Origin: Hyaloraphidium curvatum SAG 235-1
Lineage: Eukaryota; Fungi; Monoblepharomycota
Length of the DNA stretch: 64,000 nucleotides
Assembly: GCA_025558095.1 (NCBI GenBank)
Contig: JAIVFI010000042.1
Span: 372,001 to 436,000 of the forward strand
Direction of reading: 5' to 3'
The notes beneath the pieces were generated by a model. The model was not told the DNA's origin. It saw only the letters and a list, made by a program, of their open reading frames with translations, and did not search any database. Made by a program: the position numbers and the translations under genes. Positions within the stretch are counted from its first letter, which is position 1. Each line of letters starts with the position of its first letter. Shown piece after piece: positions 1 to 64,000 of this stretch.

Positions 1-522
1 CGGCGGTGGCCGCCGTTCCGCGGGATGTGGGCGTTCCCGGGCGGCTTCGTCGAGTACGGCGAGGACCCGCGCGCCGCGGCCGTGCGCGAGCTGCGCGAGG
101 AGACCGGCATGGCGGTGGCCGCGCGCGACGGCGACGTGGCCGAGCGGGACGCCGCGGCGCGCGCGCCCGAGGACGCTGAGAGGGAGCTGGAGCGGACGGC
201 GCGGCTGGTCGACGTCAACGGCTCGCCGGACGCCGACCCGCGCGGCCACGCCGTGTCGATCGTCTACGCCGTGCGGACGCCGCGGTTCCTGCCCGGCGAC
301 CTGGTGTCGGGCTCGAGGGAAGCGCGCAGGCGGTTTCTGGACGCGCTGAGGCCGCGCGACGATGCCGCCGAGGTCGGCTGGGTGGCGCTGGAGGACATCC
401 AGAGCGGCAAGGAGAAGCTCGCGTTCGCGCACGGCGACACGGTGCTGGGACCGTGGATGGATTTCTGGGAGCGCGAGGGCAAGCTGGGGAAGGGCGACGA
501 CGCGTGGTTCGTCGAAGTATAG
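1..522 (+). CDS. Nudix hydrolase, ADP-ribose pyrophosphatase-like (5'-partial)
   Basis: Nudix box [23 protein letters not shown], followed by [19 protein letters not shown] and LAFAH motifs typical of ADP-ribose pyrophosphatase-like Nudix enzymes; frame is open to the window edge; stop at 520-522. Confidence 0.85.
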
Positions 523-865
523 GCATGTGGAGAGAGTTATACCCCTCTTGGCGTTCCGATGTGCCGTTTTAGCCTATGCCCGTGGTGACTCTGGGGCCGG
601 CACGGCAAGCCCGTGCAGATCGGGGCCCGGATCTATCCGTGAGCCATATCGCGCCGATCAAGGCACGCTGAAGTATGTCGATCGATCCTGTAACCGCCCT
701 GAGGATGGTGTGATCGGGCGGCCGCAGGGGCAGGGCACGAGGCTAAATCTGCCCGCCCCGTCGGCCCTGAAACTCCAGGCACCGGTGTCCCCCTCCGGCC
801 GCCCCATTTGCCATCGCCCCACCGCGTCGAGCCCTTCGGAGGCTCAGCAACTCGCCGAGCGCGCC

Positions 866-2456
866 ATGGCCGGAGGGCGCACGGACCCCGCGGCGACCGC
901 CAACGCACGTGCGCCGCCCAAGTCCGCCACACCCCGCATCCCGACCCCCGCGGGCGACCCGGCCGGGCAGACCCCCGGGGACGAACTCAACGCGCGCACG
1001 CTCGCCCTGGGCGGCGAGCCGTGGCCGACATCGCGCTACTTCCGCTGGGAGTTCCTCTTTGGCGCCGCACTGTGCGCCAACTTTGCCCTGTTCTGGGCGC
1101 CCTCGCTGCTGCTGCAGGGGCAGTCGTGGCACCTCTTCTTCAAGCGGTTCCTGCAGCCCGTGTACGATGCCATGGACCGGTCGCCCGCCGTCCGCGGGTT
1201 CGCCGAGAGATACGTGTACTCGAAGCCGCAGCACGCCGACTTCTTCGTCACGACGGTCCTGATCACCGTGTCGACCGCGGTGTCGGCCGTCGCGCTGATC
1301 GCGATCCAGAACAAGCTGGGGTACCTGCCGTGGACCGTGCTGCTGCTCTACTACAACGTCTGGTGGGTCATCCGCGCGGCGCCTACCGGCGGTGCTGACC
1401 GCTTCGACTGCCAGGCTCGGTCTCGGCGGCCGCATGATGGGCGCCACCTACGCCCTGACCCACCGCGAGGCGCACACCCCCACCCTTTACCGCCGCTCGA
1501 TCCGCGACACCCTGGGCACCATCTCCAGCGACTGGGTCGGCCTCATGTACGGGAACGTCCCCGACCTCTTCGCCACCTCCCACATCTGGGTGCACCACAA
1601 GCTCAACGGCGCCCCGCCCGACACCATCTACATGTGGGACAACCCCCGCGACTCGCTCCGGGGTTTCGCCCTCTTCGTCACCCGGATGTTCCACAACCTC
1701 GCCGGCACCTCCTCGCTCCGCATCTTCGAGGTCAACAAGCGCCCCGCGCTGCACGCCAAGCTGCGCGCGGGGATGCTCAAGTTCTGGGTCTACACTCCGC
1801 TGGTCCTCCTCGTCCTCACGCGGAGCCCGTCGTTCCTGTTCTGGATCTGGCTCCAGCCGCTGCTCTGCATGACGGTGTTCCTGGCCGTCGTCAACGTGTC
1901 GCAGCACGCGTTTGTGGAGTACGACGAACAGGGGAAGCTGGTGCCCGCCGTGACCAGCATGACGGTGCTCGACGGGTGGGTGTCCACGGTGGGCTCGCGC
2001 CGAGGGATCACCGACCTCACCGCGCTTCGAATCAAGGATGGACGACTACTGGGGCGAGGACAACCACATCAGCCACCACAACTCGGTCACGACCTACTTC
2101 CGGGACCTCCCCGAATGGTCCGTGCCCCCCCTGCCCCATCGATCGCGGCACGCTGACCCCGCCCCGCCGCCAGGAACGCCGCCCAGCGCGACGAATGGCG
2201 CCGCGTGCGCGCGTCGGTGTTCCGCGGCACCTCCATCGTCGAACTCTCCGTCCTGGTCCTGCTCGGCAAGTGGGACGAGCTCGCGGCGTACTACGTCGAC
2301 CACTCGGACACGCCGATGGACAAGGGGGAGGTGGCGAGGATGCTCGCGGACAGGGCGAGGAGGGTGCAGATGCGGTGGGAGGAGTACCAGGACGGGCCGT
2401 GGCGGTGTCCCTTGCTGGGCAAGGTGGCCGCGGACAAGGGCGAGGAGGAGGACTGA
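866..2456 (+). CDS. Membrane-bound fatty acid desaturase-family protein (4 exons)
   Basis: Introns 1363-1414, 1976-2036, 2118-2173 (all GT..AG) join the ORF pieces in frame; three His boxes HREAH, HIWVHH, HISHH; several hydrophobic segments. Confidence 0.8.
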
Positions 2457-2677
2457 TCTCGGGGCCGGGGGGACTCATGCCGGGCCGGGGATAGATGCTA
2501 GACGGCGTCTGGAGGCACGATTATGGTATGATGCAATGATATTGCCGCGAAAGGGGAACGATCGCCGGATCGCTTGGCAGTGGCCCGATGACCTGCGGAG
2601 CTTCGGGCTGTGCGCGGCCGCATTTTCACCGCAGGTCATCTTCTGCATGTCCCGCACGCGCAAATCGGGCAAGTAGC

Positions 2678-5660
2678 ATGGCGGAATCATTATCCGCGGA
2701 CCGTGTAGCCTCCGGTGCCACCGCGATGGAGGCGAACGGCCCGCTTGCGGTGTTGGAGACGGTGCAGGACGGCGACGCGCAACCGACCGGGACGCAGGAC
2801 ACCGCACCCCCGGAATCCGCTCCGGCGTCTACGGAGCCGGCCGTCGACGGAGCCCCCGACGGCGCGCCGATTCAGTCGAAGATACCCGTGGGGCCGGCGC
2901 CGAAGGACTACGCGGCCAACGGGGCGGCTCCCGTCGCCGAGAAACGGCCGACCGGCCCCCCGGCATGGGCCGCCAAGGAGTACCCGCACATTCCGCTCGC
3001 GATCGTCATCATGATCGTCGGCTCGCGCGGCGACGTGCAGCCCTTCGTGGCCCTCGGCCGCATGCTCAAGCAGCGGTACGGCCACCGCGTCCGGCTCGCG
3101 ACCCACGCGACCTTCCGCTCCTTCGTCACCGACGCCGGCCTCGAGTTCTACCCGCTCGCTGCGGATCCGGCGGAGCTCATGGCGTACATGGTGAAAAATC
3201 CCGGGGTCTTCCCTTCAAGGGAGTCGGTTCGCTCGGGGGACATCGGCAAGAAGCGCAACGCGATCGAGGCCATCCTGGATTCCTGCTGGGACGCCTGCAT
3301 CAAGCCCGATCCCGGTGTTCCCGGCGGACGTCCGTTTCTCGCCCAGCTCATCATCTCGAACCCCGTCACATTCGCGCACGTGCACTGCGCGCAGCGCCTT
3401 CGGGTGCCGCTGCACATCTTCTTCACGGTGAGCCGACGTCGCAGAAGAAGTGGGCCTGCGTCGTTCTGACAAGGCGCATGCAGATGCCCTGGACGCCGAC
3501 CCGCTCGTTCCCCCACCCTCTGGTCCGATCCTCGGGCATAGTTTCGGACGACGCAAGCCTTACAAACTACCTATCATATGGTTTTGTCGAAAACCTCACA
3601 TGGACTGGCCTTCAGGACCTAATCAACGGCTTCCGGAAGAACACTCTCGGACTCCAACCGATCAGCCAGCTACGCGGGCCGTATCTCATGGGAAGCCACG
3701 CGATCCCGACGACCTACACCTGGTCGCCCGATCTGGTGCCCAAGCCGCCGGATTGGGTCACGGGCCCGCGCAAGGGGACCGCGGAGCCGCCTGCGTGGCG
3801 GGCGGTGGGCGAGCCGGCGATGCGGCGGACGCCCGAGGACGGCGAGATGATCGACGTGTGCGGGTTCCTGTACCTCGACACCCTGGCCAAGGGGTACGAG
3901 CCCCCGGCGGAGCTGGCCGATTTCCTGGTGCGCAGGACGGACCAGAAGATCGTGTACATCGGGTTCGGCTCCGTCGTCGTGCCGGATCCGGACGCGTTCA
4001 CCAAGGTCATCCTGGAGGGGGTCAAGCTCGCGGGCGTCCGCGCGCTCGTCAGCCAGGGATGGGGCGGGCTCGGGATGAAGGACCAGCCGGCGGAGGAGAT
4101 GGACGGCGAGAAGCAGGTGCTCTTTATCGGCAACACGCCGCATGATTGGCTGTTCCTGCAAGTGAGAACGATTGGCTAAGGAACATATCGCCGGATCTCA
4201 TGGTGATCGCCATGATCCCATTGTACAGATCGACGCCGTTGTTCACCATGGGGGTGCAGGAACAACCGCTGCCGGGCTCAAGGGTAGGTGTGGAAGAATT
4301 TGCTCTCCTCCGGGCCACTCAGACACCTGCACAAAGCCGACCGGCCGACCTTTGTCGTCCCCTTCTTCGGCGACCAGCCATTCTGGGGCTCCATGGTGCA
4401 CCGCATGGGCCTGGGCGCAGCCCCCGTTCACTTCAAGGAACTAACAGCAGAGAAGCTCGCCGATGCCATCCGCACCTGCCTCGACCCAGCGGTCGCGGAG
4501 AAAGCCAAGGAGATCGGCGCCCGCATGCGCGAGGAGACGGGCGTCCTCAACGCGTGCCGGTCGATCCACAGGCACCTCCCGCTCGACGGGCTGCGGTGCC
4601 AGCTCCTTCCCGAGCGGCTGGCAACGCATCGCCTGCGGTTCGGGCCCAAGCTGGCCATGTGCGCCGCGGCGGCGGACGTGCTCATCAAGCGGGGTCTGGT
4701 TCCCAAGTGGCAGCTGAGGCGGCGGAACGGCGGCCTGGTCAAGTGGGACATGGACGACGTGCCGATCGAGCGTGGGTTCTGGTGTCCGGAGCGCCGTGCT
4801 TTTCTGATGCATCGGCCGCAGTGGTCACTGCCATTTTGCGCATCGGCAAGGACGTCACCCTGGACTTTGTTGAGGGCGCTACAGGCCTCTTTTACGAGCC
4901 AGTCAAGGGCGGCCGCGCAGCAACGGCCGAGAAACGTCCCTTGGAAGCCTTCAAGGGCATCGGCAAGGGCATATTCGTCCTCGCCTACTGTCCCGTCAAG
5001 GCGGCCGGCCGCATCCTCGGGTACTCCGCCGACGGCCTGCGCAACGCGGCGTCGACGTTCGAAGGGAAGCCCCCGCAGGCGCGCAAGCCCGTCACGTCCC
5101 TGGCCACTGGCGCCAAGGCGGGTTGCGAGGCGGTGTACAAGGGCTTCGTGGATGGGCTCGGGGGCTTCTTGACCAAGCCCGTGACCGTGCCGAGGCGCTT
5201 CGGCGTCGTCGGGGTGCCGCTCGGCATGGCGGCGGGCATAAGCTCGCTGATGAAGCCGTTCGGGGGCATGATGGACTTTTGCTACCAGATCATCAAGGGC
5301 GCCAAGCACGACATCCTGCTGCTGCTCACCCCAGAGCAGGAGGCGCGGCGAAGAGAAGCCGCCAAGGTCGTAAAGCACGTCGGCATCGTCGGCGGGCCCG
5401 TGCCGGACGACGCCGGGGACGCACCAGCAGCAGCAGAGCCCCTGCTCACGGCCGAGGAGGAAGAGCTGGTGGTCAAGAGGTTCCAGGAGTTCCGCAAGTC
5501 GGGCGGGGAACCGTGGTTCGGATCAGAGATCCGCGCCCAAATGGCCGAGAACGACATGCAGGCCTCGGACAGCAAGTTGCGTTTGCAGAACAACTTCCAG
5601 GCAACGGTGATGGGCAGGAAAGCAAGGGCGGCGCAGGGCGCGTTCAAGCCTATTGCTTGA
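2678..5660 (+). CDS. Sterol 3-beta-glucosyltransferase-like UDP-glycosyltransferase (GT1, UGT80/Atg26 catalytic-domain type; 5 exons)
   Basis: GSRGDVQPF, HRVRLATH, MPWTPT, YIGFGS, PHDWLF, VVHHGGAGTTAAG, PFFGDQPFWG; introns 3428-3483, 4162-4228, 4284-4336, 4772-4821. Confidence 0.9.
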
Positions 5661-5737
5661 GACTCTGCGTGTTCAACACGAACATTAAATTGACATCTCG
5701 GCCTCTCCAACCCCAATCCACTCGTTCCTGCCGTGCT

Positions 5738-7295
5738 TCAGGGCGAAGGACATGCCACATCCAGCACAATCGCCACCCCGCTCGTCCGCAGCAACGACCA
5801 CACTGCTGCCAGCACGGTGATCGAGGTGACCAGCACCGTCCTGACCACGGCAACGCCAACGGGAAAGCCAGCAAACCGCGCGCGGTGCCGCTCGGCGGCG
5901 GCAAAGGCCGCGAGCACCTCGGCGTGATATCGCAAAGGGCTCGAGGGGTCGCCGCCGGCGGCTACGAGGCAAGCAGTGCGGGCGCGCAAACAAAGGTCGG
6001 AGATGGCGGAGATTTCCGAGTTAGAGGCGGCGATGTTGATCAGGTCCGTCATGAGAATGAAGAGGGTAAAGGCGAGGAGGATCACCACCCAGAGTGGGAC
6101 GCAAGCACCGGCAATCTGTCAGGGCCGGATTAAGACGGTTCTGTGTCGGCCTAAAAGGTGCCGGAAGTGAACCCACGATGTTGGTGATCGAAACGATGCA
6201 CACGGTGGCCAAGTACATAACCACGGCCATGCTTCCAGATTGAAGCACGGGCGAACGCTTCTCCCAGACCGCGACAAGGCTCAAGTGGAAGTCTACGTAC
6301 GGCTGTCGGCTCCTGGGGGTCGGCGGCGTTTGCGGCTTCTCCAGCATGTCCATCAGAAGGAGACTCATGGCGCGGTGATGCAATCGCATCGTCAACTTGG
6401 AAGCGGAAATGCTGCCCGAGGTGCGGTAGATCGCGAGGCCAGTGAAGAAGTCGGCAGTGTAGGCCAGCCAGGCGGCCGTTATCAGCCCTGCCCACCAGAT
6501 GCTCCACGTCCAGGGAGCAAGCGTGATGGTAGCGGTCGAAGCCACCAGCCAGAAAGAAGCCACAGGGAGCAGAATGCGAAGTGGGAGTTCCAAAAGGCGC
6601 AGGCGGCCCGCGGAGCGCATCAGACCGCCTGCGCAGGAATTCCTGGAGCAGGGACAGAGCTTGTCGGCCGGATCATGCGCCAAGAGCTTCGATGCTAGAC
6701 CCGCCCGGTCGGCTTCGGGGTCTGCCTCGGAGTCGGCACCGGGCAATGGCGCGTCCAGACCGCTGCTGCCTTTCCTGACCAGCGATTTCCAGCGCGCAAA
6801 GACGGCTAGTGGGTGCCCAGCGGCGTCTGCGTCCAAGCCGACCTGCGCGCCGACCAAGGGTTTCCGGAATCCGTGCAAGTAGCCGGCAGAGGCTATTCCC
6901 CCGGCAACCACTGCCAAGGAGCAGAGGCCGGTGGATAGCATGGAGGCCAGCATTGCCTGCGCCGAAAACAGCGAGCCGCGCCCGACATAAGTCACGGCCA
7001 GTAGCGGCCATTCCAGCAAGGCCAAAATGGCCAGCCTGGGGACGAACGAGGTGCCGCGGCCGACGAACGCAAACTGCAGCCGCGCCAGGCCGCGCAGCGG
7101 CTGCGGCAGCTCGGCCAGCAGCGCGCGTCGCGAGAGCGGCGCGTGTTCCCGGGCAGCGCCGGCGGGGTCGGCGGGCGCCGGGATGCCGAGCTCGGGCTCA
7201 ACGGGGGGCGGCGTCGGGAAGAGCGCGAGCGCCTCCGCCGCGCTGAACATGCCCAGCACAGGGGGCGACTTGTCAGCTATCTCATCGGACTCCAT
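5738..7295 (-). CDS. Uncharacterised 7-TM membrane protein, family member 1 (498 aa, 1 intron)
   Basis: Intron 6116-6176 (GTGGGT..CAG) joins ...SITNI|IAGACVPLWVVILL...; shares HPLAVFAR, HDxxDxLCPC, RLHxRA, GxCxP, DLxxxxASN, ARFxGFxV and WSxLRxxGV motifs with the ORFs at 32771, 38528 and 45348. Confidence 0.75.
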
Positions 7296-7528
7296 GGTCG
7301 GTTGCGCTGGGAGAGGCGCGTCTCGAGCTTCGAGCTTACAGTCAACGATGCTGCAGAGATGCGTGGATCCTTCCGCCCTTCCATCGCGAGCTTCCGCCGT
7401 CGAACACTATCAATCTCTCCATCCTGGCACCGGTCCTTCGTTTTGCGCTCAATGCACTCTCTCACATTAAGAACTGTGCCGGATCGTTGATTCTTCCTCG
7501 ATGGTACAATGAACATTGGGAATTTGGT

Positions 7529-7796
7529 CGATCCGCACTATTCCGGCCAAATCCACCATCGTGTCTTCCTCACGGGGTAACGTAGAACTTGGAAAGTGCG
7601 GGGACAGAGTTCCCGCTCGAACTTGGCTTCGAAGTGATCTTGGCCCGGGCGATGCCAAACTTTCGGCTGGCTGAGGTGGACCCTGCACGGATTCCGGCCA
7701 GACCAACCATCGTGTCCTCCTCACTGGCTCAAATAGATTCTGGGAAGCGCGGGGACAGAGTTCCCGCTCGAACTTGGCTTCGAAGTGATCTTGGAC
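7529..7796. repeat. Imperfect direct repeat, period 151 bp, with an identical 46-bp core
   Basis: gcggggacagagttcccgctcgaacttggcttcgaagtgatcttgg at 7598-7643 and 7749-7794; flanking ttccggcca..accatcgtgtc.tcctcac also repeated. Confidence 0.85.
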
Positions 7797-8001
7797 CCCG
7801 CCATTGCAGGCCAGTTAGGACGGTTACCTTTGAAAGCATCGTTGGATCGGATTGCTTTCGTCGGAGGGAACCATCAACATGACGAGTTGCGGAACGACCT
7901 CTAGGCGACGGAAAGGCCGGGACAGCTAGGGCGGCGGAGGGCTCCTTCAATCCCGTTGTATGATCCTCGTGCAAAATCCATGAAGCGAAAATTCTACTGC
8001 G

Positions 8002-9265
8002 TCAGAAAAGGAGTGACGGCCCGAGGTCCGCGCGGGAGCTCCAGGAAAGGCAATCAGGAAAGACGACGACCGGTTCGTCGTACGGGCCGAGCGAGACCGA
8101 AGGAAGGCTGCACCAGGACTCTTCCGCCTCGGTCGGCGAGTTGTCCGTCTGCACGGCGATCCTGATGGTGCGATCGCCCCGGGATGCCGCTGGGAGGGTG
8201 GCTCTGAGCCGTTACTCGGCCTCGGAGCCCGGTTCCACCGCGCTCGGGTTGCGGATGTAGAATGTCCGGAGGTTGGAAGGCAGGCCCAGGGCCACACTCA
8301 CAAACTCGAGGTTGGGTCGCGATGCGCTCAGCATACGGAGGCTTTCGAGGCCCATGACGAATTCCCAGACAGTGCGGCCCGCTTCATGATCGTTCGTGGC
8401 TTGGATCAAAAGGGCGTCGGGCCTGAAGGCAGGTTCATTCCGGAGCCTGAGCATGGTCGCGACCGAGAGCTTGCCCTCCTTCAGCGTCGCAACAGCTTTA
8501 GTACCGACCAGGAGGTCGGCATCGATGTAAAACGCGCTCGACCAGGCGGTAATGCTGTCGGAGCGCGCGATCGCGGCGATGAGCTTCCCCAGGGCCGCCT
8601 GCTTCCTGGGGCCGGGGAAGGTACGGTCGCCGTTGGGCCGGAGGATGTAGAGCCGTTCGAGAAGCGGGGGCAACTCCACGGCGTCGAGGTCCTCGTATCC
8701 GTCGCTCAGCTGGAAGAAGAGGGATCGTAGGCTTTCCGAACGCGCGAGCTCCCGAAGCACGGGGCTGATTCTCGCGCCGAGTTCCAGGCCGAGAAGATTG
8801 ACGGTACCGCCAGATATCAATCCCTCGACAAAATGGTCTTCCTCGCCTTCCGAAGGCGAATAAGCGGCCGGCCAAGAAACACACTTCAGCATCCGGCAGC
8901 GCCGGAGGAGCTCCAGTGCGTTGATCAACGAATATGGTTCCATGGCTAGGCTTCAATCCGAACAGTAGCATGCTTACGTGCCGAAACTTGTCCGAGTTGG
9001 CCGAGTCCCGGAGGAAAGCAGCGAAGTTGTCGGCCGCTGTTCGGGCATTGTTGCTGCCCCGGTGGAACCACGTTTCCTCGATGCGATAGAGACGCCAGGG
9101 TTGGAGGAGTTCGTTGCAGCTCCGCGACGCGAGTGCAAACTCCAACAGTGTGCGAGAGTCCGACGGGAAGCAGCGTGCCACGAGGAACAGGACCTCCGGC
9201 GGCAGCAGCGGAGACGGAACGGGGGCTCCGGCACTCTCGGCGGCGTCGGATCCGGGCGCGGCCAT
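8002..9265 (-). pseudogene. F-box/LRR-like gene, disrupted
   Basis: N-terminal F-box-like LPPEVLFLVARCF...LALASRSC; frameshift near 8945-8955; LRR-like repeats (LPPLLERLYI, LPSNLRTFYI); in-frame TAA at 8212-8214 with coding-like sequence continuing to TGA at 8002-8004. Confidence 0.6.
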
Positions 9266-9423
9266 CGTGGATCACTATTCTCTCGGCTCAGGAATGATGC
9301 CTTTCCTTTGGGCAATGACAGTCCTCTCGGGTGGACGCGTTCATCTGCCGCGCGTCGCGGGCGGCCAATCTCTTCGGCCCGTGTCGAGCCGTCGCCCGAC
9401 CCAGCGCCGCCCCGTTCCCACCG

Positions 9424-10314
9424 ATGAAAGTCTCCGACGCGATCCACGCACGGCACTCGTGCCGGCAGTTCCTCGCCGACCGCCCCGTGCCCGAAGAGAC
9501 GGTCCGCCGCCTGCTCGAGCTCGCCGCGCGCGCGCCCTCGGGAGGCAACACGCAACCATGGCACGTCTACGTCGTCACCGGAAAGGCCAAAGAGGAGCTT
9601 TCCAAGGCTGCGAGGGCCGAGATGGGCAAGGGGAACTTCGCCGACAAGCCCGAGTACCAGATGTACCCGAAACCAGCGGATTCCGCGGCCTACATGGCTC
9701 GGAGGAGGTGCGGCTTGGCATTTGGGGCATCTCTGGGCGGCGATTGACCGTGGAGACGTCCTTATGCTGCGTGCCGACGCAACAGGAAGCTCGGATTCGA
9801 CATGTACGACCTCATGGGTGTTGGCAGGACGGATGCCAAGGCGCGGGGCGAGGCGGCGGCCAGGAACTTTGACTTTTTCGACGCACCTGTCGGTTTGATC
9901 GTCACGGTGGACCGCTTCTCGGACAGAAACGGTGGGCGAGCCCTCGGTCGTGTTCTCGGAGGAGGGCTGACGGTTCGATCGCAGCTTGGGGGCACGTGGG
10001 GATGTTCCTACAGACCTTCTGCCTCGCCGCCGCGGAAATGGGCCTGGCGACGTGCCTGCAGGAGGCATGGTCGCAGTACCACACGAGGTGGGTCGTCCAG
10101 GTGCCCTCGAGGAACCGGACCGGGTACCAACACCATCATCCCCGTGTCTAGCGTCGTCTACAAGAACCTCCCCATCCCCCAGACCGAGATCGTGTGGTGC
10201 GGGATCGCACTGGGCTACGAGGACAAGTCGGCAAAGGTCAACACGCTCAAGAGCGAGCGCGAGCCCGTGGACGTCTTCACGAAGTTCTTCGACACGCTGC
10301 CGGCGAAGCTCTGA
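9424..10314 (+). CDS. Nitroreductase family protein (NfnB/PnbA-like; 4 exons)
   Basis: ARHSCRQF, RAPSGGNTQPWHVYV, NFDFFDAPVG, GMFLQTFCLAAAEMGLATCLQ, CGIALGY; introns 9708-9785, 9932-9984, 10088-10151. Confidence 0.9.
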
Positions 10315-10425
10315 GGCGGGGACGACCGGGGCTACTTATTGTGCTAGAGACACGTGGTCGACACATAGAGCAGCAAACACTCAGTCAGTTCCGTTTCCTC
10401 ATACAGATCAGCATAACGAGATCAA

Positions 10426-11704
10426 TCAAGCATATTCATCTCCGGCTTCAGATCCTTCCTCTTCGCCATCTTCCGAGTCGTCCCCAGCGCCACCGTTGCC
10501 GTTGCCCAGGGGCTCCTTGCGGCTCTTGGCCGCCCTCTCCCGCCTAGGCCTCTTGGATGCCCTCTCTTCCTCGTCCTCGTCGTCCGACTCGGCATCCAAC
10601 CCGTCTCGCTCCCCGCTGCCAGCGCGCTTCTTCTTGTTCTTCGCCGCCTTCTCTGCCGCCTTCTCCACCTTGGCCCTCTCGGCATCCTCCTTCTCCTTCT
10701 TTTCCGCTCTCCGCACGTACTCCTTCACCCTTTCCGCCGCCCCCTCGCGGGGCCAGAACCCCTTCTCGTCCCTGTCCACCTGCCCCCGATCGAAAAGCGT
10801 CCGCACCGCCTGGGCCACGTGGGTCCCGAAATCCCGGACGTGGGATCGGGCGACCTGCCCGCTCTGGAGCTGGCCGAGCTGGTTCGCGAGCTGGTTCGCG
10901 CTGGCGAAGATGCTCCGGACCGCGGCCTCGAACCTGCGCGCCTGCTCGTGCCTGTCGCGGTTCCTGGAATCCGCGGCGAGCTGCAGGAGGACGTCGCAGA
11001 TTTCGTAGTTGGAGAGTTTGGGTGCGGGCGGTGGGGCGGGTTCCTCCGAGGACCCGGCCGACGCCGGCGGCGGGGAAGCCTCCGATGCAGGGTGCGTCGA
11101 GGAAGAATGACGTGGCGGGGATGCCTCATCGGCCACGTCCATAGTATCCATCGGTTCGGGAGGCGCCGGAAGAGCTTTGGGTCTCGCGGGCGTCGTGGCG
11201 AGCGTCAGCAGCCCCGTTCCGCGCGATGCGGGTGGGCCGTGGCGCCCGCTCTCCGCGTCGGAAACATGTCCGTCGTCCGCGTCAATGTCCGCTGCATGCT
11301 GTCGGCCACTAGAAGAGGTCGGTTCGGGTGCCTCGAACGCCCGGAGCGCTGCCCCGTATAGCTGCGCTCTCAGGTCCGCCGCCGCCCGGTGCGCTTCCTC
11401 AAGCTCGGCCTTTTGCACGCCAAGCTGTGCATCCAACGCCGCCTTCTCGGCGGTAAGTTCCCCGTTCTTCCTCAGCAGCTCGTTTCGGTGCCGTTTCAGC
11501 GCCCTCTTCTTCACTGTGGCCGTCACCGCCGCCGCATTTGCCTCATCTGCCGCCTTCCTGAAGGCATCACGCTCGGTCTTGGCCGCAGCCCACCCGGCTT
11601 CGGCCTTGTCCCACTGCCGGCGCATGGTTTCGAGCTCGGAACGCAGCGGGGCGGCAACTTCTCTCAAGAAGCTCCGCCATCACTTCCTTCGCAGGGCGCG
11701 GCAT
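10426..11704 (-). CDS. Hypothetical coiled-coil protein with charged C-terminus (possible 1-nt frameshift near 11668)
   Basis: 413-aa ORF with heptad-rich N-terminal half and K/E/D-rich tail; the likely ATG at 11704 (MPRPAKEVMAEL) is one base out of frame. Confidence 0.45.
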
Positions 11705-11852
11705 CTTCTCGTCCGTTTGACGGCGATGAGGAAGGGGAGGAGGCGGAGAGGAGGGCGCGATGGCGGACGACAGTTCGCCGACGCCGCAGCGCGTCGCGAC
11801 CACGACGCGATCGGCCGCGCGATTCTCTGTTGACAACATGCGCTGAAGGACG

Positions 11853-12380
11853 ATGAGCATGCCCGGAGGCACCTTCCAGCACCGCAGCTTCTTCCTCGAG
11901 CTCGAGTCGCCCGCTGCGTTCCGCCCGAAGCCATTCCCGCGGGCTGACGTCGTGCTGGCATGCGCCGAGCAGGCCGACGCGGAGCTTTGCCGCGAGCTGT
12001 GGACGGAAGTCGGGCGGACGTTCTGGACCGAACGGGAGGAATGGACGGTAGCAAACTGGCGGGATCACCTCGCGTGGCCTGGGGTGCACTTCGGCATCGC
12101 CTCCGTACCCGGCGAACCTGTCGGCTTCTTCGAGTTGGTTTTTGGGGGCGAATGCACCCAACTGGAGGGGTTCGGCCTGCTTCCAGCATGGCGTGGACAT
12201 GGCCTCGGCGGCGGGCTCCTGTCTGCTGCCACGCGGCAGGCACTCGCTGACGGGGCGGTCAAAATCCGACTGCACACCGCGACGGATGATCACCCGCACG
12301 CGCTGCCGAACTACCTGGCGCGGGGATACCGCGTCTACCACGAGGAGGAGCTGGCACATCCGATCCGAACGATGAGATAG
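11853..12380 (+). CDS. GNAT family N-acetyltransferase, intronless, bacterial-like
   Basis: VGFFEL, FGLLPAWRGHGLGGGLL (acetyl-CoA binding motif A), RLHTATDDHPHALPNYLARGY. Confidence 0.85.
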   Translation: MSMPGGTFQHRSFFLELESPAAFRPKPFPRADVVLACAEQADAELCRELWTEVGRTFWTEREEWTVANWRDHLAWPGVHFGIASVPGEPVGFFELVFGGECTQLEGFGLLPAWRGHGLGGGLLSAATRQALADGAVKIRLHTATDDHPHALPNYLARGYRVYHEEELAHPIRTMR

Positions 12381-12901
12381 CAAGAGCATGATGATTTCAA
12401 TTCGGCGTCCCAATACACCGGTTCCCGTCATCCAAGCCTTCAGTATCACCCAGCTTCCCTACCCGCTCATGGGGGCCGAACCCTCGAGCCGTTGCGCGTG
12501 CAACCTCGCGACGACGCTCCGGCACACGTTATCCAGATCGCTGGCCTCGAACAGGTAGGCAGTCCCCCTCGCGCGGCAGACCTCGAAAGCCGCCACCACG
12601 GCATCCCTGGTGGGGACGAGCGAGGCAAGGGCCTGCGTCCGGTCCCAGGAGACGCCGGCCGGGGCGGGGGGTCCCATGGTGTTGTGACGTGTCGGTGACG
12701 GGAGCGCCCCCGCGTGACTGCGTTCGACCCACAACCGAGCACCGCGAGCGCGGGTACGCCTCCAACCCGTCCGGCTGACAAGATCTACATTACGTACACA
12801 CAAACGTCATCATGAATAGGAGACAAAGCTACGTCCCCGGGCGGCCGGCCGCACCGATCCCCGCTCCCCCTCTGTCCCTCCGATGAGATCCTCCACATCC
12901 C

Positions 12902-15117
12902 TCACGCCAGCTCCATCGCCTCCCCGTCCTGGTACAGGAACCCGCCAAAGTCCTCGTCGGGCGGCGGCGTCGGCGGCGCCGGGCCTCCGCCGCGCGCGTG
13001 CACCTCGGCCGCGAACCGGAGCGCCACCTTGCGGGCTGCCAAAACGCACGTCAGCAAACAAACACCGACACCACGGAGCACGGGAACCCACGCAGGCCGC
13101 CGTACCGCGCCCCCAGCCTCTCGAGAAACATCCCCGCCACCCCCGCTCCGTACTCGAGCCCCTGCACCTTCCCCCCCTGCTCCGCCGGCCTCGCAAGCTC
13201 GTCCAGCAGCACGCACCCCGCGATGTACGCCGGCCCCGCCGACGCGTGCGGCGCCCTGTTCCCCTCGGGCGTCCTCAGCAAGCCGTGGAGGTGGTTCGCG
13301 CACCGCATCGCGCGCTCGAGGGCGGGGCGGCGCAGGGAGGAGGCGAGGAGGACGGGGAGGGGGCGGGCGTCGGCGAGGAGGAGGGAGGAGAGGGAGGAGA
13401 GGGCGTTGGAGGGGGTCAGGTGCGGGGCTGAGAGGTACGCGGCCGAGTCGCCGCGGGAAAAGGCGGGGCCGAGGGCGGGGGGCAGGGAGTCGGGGATCGT
13501 GTCGGCGAGCAGGGCGAGGGCGAGGGCGGCGTCGGGTGCGGCGCAGCGGGTGGAGAGGTGCAGGAGGAAGGTGGAGAGGTGCAGGTGGCAGAGCACAGAG
13601 GCGCCGGCAAAGGGGCCCGAGGCGAGCAGGCCGACCGCGGTGCGCGAGTGCGGGTGCGAGGGGTCCGCGGTGGCGGGGAAGACGATCGGCGCCTGCAGCA
13701 CCGCGAGGTAGGCGGCAAAGGCCGCCGTGGCGTCCGGGTGCTCGAACAAGGCATCGGAGCACGGCATGGGCACGCCCGAGGCGTCGAAATAGTGCCCGAT
13801 CGCGGGCCGTTTGGCCTGCGCCGAGGTCGGCACGTCGATCGAGGCCACGAGGATGCGCAGGCGCAGGACCAGCTCGCGCGTGATCCAGGCGTCGGCGCCC
13901 GTGGGGTCGCCCGTCAGCTGCTGGCCGCGATAGAGCAGCTCGGCGGCCTGCGCCGTGCGCCGCATGAGCGGGTAAGAGCCCGAGGCGCCGACCACCGCGA
14001 GCACATCCAGCATCAGCGCGCCCGCCTGGGCGGCCTCGAGGTCCGGCGCGCCGCCCGCCAGCATCAGATCGCGGGCACGGTGGCAGCACCAGCGCGCATA
14101 CGAGAGCCGGTGGCGCTCCTCCAGCGAGTCCAGCCCGCGCGAGCCCACGGCCGCTGCCGCATAGGCGAGGGCAAAGGGCCGGCGGTTGGCGTACACGGCC
14201 GAGCTACCCGAGCGGAACGCCGCCTCGAACGACGGCTTGTGGAGCACGGGGAAGGCTGCGTGGAAGTCGGCCCAGAAGCGCGCCAGCGCGGGCAGCATGA
14301 CGTCTCCAACATCGACTCCCTCGGGCAGGTGGGGTGGGGGTATCGCCGGCAGGGCCGGCCGCGGCGACGGCATGCTCGGCCGCGGGGAGTGCATGTCGGG
14401 CGGGGTGGCCGGGCCGCCGGGCGTCGCGGGGCCGACCCAGGCGGGCGGGCCGCGCGTCGGGGTGAGCGAGCGCCACGGCGAGATTGGCGACGCCATGTAG
14501 TCCCGCCGGGCCGGGTTCGAGCCCTCCCTCCTCAAAGGAGCTCCGGGGCGCGGCCCGCCGGGCGTGCTCGCCGCAGCGGCCAGCCACGAGTCGGGCACGC
14601 GCGAGAGTGAGGCGCCCATGGCCCCCGCGGCGGACGCCCGGGCCTCCCTGGCCGCGGTCTCGGGGCCCGGCAGCGGCAGGGAGCCCGTGCGCACCAGCGG
14701 CGCCATGGCCTGCGCGTCCTGCGGCGCCTGCGGCTGCGTGGCCGAGCGGGGGAGCGCCTTATCTGGTTGCCCGATCCCGGCGATGCGCGCCCAGTCGACG
14801 CCGAGGTCCGACGACGAGCCGAACGGCGCGGCCACGACGACGAGCATCGGCTGCGAGGTGTGGCGGGCCGCGGCCGGCGGCTGGGCCGCGAGGGCAGCGC
14901 CGGCGGCGTTGACAGGTATAGCCGGGTGAGCCCCCCGCAATTCCGGCCCGCCGCGCGGCGCATCGCGGCCGTCCGCCGTCGCCGACAGCGGCATTCGCGG
15001 CGGCGCGAAGGCCGGCGGCGCGGCCGCATCGGCGCCGAGCCCGGCGAGGTCGAGCGGCGCCGGCGCGGCGGCCCGCCGGCGCGGCCAGGTGCCGGTGGCG
15101 GGTGGGGCGCCCGACAT
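12902..15117 (-). CDS. Fungal-specific transcription factor (Fungal_trans/middle homology region) protein
   Basis: FWADFHAAFPVLHKPSFE, LAYAAAAVGS, LEAAQA, WITRELVLR, MPCSDALFE; intron 13036-13091 supplies the C-terminal exon; long Pro-rich N-terminus with no Zn2Cys6 cluster seen. Confidence 0.7.
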
Positions 15118-16625
15118 CGTCCCGAAGCGTCCTCGGGCTTCCCGCGCGGACCCCCGGGCGAAGATCGCGCGCCGGGGAGACGCGTCGGGGCGGAGGATCG
15201 CCGCGGCTGCGGCCCGACCGGGGGGATCGCCACCGGCCGCACGGAAGGGTGCCCTCGCCCCGCCGACGTTTCCCGACTCGCACCACGCCGCAGCGGATTT
15301 CAACGGACCCTGCGGACCCTTCGGAAGCCGCTAGAAGGCAGAGCACACATCGCAGCGCATTTCCCGCCGCCTCCCCGGGCCGCCGTCGGCCGCCCATCGC
15401 CGCCCGCGCGCTGCACCGCCCTGCCGAACACCGCGCCGGGAACCCCCACCGCCCGAAGGGTCCGCCACGCCTCCGCCCCGCCGCGCCCGCAGAACCCTAC
15501 CAAGCCACGGGCAAAACAGCTGCGGATGGCCCGCGGACCCTTCCTGGCCGTCCGAAGCGGCCGCTCGGCGCGCGCGAGCCGGCCGCCGGCATCCCGGAAT
15601 GCCGCGGTACGGCCATCCCCGGCCGCCCCGGCCCGCCCGGGCCGAGGGGTGCATCCTGGCACGGGGGGCAAGGAATTTGTTCTGCCGGCGGCCAATGACG
15701 TTGTCGGCCTCACCGACGTGGGAATTGCCGGGGGAGCGATAAGCCCCGACAGGCAGCAAGCCCCGACACAAGGGCGGTGCATCGCCCGGGGCGGGCCGGT
15801 CCTTTGCCTGAACAAGCATGTCGCTGGCCATCCACAGCTGTGGTTCCGAACGCGGCTGCGCGCGACGGTCCGATGAATGGAGTCCCCCAGAATCCCTCTA
15901 AACATCGTCCGCGTGGCCGCCCTTCCCAGCGAGCCTTCCGCCAGCGGGAGCCCGGGCGGCACGGTTCCGTACCGCGATGAAGAGAGCGGTCCCGACCTGG
16001 AAAGACGCGGTACGATGCTGGTTTGTCCGGGCTTGCGCCCAGTTCCGATCCAGCTGCGCGCGACGCGGCCCGGTCAGGCCGGGCGCGGTGCGCAAGCGGG
16101 GCAGCACGGCCCTTTACCGCAAGCAATGAACGATGCCGACCCGGAACAGTGCCTGGCTATGTCCGTTCCGCCTGGATTGTGTCCAGTTTCATCCAGGACC
16201 AGCGAAAGGAGAACAATCCCCAGATCAGGCCCGGTCCGATGCCTAGCCTGGGAAGCGCGGTCCCTTACCGCAATTCGGAGAAGCGTTCCGACCTGCCAAA
16301 GTGCTAGAGTCGTTGGTTTGACCCAGATGGCGTCCAGGGCCGTCCAGGACCGACCGAGGCGCCCGCAAGCCGGATCGGGCCGACTTTGAAGCGGAGGCCG
16401 ACAAGCTCGGGCCCTTGCAGCTGTTCCGACATCGCATCCGAGCTTGAGAAGCGCCCAATGGTGTTGATTTTGCTATGAATCTGTCCAGTTCAATCCAGGG
16501 CCGCCGGACCCCGGCCGGTCGATCGGATAGGCTTGTAGCGGAGGTCAACAAGCGCGGTCTCTTACCGCACTTCGGAAACAACTACGGCCTGGGAAGATGC
16601 ACGCCATCGTTGATTCGGCCCAAAA

Positions 16626-17381
16626 ATGCGTCCAGTTTCTTCCAGGAGCCCTGCGGCCAACACCACCTATGCGATCGACGATGACTCCCTCGCGACAACA
16701 ACATGCGACCCCGCCGGGCTCATCGCAGCCCGGCCGGCCACGCCCGCCGACCCCCCTCCGCAACTCTACGCGGAGCCGCCGAAGGGCTCGCTGCTCGCGC
16801 TGCCGCCCGAAGTGCTCGAACGCGTCGCGGGGCTGCTGCCTCCCGCCGATGCCTCCCGCCTCTCGCGGGCGTGCCGCGCGTTCGCGGCCGAGCTGCGCAC
16901 GCTGGCCGTGGAAACGGCGCTGGATGCCGAACTTACGCGGCTCGAAGTCCAACGCGACCGCCTGAATCGCATGCCGATACGGACCCCGCCCGTCGCGCGT
17001 GACCGGCGGGGCCGCAGGATGAACGCAAGGCCCAGCACCGTCAGGGCCGGAATCTCGGGCGAAGCTCTTAGGGTGCTGCAGAGCGCGAACAACCTCCAGA
17101 TGGACATCCTCGAGCTCGCGTGGGAGGTAGCGTTCGACGCGTCCGGAGCCAACGCTGCGCGGACGATGAGGGAGCTCGGCCGTTCGTGGAAGGCGGGAAG
17201 CCGCAACCAATCGGCATGGCCAGAACGGGAGGAGCTCAGCAGGATCCGCGATGATTGGGAGCGGCACCGCGAAAGGGCTACGCGGCCCGGCCGGCCACTG
17301 CGTCATGGGATGTCCCCGGCGCAGCTCATGCACCTGTTCTGGGTCGCAGCGAGGGGTGATAACTCTCACCCGGAGCCCTGA
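16626..17381 (+). CDS. F-box domain protein
   Basis: SLLALPPEVLERVAGLLPPADASRLSRACRAF is a good F-box match; start codon uncertain. Confidence 0.6.
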   Translation: MRPVSSRSPAANTTYAIDDDSLATTTCDPAGLIAARPATPADPPPQLYAEPPKGSLLALPPEVLERVAGLLPPADASRLSRACRAFAAELRTLAVETALDAELTRLEVQRDRLNRMPIRTPPVARDRRGRRMNARPSTVRAGISGEALRVLQSANNLQMDILELAWEVAFDASGANAARTMRELGRSWKAGSRNQSAWPEREELSRIRDDWERHRERATRPGRPLRHGMSPAQLMHLFWVAARGDNSHPEP

Positions 17382-17489
17382 AGGGGCTCGTGGTGAACCT
17401 CTAGCACTATGGTGACATTAGGCGATTCATGTACGCGTGTATGGACAATCCGGATACAAGGAGCCTTGCGCTAGCAGACCGCCCCGCGC

Positions 17490-18282
17490 TCACCCGCTCT
17501 TCTCCACTTTCTTGGCGATCGCCCTGTAATACGCCGCCCGCATCGTCGCCCCGTCGAACGACCTGTCCGTCATCGAATCCCCCTTCTCCGCGCGCTCCTT
17601 CATCGTCCCCGCGAGCCGCGCCATCACCCCTTCCAGGTCCTCCTTGGCCGGGATAAAGTACAACGCGAGGGAAGGCAGGGCGGGCGGGGTGCCGGCGAGG
17701 GTGGAGACGAGCTTGTACCGCCGCGCGGAGTGGAAGCCGGGGACGGAGATGACGTCCTTGAGGTGGACGGTGTCGTACCACTCGGCGAATTCCTTCTCCA
17801 GGCCCTCGACCGGTTTTGCTGCAGGTGCTACGTCAGCTGTGGAAGCCCAATCCGCGTTCCTCAGACCTACCAAGCACGGCAAGCAAGCCGCCAAGCGGCT
17901 CCCCGTCCACCGCCCCATCGGCAAACACAGTCGGGCACGTCGCCTCGCCAAAGAACCCCTCCGTTTTCTCGCGGTCCACAGAATCAGACAGCACGTGCGG
18001 CGGCGGCAGCCCCTTTGCCGCCGCTTCCTCCAGCCTCTTCCTGAACTCCCCGCCCGACTTTTGGAACCGCGCTATCCCCGCGTCCCCGTCGAGGTCGTAC
18101 AACACGAGGTACTTGGCCGGAAAGTCGCCGCCGAGCACCTTCTCGACGGCGAACCGCTGCCCCGCCAGGCACCCGTCGAACGCGACCGCGTCGCGGATGT
18201 GGTGCGTGTTGTACCACTCGTTGTGCTCGTCGTCGCGGCCGGGGTGGGCGGCGATGAGTGCGGCGAGGACTGCGGAGGCCAT
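17490..18282 (-). CDS. Tandem dimeric alpha-beta-barrel (EthD/DUF4286-like) protein (2 exons)
   Basis: Two repeats: GRDDEHNEWYNTHHIRDAVAFDGCLAGQRF...KYLVLYDL and GLEKEFAEWYDTVHLKDVISVPGFHSARRY...SLALY; intron 17819-17870 (GTAGGT..CAG). Confidence 0.7.
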
Positions 18283-18444
18283 TGCGGGCGCGGAGTCACG
18301 CGATTCGTTCCAGGGGCGGCGGGTGGCGGACGAGGGTGTCTGGTGTCTCCCACCATTGATTCCGCCGGTGGGCTGTCCATCGCATCGATCGAACCGGGAA
18401 CAAGAATCGACGATAATGACATCTCTTCGAACGGGGAGAGAGCT

Positions 18445-19161
18445 CTACACGTACTGACGCTCCCGATCTCCGCAGAACGGCCCGGCCTGGTCCGGCGCGA
18501 GGCGCCGCACCTCCACCCTGAACCTCGTGATCATCATGGTCCGCCCGGACATCCTCACGACGACGGCGTCGATCGAGCCCATGGCGCCGACGAAGCGCTC
18601 CACGCTCAACTGCCGCGGAAAGGGCCGCTTGCCGGCGGCGGAATGGCAGAGGCGGCCGACGCCCGGCGACACCGACGCCTCGGGGTCTCCGATCAGGGGG
18701 GTGGACCCCCCCGCTACGGCCGCGGCCATCCACCACCCCGCACCGCGGTGCGGGTGCTCGCGGAACAGGGTGGCGAAGATGTCGTCGAACGACAGGTTGG
18801 AAGTGCCCCAGTACGAGGCGCACTCGCCGCGCGCGAGGATGCGGGGGGTGCGGAGGGGAACGAGGGCCGGCCAGACGAGGATGCGCTTCCCGTCGGAGAG
18901 GTCGTTGCAGATCTCCATGATCGTGGTGGGGATCATTTGCGGGTCCGTCGGGTTGCCGGAGTTGCCCGCGTCGGGACCCGAGGCAGCGATCGTCGCGTTG
19001 CCGCCGTCGGTGCTATTGTCCGAGGAGATGGGGTCGTCGATGTCGGTGTCGGAAGTCGCGGAGGCATCGTTCGCGTCGCGGGTGCCGAGGGGGGCCGCCG
19101 AGGCCGAGCAGGCCAGGCCGACGGCAAGCGCGAGCAGGAGGATGAGTGTGCTGATCTTCAT
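18445..19161 (-). CDS. Secreted protein, type A copy 1 (238 aa, unknown function)
   Basis: Signal peptide MKISTLILLLALAVGLACSASA, acidic pro-region, then MEICNDL...GECASYWG...RGAGWWMAAAVAG domain; TATA box upstream; intronless. Confidence 0.75.
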   Translation of the reverse strand: MKISTLILLLALAVGLACSASAAPLGTRDANDASATSDTDIDDPISSDNSTDGGNATIAASGPDAGNSGNPTDPQMIPTTIMEICNDLSDGKRILVWPALVPLRTPRILARGECASYWGTSNLSFDDIFATLFREHPHRGAGWWMAAAVAGGSTPLIGDPEASVSPGVGRLCHSAAGKRPFPRQLSVERFVGAMGSIDAVVVRMSGRTMMITRFRVEVRRLAPDQAGPFCGDRERQYV

Positions 19162-19216
19162 TGCGACGTCAAGTCTAGTTTTCGTTCTGGAACCGGCAAT
19201 GTCAGGGACGGCGGGC

Positions 19217-19223
19217 TTATATA
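19217..19223 (-). promoter_or_regulatory. TATA box of secreted gene A copy 1
   Basis: TATATAA ~56 nt upstream of ATG 19161 in a GC-rich background; conserved in the duplicate at 25671-25677. Confidence 0.6.
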
Positions 19224-19557
19224 GCGTCCGAGGCCCGGAACGGATGTTTGGGACGCGGACTTCGAGACTGTGGCGGTGCGTCAGCCACCGCCGGCGCTGC
19301 CTCGTCCGAGGTCCCAGTGCCACGACCGGTCGGGGAGCGATTCTCAAGGAAACTGGAAGTGACCGACGTGAGCTGCTTCCGCTGAAGCCGGCCCGAGGTC
19401 AGGCGTTCGCTGCCTTCCCCGGGGTGAGATGCAGAGGGTTCCGCACCGCCACCGTTCTGGAGTTCGCGGACCGTCATCCGTTCCGCGGCCCGCAGGTACA
19501 TATACCTGCCGCTACCGGCCTCTGAAATTGCAGATCAACCATCGGACGCCAACGCAT

Positions 19558-20370
19558 ATGAAGCTCCTCCCTCTCCTCCTCCTGGCACTCGCCACCATCG
19601 GCCTCGCGCACGGTGCCCTCGCCGCGCCCTTCGGCAGGCGCGATGCGGATGCCGACGGCACGAATGCCGGAGCGCAGTTCAACGCAGCCGATGCCGAGCT
19701 CTCCGGCAACGACGTTTCGACTGACGGCGCTGCGGAAGGCCCCTCCATCCTGCCTGTGAAAGAGTCAGAAGTAGATGTCGACGACGCCGAACCCACACCA
19801 CGCGCTCCGCTCACGTACATGGACATCTGCAACTACCTCCCCAAAGGACAGCGCCTCCTCGTCAAGCTCACGGACACCCCGGGTCTCCAGCCGAGGCTCC
19901 TCGAGACCGGCGAGTGCGCCACGTACGCCGGCCGCGGCCCGCACCCCCTGCTCCCCATCGACGACGTCCTCGTCACCCTGTACCGCGAGAACCCCGCCCG
20001 CGGGGCCGGATGGTGGGCCGCCGCGGCGGTCGCCGGCGCCGTCCGCAAGGAGGACGGCGCACACCCCGAGGCGTCGGCGTCGGACCGCCTCGCCTTACAG
20101 CCCGGGTGCGGGGCGTCCCCCGGCAAGCGTGCGTTCCGCTTCGAGGGACGGTTTCCCCAGCTTTTCGGGGGCGCCGAGAACCGCATGCAGGTGTCCATCA
20201 TGAGGCTGCGGGACCAGGAAGGGAGCAGGGCGTTCAGGGTTTCCGCGATCGAGCTCGGATCCACGCTGGCCGGGCAGGGCTGCCGCATCGAGGCCCACCT
20301 GCAGTTCCCGAGCGCTGCCGGCAACGGCACCGGGAACGACGCCTTGCAGCCGCTTTCGATCGACCGTTAG
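19558..20370 (+). CDS. Secreted protein, type B copy 1 (270 aa; paralog of type A)
   Basis: Signal peptide MKLLPLLLLALATIGLAHGALA, then APFGRR-DADAD; TYMDICNYL...GECATYAG...RGAGWWAAAAVAG aligns with type A. Confidence 0.75.
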   Translation: MKLLPLLLLALATIGLAHGALAAPFGRRDADADGTNAGAQFNAADAELSGNDVSTDGAAEGPSILPVKESEVDVDDAEPTPRAPLTYMDICNYLPKGQRLLVKLTDTPGLQPRLLETGECATYAGRGPHPLLPIDDVLVTLYRENPARGAGWWAAAAVAGAVRKEDGAHPEASASDRLALQPGCGASPGKRAFRFEGRFPQLFGGAENRMQVSIMRLRDQEGSRAFRVSAIELGSTLAGQGCRIEAHLQFPSAAGNGTGNDALQPLSIDR

Positions 20371-20545
20371 CGGGCAGCGGACCCGATCTAGCTAGATGCA
20401 GTATTCCGTTCTCCCAATACATCAAGAAGCCAACAGAATCATCCTATAATCCAACCCAACCGTCCGATGCATCCAGCCTCGGCCGCTCCACCGCGGAACT
20501 ATCTACACGCCCGCCCCGCGGGCTCCCGGTGCCCGGCACCGGGGA

Positions 20546-23385
20546 TCACTTGAGCGTCGCACGGACGCAGTACCGAACGTTGTTCCCTGCGCACGTTCCG
20601 ATCAGCCCGTGCCGCACCCGGCGGCCGATGCGCGACCCACCTGCGCCCACGTACGACCATACCCGAACGCTTGATCCGAAGATGCCTTCAATGCGCGCTC
20701 CCGAGTTGATCCCGAAGATGGCCTTGTCCCCGTCCTGCCAAACCACCAGCTCCGCCGTCTTGACCGGCCTCGAGAAGGTGAGCACCTCCGTCCCGTCGCT
20801 CCGGCGCCACCCGAACAGGCCGTGGCACCGGCGCTCCCCCCAGAGCTCCTCCACGCGCTCCCCGGGCCCCGCGTAGCTGGGCGAGTCGGGATCGGGGACG
20901 ACGGGGAAGATGGCGTTGCTGGCGCGCATCGGGGGGACGTAGGAAGGGCCGCCGAGGGTCAGGTTGGCGATGCCGGATTCGAGCTCGGGTTTGGGGTCGG
21001 GGAGGGGGGTGCCGGTCCCCGAGAGGCGCTGGCCGCCACATGCAGGTTAGCAAAAGCGCGATGCGGATCAAGCGAGGGAACCCACGTCGCTGGCGCGGGA
21101 TAGGAACCCGCCGGCGGATGCGAGCGCGCTGGCCAGCGCGGCGCCCCAGAGGCTGTTGCTCGAGGGCTTTGCCTGCGGCGGCGGGAGGGGCTCCGCCAGC
21201 CCGTCCAAGGGCGGCAGGCCCTCGAAGGGAGGCAGCGCGGCGGCGCTCTCGAAGGTCTCGGCGGGGTGCACGTCCACGGGCTCCGCCAGCGCGTCGGCGG
21301 GGTCGGCCCACTCCTCGTCCAGCGACTCGTACCCCGTCTCGTCGCCGCTTTCCTCCCCCCTCAGCTCCACCTCCAGCACATCCTCCTCCGACCCGTAGTC
21401 CTCCTCGTCGTACTCCTCCTCCCCATCCTCCTCCTCGCTCCCGCTCCACTCCCCGTCCTGCATCCCTCCCTCCCTCCACCCGCCCCCGCCCTCCCACCGC
21501 ACCGTCCCCCCGCTGCTCCCGCTCGCACCGCTGCCGCCCCCGTTCCCCGCCGTGCTCCCGCCGCTCCACCCGCTCCCGCTCTCCCTCCCGCTCCCCCCGT
21601 CGCTCGGCGTCGCCTCGTCCCACCCCCACCCGGCCGCGGCGGGGGGCGGCACCACCTTTGCCGCGAACGCGGCGAGCACGCCCCGGGCGCGCCACAGCGC
21701 GACTCCGAGATCGACGACCACCGCCGCGTGCTGGCCCGGCTCCCGCGGCACCGGCATGTGCAGGGGGAGGCACGGCGCGGGGTCGGTGCCCCAGCCGCCG
21801 GCGAGGCAGGGGAGGGCGGGGTCGAGGAGGATGGCGGCCTTGGCGGCGACGGCGGCGTCGAGCTGCCGGACGGTACGGGCGGGTGAGCGGATGCGTGTAA
21901 GGGCAGCGGAGGACGTACCGGGGACGGGTGGGTGCGCTGCGCGGCGAGGGTGAGCCGGCACCCGGCGTCGCCGAGGGGCTCCACGAGGAGGACGGCGAGG
22001 TAGTCGGGGGCCTGGTGCACGAAGCTCGTGTCCTGCGCCGGGAGGGGGCGGCAGAGGGGCTCGCTGACGCGCGAGTCGAAGTTGAGGAGGAAGAGGAGGG
22101 AGGAAGAGGAGAGGGGGAGGGGGTCGGGTTGCGGGGGGCGCGGGGAGGTGGCGGAGCGCGGGGAGAGGGGCGGTGCGTATGCGGGGGATGCGGGGGGGTA
22201 CGTGGCGTGCGCGGGGGGGTACGGGGCGGCGGCGGCGTACGGGGCGTTGGGCTGGTAGGAAAAGTGGCCGTAGCCTGCGCTCGGGGGGCTGGACGGGGCC
22301 GCGGCGGGGTAGGTCGAGAAGAGGTGCGGCGACGCGCCGAGCTCCCCCGATGCATGGTACCCCGCGGGGCTGGCGGGGCTGGTCGGGCTGGGGAACGAGG
22401 AGCTGCCCGTGCGGGCGGCGTAGACGTCGAGCAGGGGCGCGCCGTCGCGGCCGTCGTAGTCGCTGTCGTCGTCGTCGCGCCGGCGGGCGCGGCGGTCCCG
22501 AGCGCGGGCGGGGTTCTTGGTCCGCGTCCTGGCGGGGGGCCCGACCCTAAGCAGTTGCGGGTCCTGTGCGGGGGGGGGGGGAGGGAGGGGTGGAAGGGGG
22601 GCGGATGAGTGCGGGATCGACGGACTGCGAGGCGGCAGGATCCCACATTGGGCCTGCGATCCCAGGCGCACTTGTCGGGCGTGCAGTTGCGGTGGCGTGT
22701 GTAGTTGCCAGACGGCCCCTTGCTCATGTTACCGTCGGGCACGCCCTCGTGCATGCCGTGGTGGCAGTAGACCGACACGAAGCGCAGCTGGCCGTCGCCG
22801 CCTGCGGGGGCAAACAGCAGCACGTGCGGCGCGGCCTTGTAGAAGCAGCAGGCGGGCAGCCTGTTGAGGAGGGCGGCGAGGTCGGACGGCCAGCCGGGCT
22901 GGCGCGAGGCGGCGAGGGCGGCGAGCACGGCGGGCCAGGTTTCGGCGGTGACTGCGGGCAGCGAGCGGTGCACGCGGCCGAAGCCGGGGCGGCCGCCCGC
23001 CGAGGTGAGGTAGGCCGAGTACTGCTGCTCGTCGGGCGGCGGCGACCCCGAGCCGGGCGAGCCGGACGAGTTCTCTGCGGCGGCGGGCGGGTCAGCGAGC
23101 CCGCGGGTCGCCCATCCCGGATCGGCACCCACCCGACGACAGCTGGCGGGCCGAGCGGGCGGCGCCCGAGGCGCGGCGGGCGTTCTTTTGTCCCCCCGCG
23201 GTGGTCGGCGCGCCCGACTTCCTGCGGCCCGCCTTGCCCCGCCCGGCCCCGGCCGCCGCGGATGTCTCGCCGGCGAGCGGCGGCGGCGGCGGCATCGCGG
23301 GCGCCGGGTGGGCGGCGGTCACGGCATGGCCGGCCGTCGGGGGATGCGGGGGCGCGCCGGGCGGGCCGGCGGGCGGCGCCGCCAT
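20546..23385 (-). CDS. Multi-exon hypothetical protein (Pro-rich and acidic linkers between globular segments)
   Basis: ORF pieces 23092-23553, 20688-23132, 21361-22671, 21068-21961 and 20546-20929 appear joinable by GT..AG introns (three read in frame, e.g. GTGGGT..CTGAC..CAG near 23075-23132; last junction not resolved); contains YCHHGMH...HRNCxxxxC segment. Confidence 0.6.
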
Positions 23386-24829
23386 GGCGGTCAAAATGCG
23401 CGCGGCGGCGGGGAAACAGCGGCGGCGGGCGGTGGCGCCGGCGGCACGGGCTCCTCTCCAGGCGCCCGGGCGTGCTGCCTTTGCGTGGGGTGCTGATGTC
23501 CTGGCCTGGTCTGGAACATCCCAAGCCGGACGCGCAGCCCCACCCGTCGGCACCCGTGTCCCGATCGTCGCATGTCGGGGCTCTCAAACACCGCGGGCAC
23601 GCTCTCAAGACACGCATCAATCTGTGCGCGGCCGGCAACCCGCGTTCCGCCCCTCCTGCCTCGCCGGCTGCGCGCCGAACCCCCGCTCTCAAACCGCCAG
23701 CCAGTCCACGGCTTATCGCGACTGCCCCGCCGAACCGCCGACCCGCAAGCTGCCGCCGCCCCAACACAGCGCTCGCCGCGTCGCGCCCCCCGATCACTCG
23801 TTTCCCGGCCCGTCCCCGGCTATCATCCCCGCCCCCGGGCCGCACTCCGCGCGACAAATTCCCGCCGCGCACCAGCCCCGTCCAGGCACCCCTCCGGCCG
23901 CCCTCCCTGCCCCTCCCCGCCCACCCCCCGAACACCCACCGCACCAGAACAGCCCCGGGGACCCCCCACATCGTCCCCGCACCTCCCCCCGCCCCGCAAC
24001 ACACGGCCGTCCGGCAGCCTGACCGGGAAGCCAATCGGGCACAGCCTTCCCACCCCGTCCCACTCCGCCTCCCCGCGGCCTCTGACGCCGCCTCGACACC
24101 CTCCCCGGCGCCCATCCCCGCATCCCTCTGGTGCGGAGCACGACGGGGACCAATATCCGTCGGTTTCCGGGGCGATCGGCGCGCGCCGCGCCCCGCGGCC
24201 GGCGGTCCCTGGCGGGGCAGGCGGCAGAGTTTCGGCGCCCGTGCCGCCCGTGCCGCTCAGGGCCGGCCGGCGAGCGGGGAGGCCCGATGGCGCCGGGTCC
24301 ATGACGCGGTCGACGGCGCGCCGGGGATCCGCGCGCTTCGTTGCGGGGTCGGGATCGGGCGGGCGGGGGTTCGGGGGAAGCCCGGGACGGGAAAGGCGGG
24401 GGTGCGGAGAAACCGGCGGTCCTACGCCGTTCCGCCGGGATCTCCATCCTCCCTTTCGTTCCGAGGACGATCGGCCGGCCGGACGTACGCGGCGGGAAGC
24501 ACCCGGCCCGGGTGGGGATGGCGCGGCCGGGCCGGGTAATGTCGGAACACGCGGCGGCCGGCGTGTCCGATCGCGGCGACGGCCGGCCGCGTTGAACATC
24601 TTGCATTGCGACGCAAAATGAGCCACCTGCGGGACCGGACCGCAGAACCGGACCCCGGGACCGCCGTCGCCCGCCCTCCGAACCTGCGCCCGGCCGAGGG
24701 GCCGGACCCCGGACGCACATCCCACCATCGGCCGTCCGGATCACGGCCTGCAGAACGATGCGCTCGTTGTATTGGAGGCAATGCGTCTCCGCTGCACGCA
24801 CATGTCGTCGAGGGCGGAGGACCGCGTCC

Positions 24830-25337
24830 CCGCTGCGGCGTCCACCGCGCGACCGGAAGAACGCCCGCCGGCCCGTCGCATCGACGTCGCACCGAGCTAC
24901 CCGGAACGCCCTGCTCCCGCCCGCCCCCGGGAAAAGCCGGGAATGCCGTGCCCCGATGGGGAGTGAGCGGGGGTGCGGGCCGCGGCCTGCACTCGCCTCC
25001 GGCCAGCAGCCTGGGCTGCTGGCCGGGGAGCCCGGTGAGGGCGACGAGGAGGTGCTCCTCCTTGGGGAGGTGATTGCAGGCGTCCATGTACGTCAGGGGA
25101 GCACGACGAGGCTCGTCGTCGTCGCCGTCTTCCGTCACAGGCAGGATGGAGGGGCCGTCCGCCGCGCCGTTGAGTCAAAGTGTCGTTGCCGAAGAAATCG
25201 GCATCGGTTGCGTTGAACGGGGTTCCGGCATTCGTGCCGTCGGCATCCGCATCGCGTCTGCCGAACAGCGCGGCGAGGGCACGGTGCGCTAAGCCGATGG
25301 TGGCGAGGGCCAGGAGGAGGAGAGAGGAAAACTTCAT
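24830..25337 (-). pseudogene. Secreted protein type B copy 2, degenerate
   Basis: MKFSSLLLLALATIGLAHRALAALFGRRDADAD..., frameshift near 25170, then APLTYMDACNHLPK...GEC; homology decays below ~24950. Confidence 0.75.
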
Positions 25338-25670
25338 TTGCGTTGGCGTGCGATGTTTGATCTGCAATTTCGGAGGCCGGTAGCGGCAGGTATTTGTACC
25401 TGCGGGCCGCGGAACGGATGACGGTCCGCGAACTCTGGAACGGTGGCGGTGCGGGAATCCTCCGCATCCCCCCCAGGGAAGGCAGCGAACGCCTGACCTC
25501 GGGCCGGCTTCAGCGGAAGCAGCTCACGTCGGTCACTTCCAGTTTCCTTGAGAATCGCTCCCCGACCGGTCGTGGCACTGGGACCTCGGACGGCGCCGCG
25601 CCGCGGTGGCTGACGCACCGCCACAGTCTCGAAGTCCGCGTCCCAAACATCCGTTCCGGGCCTCGGACGC

Positions 25671-25677
25671 TATATAA
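25671..25677 (+). promoter_or_regulatory. TATA box of secreted gene A copy 2
   Basis: TATATAA ~56 nt upstream of ATG 25733. Confidence 0.6.
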
Positions 25678-25732
25678 GCCCGCCGTCCCTGACATTTCCG
25701 GTTCCAGAACGAAAACTAGACTTGACGTCGCA

Positions 25733-26464
25733 ATGAAGATCAGCACACTCATCCTCCTCCTGGCGGTTGCCGTCGGCCTCGCCTGCTCGGCAACGGCAGC
25801 GCCCCTCGGGGCGCGCGATGCGAAACCTCCGGCCGCTGCCTCCGCAGCTTCCGATCCCGTCATCAATGGAAAATCAGACAATGGCACCGACCATGGCACC
25901 GACGGCGGCAACGCGACGATCGCTGCCTCGGGTCCCGACGCGGGCAACTCCGGCAACCCGACGGACCCGCAAATGATCCCCACCACGATCATGGAGATCT
26001 GCAACGACCTCTCCGACGGGAAGCGCATCCTCGTCTGGCCGGCCCTCGTCCCCCTCCGCACCCCCCGCATCCTCGCATACGGCGAGTGCGCCTCGTACTG
26101 GGGCACTTCCAACCTGTCGTTCGACGACATCTTCGCCACCCTGTTCCGCGAGCACCCGCACCGCGGTGCGGGGTGGTGGATGGCCGCGGCCGTAGCGGGG
26201 GGGTCCACCCCCCTGATCGGAGACCCCGAGGCGTCGGTGTCGCCGGGCGTCGGCCGCCTCTGCCATTCCGCCGCCGGCAAGCGGCCCTTTCCGCGGCAGT
26301 TGAGCGTGGAGCGCTTCGTCGGCGCCATGGGCTCGATCGACGCCGTCGTCGTGAGGATGTCCGGGCGGACCGTGATGACCACGAGGTTCAGGGTGGAGGT
26401 GCGGCGCCTCGCGCCGGACCAGGCCGGGCCGTTCTGCGGAGATCGGGAGCGGCACTACGTGTAG
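25733..26464 (+). CDS. Secreted protein, type A copy 2 (243 aa)
   Basis: Near-identical to 18445-19161 except in the pro-region (RDAKPPAAASAASDPVINGKS vs RDANDASATSDTDIDDPISS). Confidence 0.75.
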   Translation: MKISTLILLLAVAVGLACSATAAPLGARDAKPPAAASAASDPVINGKSDNGTDHGTDGGNATIAASGPDAGNSGNPTDPQMIPTTIMEICNDLSDGKRILVWPALVPLRTPRILAYGECASYWGTSNLSFDDIFATLFREHPHRGAGWWMAAAVAGGSTPLIGDPEASVSPGVGRLCHSAAGKRPFPRQLSVERFVGAMGSIDAVVVRMSGRTVMTTRFRVEVRRLAPDQAGPFCGDRERHYV

Positions 26465-27246
26465 AGCACCCTCCCTGTCCGCGGGTACAGTGCAGTCGTT
26501 TAGGCTTATCCCTCGTTTGCGGAAGTGCGATGGCGAGAGCGGCCGATCTTGCTGGGAGCCGCCGATCATTGGAGACACCGGAACATTGGAGCAATGCGTC
26601 CAGGTTCTGTGTCCCCGCCGAGAACAACGCCCGACGGGGCAGGGCAGGGCGAGGAGGCGGTTGGCGGCGGGCAGGGACGCGGGATGGAGATCGCGATGCC
26701 ACGGAGTTTGGCGCCCGTCCGTGGGTTTGGACCCCGACCAGGGGCCCCAAGGCGAGGCCGCGTCGCGGGCCGTGCGTGCGGGGCTCTGTACGGGACAGAT
26801 CCGGCCGGCCGCATTGAAGGAGGGACCTTCGGCGGGGATTGGAACGGGACGGACGGAGTCAGATCCGTTTGCTCAGGGACCCGGATGCGGACCATGGGAC
26901 GGGGTGCGGGCGCATTGTTGGTGCGAAATCGTTCCCTTTTTCACTGTACATACATCGATTCCACTGCTTCGTGTTCTTTTTGGGCTTTCTTCCGTTTGTC
27001 TATCCAATCAAGCTGTCTTTGTTTCTGGTCTTTGGTATGCGTCCTTTTGCGTATGCATTGACAACGATGCAAATTGGCATATGTTTTTGTCCTTGGTATC
27101 GTTCGTTTATCAATGGTAAGGCTTTCATCGAGATCGAATCGCTGTGGACGGTGGGAAGTCAAAGGATTAAGACCATCAAACTCTCTCGAAAGGACAATCA
27201 GCACCTCACCTCAGAATGGCATGCTCAACTAGCTAATCTTCGTCGT

Positions 27247-28602
27247 TCAGGGGGCAAGGTCGACGATGGCGACGCTCGAAACCCCGACGCCCGCGCCGTG
27301 GAGTTCCCTGGTGATGCTCCTGGCAGCCCTCCTTGCTGCCTTCCGCAGCCGAAGCAGCCCGCACGGCTGGATGCTAAGCGGCGGGGGCACCCTCCTCTGG
27401 GCCATCAGCTTTGCGTGCTTTGTGACCCTGCCCGGCTTCCTGTTGCCGGTTTTCATGGTGTGGGGCCGGAGGAGGAACCCGAGGCGGTCGGCGTCTTGCA
27501 CGTCCAGCATGAGGAAGATGCCGATCGTCTCTTGCGGGCGCGCAGGGGCTTGCACGGCGACGAGGGCCGTGTGCTGCGCCGGCTCGGCGTCGGGGATGGC
27601 GGATTCGCCGGGGTTGAAGCCCAGCTGCAGCGAGGCGATCATTGGCCTCTCGAGGCGGAGGGCCCTGTTCCTGGCCTCGCTCGCCTCCATCTCGGGCATG
27701 GCGCAGAGCGCCATGAGCCGCACGAGGAAGTCCTCGGCGTCCTTTTCGTCCGTTTGCAGCATCGGCGCCGTGGGCACCCCGGCGGCTTCGAGGAACGCCC
27801 CTCCCTGCTTGCACGCAAGGAGCGCCCTCTCCACCGCAACGGTGCGGCCGTGCTGCGGCGCTTCTTTCTTTGCGTGGTACAGGAACCTGGCCAGCCGGGC
27901 GCGGTACCCCTTGGGCAGGCCGAGGAGGAACAGGGGGGAGAGTAGGCCGATCGCCTTGGCCTGGGCGAGCCGGAGCCCGGGGTCCAGGCGGAGCAGCGAG
28001 GCCCGCGTCCCGGCGAGGATCTTGTGCCAGTGGGCTTCGAGGTCCTCTTCGGCGGCAAGCAGCCAGTCGCCCGGGCGGCCCACCGCGCTCGGGCGGTTCT
28101 GATCACCCTGATCAGCGCTGATCAGGCGGTCCGGTGCGCCCATGCGGGCGGCCAGCCAGGCCAGGACCTTGGGAAACATGGCGAGCCGCACCGCCAGGGG
28201 ATCGGCGGCGATGGCCTGGTCAGCGAGCTCGACGCGGATGCCGAACACGGTGAGGTCGTTCGCGCCGGGGAGCGCGGCGTCGCGGACGGCGCCGAGGCAC
28301 CACGCGCCGTCCGGCACGGTGCCGGGAATGGCTTTGGTGCCCGCGGGGGGTGCGTTCGTTTCGGCGTCTTTGCGCTCTCCTCCGGCGAACCCGCCGTCGC
28401 TCGGCCTGGGGACATCTCCTACACCGGCCACCACCCCGACCATCGCCTCCGCCTCCTCCTTCCCTCCTCCAGTACGGGCGTCGCTTCCGCCCTCCGCCGC
28501 CGGAGCGGCAGCGTCGGGCGGGGGCGGCGACCCGCCGAAGCGGAGGGCCATGAGGACTTCGGCGAGCTCGTGGGATTCGGTGGGGGGACCGGGCGGGGCC
28601 AT
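27247..28602 (-). CDS. Hypothetical protein
   Basis: Long uninterrupted ORF from MAPPGPPTESHELAEVL with globular-looking composition; no motif recognised. Confidence 0.45.
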   Translation of the reverse strand: MAPPGPPTESHELAEVLMALRFGGSPPPPDAAAPAAEGGSDARTGGGKEEAEAMVGVVAGVGDVPRPSDGGFAGGERKDAETNAPPAGTKAIPGTVPDGAWCLGAVRDAALPGANDLTVFGIRVELADQAIAADPLAVRLAMFPKVLAWLAARMGAPDRLISADQGDQNRPSAVGRPGDWLLAAEEDLEAHWHKILAGTRASLLRLDPGLRLAQAKAIGLLSPLFLLGLPKGYRARLARFLYHAKKEAPQHGRTVAVERALLACKQGGAFLEAAGVPTAPMLQTDEKDAEDFLVRLMALCAMPEMEASEARNRALRLERPMIASLQLGFNPGESAIPDAEPAQHTALVAVQAPARPQETIGIFLMLDVQDADRLGFLLRPHTMKTGNRKPGRVTKHAKLMAQRRVPPPLSIQPCGLLRLRKAARRAARSITRELHGAGVGVSSVAIVDLAP

Positions 28603-29234
28603 GCTACCTGGAATCGGCTTGGCGCGGGCTTGGAGGTGACTTGGGCGTGAGTTGGACGGGTAGGGAGGGCGCGATGGGGCCTTGTGGGCAGGGGAAGTTG
28701 AATCTGGCAGCTCGAAAGGCAGCGGTTGTGTTCGCGACAAACTCTTGGATTGGTCTCGCCTCCGAGTGCAGTCGGGTCTGGTTGGGCTTCGTGCACCTTC
28801 GGATGGCATCTAAACCGCCTTGACCGCGTTCGCGAGGCCTCCTCAAGGCCAACAGGGCACCTATGCGCGTCCACCCCTAGGATGACACAGTACATCACGG
28901 ATTGGTTGCGTTCGAGCTTTCCACCGTGGACGCTTTCGGTGATTCCTGATTCCGAGCCTGATGAAACAGGGACGAGAACGTACGTTGTCACTTCTCGCCA
29001 TCAACTCACCAGGGGCAAGTAGAAGGTCAGAGGGGCCCATCGACATCAACCAATCGGCATCGGCCAGCTGCAGCTCGAATCATTGTAACGGCTAAGCATC
29101 GGATTTGAACGAAGCACGCGCCGTCAAGAAAATGATTCAGGGAGGTTCGGGTATCGTTGTCCAATGGTGCGATCCGCGCCGCGATCCCAGCGAGCGATCG
29201 GTTGGCCACCGCCCCGGAACGCGACCTTCCGGGC

Positions 29235-31327
29235 ATGGAGGGCCGCAAAGCCGCCGGTCTCGGCGGCGAAGCCGCGACCGCGAAACGGAGAGCGCCGGCC
29301 GCGCGCGCGCGCGCATCCATCGGGGCGGAGTCGGCGGACGGGGCGGCGGGACGCGTCGGCCCGGCGCCGCTGGCCGCATCGCCCGCGGCGGCCGACGAGC
29401 CCGCCTCGCCCTATCCCGCTTCCTACAACGATGTGAAAGTGAACTTCTTCCGGTTCCCGGACCCGTACGTGCAGCCGACCAACCCGTACTCGGCGCTGGT
29501 CGACTCGCAATCGTTCGCGGTCGTCGACCGCTTCCGGCTCGAGTGCGGCGTCGAGCTGCGCAACGTCGAGGTGGCGTTCAAGACGTGGGGCGAGCTGGCG
29601 GGGCAGGAGGATGGAGAGGGAGACGGCGTAGGGAACGTCGTGGTGGTCTGCCACGCGTGAGTTTCTCAACGACGTGGAGGATCGGGAGCTGGAGCCGGAA
29701 GCACCTCTTCTTCCCTCTTCACTGGCTCTTTCGCACCGGAGGATGCTGGTCTCGTGTCAGAGACAGTCGCTTACTGCATTCCGCCTCCAGATTGAGCGGC
29801 TCCGCGGACGTCGCGGACTGGTGGTCCTCCCTCATCGGCCCCGGCCGTCCCTTGGATCCCTCCACCTACTTTGTCATCTCGTTCAACGCTCTGGGCTCGC
29901 CGTACGGCACCACGTCGCCTCTCACCCTGAACCCGGCGACGGGCAAGCCGTACGGCCCGGATTTCCCGCGCACGACGGTGCGCGACGACGTGGCGCTGCA
30001 GGCCATCGTGCTCAAGAACCTCGGGGTGCGCAAGATCCGGGGCGTCATTGGGGGCTCCATGGGCGGGTTTTTCGTGGGTTTCATTGGTCTTCATCGCGGG
30101 CAAGCGGGGACGCTGATCGGGCCGCGGCTCTCCAGACCCTCGAGTACGCGGCAATGTTCCCGAGCCTGGTCCATTCCATCCTCCCCATCGCCTCCTGCGC
30201 CTATCACTCTGCGTGGACAATCAGCTGGTCGGAAACCCAGGTTCGTGGCTCGTGGGGCGGCCGGAAACATGGAGGTGACGGCGACCACCATGACAGCGCC
30301 AGGCCATCTTTGCGGACCCCGCCTATAATGTCGGCCGCTATCCCGTCCCCGAAAAAGCCGGCGAGCACGTCGGCGGCCCCGAAGCCGGCCTCAAGGCCGC
30401 CCGCATGATCGCCCTCATGACCTACCGCACCCGCGAGAGCCTGGAGGGCCGCTTCGGCCGCGGCAGGGTGCCGCTGCTGCTCCCCCCTCCCGAGGGCCGC
30501 AGGCTGGGCCTGATCGAGTCCGAGAACAGGGGCGTGCTGGCGGCGCCGGCGCCGGAGGACCAGGAGGCCGAGGCCGAGGGCGGGGCCGGATGGGACACCG
30601 AGTTCGAGAAGGAGGCGGGGCTGGAGGACATCCTGCACAACGAGGGGATGACGTGGGCCAAGCTGTACGACGTGCGGTACGAGCAGGGGTACGGGAACCG
30701 CGGCGGGGGGAAGCGGTCGGACGAAGGCGCCGGCGACGCGGCCGCAGCGGGGAACAAAAGCCTGGGCGGGGAGCAGGACGACCTCGAGACGGGCGAGTCG
30801 GACGAGGACGAGACCGAGGAGCCCCGCGCCGTCTTCTTCGCGCAGACGTACCTCCGCCACCACGCCAGCAAGTTCGTCGCGCGGTTCGACGCCAACTGCT
30901 ACATCGCCATTACCCGCAAGATGGACACCCACGACGTCGCGCGCGGCCGCGTCGGCGCGCGGGACGCCCGCGGCCGGAAGCTCGCGCACCGCGAGCGCGC
31001 TGCGGCGGTGCTGGCCGAGATCACCTGCCCCGCGCTGGTCATCGGCGTGGACACGGACAACCTGTACCCGCTGGTGGAGCAGAAGGACATGGCGGACGCG
31101 CTGCCGAGGGCGCAGTTCAGCGTCGTGAGGAGCCTGCACGGGCACGACGGGTTCTTGATCGAGATGCCGCAGGTGGGGCGGCTCGTGGACGAGTTCCTGC
31201 GCAGGGTGGGTTGGGTCTTTCAGGGGGGTACCGGCTCGGATCTGATCCGGCTTTGTTTGTCCAGGTGCCCGAAGCCGCACGGGCTGCGATCGCGCCCCCG
31301 GATGCTGAATTCGTGGCCAAGATCTGA
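29235..31327 (+). CDS. MET2: Homoserine O-acetyltransferase (5 exons)
   Basis: VVCHALSGSADVADWW, NALGSPYGTTSP, YGPDFPRTTVRDDV, nucleophile GGSMGG, RFDANCY, DNLYP, HGHDGFLIE; introns 29657-29790, 30074-30135, 30241-30296, 31207-31264. Confidence 0.93.
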
Positions 31328-31498
31328 GCGGCGGTCGGTTTCGGGAGAGGATGTAGCCGATTCGGGAGACGCGGCAAACACTGTAAGCTAATCACTGCTC
31401 AACACGGTCCTGTTGGCCCTCTTCCATTCTTCAATAGGCTTCACATGATGCTACCCCTTCGGATCTCTACTCCGACTAAGACTGTCCTCGGTCTTCGA

Positions 31499-32572
31499 TT
31501 AGGCCCTCGGCATCGAGTCCTTGTTCGGGCCAAGTTGGACCGCAGCCTCTAGGAACTCCTCGAGATCGGGCTCCCGGACACCGCCGACGCCGATCACGAG
31601 TTGCCACATCGCGACCTCGGCGATGAGCGCCCGCATGCCTGCGACGCCCAAATCTTCCAGCGACGGCATGCCGAAGCTCCCGACAGAGATGCGGAGGCCG
31701 CGGTCGGCTCGGTTGACGATCTCCCTGGGGTCGCCCGGGCCGGAGAGCACCATCCGTTCGACGACCAGCTCCTGGAGCCCCTGCGGCACGCCGGAACGGA
31801 ACAAGGCCGAAGAACTGAGCTCGCCGATCTCGAGGAACTTGACCGAATCCAGTGCGGCGATGGTGCTGTACGTTGATTCGTCCAAGGCACCGTCGCACGT
31901 GATGCGCTCCGGTCGGAAGTATTCCGGGCACATGGCGAGCATGATCAATATCCCGGTGCCTCTCCAGGCCTTGATCTGGGGCATGATCTCTCGGTTTAAT
32001 AGCACCCAGAAGATTCCGAATTGGGAATCATCGTCGTCCAGCCTCAGGCTGAGATGGTCAAGGACCCCAGCTCCTGCGACGAGGTGCGTGAGGACGTAGT
32101 TAAAGGGGTGAATGTCCTGTGCCCAGTAATTCAGCCTCTTCAGATTCGGGAGTTCAAAGGCAGGCGGGCCCGTGGGGTCTTCCAAAACGGTCCCTGAGCT
32201 GTCGATGACTTCGAGCTCCCTGACACTCCTCGGCACGCTCCTCAGCACCTGGCACATTGTCTCGTAGTTTCCGAACTCGAGCTTCGCCGAAACGAGGTTC
32301 GTTCAAAGAGTCCGACTCCACAAGAGGTCGAGCAGCTCGTCGACGCCTCCCTCCTGCCACGCACCGCAGCCCGACTCGACCCTCTGGACGTGTCGGAGCC
32401 ATCCGCGTGCGCGCCAGCGCTCGACTCTCTCGTCAAGCAGCTCCAGAGGACGCGGGTCGTGCGCAAAGACCGAGAACGCGAGCGGTTCGACGAGCAGCCC
32501 CCGGCGGGGAAGGAAGAGCGCGATGTGGGAGATGATTTCGGGAGGGAAGACGAGGGGAGTGTCGGTTTCCAT
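31499..32572 (-). pseudogene. F-box/LRR-like gene with in-frame TGA (32303-32305), copy 1
   Basis: METDTPLVFPPEIISHIALFL (F-box-like); frame continues WSRTL*TNLVSAKLEFGNYETMCQV into LRR-like ORF 31499-32257; 36-bp in-frame deletion relative to copy 2. Confidence 0.65.
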
Positions 32573-32770
32573 GGTGTTTTCTGGATCCGTTGTGAAGGAG
32601 AGTTGTCGAGTCATCGGTCGGGGAAGCCAGCGCTCGCGCAAGCGCAAGGCTCGTGGAAAAGAACCTCAACGTCAAAGAGTCTCCATCAACCGGGCCCTTT
32701 TTATTCAGGTGCAACTCGGCCAACGACCATCACGGCACTCGGCCTGCCTTTGTATTAAGATTGCCCGGCA

Positions 32771-34276
32771 TCACCCGCACGTCGGGTACAGCGTCACCTG
32801 CACCCCGCCGCCCCTCAGAATGCTCCACAGCCCGATCGCCAGCGTCAGCGCGGTCGCCGCGACGTTCCTCGCCGTGGCGGCATCCACGCGGAACCCCATG
32901 AATCTGGCGTAATAGCCGTCCGAAGCGTCGAAAAAGGCCGAGATGAGGCGGTCGTGGTGCGCTGCGAGGCGCTGCGCAGCTTCGGAACCCGGGCCAGACA
33001 CGTCGAGCTCGTACCGAGCGCGGCGGAGGGACGTGCGTGCCAACCTGAACAGGGATGAGATGACCGACACGTGCGCGTTACTGGCAGTGAACAAAGCCAG
33101 GTCCGCCCCAACGATGAACGCGATCGCGGCGAGGGTGGCGAGCGAGGCGCCGGGCAGGCAGTTGCCCAGCGCGATCCCCGCCACGGCAACCGCGACGGCA
33201 TACAGCGGGAGGGGGATGAGGACGGAGGGACCCGAGGTAACGCGGTGGATGCGCGTGCGCCATGTGGGGCCGAGGGCATCCTGCAGGAGGAGGTACGGTT
33301 CCTGGGGCGGGGGCGATGGGCCATGCCCAGATGCGAAGGTGCGGTATCGCGCGAGGAGCCCGCGGAGGGCAAGGGTAGAAGCGCGGCGGTGTAGCCGCAG
33401 GGCAAACTGGATGGCGGCCACGTTGGCGCGGGCGCTGGCGAGTTGGTTGACATTGTGGTACTCCAGCGCCAGGGCTGCGACTAGCACGCAGAGCGATGCG
33501 GCCCAAGGGGAGTTCCAAGTGATGGAGGCGTAGGCGACGGCGGGCATTGAGAGGTAGATGGTGAAGTAAAAGGTGAACGATGCGCAAGCGTACCCAACGA
33601 ACTCGAGCAGGCGAAACGCGGCCGCCCGGCCGGCCAGCTTGCCCGCACATTGGGTGCCGGGACACGGGCACAGCGGATCCGACGCGTCGTGTCGCAGCAG
33701 TAACGAGCCCGGCTCCGCGTCGCGCAGCTGCGCGTATCGGGCGAACACGGCCAGAGGGTGTGCCGAGAGGTCCGACGGCGAGCCGAAGCGGCGCGAATAG
33801 GCGTTGCCAAAGAAGATGATCACGATGCCGGTCAGAAACGCGTGCAGCAGGGTGACGAAGGTGGAGACTGCCAGCTGCGGCGGAGAGAACCGGCCGAGTT
33901 CCCCTGCAAACGCCCACTGAATGGAGACAAGAGCTGAGCCTGTTCCGAAAAAAAGAGCTGCACGCAGATTGTGCCACGGCACGGCGTACTTTGCCAGAAC
34001 CAGCTGCACGCGCACGAACTGGGTGAGGAGGGGAGACGCCGCGAGCGCCGAGACAAGGTCATCGCGCGTGAGGGGAGACGATACCCTCAGCGAAGCAGCG
34101 GGGTCGGCCGATGGCTCTTCCTCGTCCACCTCGTCGGTTCCGGGAACGGTCGGCGCGGGAAAGAGGGCTATCCATTCGCGGGCGGTGAACGACGAGAGGG
34201 GTGCCCCTTTGTCTCCCGCGCCTTCCGCCTTCTCCAGGTCCACGGAAACCACCGCCTCGCGCGAAGAGTCTCCCAT
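32771..34276 (-). CDS. Uncharacterised 7-TM membrane protein, family member 2 (intact, intronless, 501 aa)
   Basis: Seven hydrophobic segments; ends HHDRLISAFFDASDGYYARFMGFRVDAATARNVAATALTLAIGLWSILRGGGVQVTLYPTCG; homologous to 5738, 38528, 45348. Confidence 0.8.
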   Translation of the reverse strand: MGDSSREAVVSVDLEKAEGAGDKGAPLSSFTAREWIALFPAPTVPGTDEVDEEEPSADPAASLRVSSPLTRDDLVSALAASPLLTQFVRVQLVLAKYAVPWHNLRAALFFGTGSALVSIQWAFAGELGRFSPPQLAVSTFVTLLHAFLTGIVIIFFGNAYSRRFGSPSDLSAHPLAVFARYAQLRDAEPGSLLLRHDASDPLCPCPGTQCAGKLAGRAAAFRLLEFVGYACASFTFYFTIYLSMPAVAYASITWNSPWAASLCVLVAALALEYHNVNQLASARANVAAIQFALRLHRRASTLALRGLLARYRTFASGHGPSPPPQEPYLLLQDALGPTWRTRIHRVTSGPSVLIPLPLYAVAVAVAGIALGNCLPGASLATLAAIAFIVGADLALFTASNAHVSVISSLFRLARTSLRRARYELDVSGPGSEAAQRLAAHHDRLISAFFDASDGYYARFMGFRVDAATARNVAATALTLAIGLWSILRGGGVQVTLYPTCG

Positions 34277-34818
34277 CTTCCGCGCCGATTGAGAGAGCAG
34301 GCAACAGCGGACAACTTCAACGGGGAGTTCAGACGAGTTTTGGTCCCAAGGTCTCCGCGCTCGCAATCCCCATGCTTCCCCAGAACCAGCAGGAAATGAC
34401 CCATCTGGCGTTAAAACGAAGGTTGGTACAATGTTCCTCTGCAGCCTTAATCGGCTTGGCCCTTTGCAGCTCTTGACCTGCTCTGTGTGTGGCAATAGTG
34501 GCAACGCGGTCCGTGAGTCAAAGCTTCAACCTACTCGAGAAGGCTGCACGCGGCTGAACCATGGGATCAGCATCTCCAGCATCAACTGCCCAATCTCCGC
34601 CTACAGATGCGTTCTTTGCCGGAAAGCCACGCTGACGGCGGAGCGGGAAAGTATTGGGCGCCACGCCACCCGATCGCGATCGTGGGTCGCGGCGATTGCG
34701 CTAATAGCTGACTATCTCCGCAACGACCCTCCCGTTCCGGCCGGCCGGTTCCGCCTGAGTCTCCGAGCGAGCTTGCTCCAAAGCTTCCCGTGCACTGGCC
34801 GCTCGGCCGGCGCCCGCC

Positions 34819-36154
34819 ATGGCCAACGCTACCGTCCTCTCCGCCGCTGTCCCCGGCGCGCTCCCTCCGCACCTCCTCGCCGACACGTGGTGGGCTGCCC
34901 TCGGCCGGCGGTGGCTCTCGTACGCCGTGCCGATCCACGACGCGCTCGGAGGCTGCCTCACCTTCACGCTGTACTCGTTCGTGTTCCTCTGGGCAAAGTG
35001 GGTGTCCCGGTGGCAACTCGGCCGGGCGCTGCCTGACACTCCGAAGCTGGATCCCAATATACGGCTTCTTCCGCGCCGTGGACAAGTACAACTTCCTCGG
35101 CCTGCAGCGGTACAAGCAGCACCCGGGGCGGTACGAGCCCCAGACGCTCAACGACAAGGTCGTCACGGGCGTGCGGTACGGCTTCTGGCGCGGCGCGATC
35201 CGCAACGCCGTGTTCTACTGGGTGTGGTTCTCTCACGGGCGGATGGACATGCGGGTGTGGCCCAAGTCGCCTGTAAAGGTGGCCCTGGACGTGCTGTTCG
35301 GGTTCGTCCTGAACGACTTCCTGTTCTACTGGTTGGTGCCATCGTCGGAATGGGTATCTCCGGGCGGTCGGCTTACGGTCTTATGGCAGGGCGCACCGCG
35401 CGATGCACCACCCGCGGCTCTACAAGCACCTCCGTGAGCATTCCTAGCCGTTCGTTCCTGCCTTTTCCTGACTCCCGTTTGCCTCCCAGACAAGCAGCAC
35501 CGTGCGTCCCAATTCGTCTCGCTTTTTGCGCACCTCCTGACCTCCTGCCAGACGAGTTCAAGGTGACCAATGTCGGCGCGACGGCGTGGAACGAGGCCTC
35601 GGAGTCCTTCCTCATCATGATCCTGGCCAACACCGTGGCGTGGTCGCTCTCGATGGACCTGTTCACGTGGTGCATGTGGATCATCCTGCAGAACTACTGT
35701 GGGTCGCCTGCCGTGCCCGGGTAGGGGTCGCTGACGCGCCGGGAACGGCAGATGACCACTACGTGCACTCGGGCTACGCGTTCTGGTTCGACCCGGGGCA
35801 GCTCCTCGTCGACCCGCAGTTCCACGACTGTACGTCGACCTGGAGCCCCCTCTTGACTTGCCCGTGCTGACACCGATTCCAACAGGGCACCACTTTGCCA
35901 ACGCGGGTAACTACTCCGTCACCTCCATCTGGGACGTGGCCTTCGGGACAGACCTCAACTTCCGCGCATGGTGCATCCCGCCGTCCGGATTCCACGAACA
36001 CGCCTGACCCGTCCCGCCGAGCAGGAAGATCCGGCAGGAGGAGCGCAGGCTGAAGGGCCTGCAGGAGGAACCCGAGCGGCGGGACGACGGGGACGACACC
36101 GGGGCGAGCTCGGGGTACGTCGGGTTCGATGAGGCCAAGGCCAAGTCGGGATAA
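34819..36154 (+). CDS. Sterol desaturase/fatty acid hydroxylase superfamily protein (ERG25/ERG3-like; 8 exons)
   Basis: Spliced His boxes YWAHRAMHH, HKQHH, HSGY, HDWHH, NY...WDVAFGT; introns 34998-35046, 35332-35389, 35434-35489, 35502-35551, 35699-35751, 35830-35885, 35971-36023. Confidence 0.85.
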
Positions 36155-36312
36155 GCGGACGGTGGGGGACTCTGAAGGTGTGGACATGTGCGTAACTTGC
36201 TGCTTTGGCTTCGTTTGGCCTGTAGATTGTCTGTTGCGGACGATAGAGAGCGAAGGAATGGTGGCCCGTTTTTCGGGATCTATTGCTGTCCCAACCGCAT
36301 CAGAGACGCAGA

Positions 36313-37011
36313 TCAAAAATCCACATCCTGCTCCACAGGGTGCAGCAGTATTTCGTCCACCCGCACGTGCTTGGGCGCCGCCACTGCGTACGCGATGGCC
36401 TCGGCCACGTCCTCAGGCTTTAGCCAGCCCTTCTTGTGCTCCTCCCCCTGCTTCGAGTCCGCGAAGTTGGTGTCCACCATGCCGGGCCTGATCTCGCACA
36501 CCCGCAGGCCATACTCGCGGCCTTCGTAGGCCAGGCACTGCAGCACCGCGCGCTGGGCGTGCTTCGAGGCGGTGTAGAGGGCGCCGCCGGAGAAGGTCCG
36601 CGCCGAAACGTCCGAGGTGACGCAGACGACGGTGCCAGACCCGCGGGAGCGGAAGTGCGGGAGCAGGGACTGCACGCACAGAAGCGTGCCGAGGACGTTG
36701 GTGTCCATGACCGTGCGATAGTCCTCGGCGGTGATGCCGTCGACGGGGCCGAACTTGCCGACCCCGGCGTTCGCGACCAAAGCGGTGCAGCCCTGGGAAG
36801 CCGCGAGCTCGCCAAAGGCCGTGGTGGATGCGGGATCGCGGACGTCCAGGGTGGCCACTGTGAGGTTCGGCGAGGCCAGCGCGGAGAGCGGGGAGGTGTC
36901 GCGGGCGCCGGCGACGACGCGGGCGCCGCGCGAGAGAAGGAGGGAGACAATGCCGTAGCCGATGCCTTTAGAGGCGCCGGTGATGGCGATCACGTGGCCA
37001 GAGAGGCTCAT
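36313..37011 (-). CDS. Short-chain dehydrogenase/reductase (classical SDR), intronless
   Basis: [14 protein letters not shown], catalytic [13 protein letters not shown]. Confidence 0.92.
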
Positions 37012-37169
37012 CCTATGGAGATGCGGGCGAAGGCGGCACAACTCCGTGGACGCGCGATCGGATCGGCACGACCCGAGCCCGACTGTTTACACTTGTTTGA
37101 TCCCGCCGTCTACCCAATGCCGCCCGGTCTGTAGGATCTTTCATCATTTGTCGCGCTGCGAGGGAAACC

Positions 37170-38276
37170 ATGGACGGCGAGGGCGAGAACCCGGCGCCGG
37201 ACGCGGAGGAAAACTCCCTGGAGCTGCCCAACGAGCTCGTCTCGCACATCATGGGCTTGCTCCGAAATCGGGGCTGGAACGCGACGCTGCTGAGGCTCAT
37301 GCTCGTGCAGAAACGCTTCTTTGTGATCGGCCTCCGCATCGTGCTGGACGACCTGCTGCTGGCGCCGGGCGACCCGGCCTGCGAGGCGAAATGGCGGCTG
37401 CTCGAGCGCGGCTTCGAGTACGCGGGGACGACGCCGCACCGCTTCGTGCGCGTGCTGCGCGTCAAGCTCGACGCCGACGTTGGCCCGGCCCGGCTGGACG
37501 CCCTCGGGAAGGCCCTGCGCGGCGCCGACGAGCTTGAGCTCTCGTGCGACGACCCCGTACGCGTGCGCACGGCGTGGAACGCCCTGGCATGGAGCGACAG
37601 GCTCACCCGGCTGTGCCTCCGCCTTACACCCCGGGCGTGGGGCGCCTTCCAGTCAACGAACCGCTTTCCCCGCTCCTTGTCGCGTGTGGACCTCGCCGAG
37701 GGATGTGACACAATGGAGGCCCTCGGCTTTCTCTCGATGATGGAGCGGGCCCCCAACCTCCGCGAGTGGGGGCTGGCGTGCTTTGACCACGTGCCGGCGT
37801 GGGCGTGGAAGAACCTCCCCTCGCTCGCGCGGAGGTTGAGGACAGCGGCAAGGGTGCGGGAGCACTCACTCGAGACTATCCTCGCCGAGCCGGCATTTAC
37901 GATCGAGCGGATGTCGGTGTGCGCTCACGGGCCCTCCCTGGGGAAGCTGGACGCGTACATGCCCCTCCTGACCGGGGTGAGGGAGCTCTCCATTTGCACG
38001 GGGGAACCGGTGACCGTGCGGCCTCTCGCGTTGCTCCCTCCCAACCTGGAGGTGCTCAGCCTGTGGACCAACTCTAGCCCGCGGACGGTGGAGCACTACG
38101 CCGCGCTAGGCCCGCACGGGATGCAGATCCGGACAAGGAAGGAGGAGCTGCTCTCGATGTTCAGGCCGGGGACCGAGGCGAGGACGAGGGAGGGTTTGAT
38201 GCGGAGCGAGCCCATCAGGGACGATTTCTGCGGGTGCACGGCGACGTTGTTCGTCAGGGATGCCGTAGGGCCGTGA
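37170..38276 (+). CDS. F-box/LRR-like protein
   Basis: LELPNELVSHIMGLL...TLLRLMLVQKRF; LRR-like APNLREWGL, LPPNLEVLSL; intact 368-aa ORF. Confidence 0.65.
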   Translation: MDGEGENPAPDAEENSLELPNELVSHIMGLLRNRGWNATLLRLMLVQKRFFVIGLRIVLDDLLLAPGDPACEAKWRLLERGFEYAGTTPHRFVRVLRVKLDADVGPARLDALGKALRGADELELSCDDPVRVRTAWNALAWSDRLTRLCLRLTPRAWGAFQSTNRFPRSLSRVDLAEGCDTMEALGFLSMMERAPNLREWGLACFDHVPAWAWKNLPSLARRLRTAARVREHSLETILAEPAFTIERMSVCAHGPSLGKLDAYMPLLTGVRELSICTGEPVTVRPLALLPPNLEVLSLWTNSSPRTVEHYAALGPHGMQIRTRKEELLSMFRPGTEARTREGLMRSEPIRDDFCGCTATLFVRDAVGP

Positions 38277-38527
38277 TCCCGCCTTTCTGCTGAGTTCGTG
38301 CCTTCTCGTCCGTGAGACGGATGTAATCCGAGCCAGATATTCTGTCCTTATCCATGACGCAGGCCAATCGGACTAGGCTTTCCATCGTGCGTGGAACTCG
38401 CTGATGCCAGCCCCGAATCGGGCCCGAATCGTCCCCAGGCTGAGGACTGCCAGTGATCGAAGTCCGATAGCCGTCGACTCCGGCCCCTTCGACGCCCGCT
38501 CCGCCTTGTTTCTCGACTGCTTATCCG

Positions 38528-40035
38528 ATGAGCACTGAGCCACGCGAATCGTCGGTGTGCTTGGACGCGGGCGACAAGGCCAATGGCGCGGGGGACAGAG
38601 ACGCACCCCTCGCGACGTTCAGCGCGCGAGAATCGGTTGCGCTCTTCCCAGCGCCGCCCGGCCCCGGGACCGACGAACTGGAGGATACGACCCCGACCGA
38701 CCCCGCGGCGGAGCTCAGGGCGTCGTGCCCGCTCTCCCGCGAGGACCTGCTTTCCGGGCTCGCCGCGTCTCCCATCCTCTCCCTGTTCGTGCGCGTGCAG
38801 CTGGTCCTGGCAAAGTATGCCGTGCCGTGGCACAATCTGCGCGCAGCTCTATTTTTCGGAACAGGCCCAGCCCTTGTTTCCATTCAGTGGGCGTTTGCGG
38901 GGGAGCTCGGTCGGTTCTCTCGCCGCAGCTCGCCGTCTCTACTTTCGTCACCCTGCTGCACGTGTCCCTGACCGCCTTTGTGGTCATATTCTTTGGCCAA
39001 GTGTACACGCGCCGCTTTGGCTCGCCGACGGACTTGTCGGCACACCCGCTGGCCGTGTTTGCCCGTTACTACCAGCTTCGCTCAATGGAGCCCGGGTCGT
39101 TGCTTCTTTGCCACGATGCTTCCGATTCTCTGTGTCCATGTGCCAAACCCCTGTGTGCAGGAATGTTGCTCCGTCGAGCGGCCGCGCTGCGCGTGCTCGA
39201 GGCCGTTGTGCACGCCTGCGTTTCGCTCGCTTTCTACTTCACAATTTACCTCTCAATGCCCTCCGTTGCCTACGCATCCATCACCTGGAACTCCCCCTGG
39301 GCGGCAGCGCTCTGCGCTGCTTATTCTGCCTTGGTGGTCGAGTACCACTGGGTCAACCATCTTGCCGGCGCGCGCGCCAACGTCGTCGCCATCCAGCTCG
39401 CCCTGCGGTTGCACCGCCGCGCCTCCATCCTCGCGCTCCGCGGCCTGATTGCGCGCTACCGCACCCTCGCCTCGGCCTATCCCACGTTTCCTTCGCCGGA
39501 GGAGCCGTACCTCCTCTTGCAGGGCGCCCTTGGCCCCACGTGGCGCACGCGAATCGAGCGCGTGACCTCGGGCCCCTCGGTCCTCATCCCCCTCCCCGTG
39601 TACGCCGTCGCGGTCGCGGTGGCCGGGATCGCCCTCGGGAATTGCCTGCCGGCTCCTTCGGTTTCGACGTGCGCAGTGATCGCATTCATCGTGACGGCAG
39701 ACTTGGCGGTGTTCACGGCGAGCAACGCCCACGTGTCGGCCATCACGTCGCTCTTCAGATCGGCGCTCACGTCCCTCCGCCGCGCCCGCTACGAGCTCGA
39801 CAAGGGCGGCGCCGCGGGGTCCGACGCGGCGCAGCGTTTCGGCGACCACCACGACCGCCTCATCTCGGCCTTTTTCGACGCCTCGGACGGCTACTACGCC
39901 AGGTTCATGGGGTTCCGCGTGGATGCTGCCACGGCACGGAACGTTGCGGCGACTGCGCTCACCCTGGGGATCGGGCTGTGGAGCATACTGAGGGGCGGCG
40001 GGGTGCAGGTGACGCTGTACCCGACGTGCGGGTGA
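38528..40035 (+). pseudogene. 7-TM family member 3, single-base frameshift at ~38920
   Basis: cggttctct-cgccgcag lacks one C relative to member 2 (cggttctctccgccgcag); otherwise full-length and colinear. Confidence 0.75.
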
Positions 40036-41350
40036 TGCCGGGCAATCTTAATACAAAGGCAGGCCGAGTGCCGTAATGGTCGTTGGCCGAGTTGCACCTG
40101 AATAAAAAGGGCCCGGTTGATGGAGACTCTTTGACGTTGAGGTTCTTTTCCACGAGCCTTGCGCTTGCGCGAGCGCTGGCTTCCCCGACCGATGACTCGA
40201 CAACTCTCCTTCACAACGGATCCAGAAAACACCATGGAAACCGACACTCCCCTCGTCTTCCCTCCCGAAATCATCTCCCACATCGCGCTCTTCCTTCCCC
40301 GCCGGGGGCTGCTCGTGCTGGCCGGCGCCTCGCGGTCCGCGCTCGCGCTCGTCGAACCGCTCGCGTTCTCGGTCTTTGCGCACGACCCGCGTCCTCTGGA
40401 GCTGCTTGACGAGAGAGTCGAGCGCTGGCGCGCACGCGGATGGCTCCGACACGTCCAGAGGGTCGAGTCGGGCTGCGGTGCGTGGCAGGAGGGAGGCGTC
40501 GACGAGCTGCTCGACCTCTTGTGGAGTCGGACTCTTTGAACGAACCTCGTTTCGGCGAAGCTCGCATTCAGCAACTACGAATCAATGTGCGGCGTGCTGC
40601 GGAGCCTTATTATGCCGCGGAACATCAGCGAGCTTGAAGTCGTGGACCCCTCGGGGAGGCCTTTGCGTGCGGACCCCCTGGGGCCCTTCGAGATCCCGAA
40701 TGTGAAGCACCTCAAGTACTCGGCCAAAGGCATCGATCGTCTGAACTTTGCCATCACGCACCTCGTCAGCGGAAGCTTTAGACTGGAAAGTCTCGACCTG
40801 GGCGTGGACGTCGAGGATTCTGAACGAGTCCACTGGATGATAAACAACTACTCAATTCTGCGCACGATCACAGCTTGGAGCGGTACCGGCAAGGTGTTTG
40901 CTTCGGTTCCTGTGTGATTCAGCCGGCTTCCACCCCCAACGCATTGCGTGCGATGCCGTGGCGGACGGTCCCACGATGAGGGCCCTCGCCGAGCTGCCTT
41001 CGGTCAAGTCGCTCAAGATTGCCGAGCTCACTTCGTCGAGCATCATCCACTGGGGCTTGCCGCGGGGTCTTCGGGAGCTGGTCGTGGACCGCCTGGTTCT
41101 CTCCGCAATCGGACCCCCTGCGAAAGTCCTGCAGCAAGCACGGCGGTTCGACCTCCACGTTTCCGTCGGTTTGTTCTGCATGCCGCCTTTGGAACAAATC
41201 GAAGAGGGCTACAAAGGCGTCGCATCGCTCCAAGGCGAGATCGCGTTGTGGCGGGACGTGGTCGGCGTCGATGTGGTCATGGCACCCGATCTCGCGGAGT
41301 TTCTGGAGGCTGCGGACATGCTACGAAGGTTCCGAACGCCGATGTGCTGG
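38528..41350. repeat. Right arm of inverted duplication IR2
   Basis: Reverse-complement homology to 31499-34276; outer end approximate. Confidence 0.85.
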
Positions 41351-41497
41351 GTCGAAAGCGACGACCGAGCGGGACGTAGATCTGATGCCGTCCTGTCATC
41401 TGACGCCTATGGAGCCCGTAGAGGGGGAAAAGACAGACTTCCGCTGGAAAATGCTTCAGTAGATGACTGTCGGATGAATTCGCGTCTGCCGCGATGA
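40234..41497 (+). pseudogene. F-box/LRR-like gene copy 2 (in-frame TGA 40537-40539 plus frameshift ~40897)
   Basis: METDTPLVFPPEIISHIALFL...WSRTL*TNLVSAKLAFSNYESMCGV; later GTGKV shifts frame into LLRFLCDSAGFHPQRIACD; colinear with 31499-32572. Confidence 0.65.
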
Positions 41498-41608
41498 AGC
41501 CGATGCCCGTGGTGCGCAAGTTGGTGATTATGCAGCGGGCCATTCGGCGCAGCTGGCGGCCCGGCCCGTGGCGGGCCCCCGTCTTCTCCGGCCGGCTTCC
41601 CCCCGCCA

Positions 41609-43513
41609 ATGCCCTCGCCCAAGAAGCCGTGGGAGGTCAACCGGGAAAGCGGCGGCACGACATCGACCCTCGCAGTCCCGCCGGCGGCCGCACCGTCCTC
41701 CGCCGCCGCGCCCGGCCGGCCCGCGTCGCCGCTGCCGTCGTCGTCCGCCGCGGCGCCATCGGTCCCCGCGCGGCCCGCCAGCGGCTTCGGAACCGCTTCG
41801 ACGGGAACGGTCGGCACGTACGGAGGAGCTAACAGGCCAGGTGGGTTGGGTGCGCCGGTGCCGCCGCCGGCCTCTGAACCGGTCCCTGCCCCCATCGCCC
41901 GCCGACCGGCTCCTGGCTCTTCTTGGACCATTTTGCTCGATTGCTTCCTTCTTTGTTGCTCGGACCGGGCCTTCTCTTGTGCCATCGGCCCCCCGCAGGC
42001 ATGTTCGGCTCCTCGACCTATGGCTCCGGCTACGGCACGGGGGGCTACGGCACGGGCGGCTACGGCTCCACCTACGGCTCCAACTATGGCTCGAGCTACG
42101 GCGGCGGCTACAACTCCCCTTACTCCTCCAGCTACGGCTCGGGCTACAACTCGGGCTACGGCGGCTACAACTCCCCTTACTCGTCGGGCTACTCCTCCTA
42201 CTCGTCGCCCTACTCGCGCTTCGGCTCCTACAACTCCCCCTACTCGTCCTACTCGTCCTTCAACCGCCCTTACGGGAGCATGTACGGCTCCAACTACTAC
42301 TCGAACGGGATGAACGACCCGAACGCGCTGAGCCGCAACATGGAGCAGTCGACCGCGGCGGCCTTCGGCGTGCTGGAGAACATCGTGTTTGCGTTCCAAG
42401 GCCTGTCGGGGATGCTCGAGAGCACGTTTCATGCCACGCACAGCAGTTTCATGGCCATGGTGGGTTGGCGTCGGGGGTTCGCCGGGGTTTCTCTGACTTT
42501 GGCCCGGCCTATCCCTTCCCTACCCTCCCCAACCACGCCCAACCTCCTCCCACACCACCTCCCACCCTTTTAACGTGGTCACGTGACCAAATAAGATGTC
42601 CTTGATCGACCAGTTCGGTAACCTGCGGAACATGCTCGGCGGCTTCCTCGGCCTCTTTGGCCTCGTCCGCTTCCTCCGCGACAGCGTCTACTGGCTCCTG
42701 GGCCGGGACCCGCCCGTGCGCGAGCTGACCCCCGACGAGTTCGCGGAATGGGAGCGCTCCGGCGAGACGGTGCTCCCCGACGGCACCGTCGCCCCCGGCC
42801 AGAAGCCGCTCGTCGCGCGGGCCAACCGCAAGCCGTTCCTCCTGTTTTTCCTGTTCGCCATCGGCATCCCGTGGATCTTTTCCAGGCTGGTGAGGTTCCT
42901 CCAGGAGCAGCAGCTCAAGCGGGAGCGCCGCGCACTCGAGGCCGCGGCGGCGAGGGGCGACCCGAACGCCAAGGCGATCCTCGAGGGGCGCGATCCCGCG
43001 GAGCTCGGGCTCGGGCCCGACGGGCAGCCGCTGCCGGGCTTGGCGGGGCCTCCCGGCGCGCCGGGGAAGCTGGTGTTTGCAAAGGCCAAGCACGCGTTCG
43101 AGCCGCAGTCGCCGCAGGAGCTGGCCCTGGAGAGGGGGGAGATCGTGGCGGTGCTCAACAAGGTGCGTCGATCTGCGTCGTTTGGGGCCCGTTGTAATGG
43201 TGTTGATTGTTTTGGTTGGGTACAGACCGACCCCGCGACGGGCCAGACGTCGGAATGGTGGCGCGGCCGCACCCGCGACGGCCGCATGGGCTTCTTCCCC
43301 GGCTCCTACGTCGAGGAGCTCCCCGACCCGTCGTCCAAGCCCGCGCCGCGGCCCGCGAGCTCCGGGAGCGAGCGCACGGCGGCGCCGGCGGGTAGCCCCG
43401 GCGGGCCGGCGGGCAGCCCGGGGGGTGCGCCGGATATGTCGGTGCGGCCGCCGAGCAGGGCGGCGAGCGCGGCGGGGAGTGCGTCGGGGAGGATAGAGGG
43501 GGGGGAGTTTTGA
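41609..43513 (+). CDS. PEX13: Peroxisomal membrane protein Pex13 (4 exons)
   Basis: N-terminal KKPWE, long Y/G/S-rich region, Peroxin-13_N STAAAFGVLENIVFAFQGLSGMLESTFHATHSSF, TM segment, C-terminal SH3 (AKHAFEPQSPQELAL...WWRGRTRDGRMGFFPGSYVE); introns 41841-41998, 42460-42595, 43163-43225. Confidence 0.95.
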
Positions 43514-43958
43514 GGGAGGGTGATGGGGATTGGGCGGGACGTGGGCTCGTTTCGGACGGACCCAGTCTGGACGTCGGCCCTGCGATCGGGAGTTGATCTT
43601 GCGCTTCTCTGGCCAAGTTGTAGATTCTGCGGCGATGAAATAGGAAAAGCAACCGTGATCGTGTTCGTTTGGAGCATCGACCGTCTAATGCTGTCCAATA
43701 CTGAACAAAAGGGCCTTCCGCATCGGTCCGATTAGGTTGTTGTAGTAGGGCAAGTAGATCAGTTTGCCTCTGAAAAGGATGTTTCAAGCACCGGCTACCA
43801 AAGCTTCCATAAGGCGGTGAAGATATTCGCTGCGTGTCGGGCTTCCAGCTTTGAACAGCTCGTGAATCATCTTTTGCTCTTTTCACGCACTACGAAAGGT
43901 GCTCCAAATCGATCCTGTTGGCCGCGTTCCCCTTGACGCCGTGATGACCAGCTCACTT

Positions 43959-44946
43959 TCATCGGAACCAGCGGACGTGATCACGCCGGCCCGCCGTGCC
44001 GGCATCATCCTCCTTCTTCGCAGCTTCCTTTGGACCAGCCAGCTCCCGATCGGCAGCACCGCGTTCCTCCTGCTGCAGCTGCTGATCGCCGATGCCGGGC
44101 TGCTCCGACTCCTCGTCGACCAGATCGAACTCGGGGTGGTTGGCGAACCATTCGTCGTCGATGTCCTCCGGCAAGAGTCCCCGGAGCCGCTGATCCTGGC
44201 CAATGGATGAGCCCGGCCGGCGCGTCCGCAAAGTCAACGTTCACCCACGGCTTCCTCGGCCTCCTCCAGGGGCTCCACGGGCTCCACATCTTCTTCCTCG
44301 GACTCGTCCGCGGAGCCCCCCGCCGTCCCGTGCGCGGGCGCCTCCGCCCCGAGGGACTCCCACGCCAGGTAGCACCGCCCGACCGCGTAGGCGCGCTGCC
44401 CCGCGTCGAAATCCAGGAAGCCGGGCACTTGCGCGAAGTGCTCCAGCAACGGCGGTAGCTTCGAAAAGGCCGCTTCGATGGCCTGTGGTGGCAGCAGCAG
44501 GGTCAGCGAAGCGCGCGTGACCGCGTCCCGAAGGGGCACCCACATGGGGGGGGAGACACCCAATGTGGAACGAACGGTACTCCTTGTACTTGGTTGCCGG
44601 CTCCTTCGGGGTGACCTCGCACACGACAGCCGCTACTGGCTCGTTGAGCTGGCGGGAAGAGGCGACGTCCACGTCACCAGGAGCGGGAACAGGCGACTCC
44701 GCGTCACGAGGGGCAAGCACGTCAACCGCACTCTACCTACCCTCATCCTCTTGTCCCGGCAATCTCTCTTTCGGCACTTGTCCGCAGTGCTCGCCAGCTG
44801 GGCCACAGAGACGCGTAAGAAGCGGGCATCGATCGTTGCGACCGCCCGTGGCCCACGCGGAAGACAACCGGAGGCGCCGTATTGAAGTCGATAGCGGTCC
44901 CGAGCCTCTCCTCTTGAAAGGGCTCTACATCTTCTGCCGACATCGT
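43959..44946 (-). pseudogene. Fragmented hypothetical gene (acidic tail)
   Basis: Four consecutive protein-like ORF fragments on the same strand separated by stops/frameshifts without clear intron signals. Confidence 0.3.
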
Positions 44947-45347
44947 TCCAGGCCGCGGGGGAGGGCTTTGTTTGTTGGCGTCCGGTCGCATCGAGTCCGA
45001 GTCACCGACCGATGCGCGCCGGCGTTACCCGCGCCGAAAAGTCGCCGGACACATGAACACACTCTGGAAGACACTACTGTTGGGTGGAATGGAAGGAGTG
45101 CAACATCTCTTCGTCTGCAGCAGATGTGGGATTGATTCGAGAAGGTCGCTTCGGACAGTTCGGGAATCATCTTTTGGCTCGTCTGACGGCTGAATCATAA
45201 GTGGTCGCAAAGTCGCTCCATCGGCGCAGTGTTCCGTACCGCCGGCCAGTCAGTCTCCGAAACTCCTGCGCTCCTCGTTCCTCCCATTGCCGATCCGCGA
45301 TGCTCGGCATCCTGCCCGACCCTGTTCGCCCCGCGGCCTTCCATCCA

Positions 45348-46450
45348 TCACCAGCACGTCGGGTAGAGCGTCACCTGCACCCCACCGCCCCTCAGTATGC
45401 TCCACAGCCCGATCCCCGGCGTGAGCGCGGTCGCCGCGACGTTCCTCGCCGATCCGGAAGCCCATGAACTTGGCAAAGCAGCCGTCCGAGGCGTCAAAAA
45501 GGCCAAGATGAGGCGGTCGTGGTGCGCCGCGATGTGCTGCGCCGCATCGGATCCGGCCGTGCCCTTGTCGAATTCGCAGCGCGCGCGGCGGAGCAACCCC
45601 CGCGCGGATCCGAGCAGCGAGGAGATGACCGACACGTGGGTGTTGCTCGCCGCGAACACGACCAGGTCCGCGGCGACGAGAAAGGCGACCAAGGCCGCCG
45701 TGGCCAGCGAGACAGCGAGACGGCGGGGAGGCAGTTCCCAAGGGCGAGCCGCGCCGCGGCGACCACGACGGCGTTCAGCGGGAAGGCGATCGCGAGCGAG
45801 GGACCGGAGGTGACGCGCTGGATGCGGGTTCTGGGCCATGTCCGGCCGAGGGCGTCCTGCAAGAGGAGGTACAGCTCCTCCGGCGGAGGATATGAGGGAT
45901 AGGCCGAAGCAAGGGTGCGGTAGCGCACGAAGAGGCCGCGGAGCGCGAGGGTGGAGGCGCGGCGGTGCAACCGCAGGGCGAGCTGGATGGCGACGACGTT
46001 GGCACGGGCGCCGGCGAGCACGTTTACAAGGGTGTATTCCACGGCCAGGGCAGCGAAAGCAGTGCAGAGCGCTGCGGCCCAGGGGGAGTTCCAGGTGATG
46101 GATGCGTAGGCAACGGAGGGCATTGAGAGGTAGATTGTGAAGTAGAAAGGAGCGAAACGCAGGCGTGCACAACGGCCTCCGCACGCGCAGCGCGGCCCCT
46201 CGACGGAGCAGCCTCCCTGCACACCGGGGCTCGGCACATGGGCACAGAGAATCGGAGGCATCATGGAAAAGAAGCAACGACCCGGGCTCCATTGAACGAA
46301 GCTGGTAGTTACGGGCAAACACGGCCAGCGGGTGTGCCGACAGGTCCGCCGGCGAGCCGAAGCGGCGCGTGTACACTTGGCCAAAGAATATGACCACAAA
46401 GGCGGTCATGAACACGTGAAGCAGGGTGACGAAGGTGGAGACGGCGAGCG
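45348..46450 (-). pseudogene. 7-TM family member 4, 5'-truncated with multiple frameshifts
   Basis: Begins at LAVSTFVTLLHVF (TM2); pieces in alternating frames; ends GLWSILRGGGVQVTLYPTCW; most similar to member 3. Confidence 0.8.
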
Positions 46451-47774
46451 GCGGCCCGGGGACCCGCTCGCGGCGACGACCGGTGGTCGCGCGAGGCAGC
46501 CGGTCCGACCGAGGGCAACGGCCGTCCGGAGCCTTCCCATGAACGGGGGAGCTTTCCCTGCGCCAATCTGCCGCAAGATGCGGGCCCGATGGCCGGCTCC
46601 CGGAGGCGCTCCGGAGAAGGCGGCGGGGACGGAGGGATGGCGCCGCGTCCGGGGCCGACGACCGGGATTCAGTCGGTTCCCGCTTTCTTTGCGATGAGGA
46701 AGCTCCCGTTTCCGCGTCCGGATCCCTCGGGCGCGGTCCGCGGAGCCCGCGGGGGGATCGGCGGCCAATCGCAAGACTGTCCGGCGCAACGGTCGACGGG
46801 CGCGCCCCGGGATCGACATGGAGGCCCGAGATGTTGCTATGGATCGAAGATGCGGTCGAGTGCGGCGTCTTCCCTGGTGTCGTGGGGGGCCGCGAGGTGG
46901 GGGAGGCAAAGCAGCTGTCACCCCGCGTTCGACCGCCGCCGTGGGAGCGGAACAGTACATCGCGCCCGCGGAGCCGCCGGATCGGCATCAAAGACGGGCG
47001 AGGGCGGACCGGGTGCGGCACGGCGTCATTGGCGGTCGCGCGGAGGATCGGGCGCGGCGGTGGCGGGCGCTTGCCGTACGGAGACCGTTCTCACGTGCCA
47101 TCCGCGGCCGGGTGCGCTCCCGGAGGAGGATTCCGTCCGATCGGAGGCCAATCACACGTATCCATCCCACCGCAGCCTGTTCGCTCCGCCGCTTGTGCCG
47201 CTGCGGGCGCATCCTAGGTGGGCCCGCGACGATCTTCGGGGCCAGGCTATTCGGGGCTTGGGCCGGGCCAGCTTTGCCGACAAAGGGCCCAGCAAGCGCA
47301 CCACCACCCCGCACGCACCAGGTGAGCAGCGCACCGCCGCAACGGGCGGGCGCAGCGCGGGCGCGACAGGAGGCTGCCGGCGGCGGCGCGCGGCGCGGGG
47401 CCGGGGGCGCCGAGCGCGGGCCGGGAGACAGTCAGCCGGGGGCCATCCCCCGCGCGGGCAACCCCGCCGCGCCAACCCGCGCGCAGCGCCATCGCGTCTA
47501 TTGCCGCCAGAAAGGGGCATCGGCCGGCGGCGCGGATGGCGGCGGGGCGCGGGCACCGGCGGGCGGCCGCGGGCGGGTGCCGGGAACCCGGTGCCGCCGG
47601 CGGATGCGCGCACCAACCCGCCCTGCCCGCGCTTCCAACGGCCGCGGGACGCCTCTCCGTCCTTTTGCCGACCGCGCGCGCACGGTGCTGACGCTCCCGC
47701 CCCGCTCCCGCCCCCCCGCGCCCGTTTGTTTCTTTTCCAGCTCTCCCTCCCCGCAACACCACCCGGCATCCGAA

Positions 47775-48160
47775 ATGGGCGGCGTCATTTCGTGCGACAA
47801 GCTCTGCGGCGGTGACCCCGACCCGAGTGGGTTCCGCGCCGTCCCGCGTGCTGCCGACCCGGATCACCGTCTGACACATGCCTTCCCCAACCCCCATCGA
47901 CGCCCCCTCGCCCCTCCTTCCCCCCTCGTCCACCCTCCCTCCCTCCCCCTCCCCTCTTCCGCCCGCCAGAATCCAACCCCGGCCCCAAGGGCTACGCCGG
48001 CCCCGGCTCGTACCTCCCCCAGGGCGGCGCCGACGTCTCCGACCCCGAGATCGAGCGGCAGGAGGCCCAGCGCGCCCTCGAGGCCGCGGCCAAGGTCGCG
48101 CAGGAGCAGGGCAGCCTGGCCCACGGCACGACGCAGAGGGTCACCGCCACCGGCGCCTAG
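47775..48160 (+). CDS. Small spliced protein (80 aa) with N-terminal myristoylation/palmitoylation-like motif
   Basis: Exons 47775-47826 and 47970-48160 (intron GTGGGT..polypyrimidine..CAG) total 243 nt: MGGVISCDKLCGGDPDPKSNPGPKGYAGPGSYLPQGGADVSDPEIERQEAQRALEAAAKVAQEQGSLAHGTTQRVTATGA*. Confidence 0.6.
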
Positions 48161-49039
48161 ATGCCGGTGCGGGAAAGGGCGATCGGTGGGCCCGCCGGGG
48201 CGAGGGCGGACTAAATGGAGCCCGGGCGGACGCCGGTCGCCGCGTTCTATTGGCCACGGATCAGCGGGGCCGTTTCTTAAGGAGGAGATGGGATGTAACT
48301 TCGTCGAGAACGACATAATGTTTCGAGCATCTCTCTGCCGACGCAAGTCGGGGTCCATCCGGTCCATCCATGCCATCCAATCCGCCCGGTGAGCCTGGAC
48401 GACGCGTCGAATAGTCTGCTGGCAGCACACAGGAGGTGCGCGGGGTCCGAGGGATCTGGAGAGCGGGCGGCGGGGTCCCCCCTTTTGCTCGCTTTCCTCG
48501 GCCGCCCGGCACATCACCTTCCCCGGCCGCCAGCCCCATCCATCCCGCATCCAGCACCCCATCCAACCCAATCCCCACCCCATCCCGCCCTCCCTGCCCC
48601 GATTCGCCCCGCGATCTCGCCGGATGGCCTCGCGCTGCCCCCGCCGATGGTGGCTGTGGAGGTCCCCCGCAGGGGACAGGGGACCCCGTCAAAACCGGGG
48701 CGGAGCAAACCGCCAAATCCCAACCGCAATTGCCAACGCACCGCGGACACCGGGGAGGAGCAGGCAGCCCAGCGTGCGTATCCGAGGGAGGATTGGGAGG
48801 CAGAGGGAGAGCTGACGCCGCTTTGCGCCGCCCGGCAGACGCGGAGCCGCGCACCGACGACGACGCCGACCCCGCGCGACGGACCGCCCCTTCCCGGCGC
48901 CCAGCGAGCAGCGGTTCCCCCGGCACCCCACCGGGCCCTCCGACATCTCCGCCGCGCGTCTCCCGCCCCCGCCCGCCCGTGGCTCGCTTTGCCCGGAAGC
49001 GGCGCACCGAAGTAGCCTCCCCACCGCGCGCCCCTGAAC

Positions 49040-50532
49040 ATGGCCCGCCCCGCACTCCTCGCCGCCGCCCTCGCGGCGCTGCTCGTCCCCGCGAGGGCGT
49101 TCGTCGACTACAGCTTCCCCAACGAGACCTTCACCTACCGCGGCAGGCAGTGGACGGTGCCGGTGCAGCCGCGGACGCCCGGGTACTTTGGTGCGCCTAC
49201 CCTCCCGCCCGAGGTCTCCCCGGGCAAAGCCGGTGCATGGAGCTGACCGCCGCATTCGTTTGCAGACTGGGACACGGTCGCCGGGTGCGTCGACTACTCG
49301 GGCGCGTACCACTACAACTGCCCCGGCGCGCGCAAGATCACCCTGTCGCTCGACGACGGCCCCGCGTGCGTGCCCCTTGCCCGCCCCCCACCCCCCGCAG
49401 CATTGTGCTCACCCCGCTCCCGTCTCGCTGTAGCCCGCTGACGGCCCGCGTGCTCGACATCCTCAGGGAGAACGACGCCAAGGCCACCTTCTGCCTCATG
49501 GGGATCAAGATGACGCCCGAGACGGAGGCGCTGGTCCGGCGCATGGCGGACGAGGGACACGACCTCTGCGTGCGTCCCCCGCGCGCACTCCCGCACCCCG
49601 GGCCGCGGCCTGACCCGCGTCCCCCGGCCGCAGATCCACACCGAGAACCACCTCCACCTGACGCAGCTCTCGACGCAGAGCATCATCGACGAGATCACCT
49701 GGGTCATGGACAAGTTCAAGGCCATCCTGGGCGTTACCCCGCGCTACTTCCGGCCGCCGTTCGGGGAGAGCGACATGCGCGTCAGGGCCGTGGTGGAGCA
49801 GCTCAACCTGACCATGTTCCTCTGGGTGGGTCTCGCGACGGGGGCGCCGTCCGTCCGCGGGAGGTGCTGACGGTCCCCCCCTCCGCCCCCGGTGCGCAGA
49901 ACCTCGACAGCTGGGACTGGAAGCAGAACTCGACCGAGTCGGTCGAACGGCTCCGCGGCGCCATGGCAACCACCGGCACCTGGCAGTGGGCCAACCCCGC
50001 TGGCGAATCGTACGAGGTCCTCGCCCACGACATACACCGCGTCACCGTCGAGGAGTTTGTCCCCGCGGTCGTGCGCGAGGCCCGCGCCCAGGGCTGGCGG
50101 ATGGTCGGGCCCTCGGACGCCACCTGCACGGGCAAGACGCGGTGGATCGAGGGCGGGGAGGATGTCTACGCGCGCGAGAAGGGGAGGGCGAGGGGGCTGG
50201 CGGCCGCCAACATCCAGAGCCTGCTGGTGCCGCTCGACTACGAGCAGCAGGGCGCCGCGCCGCCGCCCGAGGCGAGCAACTTTGGCAAGCCGTCGACGTC
50301 GACCTCCTCCACCACCGCCGTCGCCACCCCGGCCATGACCCCGGTCCCGGCACGGCCGACGGGGGCGGCGGTGGACGACAACGTGGCCAACGACGCGGCG
50401 CCCAAGACCGCCACCGCGGGCAGGCCGACGCAGGTGGCCGAGCCCTCGGTCCCGGCTTCGGCGGGCAGGGCGGCGGCTGCCGGCGCCGGCATCGTCGCGG
50501 CGCTCGCGGGCGTCGTCGCGGCGCTGGTCTGA
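49040..50532 (+). CDS. Chitin deacetylase (CE4/NodB), secreted, probably GPI-anchored (5 exons)
   Basis: Signal peptide; CE4 motifs SLDDGP, HTENH, RPPFGE, DSWDW, LAHD; S/T-rich stalk and hydrophobic C-terminus; introns 49191-49265, 49366-49433, ~49570-49632, ~49825-49899. Confidence 0.9.
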
Positions 50533-50808
50533 TCGGACTCGGGGAAGTTGGCTGGGTGGGGACGCATGGGGACGGCGGGCGCTGGTGTACAGCGGATGGA
50601 GGCGGATGGAGGGGAAGGGAGACCCGCATCTACTAGATTAGCACTCGCGAAATGCCGTTGTATGATTTTGGGGGAAGAACATGCTGTGCTTGCAACCTCG
50701 TTTCGGCTGGAGGTTGCTTTTGTCCGAGCTTTGGCCGTGGTGACTCCCCTGACTACTTCGGACAGCCACCACTGCTGCAGCTGCATCGTGCCAATCGAGT
50801 CCAACGAG

Positions 50809-51510
50809 ATGGCAGCCTCACAGGAATCCACGATCCAGCGCATCGAGCAGTTCTGCGAGGAGAAGCGCATCCCGACGGACGGCATCCTGGCCATGACGGT
50901 GCAGCGCAATCGCATGACTTCGTTCTTCTCCATCATCGTCGACTTTGCCGGCGGCAAGCTGCTCCCTCTGTACCCCGCCGAAGCGCTTTCGCGATACTCC
51001 GAAATCGTCGTTCCGGACGACAAGCGCGGCCCGGACTTCCTGGTGTGCTACCTCGCCGGCCTCGCCCCGATCCCCAACCAACCCCCCGTCGAAGCCAACA
51101 CGATGGCCTACGAGCATCCCCCCTTCTGCTGCCGCTCGATCGCGCCCTACAAGCCGCGGCCGCTCCACACCGAGCAGCCCTTCCGCGATCTGGCCGCGGG
51201 ATCGGGCGGGCACCACCCCACCCTGGTCTTCGAGGTCAAGCGGCAGGTCGACGACGGGCCCCTTGTCTCGACGAGGTACTACCAGCTCATCGGCGTCGGG
51301 CTCGTGGAGAGGACGGACGGGCCGTTCGTGGACAAGGCGCACGCCTTCAAGAACTACAAGTGCTCGCGGTACGGGCTCTTTTTCGGCGTCGACCTGTTCA
51401 GGGCGCCCGAGGCGGCGGCGCGGGCCAACTACCACCACATGCGGCTCAACCCGTTCGAGCATCGGAACGCCGCGGTCGAGGACGAGTGCTTTGTGGCCGC
51501 CGGCGTGTGA
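50809..51510 (+). CDS. Hypothetical protein
   Basis: Intact ORF with strong GC3 codon bias and globular composition; no motif recognised. Confidence 0.55.
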   Translation: MAASQESTIQRIEQFCEEKRIPTDGILAMTVQRNRMTSFFSIIVDFAGGKLLPLYPAEALSRYSEIVVPDDKRGPDFLVCYLAGLAPIPNQPPVEANTMAYEHPPFCCRSIAPYKPRPLHTEQPFRDLAAGSGGHHPTLVFEVKRQVDDGPLVSTRYYQLIGVGLVERTDGPFVDKAHAFKNYKCSRYGLFFGVDLFRAPEAAARANYHHMRLNPFEHRNAAVEDECFVAAGV

Positions 51511-51801
51511 TCCAGTTTTCGTCCGACGACTAGTGTCCGAACGGACGGATGATGATGGAGTGAGGCTGGATGGAACGCCGGCGGGGGAGAAGGGACACCC
51601 TTATCTACCAGAATGGCACTCGCGGATGGCCGATATGTATCATTTTGGGGGGCGCAAATGCAAATGCTCTGCATGCTCGAGATTGTTGGAGTGTCGGTTC
51701 CGCTGACGCATCGGTCCGACGGCGACGGTCACGAGGCGCAACCCCCTTCATTTGCCCTTCCGTCATCCGCCTGTTCCCTTCGAAATCCGCACCACAGCAA
51801 G

Positions 51802-52688
51802 ATGTCAGTCCGCGGCTCCGCGCGCTCCCCGTCGCCCGCGCGCCTCCGCCGGGACTGGTCCGCCCCACGCGGCCGTGACCGCGCGCCTCCGCCCCCGCAC
51901 GGCTTCGACGACGGCCACGACACGCTGCGATCGCTGTGGAGGGAGAAGCGCTATCTGAGGTGGACAATTCCTTCGCCGCGGGGAACCCGGGGGCTGATGT
52001 GGGACGGGGTGCAGGGACCAGCTGGCGGTGGCCGACGACGAGGTCGACCGCAAGGAGGCCGTGATCATCCGCCTGCTACGCCAGGGCACGGAGCTCAAGG
52101 AGCAAGGCGCCGACCTGGAGCTTCACGTGCAGACGGAGAGGGGCGAGAAGAAGGCGCTTTGGGAGAAGGTTGGCAAGCTGGGGAGACGGGTCAAGGAGTT
52201 GGAGCGGGAGGTGGGCGGTTCCGAGTGATCGGCACGGAGGAATCAGCTAATCCGTGGCGCTCAATTCTCACGATGGCCCACAGCTGGACGAGGCGAAGGC
52301 CGGACAGGACGAAGACGACGACTGCCGCATCATCAAGCCGCTCCCCTATCCCCTCCCCGATCGCGACGAAGATCGCGACACCGCCATGGCCATCGAGCGC
52401 TCTCTGCAAGACCACGTCGCCGCCCAGGCGTCCCACATCAAGGTGCTGGAGGACCGCGAGGCCGAGCACGTCGGGCGCATCGCGGACCTCGAGTTGCAGG
52501 TTGCCGCCGTGCGCGCGGAGAAGAATGCCAAGGTCGCCAGGCTGCGCGAGATCATCGCGGTGATGGACGTCAAGGACGGGGCCGGCGTGGAGGAGGTCTG
52601 GGAGCCGGAGCCGGAGCCAAACGACGAGGAGGTGCTGGAGGATGCGGAGAATTGGATCCAGGTTGACGGGAACGGGGAGCAGGCGTAG
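51802..52688 (+). CDS. Hypothetical coiled-coil protein (3 exons)
   Basis: ORF pieces joined by introns at ~51960-52013 and ~52211-52283; heptad-rich E/K/L segments. Confidence 0.55.
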
Positions 52689-53094
52689 GCTTGCATGGGG
52701 ATGGCTCCGACCGCTACGAATTTGATGCGATTGGATGGCGTAGGAACATCGTTCGTGCTGTTATCTTGAGCAACATGGGGACACGCGGGCTTCGCGTTAC
52801 GAGTCGACGCACACCCGGAGCACCATGCCCCCTGAGGCGGCGCTCTCTTCCGGCATTTTTCCGCGCGGACGGCGGGTTTCCGCGGGCGTACGGTGGCGGG
52901 CGCGGGGCCATGGGTGCGGGCCGACGACGTGCCCCCGGACCGCCGCCACGGCTCTTCCCCGCGCCTTCCCTTGGCTGGCTTGCCTCGGATCGGGCTTTAC
53001 CCACTCCAAGCGCCTGCCGTCCGCGCGGACCACGGGGTTGGCCGGCGTCGGGACGGTCTCGGGACGTGATCATCCCGCGGGCCCGCGGCGGCGC

Positions 53095-53351
53095 CCTTCC
53101 TGATGTACGTTAACTTGTAGCCCGTCGTGAGCGCGTCGCGCAGGACCTCGGCGAACGGGTGCGCGGGGAACGTGCAGGCGTCGTCGTGCCGCACCCAAGA
53201 GGCCTGTGTCCGCCTTGCGCACGTCGGCAACGTAGTGCCCTGCGCCGTTGGGACCCTGGTGCTGGAAGACGCTGCGGGGCGGCGGCGCGATCGGACACGC
53301 GGTCAGCAGCGACCAGCTCGGACGTTTTCCGCCCAGTGGCCCGAAGCCCAC
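53095..53351 (-). pseudogene. Orphan C-terminal fragment of a ubiquitin-specific protease (peptidase C19 His box)
   Basis: VFQHQGPNGAGHYVADVR / WVRHDD / GYKLTYIR with a frameshift near 53200; preceded by an intron-like 53272-53351; no Cys-box exon upstream. Confidence 0.6.
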
Positions 53352-53360
53352 CGCGACTTC

Positions 53361-53701
53361 CGTCGAAGGACCAGCCGGACCTCGTCTTTGGGTACAACGC
53401 CGGCCTGCTGAGCTACCCCGGCTGGGCCAACGTGCTCATGCAGGCCGCCGTCTTGCGCATCCCGTTCGCGTGCACCGAGTACACCGAGCAGTCGCTCGAC
53501 ACGCAGATGGTGCTGGTGCGGGCAGTGCTCGAGCGGGCCAGAATGTTCGCGGGGGATCGGGCGCCGCGGGAGGCGGACGTGCGGATGGGGATCAACCCGT
53601 TCAGGGACCCGGGGCAGAGGCGGATCCCGGCGTTCAAGGTGCCCAACTTCAACAACGGGTTCCTGATGACCATGTATAGGGGTGAGGTCGCCGAGCCGTA
53701 G
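53361..53701 (+). pseudogene. Orphan C-terminal fragment of an MSS51/zf-MYND-associated protein
   Basis: PDLVFGYNAGLLSYPGW...PFACTEY...NPFRDP...PNFNNGF resembles the MSS51 C-terminal domain; N-terminal part absent. Confidence 0.55.
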
Positions 53702-53921
53702 GCCAGCAGTGCATGGGGTTGATGGGGAGGAAGAGCCTGAGCTATAACCGGTGCCAGCTCGAAAGTAGTTTCGTCGATACACTATACCCGTGATGCCGCG
53801 ATTCTCGGCTATCTGGTGTCCGACAGCGGGATGGTCGCGAGGGGACGACGGCGAATTTGCCCCCGGCCCGCTTCGACGCCACATCGACTCCACGAAACTC
53901 TCCCTTGTACACTCCTCCGCG

Positions 53922-55061
53922 ATGCCCCTGCCCGTGGTCGACTTCGCCGGCTTTGGCGACGGCGCCGAGGTTGATTCCCGCGTCGCCTCCGAGATCTTCT
54001 CAGCGCTGTCGGCGTCGGGGTTCATGGTGGCCAAGAACCTCTTTCCTCCCTCGTTCGCGCCGCTGCTCGCCGCGGCGTTCGACCGCTCCGCCGCCTTTTT
54101 CGCGCGCGACGGCGAGTACAAACGCCGCTTCTCGGACGCCCACGTGCGGCGACCCCGTCGCAGCGCTACACATTGGGGATTCACTGCGTTCGGCCAGGAG
54201 CGCTTCGAAGCCGGCAAGGTCGACCAGAAGGAGGTGCTCGACCTGTGCAAGGACCTGCTGCACCGCGGCTCCCACCCGGACGAGCTGGCCGGCCAGGACG
54301 CAGACTGGGCGACCTTCGAGACCTTCCTGCGGGCTTGCCACGATGCTTCCCTGCGGCTGTACTCCGCCATCGCCCTCTCCCTCGGCCTGCCCCGCGACCA
54401 CTTTGACGCCTGGCACAAGTGGTCGCTCCCAGCCGCCGGAGAGGAGCTCCGCTTCCTGCACTACCCGCCGCAGCCGCCCTCCCGCAACGAGCCCGAAGGC
54501 CAAATCCGCGCCGGCGCCCACACGGACTACGGCTCGGCCACGCTGCTGTTCCAAAAGGACGTCGGCGGGTTGCAGGTGCTCCACCCGCAGCGCGGCTGGA
54601 CCGACGTGCCGGTGCTCGCGAAGCCCGGCGAGGAGCACCTCTACACCGTGGTCAACACCGCCGACCTGATGGAATGGTGGACCAACGGGCTCTACCCCAG
54701 CACGGCACACAGGGTTGCGATGCCGAGGAACGAGGGCGAGTCCGCCGCACGGTACTCGATCGCGTACTTCTGCCACGCCAACGACCCCGTGCCTCTGGAC
54801 CCCATCGCGGCGTCGCCGGTGGTCAGGGAGCGCACGGGACTACATCGTATTCGGGGGAGTGGGGACAAATACGTCCCGGGTGAGTGGGAGGGAGCGATCC
54901 CGCGGCTCAAGGGGATCGAGGGGCACGTGGCGTGGAACCCCGAGGGCGGGGAGGACGAACGCGCGGCCGCCGGGGACGCCGAGGGATGGCTGCTGCGCCG
55001 GATGGGGTTCACGCGCTCGTGGAAGTACGAGAATCGGCAGGAGGAGAGGGCGAGGATGTGA
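53922..55061 (+). CDS. 2-oxoglutarate/Fe(II)-dependent oxygenase (IPNS/DIOX-like)
   Basis: LPVVDF, LRFLHYPP, RAGAHTDYG (HxD), GGLQV, STAHRV (distal His), RYSIAYF (RxS). Confidence 0.92.
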   Translation: MPLPVVDFAGFGDGAEVDSRVASEIFSALSASGFMVAKNLFPPSFAPLLAAAFDRSAAFFARDGEYKRRFSDAHVRRPRRSATHWGFTAFGQERFEAGKVDQKEVLDLCKDLLHRGSHPDELAGQDADWATFETFLRACHDASLRLYSAIALSLGLPRDHFDAWHKWSLPAAGEELRFLHYPPQPPSRNEPEGQIRAGAHTDYGSATLLFQKDVGGLQVLHPQRGWTDVPVLAKPGEEHLYTVVNTADLMEWWTNGLYPSTAHRVAMPRNEGESAARYSIAYFCHANDPVPLDPIAASPVVRERTGLHRIRGSGDKYVPGEWEGAIPRLKGIEGHVAWNPEGGEDERAAAGDAEGWLLRRMGFTRSWKYENRQEERARM

Positions 55062-55236
55062 GGCGCGGCGATCAAGGAAAGGAGTGGAAGAGGTACGGGA
55101 GCTTCGTCGTGCAGGAGCCATCAGCACTGATAGATAACGTAAGGCGATGCCTCGTGCTTTCATCAATCAGCCTGAGGATCGAGTGAGGAGTGTTCGCGGA
55201 CGAGCGACCCACCTCCCACAGCTCCGTTCCCGCAAG

Positions 55237-55970
55237 ATGTCCTCCCGCGTCCTCATCATAATGGAATCGCTCGCGGCGCAGCACTGGTTGCGCACGCTGC
55301 TCCGCCTGTGCCTCGCGTGCCGGGCATGCTACACAGCCGGCTTGCCGCTGCTCCTGCGGCGCGTGGACGTGGACGCGGGCAACCTCGAAAAGGTCATCGC
55401 GCGGTTCGAGGGAGAGAGGACGGAGGGATTGCGGTTCGGAGACGGTGCGGGGGCGCGGGAATCTCGTTTTCGGAGGTCGCGGTCCGCTTCGCGTCGGCGA
55501 ACATGGCTTCGCTGCTCCGCTTCCTCGTGCCCAAGTTCCGTGGCCTGCAATCGTTCGAGCTGGATCTGTCGGGACGTTGGCCCTGCAGCTTCGGCTCATC
55601 GCCCGTCAACGAGGCCCAATCGGCTTCCCTCGCCGTCCGACTCGGGGGCAACATCGCCACCTTCGCAACCCCTGTCTGGATTGCGCTCGGCCTCCTGCAT
55701 GCCTCCCTTTCGTGGCCTGGAAGCGGGCGTCTGGTCATTTGTGCCCACAATTCCGCCCTGTACGCGAGCCGGGCCGAGCTCGTCCGCTCCGAGCAAGTCG
55801 TAAGCTGGCCCAACGCGCCCGCCTTTTTGGGCTCCGGCGGGAAGAGCGCCTGGGAAGCTGAAATCCGCGTCCTCGAAGACCACAGCGCCACCGGGGGAAT
55901 GAGCTTGGAGGAGCAGCGGGAGTACTGGGTTCTCCCCGGGCGTGGCGCTGCGGTGGTTTCAAGAACTCGA
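55237..55970 (+). pseudogene. Degenerate F-box/LRR-like gene
   Basis: IIMESLAAQHWLRTLLRLCLACRACYTAGLPLL resembles the N-terminus of 37170-38276; frameshift near 55450. Confidence 0.4.
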
Positions 55971-56720
55971 AGTTCGAAGACGGCGCCTCCAGGGTTTCGG
56001 CTTCTGCATCGCGAAGGGGAGCACGATGTCGACGAGCAGGTAGGTGAGGTCCAAGGCACCCCGGATTGTGCGCGTGTCGGCGGCCGTCGGCCAGTCCGGG
56101 GTCGCGACGAGGAGGACGAGGGCCGGGTTGGATGCCCCGCAGAGTGCGATGGTGTCTAGGAGGGAAACTTCGTCGGCGATGCGCTTCCGCAGCGGCTGCG
56201 AGAGGCCGGCGCCCTTCACGAGCAGCAGGGCCGTCATCGTGGGGATCCACAGCAACACCCAGAACGGCGTCGGATCGCAGGCCCCCAGGTCGCCCTTGGT
56301 GAGGTCGTCGGCGCACGTCTCCATCTGCTCCACGGTGGGAAAGCCCCAGGCGGTGCGCAAGGAGGGATCGAGGAACGCCTCCGCGTACCGGCGCGCCACG
56401 GCGAGCGACTGCTGCAGCGTGCGGCCCAGAACGTGCTGGGCGACGTCCTCCGGGGGAAGCGCCGTGGCCGGGGCGCCTTGTTTTTCCAGAAAGAAAGGCG
56501 CCAGAACGCCGCGCTCGCTCCACTCGAAGGCGCCGTCGGTGACCAGCCCGAACAGCAGCGCGCGAGCGGCGTGCAGCTCCTGCTCGCAGGCCATCGAGGG
56601 GCCCTGCGCGGGCTCTTCAGCCAGCCTGGACCGCGGGAGCGTCGGGCCGCCTTGCATCTTGTTGACGAGCTCTTCTAGGCCGACCGTCGCGCCGGTGAGG
56701 TGGCCCTCGACCGCAGCCAC
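55959..56720 (-). CDS. Hypothetical protein, apparently 5'-truncated by the tandem array
   Basis: 253-aa helical-looking ORF abutting the first repeat unit; upstream in-frame TGA lies inside the repeat. Confidence 0.35.
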   Translation of the reverse strand: MAAVEGHLTGATVGLEELVNKMQGGPTLPRSRLAEEPAQGPSMACEQELHAARALLFGLVTDGAFEWSERGVLAPFFLEKQGAPATALPPEDVAQHVLGRTLQQSLAVARRYAEAFLDPSLRTAWGFPTVEQMETCADDLTKGDLGACDPTPFWVLLWIPTMTALLLVKGAGLSQPLRKRIADEVSLLDTIALCGASNPALVLLVATPDWPTAADTRTIRGALDLTYLLVDIVLPFAMQKPKPWRRRLRTSSS

Positions 56721-56721
56721 G

Positions 56722-57735
56722 AAAGTAAGCTCGGGTTGCTCGGGAGCGTCTTTTCAGAGCGGCATGCCGGATCCTTGGGGCAGGAGGCGCGGTCTTCGGA
56801 GGATGATCGGGGTGGCCATCACGGCCGGAACGTGGGACCCTCCATGCCGGCGCGCCAAGCAACGGATTCGACGCAAAGTAAGCTCGGGGCGCTCGGGAGC
56901 GTCTATTCAGAGCGGCATGCTGGATCCTTGGGGCAGGAGGCGCGGTCTTCGGAGGATGATCGGGGTGGCCATCACGGCCGGAACGTGGGACCCTCCATGC
57001 CGGCGCGCCGCGCAACGGAATCGACGCAAAGTAAGCTTGGGTTGCTCGGGAGCGTCTATTCAGAGCGGCATGCTGGATCCTTGGGGCAGGAGGCGCGGTC
57101 TTCGGAGGATGATCGGGGTGGCCATCACGGCCGGAACGTGGGACCCTCCATGCCGGCGCGCCGCGCAACGGAATCGACGCAAAGTAAGCTTGGGTTGCTC
57201 GGGAGCGTCTATTCAGAGCGGCATGCTGGATCCTTGGGGCAGGAGGCGCGGTCTTCGGAGGATGATCAGAGTGGCCATCGGGGCGGGCTGATGGGACCCT
57301 CCATGCCGGCGCGCCGCGCAACGGAATCGACGCAAAGTAAGCTCGGGGCGCTCGGGAGCGTCTATTCAGAGCGGCATGCTGGATCCTTGGGGCAGGAGGC
57401 GCGGTCTTCGGAGGATGATCGGGGTGGCCATCACGGCCGGAACGTGGGACCCTCCATGCCGGCGCGCCGCGCAACGGAATCGACGCAAAGTAAGCTTGGG
57501 TTGCTCGGGAGCGTCTATTCAGAGCGGCATGCTGGATCCTTGGGGCAGGAGGCGCGGTCTTCGGAGGATGATCGGGGTGGCCATCACGGCCGGAACGTGG
57601 GACCCTCCATGCCGGCGCGCCAAGCAACGGATTCGACGCAAAGTAAGCTTGGGTTGCTCGGGAGCGTCTATTCAGAGCGGCATGCTGGATCCTTGGGGCA
57701 GGAGGCGCGGTCTTCGGAGGATGATCGGAGTGGCC
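56722..57735. repeat. 153-bp tandem repeat, 6 full units plus ~0.6 unit
   Basis: aaagtaagc recurs at 56722, 56875, 57028, 57181, 57334, 57487, 57640; units nearly identical. Confidence 0.97.
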
Positions 57736-58035
57736 CCGCCTCGTCGAACGTGCCCCACGACACGGCCATTTGAAGAGCCGTGCAACACAGTGTTTGCAAA
57801 TGCGAGGAGCAGCCTAACGCTGGGAACGTAAAGTGGCGAGGCGAGGGGTGCGGCCGAGTGCTCCGTGTTGAGAAGCCTCCTGGCCGCGGGCGACTATCTC
57901 GCTCATCAGTTCTCTACTCCCGGGGCTATTCACCCCTCCACCGCTGATCACACAATGGAAAAGCAGAAATCCGTAGCCTCGTGGACAACAGCGCGCAGAG
58001 ATGCGCACACAAAGAACGTTCCTCTTCCGGTCGGC

Positions 58036-60372
58036 CTACAACGACCCCGCCCCTTCGTCCCCGGTCCGTGCCCTCTCGTAGCCCATCCTCAGCCTCCCCA
58101 GCAGCGTCGCCATCGCCGCCTCCACCCCGCTCCCCGCCATCTCCCTCCCCCCCGCCTGCTCCCCCTCCGCATCGTCCGCCCCGCGCCCGTACTCCTCGCT
58201 CCCCCACGTCTCCGCAACCTGCACCTCCCCGCCGAACCGCACCCGCCTCCCGGGCCCGTAGGCCGGCAGCTCCGCCAGCCTGTCGCCGCCACCCTCGGGA
58301 TCCGGCGTGCCCCCACGTGCCCGCTCCGCCGCGCAGGCCCAGCACGCGCCCCTCTCCCCTTGCGGAACATGCGGGCACCCCGACGCGGCGCGCTGCGCGG
58401 CGTAGAGCGCGGAAAAGTCCGCGCGGGAGAGCGACGCCCGTGGCGAGGACAGGAACCGCTCGAGCATCAGCCTCAGCTCGGCGTGCGCGGCGCGGTCGGT
58501 GGCGTCCAGAAGCGCGAAGCACGCGCGGATGTCCTCCCGCAGCGCGGCGTAGGCGCCGGCTTCGGCTTCCCCGCTGGGTGCGGGGAGCCGCTTGGCCACC
58601 AGCACCAGCAGCCACGCCGCGTGCGCCGCTGCGAAGCACGCGATCGGCACCAGTATGCTCCCCGCGAGTGCCGGCCGCGGGATGGACCGCGCGATGGCGC
58701 GCGAGATGGCGGCGGTCTCGGCGCAGAGCAGGAACGCCGAGGAAAAAGCGGGGGAGGAGAAGTACAGCCTGCGGAGGGCTGAGGTGTGGGTGTCGGTGCC
58801 GTCGGGGGAGGCGGCGGGGGGACGGGGGGAGCCGGGGGGGCCGTCGACAGAGGCCGAGCCCGAGGCGTCGGAGGTGTTGTCCCCGGAGCCGTCCCATCCG
58901 CCGTCGCCGGCCTCCTCCCCATCCTCCGAATCGGATCCAGAATCGGATCCGGAATCGGATTCGGAATCCGAATCGCCCCGCAACCTTGGCCCAGGATCGT
59001 CCTCCACCTGGTCCGGCGACACTAGGAGCAGCCGCACCCGCCACAGGTCCATCAGCTCCGCCAGCAGCTGCACCCTCGACGCGTCGCCCGAAAAGTAGGG
59101 GCACTCGGCGTCCAGCGCTGCGAAATCGGCGGAGCGGAAGGCGGCGGAGAGGCCCGGCGGCAGGGCGGCGGTGAGCGCGCCGACGGCTTCGGAGAGGAAG
59201 GCGAGGCGGCGCAGGGATTCTCCCAGCAGGGGGTTGGCCAGCGCGGCGCGGACGCGCGCGGGGTCCAGGTCCGCCAGAGCGGGGTGATCGCCCGCCCCCG
59301 GGTCGCCGCCGGCAGCGGCGGCCCTCCGCAGCTCGCCCGCGACGAACAGCTCCAGCATCGACAGCCCCGCCTCGTCGGCGACGAACCGCCGCAGCTCGTG
59401 GACCTGCCTGAACGCCAGCGCGACCATCATCCACAGCCTGCCGGCGGCAAAGTACTTGAGGTCCGTCACGTAGGTCCCCAGCATGCCCGCTCGGACGGCC
59501 GGGTCCACCGGCGGGGAGAGGTTCGGGTCCAGCCACCCGATCAGGTCGCGGCACGTCCCCCTCGTGCGCAGCATGCACTCGGCAAGCACCTCCGGCACGG
59601 GCCCGTTGGCCCGCCTCCGCGAGGGCGGGGGCACGGCGCGGTGCACGAGCTCGCTGGGGAGCGCCACGGGGACGTCCGGGAACGCGGCGGCGGGGTCGAG
59701 CACGGCCCTCGTGCCGGCGACGGGGCCGATGCGGACGCCGAAGAAGCACGCGGCGTAGAAGACGTTGAGCCCGATCTCGTCCATCAGCAGGTCGTCGGCG
59801 CCGTACTCGGGGGGAGGGGGTCGGCCGCGCGGGGGGGAGGGCAGCCCGGCGGCGCGCCAGATGTCGGCCAGCTGCGATAGGATTGCCTTGGCTGCGTCTA
59901 TGCGCATCATGTGGAGGTACACGCCCGAGGCGGCGAGGATGGCGGCCCACTGGAGGGCGAGGCAGCGCGGCGTGCGGAGGTGCGGCTGCGGCGGGGCGGC
60001 CGGGGCGCCCTTGGCCGGGCGGCGGTGCGGTGCCGCCTCCCAGAAGGCGGCCAGCTCGCGGCGCAGCAGGGAGTCGAAGCGGGCCTCGAGCCGCTCGACG
60101 AGGGCGCCGTCGACCGCCGCGCCGACGTCCACTCCGGCGGCCGACGCCGCCAGGAGGGCGTAAGCGCCCAGCCAATCGACCACTGCGACCATTATGTCCG
60201 CGGTATAGAATTCCCTGAGTGCCGGGTGCGCCGCCGGGGGTTCGGGCCCGTTGAGCTCGAGGAACGCGGCGCCCGACAGGATCGAGATGTCGGGCGGCCC
60301 CGTCGAGAACATCGCCCCGACGAACGCCTGGCGCTCGCGGAACCCTATTTCGGGGATGCTGACGTCGCTCAT
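58036..60372 (-). CDS. Hypothetical 778-aa protein, possibly a divergent fungal TF middle-homology-region protein
   Basis: Single long ORF with coding bias; helical segments; acidic SDSESDSGSDSGSDSE insert; no DNA-binding motif seen. Confidence 0.55.
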   Translation of the reverse strand: MSDVSIPEIGFRERQAFVGAMFSTGPPDISILSGAAFLELNGPEPPAAHPALREFYTADIMVAVVDWLGAYALLAASAAGVDVGAAVDGALVERLEARFDSLLRRELAAFWEAAPHRRPAKGAPAAPPQPHLRTPRCLALQWAAILAASGVYLHMMRIDAAKAILSQLADIWRAAGLPSPPRGRPPPPEYGADDLLMDEIGLNVFYAACFFGVRIGPVAGTRAVLDPAAAFPDVPVALPSELVHRAVPPPSRRRANGPVPEVLAECMLRTRGTCRDLIGWLDPNLSPPVDPAVRAGMLGTYVTDLKYFAAGRLWMMVALAFRQVHELRRFVADEAGLSMLELFVAGELRRAAAAGGDPGAGDHPALADLDPARVRAALANPLLGESLRRLAFLSEAVGALTAALPPGLSAAFRSADFAALDAECPYFSGDASRVQLLAELMDLWRVRLLLVSPDQVEDDPGPRLRGDSDSESDSGSDSGSDSEDGEEAGDGGWDGSGDNTSDASGSASVDGPPGSPRPPAASPDGTDTHTSALRRLYFSSPAFSSAFLLCAETAAISRAIARSIPRPALAGSILVPIACFAAAHAAWLLVLVAKRLPAPSGEAEAGAYAALREDIRACFALLDATDRAAHAELRLMLERFLSSPRASLSRADFSALYAAQRAASGCPHVPQGERGACWACAAERARGGTPDPEGGGDRLAELPAYGPGRRVRFGGEVQVAETWGSEEYGRGADDAEGEQAGGREMAGSGVEAAMATLLGRLRMGYERARTGDEGAGSL

Positions 60373-61070
60373 CGTGGGGCGGCGCGGGGCAGGGGTCCGG
60401 GGGAGGGGCGGCCGCTAGTGGGGGACAGGAGCGGCCGAGAAGGGATCCGGATCTTGGACCCTCGGGAGGCGGTCAGGGGTTCCGGGCTCCGCCCCCTGCC
60501 GGACCCGCCAGGAACTCGGGCACGGCTGGATTTCGACGCGCACGGTGCCCCCTCGGTCGGCCGCCCTGGCGGTCCCCGCCGGCCGCCCGTGGCGCTCACC
60601 AGCCCCGACCAGTCGCATTTAGCCCCCCATCCCGCATCGCCGCAACCCCACCTCCGACTCGGAGGTGCGGCAAGGGACCATCGACTGTCGAAGAAACTGA
60701 CGGCGGCGTCGGCCATCCAGGTCCCTCTCGATGGTTTTCGGCCGGAAACGGAAGGCTGGGCGGCCACTTCGGGCAAGAGCATCTTCCCAGCACCCCTCGA
60801 TGGCTCTCCACCCGCATTCCGCACGGGCCCCTGACGGGCCCGATTCGCACTGATTTTGGATCATCCTCTGTCCCTTTTCGTCGGCGGTTCGGATGGATTC
60901 TGCCTGGTTGTTCCCTAGGATTCGGCCGACCGTCCCCACTGCGCGAATCTGGAAGTGCCTCGCGAGCCACCCGAGGCATTCCGTGAACCCGAGGGCCTCG
61001 GTCACGCCCTCCGGGAAGCCATCCCTCGCGTCCGGCGACCGCGTCGGACGTGCGGCGCGTCCTCCGCGGA

Positions 61071-61847
61071 ATGCCTGCGCCCACTTCCATCCCCCTCGCG
61101 CTCCCCTTGTTCGCGCTCCTCGCCCTCCTCGCCGCGTTCCCCCTCCTACCCTCGCTCTCCCCTTCGATGCCACCCCCGCGGCGCGTGCTCGCGGTCGGCG
61201 ACTCGCTGACCGAGGGATTCACTGCGGGCGGCGCGGTGTTCCACCCGTACGCGATCCGCCTGCGCGCCCTCCTCGCCGAACGCTTCCCGGACGATAAGTT
61301 CGAGGTGGAGGTGCTGGGATTCAGCGGGTTTCGCTCGCGGGAGGTCCGCGGGCGGCTGGACGCGCATTTCGCCCGCAACCGGGACGCGCAGTTGGGTTAC
61401 GCGGCGGTGATGTGTGGGACCAACGACGCCGGCGATCTCGCTTCCCTGCCCGAGCGGTCGTTCCCGGCCGCGTTGGATGCCGTGGTCGCAGAGCTGGAGG
61501 CGATGCACGAAGCGGTGATCGCCCGCGGGGCGAAGCTGCTCGTGATGAACCTGCCCGACGTCTGGGCGGGCGGCGCGGCGGCCAGCCCCGTCTATTTCGC
61601 GCGGAGGGACCAGCTGCGTTCCCGCATCCGGGTACTGGCAGAACGATACTCCAAGGAAGGCAAGCCGGTCGCGTACCTCGACCCCGAGCCGCTGATCCCG
61701 CTGCGGGAAGGCACCACTCGCATCGCGGACGACCCGCGGAAGAGGGGCAACTGGGACAGGGACGGACTTCACATGACCGCGAAGGGGTACGACGCGCTGG
61801 GGGAGCTGGTGTTCGGGAAGCTGTTTGACGAGGCGGAACCAGGGTGA
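61071..61847 (+). CDS. SGNH/GDSL hydrolase with N-terminal signal or anchor
   Basis: Block I VGDSLTEG, block II GFSG, block III MCGTND, block V DGLHMTAKGY. Confidence 0.9.
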   Translation: MPAPTSIPLALPLFALLALLAAFPLLPSLSPSMPPPRRVLAVGDSLTEGFTAGGAVFHPYAIRLRALLAERFPDDKFEVEVLGFSGFRSREVRGRLDAHFARNRDAQLGYAAVMCGTNDAGDLASLPERSFPAALDAVVAELEAMHEAVIARGAKLLVMNLPDVWAGGAAASPVYFARRDQLRSRIRVLAERYSKEGKPVAYLDPEPLIPLREGTTRIADDPRKRGNWDRDGLHMTAKGYDALGELVFGKLFDEAEPG

Positions 61848-62459
61848 GCGGAGGGCGGTGCCGGGTACTTTCCGGCCTGGACAACTTCCGTCGACACGAC
61901 GGGTGCTCCGGCTGCTGGGCTGGAGTGCCTCGCGTGCTGTTTGCGGCTCCTCCCGGAAGCCCCCGCCCGCCTGAGCGAAGCCGAATGGTGCGCTTGAGGC
62001 GGAAGATTTCGGCACGGTTAAGCTGCGACATGCCGATAGCGAGCGCGTCCGAGCCCTCATGGCCGATTTCATGAGCAACCATCCGGCACCGCTCACTTGA
62101 CTTTTCGCTCGCGGGACCGCCGCCCGCAGCCTCGGACTGGTCATCGGCCTGTCATCGGCCAAATCCGCCTCGAGCTTCGTGATCTGCGAGGGGTGGTCGG
62201 CTTTCTGCTTCTCGGGCTCCAGGAGGCTCCGGCCAGCTCGACGCTGCGACCGCGACTGCCAGAGGGCGTACTGGAAGCAACACAAAAGGGTCTGCGCCGG
62301 CACAAGGACCTAATCACGCGATGGACTGCAAGGGACTGCCCTTGGGCAGAAAGGTGCGTGGGGGACAGGCGGGGCGGGTCGACGTCCTTTCAAACGCGCG
62401 AACACTATAGGCGGGATCCATCAGTCAACGGCGGGGAACAGATCTACAACGGTCTCCGT

Positions 62460-64000
62460 CTAGAATCTGGAAATGAGCAGGCGGGAGGATTTGAGCGAGT
62501 TCCTACACAGAAGCCCCATGCGCGGAACCCACAGCTTCATAATCTCCCTGTCCATGTCCGCGGGCGTCATGGCGCCCCACCGCTTGGCCTCGTGCCTCCT
62601 CAGGAAGACTGGACACGGGCGTAAGCTGAGCAAAGCGCCCAACGGGCGACGACCCACCGATGCCCTTGGCCAGCGGTCCCAGCGCCTCAGCCAGCACCGC
62701 GTCCTTCTCGAAGATGTCCGTCGCCTCCTCCAGCGACCCCGGCACCGGATATACCCCCTGCTTGGCCAGCTCCTCCGCGCCGACCCTGAAATCCAGCGAC
62801 TTGACGGGCGGCGGCAGCTTCATCCCCTTTTCGAGGCCGTCGATCCCCGCCGCCAAGAGCCCCGCCAGCACCGCGAACGGGTTCCCCGTGCAATCCGAGA
62901 ACCGCCACTCGACGTCCCGCGCGCCTTCCCTGTTAGTCGCGAGGCGCAGGCACGCGTCGCGGTTCTCCAGGCCCCAGCAGGTCCAGCCGCCCGCCAGCAT
63001 GCCGGGCTTGGCGCGGACGTACGACGGCACCGAGGGCAACGACACGGCGCAGAGCGCGCGGGCGTGGGAGAGGATGCCGGCGACGAAGGAGGCGCCGATC
63101 TCCGAGAGCCCGTGCGGCGAGGAGGAAGAGGGGAACACGTTGCGGCCGGTGGAGAGGGAGCGCAGGCTGAGGTGCACGTGGCAGCCCGTGCCGATTTCCT
63201 CGCGGAGGGGCTTGGGGGCAAAGGTGGCGTTTACGCCGAGGTTGCGGGCCGCTGTGGGTCCACAACACCGAGGATCGAGTCGGTTGTCAGGTGCGATCGG
63301 CGGAAGGCGACGGCGGAAACCCACTCCCGCGAATCACTTCCCTCGTCAGCAGCAGCTCGTAAGCGCACCGATTCGCCTCGCTAGGATCCGTCGCGATCTC
63401 GAACTGCCCCGGCCCGATCTCGCTGTGCGCGTCGTACACCCCGATCCCCGCCGCCTTGACGGCCAGGATGAGTTCCTCGAAGATCCGGCCTGCGCGGCCG
63501 TACAATGCCCAGGCGGCGCCGTACAGGGTGCGGTCAAAGGGAATGGGGCCGTTGGTGGCGGGGTCGGTGTCGTCGTAGAGGTACTGATCACGGTGCGAGG
63601 GGCGCGGTCAAAAAAGTGATCCTCGAGACAAGGGGCGATAGAGATCGGGTCGGTGACACCCACGAACTCGGACTCGGTGCCGCAGATCATCTCCAGCCCC
63701 CACTTGTCGCGCAGCTTCTCGGTCAGCAACCTCAGTACATTGCGGGGGTCGTAGTTCCACAGCACCGTCTCGGGCCCCGGGGCTGTCCAATCGCGGCGAT
63801 CCCAAAAGTCAGCACTCGCCCACAATAACGGCGCGGGCCGACAAGACCACCCACTCCGAAGGATGGTGTTGCCCATCACGATCGCCTGACCCGGCGCGTG
63901 CGGCAGGTACCGGAACGTCGTCCAGTCGGGGAAAAAATCGAGCTCCTGCTCCAGATCCACCAGGCCGGCGTCTATGATCCCGGGTGCCGGCTCGTCCTCC
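62460..64000 (-). CDS. Glutamine synthetase type-I family / gamma-glutamyl ligase (FluG C-terminal-like), 5'-partial, multi-exon
   Basis: GTESEF|YL, HSEIGPGQFEI, ATFAPKP, GTGCHVHLSL, SYVR, WGLENRDACLR, EWRFSDCTGNPF; several GT..AG introns; ends EIMKLF*. Confidence 0.88.

Follow-up and report, generated by a model that had tools for sequence, protein, structure and literature searches.

A gene of the fungus Hyaloraphidium curvatum, here called copy A, probably belongs to a very large family, orphan in sequence, that has the 7TMIC fold, and its product is, on the evidence of structure models and by analogy with the insect receptors of this fold, a putative N-in/C-out tetrameric ligand-gated channel. 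The gene is located in a stretch of 64 kb (the window, here and below) on contig C42 of a genome assembly of 31.9 Mb in 55 contigs, from an organism that belongs to the Monoblepharomycota, within chytridiomyceta. Insect odorant and gustatory receptors (ORs and GRs), of which Orco, MhOR5, AgamOR28, AaegOR10, BmGr9, Gr43a and Gr64a are examples, are tetrameric ligand-gated cation channels, and the 7TMIC fold is also found in animal GRLs, in plant DUF3537 proteins and in PHTF. The 7TMIC superfamily is defined by structure (Benton and Himmel, 2023; Himmel et al., 2023), and its hallmarks are seven transmembrane (TM) helices, long TM4-6 extending into the cytoplasm and a split TM7. In a preprint of 2023, 83 of 85 7TMICs are reported to give AlphaFold-Multimer homotetramers of fourfold symmetry, in which TM7b is on the axis and the TM4-6/7a bundle makes the contacts. 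[quoted passage not shown] The structural screens of 2023 either left out chytrids or found fungal members only sparsely, with Hyaloraphidium unmentioned, and our literature search found no paper linking this genus with insect-type receptors. The fold class is, then, already known; what is new is that the family is an orphan in sequence, that it has expanded in a fungus to the scale seen in insects, and that it has a His/Cys3 module in the first inner loop (IL1) together with an extracellular Cys pair.

A tblastn search of the window with the 501-aa product of copy A recovers four family copies (Table 1), exactly the four homologs that a sequence-only reading of the same DNA had listed. That reading had counted two intact genes, one frameshifted gene and one fragment, and the tally is right (A and D, B and C, respectively), provided that copy D is counted with its intron. 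Copy B lacks a base at 38920/38921 (CTC, against CTCC in A) and is thereby shifted in frame; either it has recently become a pseudogene or the assembly is in error here. Copy C descends from the B lineage, its nucleotide identity being 85.7% to B versus 78.9% to A. Copy D was also considered as a frameshifted gene, and this was ruled out, the interruption being a clean GT-AG intron: when the exons are read separately each of them reads through, and every family motif is present across the two. The intron falls at profile position ~366, just before the GxCxP of the third outer loop (EL3), a site which is interrupted in many paralogs.

Table 1. Family copies, neighbouring genes and homogenised tract in the window (nt, window positions) and approximate layout of the copy A protein (aa, residues).
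Feature	Position	Strand	Description
Copy A	nt 32771-34276	(-)	single exon, open from ATG to stop, 501 aa, intact
Copy B	nt 38528-40035	(+)	inverted paralog of copy A, 79% aa identity, 1-nt deletion
Copy C	nt 45348-46466	(-)	5'-truncated fragment, starts at codon ~129 of A, several frame-breaking indels
Copy D	nt 5741-7295	(-)	divergent, 25-34% identical, intact after removal of a 61-nt intron
Copy D exon 1	nt 6177-7295	(-)	373 codons; motifs HPLAVFARW, HDxxDxLCPCxxxxCAG, RLHHRA
Copy D intron	nt 6116-6176	(-)	61 nt, phase 0, GTGGGT...CTGACAG
Copy D exon 2	nt 5741-6115	(-)	124 codons + stop; GACVP, TM6, TM7a, ARFAGFPV turn, TM7b, terminal Cys
F-box-type gene downstream of copy A	nt 31499-32647	(-)	
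F-box-type gene downstream of copy B	nt 40159-41323	(+)	partner of 31499-32647
Homogenised tract	nt 32490-32993 vs 39813-40316		504 nt, 95.4% identical; ~78% over the rest of A vs B
TM0	aa 82-98		
TM1	aa 102-127		
TM2	aa 132-155		
IL1	aa 157-218		
TM3	aa 214-248		
TM4	aa 257-315		long
TM5	aa 327-371		
EL3			contains C373
TM6	aa 376-427		long
TM7a	aa 432-455		
Turn	aa 456-465		contains G461
TM7b	aa 466-489		
C-terminal tail			contains C500

Beyond the window, a six-frame search of the genome, in which 86 of 728 first-look candidates were scored, gives at least 94 family matches. A profile (A1) built from 23 intact paralogs was searched exhaustively against 1.84 billion representative proteins and retrieved 460 proteins at E ≤ 1e-3, of which 292 reach E ≤ 1e-30; 19 of the 20 proteins sampled from the top 150 matches are H. 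curvatum hypothetical proteins, as is the nearest named protein to copy A. The DNA pattern for D-x2-C-P-C-x4-C occurs at 257 places in the genome and the reversed control at 4, and since 18 of the 23 A1 members have the exact form of the motif, these places suggest ~320 family loci, that is, roughly 300 or more family genes in H. curvatum. The 40 motif loci taken in genome order all have a family-profile match (L063 only through an adjacent copy); 18 of them are uninterrupted single exons, ~16 are interrupted by gaps of ~20-65 nt, most of which are intron-like, and ~5 are visibly broken, being truncated, internally deleted or frameshifted. The earlier proposal of a lineage expansion undergoing birth and death was, if anything, an understatement, with hundreds of members genome-wide and about 12% of these 40 loci broken. 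The interruptions recur at profile positions ~119, ~259 and ~366, the last of which is the intron site of copy D, and the common sites suggest intron-defined subfamilies beside intronless members; in loci L033-L037, L040, L044, L050, L052, L054, L055, L059, L066 and L067 they are mostly 40-65 nt long and fall at ~259 and ~366. The motif loci listed are on contigs C1-C17 and protein matches are on many more contigs, and the mean column identity among paralogs is 22%. Local clusters in both orientations are seen at C1:703987-732069, at C5:783992-816931 and on C10, at 808992(+) and 813173(-). The C10 pair lies on opposite strands and agrees over all 33 nt of the motif sequence, suggesting that it arose by inverted duplication very recently.

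The twentieth sampled protein is encoded on an environmental contig (L071:237-1208; JGI metagenome 3300043314, also 3300050339). This contig has a GC content of 53-56% and is without a DNA match in the H. curvatum genome, and the protein that it encodes shares 53.5% identity with H. curvatum KAI9002171.1; on these grounds at least one further organism carries the family, and part of the diversification is older than that split. Homologue searches with the copy A protein, with the alignment and with the C-terminal region returned only the query and one paralog, the word pre-filter being swamped by this Ala/Arg-rich, GC-rich family, and a metagenome scan with alignment A3 gave 335 pattern matches and 0 relatives.

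The architecture of the family agrees with what the sequence-only reading had claimed, namely seven segments, alternating short and long loops and the strongest conservation towards the C-terminus. Family-averaged hydropathy shows three hairpins and one further hydrophobic segment, seven segments in all, and DSSP of the two structure models described below gives TM1-TM7b; the count is seven in both cases. In the 23 paralogs, the outer loops TM1-2, TM3-4 and TM5-6 (EL1-EL3) have mean lengths of 5.9, 7.7 and 5.0 aa, versus 72.7, 74.1 and 67.2 aa for the inner loops TM2-3, TM4-5 and TM6-7 (IL1-IL3), and K+R number 13.7 in the membrane-flanking cytoplasmic segments versus 1.6 in the outer loops and tail. 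This charge bias, together with the loop asymmetry, supports an N-in/C-out topology. In this predicted topology the Cys pair faces outwards and the His/Cys3 cluster faces the cytoplasm. Among 98 members, conservation is 2.80 bits in EL3, 2.67 in TM7b, 2.41 in the 7a-7b turn and 2.24 in the C-terminal tail, versus 1.2-1.5 bits, the lowest values, in TM1-TM6. In IL1, H196, C203, C205 and C210 are invariant and D200 is conserved at 94%, in the pattern H-x3-D-x2-C-x-C-x4-C, and the loop is modelled at pLDDT 93-96 though it is largely non-helical; this cluster is a probable cytoplasmic zinc site. Further invariant residues are C373 in EL3 and N400 at the inner end of TM6, and R294/R298 in the TM4 extension, G461 (98%), R470, T478, R488, G491 and C500 are nearly invariant. 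A predicted extracellular disulfide between C373 and C500 is probable, because the model pairs the short strands 373-375 and 493-495.

The mechanism that we consider best supported is that of a putative tetrameric ligand-gated cation channel. The protein would be N-in/C-out, with seven TM helices, of which TM4, TM5 and TM6 would run on into the cytoplasm and, together with TM7a, form an anchor-type helical bundle, while a conserved G-containing turn would separate TM7a from TM7b. By analogy with the solved ORs and GRs, four subunits would be arranged around a central pore lined by TM7b and would be held together by the TM4-6/7a bundle; the ligand that gates the cation current would bind in the TM1-TM6 bundle, which evolves fast. 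The repertoire would grow and decay by local duplication, gene conversion and pseudogenisation. The pattern of conservation fits a receptor repertoire, and so do the family's size, divergence and turnover. Common to insect ORs and GRs and to the H. curvatum family, for which they are here predicted, are the seven TM helices, the N-in orientation, the short outer and long inner loops, the cytoplasmic bundle of long TM4-6 and TM7a, the split TM7 and TM7b as the most conserved segment, and both are large, fast-evolving families with pseudogenes and tandem clusters.

The 7TMIC fold could also serve a role other than environmental chemosensing, and the products would then be intracellular or housekeeping channels or scaffolds, or a repertoire for self/non-self or anti-parasite recognition engaged in an arms race. 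An intracellular or housekeeping role is suspected for PHTF, which is ER-resident. We regard such a role as unlikely, though not negligible: a family of hundreds of divergent paralogs, in which TM1-6 vary and TM7b is conserved, has the pattern of ligand-diversified receptors and not of housekeeping proteins, the F-box linkage is confined to the cassette of copies A and B, apart from a weak case at L010, and IL1, with 60-100 aa, is far shorter than that of PHTF. By description, PHTF-like (Class-B) 7TMICs are a single, highly conserved gene per genome, across eukaryotes, whereas the H. curvatum family is hugely expanded in one lineage and variable, with a much shorter IL1. The chytrid GRLs and plant DUF3537 proteins offer another comparison. 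Like them, the family is a non-animal 7TMIC candidate, here in an early-diverging fungus, with language-model features near the DUF3537 cluster; unlike them, since by description chytrid GRLs are single per fungus and DUF3537 proteins number 4-12 per plant and were found by similarity to GRLs, it has hundreds of members and no match to the 7tm_7, 7tm_6 or DUF3537 sequence models.

In Pfam, no match was found for the window copies at E ≤ 1, nor for the 23 paralogs at E ≤ 10; PDB sequences compared with the family profile gave one chance match only, at E 0.6. Searching the whole genome with PF12056 (DUF3537) and PF08395 (7tm_7) returned nothing, a result that says little since the control genomes were silent too. 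Because of the outcome of these HMM tests, the family does not qualify, as judged by sequence, as a member of Pfam 7tm_7 (PF08395), 7tm_6 (PF02949) or DUF3537 (PF12056). As for the GR TM7 motif TYhhhhhQF, TM7b of copy A reads T478-L-x5-S-I and at most T478 could correspond; the introns, too, are off the characteristic GRL last-intron position, many members being intronless and the rest interrupted at ~119, ~259 and ~366, not before TM7. The family is a sequence orphan, and its membership of the structure-defined 7TMIC superfamily is, on the models, supported but borderline.

Two structure models were considered, both from one predictor and with overlapping alignments: model 1 is copy A with a 23-sequence alignment, and model 2 is the paralog P0151, 25% identical to copy A, with a 98-sequence alignment. 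Both have a pLDDT of 88 and a pTM of 0.89. In each of them a TM6 of ~50 residues extends well beyond the membrane and is followed by TM7a, a short turn and TM7b, and TM4 and TM5 are also long, with helices at 257-280 and 286-315 (TM4), 327-342 and 355-371 (TM5) and 376-427 (TM6) in model 1, and at 261-313 (kinked), 319-372 and 377-425 in model 2. The split of TM7 consists, in model 1, of a helix at 432-455, a non-helical turn at 456-465 and a helix at 466-489, and model 2 is alike. A helix at 82-98 precedes TM1, and structural alignments to ORs and GRs begin at model residues 66-88, corresponding to chain residues 1-50.

Foldseek against the PDB gave nothing at E ≤ 1e-3, the best E-values being 0.01-0.5, and its top ranks are dominated by insect ORs and GRs, most of them at probability 0.8-1.0. 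The TM-scores to the solved ORs and GRs are 0.27-0.47, below the 'same fold' convention of 0.5; almost all other natural proteins have probabilities under 0.2, with a handful of designed helical proteins at 0.38-0.66. A search independent of Foldseek, with VIA-align over 48,161 PDB representatives, aligned all OR and GR entries near full-length and colinearly, over 296-346 residues, with both paralogs; among the matches listed only OR and GR entries are near full-length, the ones that follow are partial helical bundles aligned over 118-152 residues, and unrelated helical bundles as a whole align mostly over 80-200 and at most over ~216 residues. A GPCR or transporter fold was considered and rejected: Foldseek probabilities for such folds are below 0.2, the sole GPCR in the Foldseek lists has a probability of 0.07 and none is found in the VIA-align best 50. 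The nearest shapes in the ESM Atlas are unannotated models from Cnidaria (TM-scores 0.55/0.67) and Echinodermata (0.56/0.65), and the named clusters nearest to the language-model features of two paralogs include DUF3537, 7tm_7, Trehalose_recp and Tmp39, evidence that is weak yet independent of the structure models. Insect OR and GR 7TMICs are thus top for two models of proteins only 25% identical to each other, and are the best and, among the matches listed, the only full-length structural matches of the H. curvatum models; among accepted 7TMICs, however, the similarity ranks low, at the PHTF-like end. The 7TMIC-type reading of the window, which had also remarked on the absence of GPCR or rhodopsin motifs, in line with the lack of Pfam matches, is supported overall, none of the checks run having spoken against it.

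Against the 7TMIC reading stand the Pfam and PDB searches, which link the family by sequence to no 7TMIC family, and the Foldseek matches, with E-values of 0.01-0.5 and TM-scores of 0.27-0.47. A rival reading is that the resemblance is convergent or generic; the family would then be an unrelated, lineage-specific seven-helix membrane protein without channel function, in which long helices superpose on those of ORs and GRs by chance. The near full-length, colinear alignments, confined among the matches listed to OR and GR entries and obtained with two divergent paralogs, argue against this rival, as do the unusual split TM7 and the long TM4-6, which recur in both models, and the independent language-model features, which point to the DUF3537 and 7tm_7 clusters; we consider convergence quite improbable.

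Copies A and B form the two arms of an inverted duplication, each with an F-box-type gene downstream. In this F-box pair the N-terminal, F-box parts are 90% identical and the C-terminal parts only ~48%. Among the other sampled family loci an F-box match was found only at L010, and a weak one (33% identity, E 9e-5); a general operon-like pairing of 7TM and F-box genes was therefore rejected, being clear only at A and B. The homogenised tract takes in the 3' end of the receptor gene, which codes for TM7, and continues into the F-box gene next to it, and dS between A and B falls from ~0.6-0.8 to 0.33 in codons 429-501, the TM7 region; the high identity of the tract and the local drop in dS suggest gene conversion between the inverted arms of the cassette. 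Between A and B dN/dS is 0.23, at a dS of 0.61, and between A and its next paralogs it is 0.34-0.37; because of these values, the family members are real genes under purifying selection. That the copies are passengers of mobile elements or an artefact of segmental duplication, their number being uninformative on function, could be argued from the local clusters in both orientations, from the inverted two-gene cassette with its conversion tract in the window and from the existence of broken copies, but it is scarcely credible, and much less likely than a non-sensory 7TMIC role or convergence, with paralogs that are old, diverse (22% mean column identity) and under purifying selection, with intron positions that are conserved, copies that are spread over many contigs and an F-box gene that flanks only the A and B arms and, weakly, L010.

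The reading preferred here, a family of putative ligand-gated 7TMIC channels, would have consequences for both the organism and the fold. The 7TMICs known from outside animals are encoded by single genes or small families, and among them the repertoire of H. curvatum would far exceed all others in size; in a genome of 32 Mb, several hundred members would amount to a large share of the genes of this fungus. H. curvatum is not known to have flagella or a swimming stage; a sensory use of the family, if any, would therefore hardly be classical chemotaxis. It is conceivable, as a tentative extension to which we give somewhat less than even chances, that this non-motile planktonic fungus possesses 300-450 ligand-gated 7TMIC channels which arose independently, with the zinc module of IL1 perhaps coupling them to signalling or assembly. 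If this is true, large 7TMIC repertoires for chemosensing did not evolve in animals alone, the view of where ionotropic receptors can form large repertoires would change, and the question is raised of what a non-swimming unicell senses with such a repertoire. Hundreds of natural variants would also become available for the study of ligand binding and gating by the 7TMIC fold, where the rules of both are still under study; the family gives a deep alignment of natural sequences, and its His/Cys3 loop and extracellular Cys pair are structural novelties that can be tested.

The cytoplasmic N-terminus of copy A, at residues 30-70 (window ~34067-34189), has the motifs FSxxEWLALFP and DPxxxLRxxxPLT, without an OR or GR counterpart, in which P40 is 99% conserved and the pLDDT around 31-40 is 96. 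On the environmental contig, an SNF2-related gene adjoins the family member.
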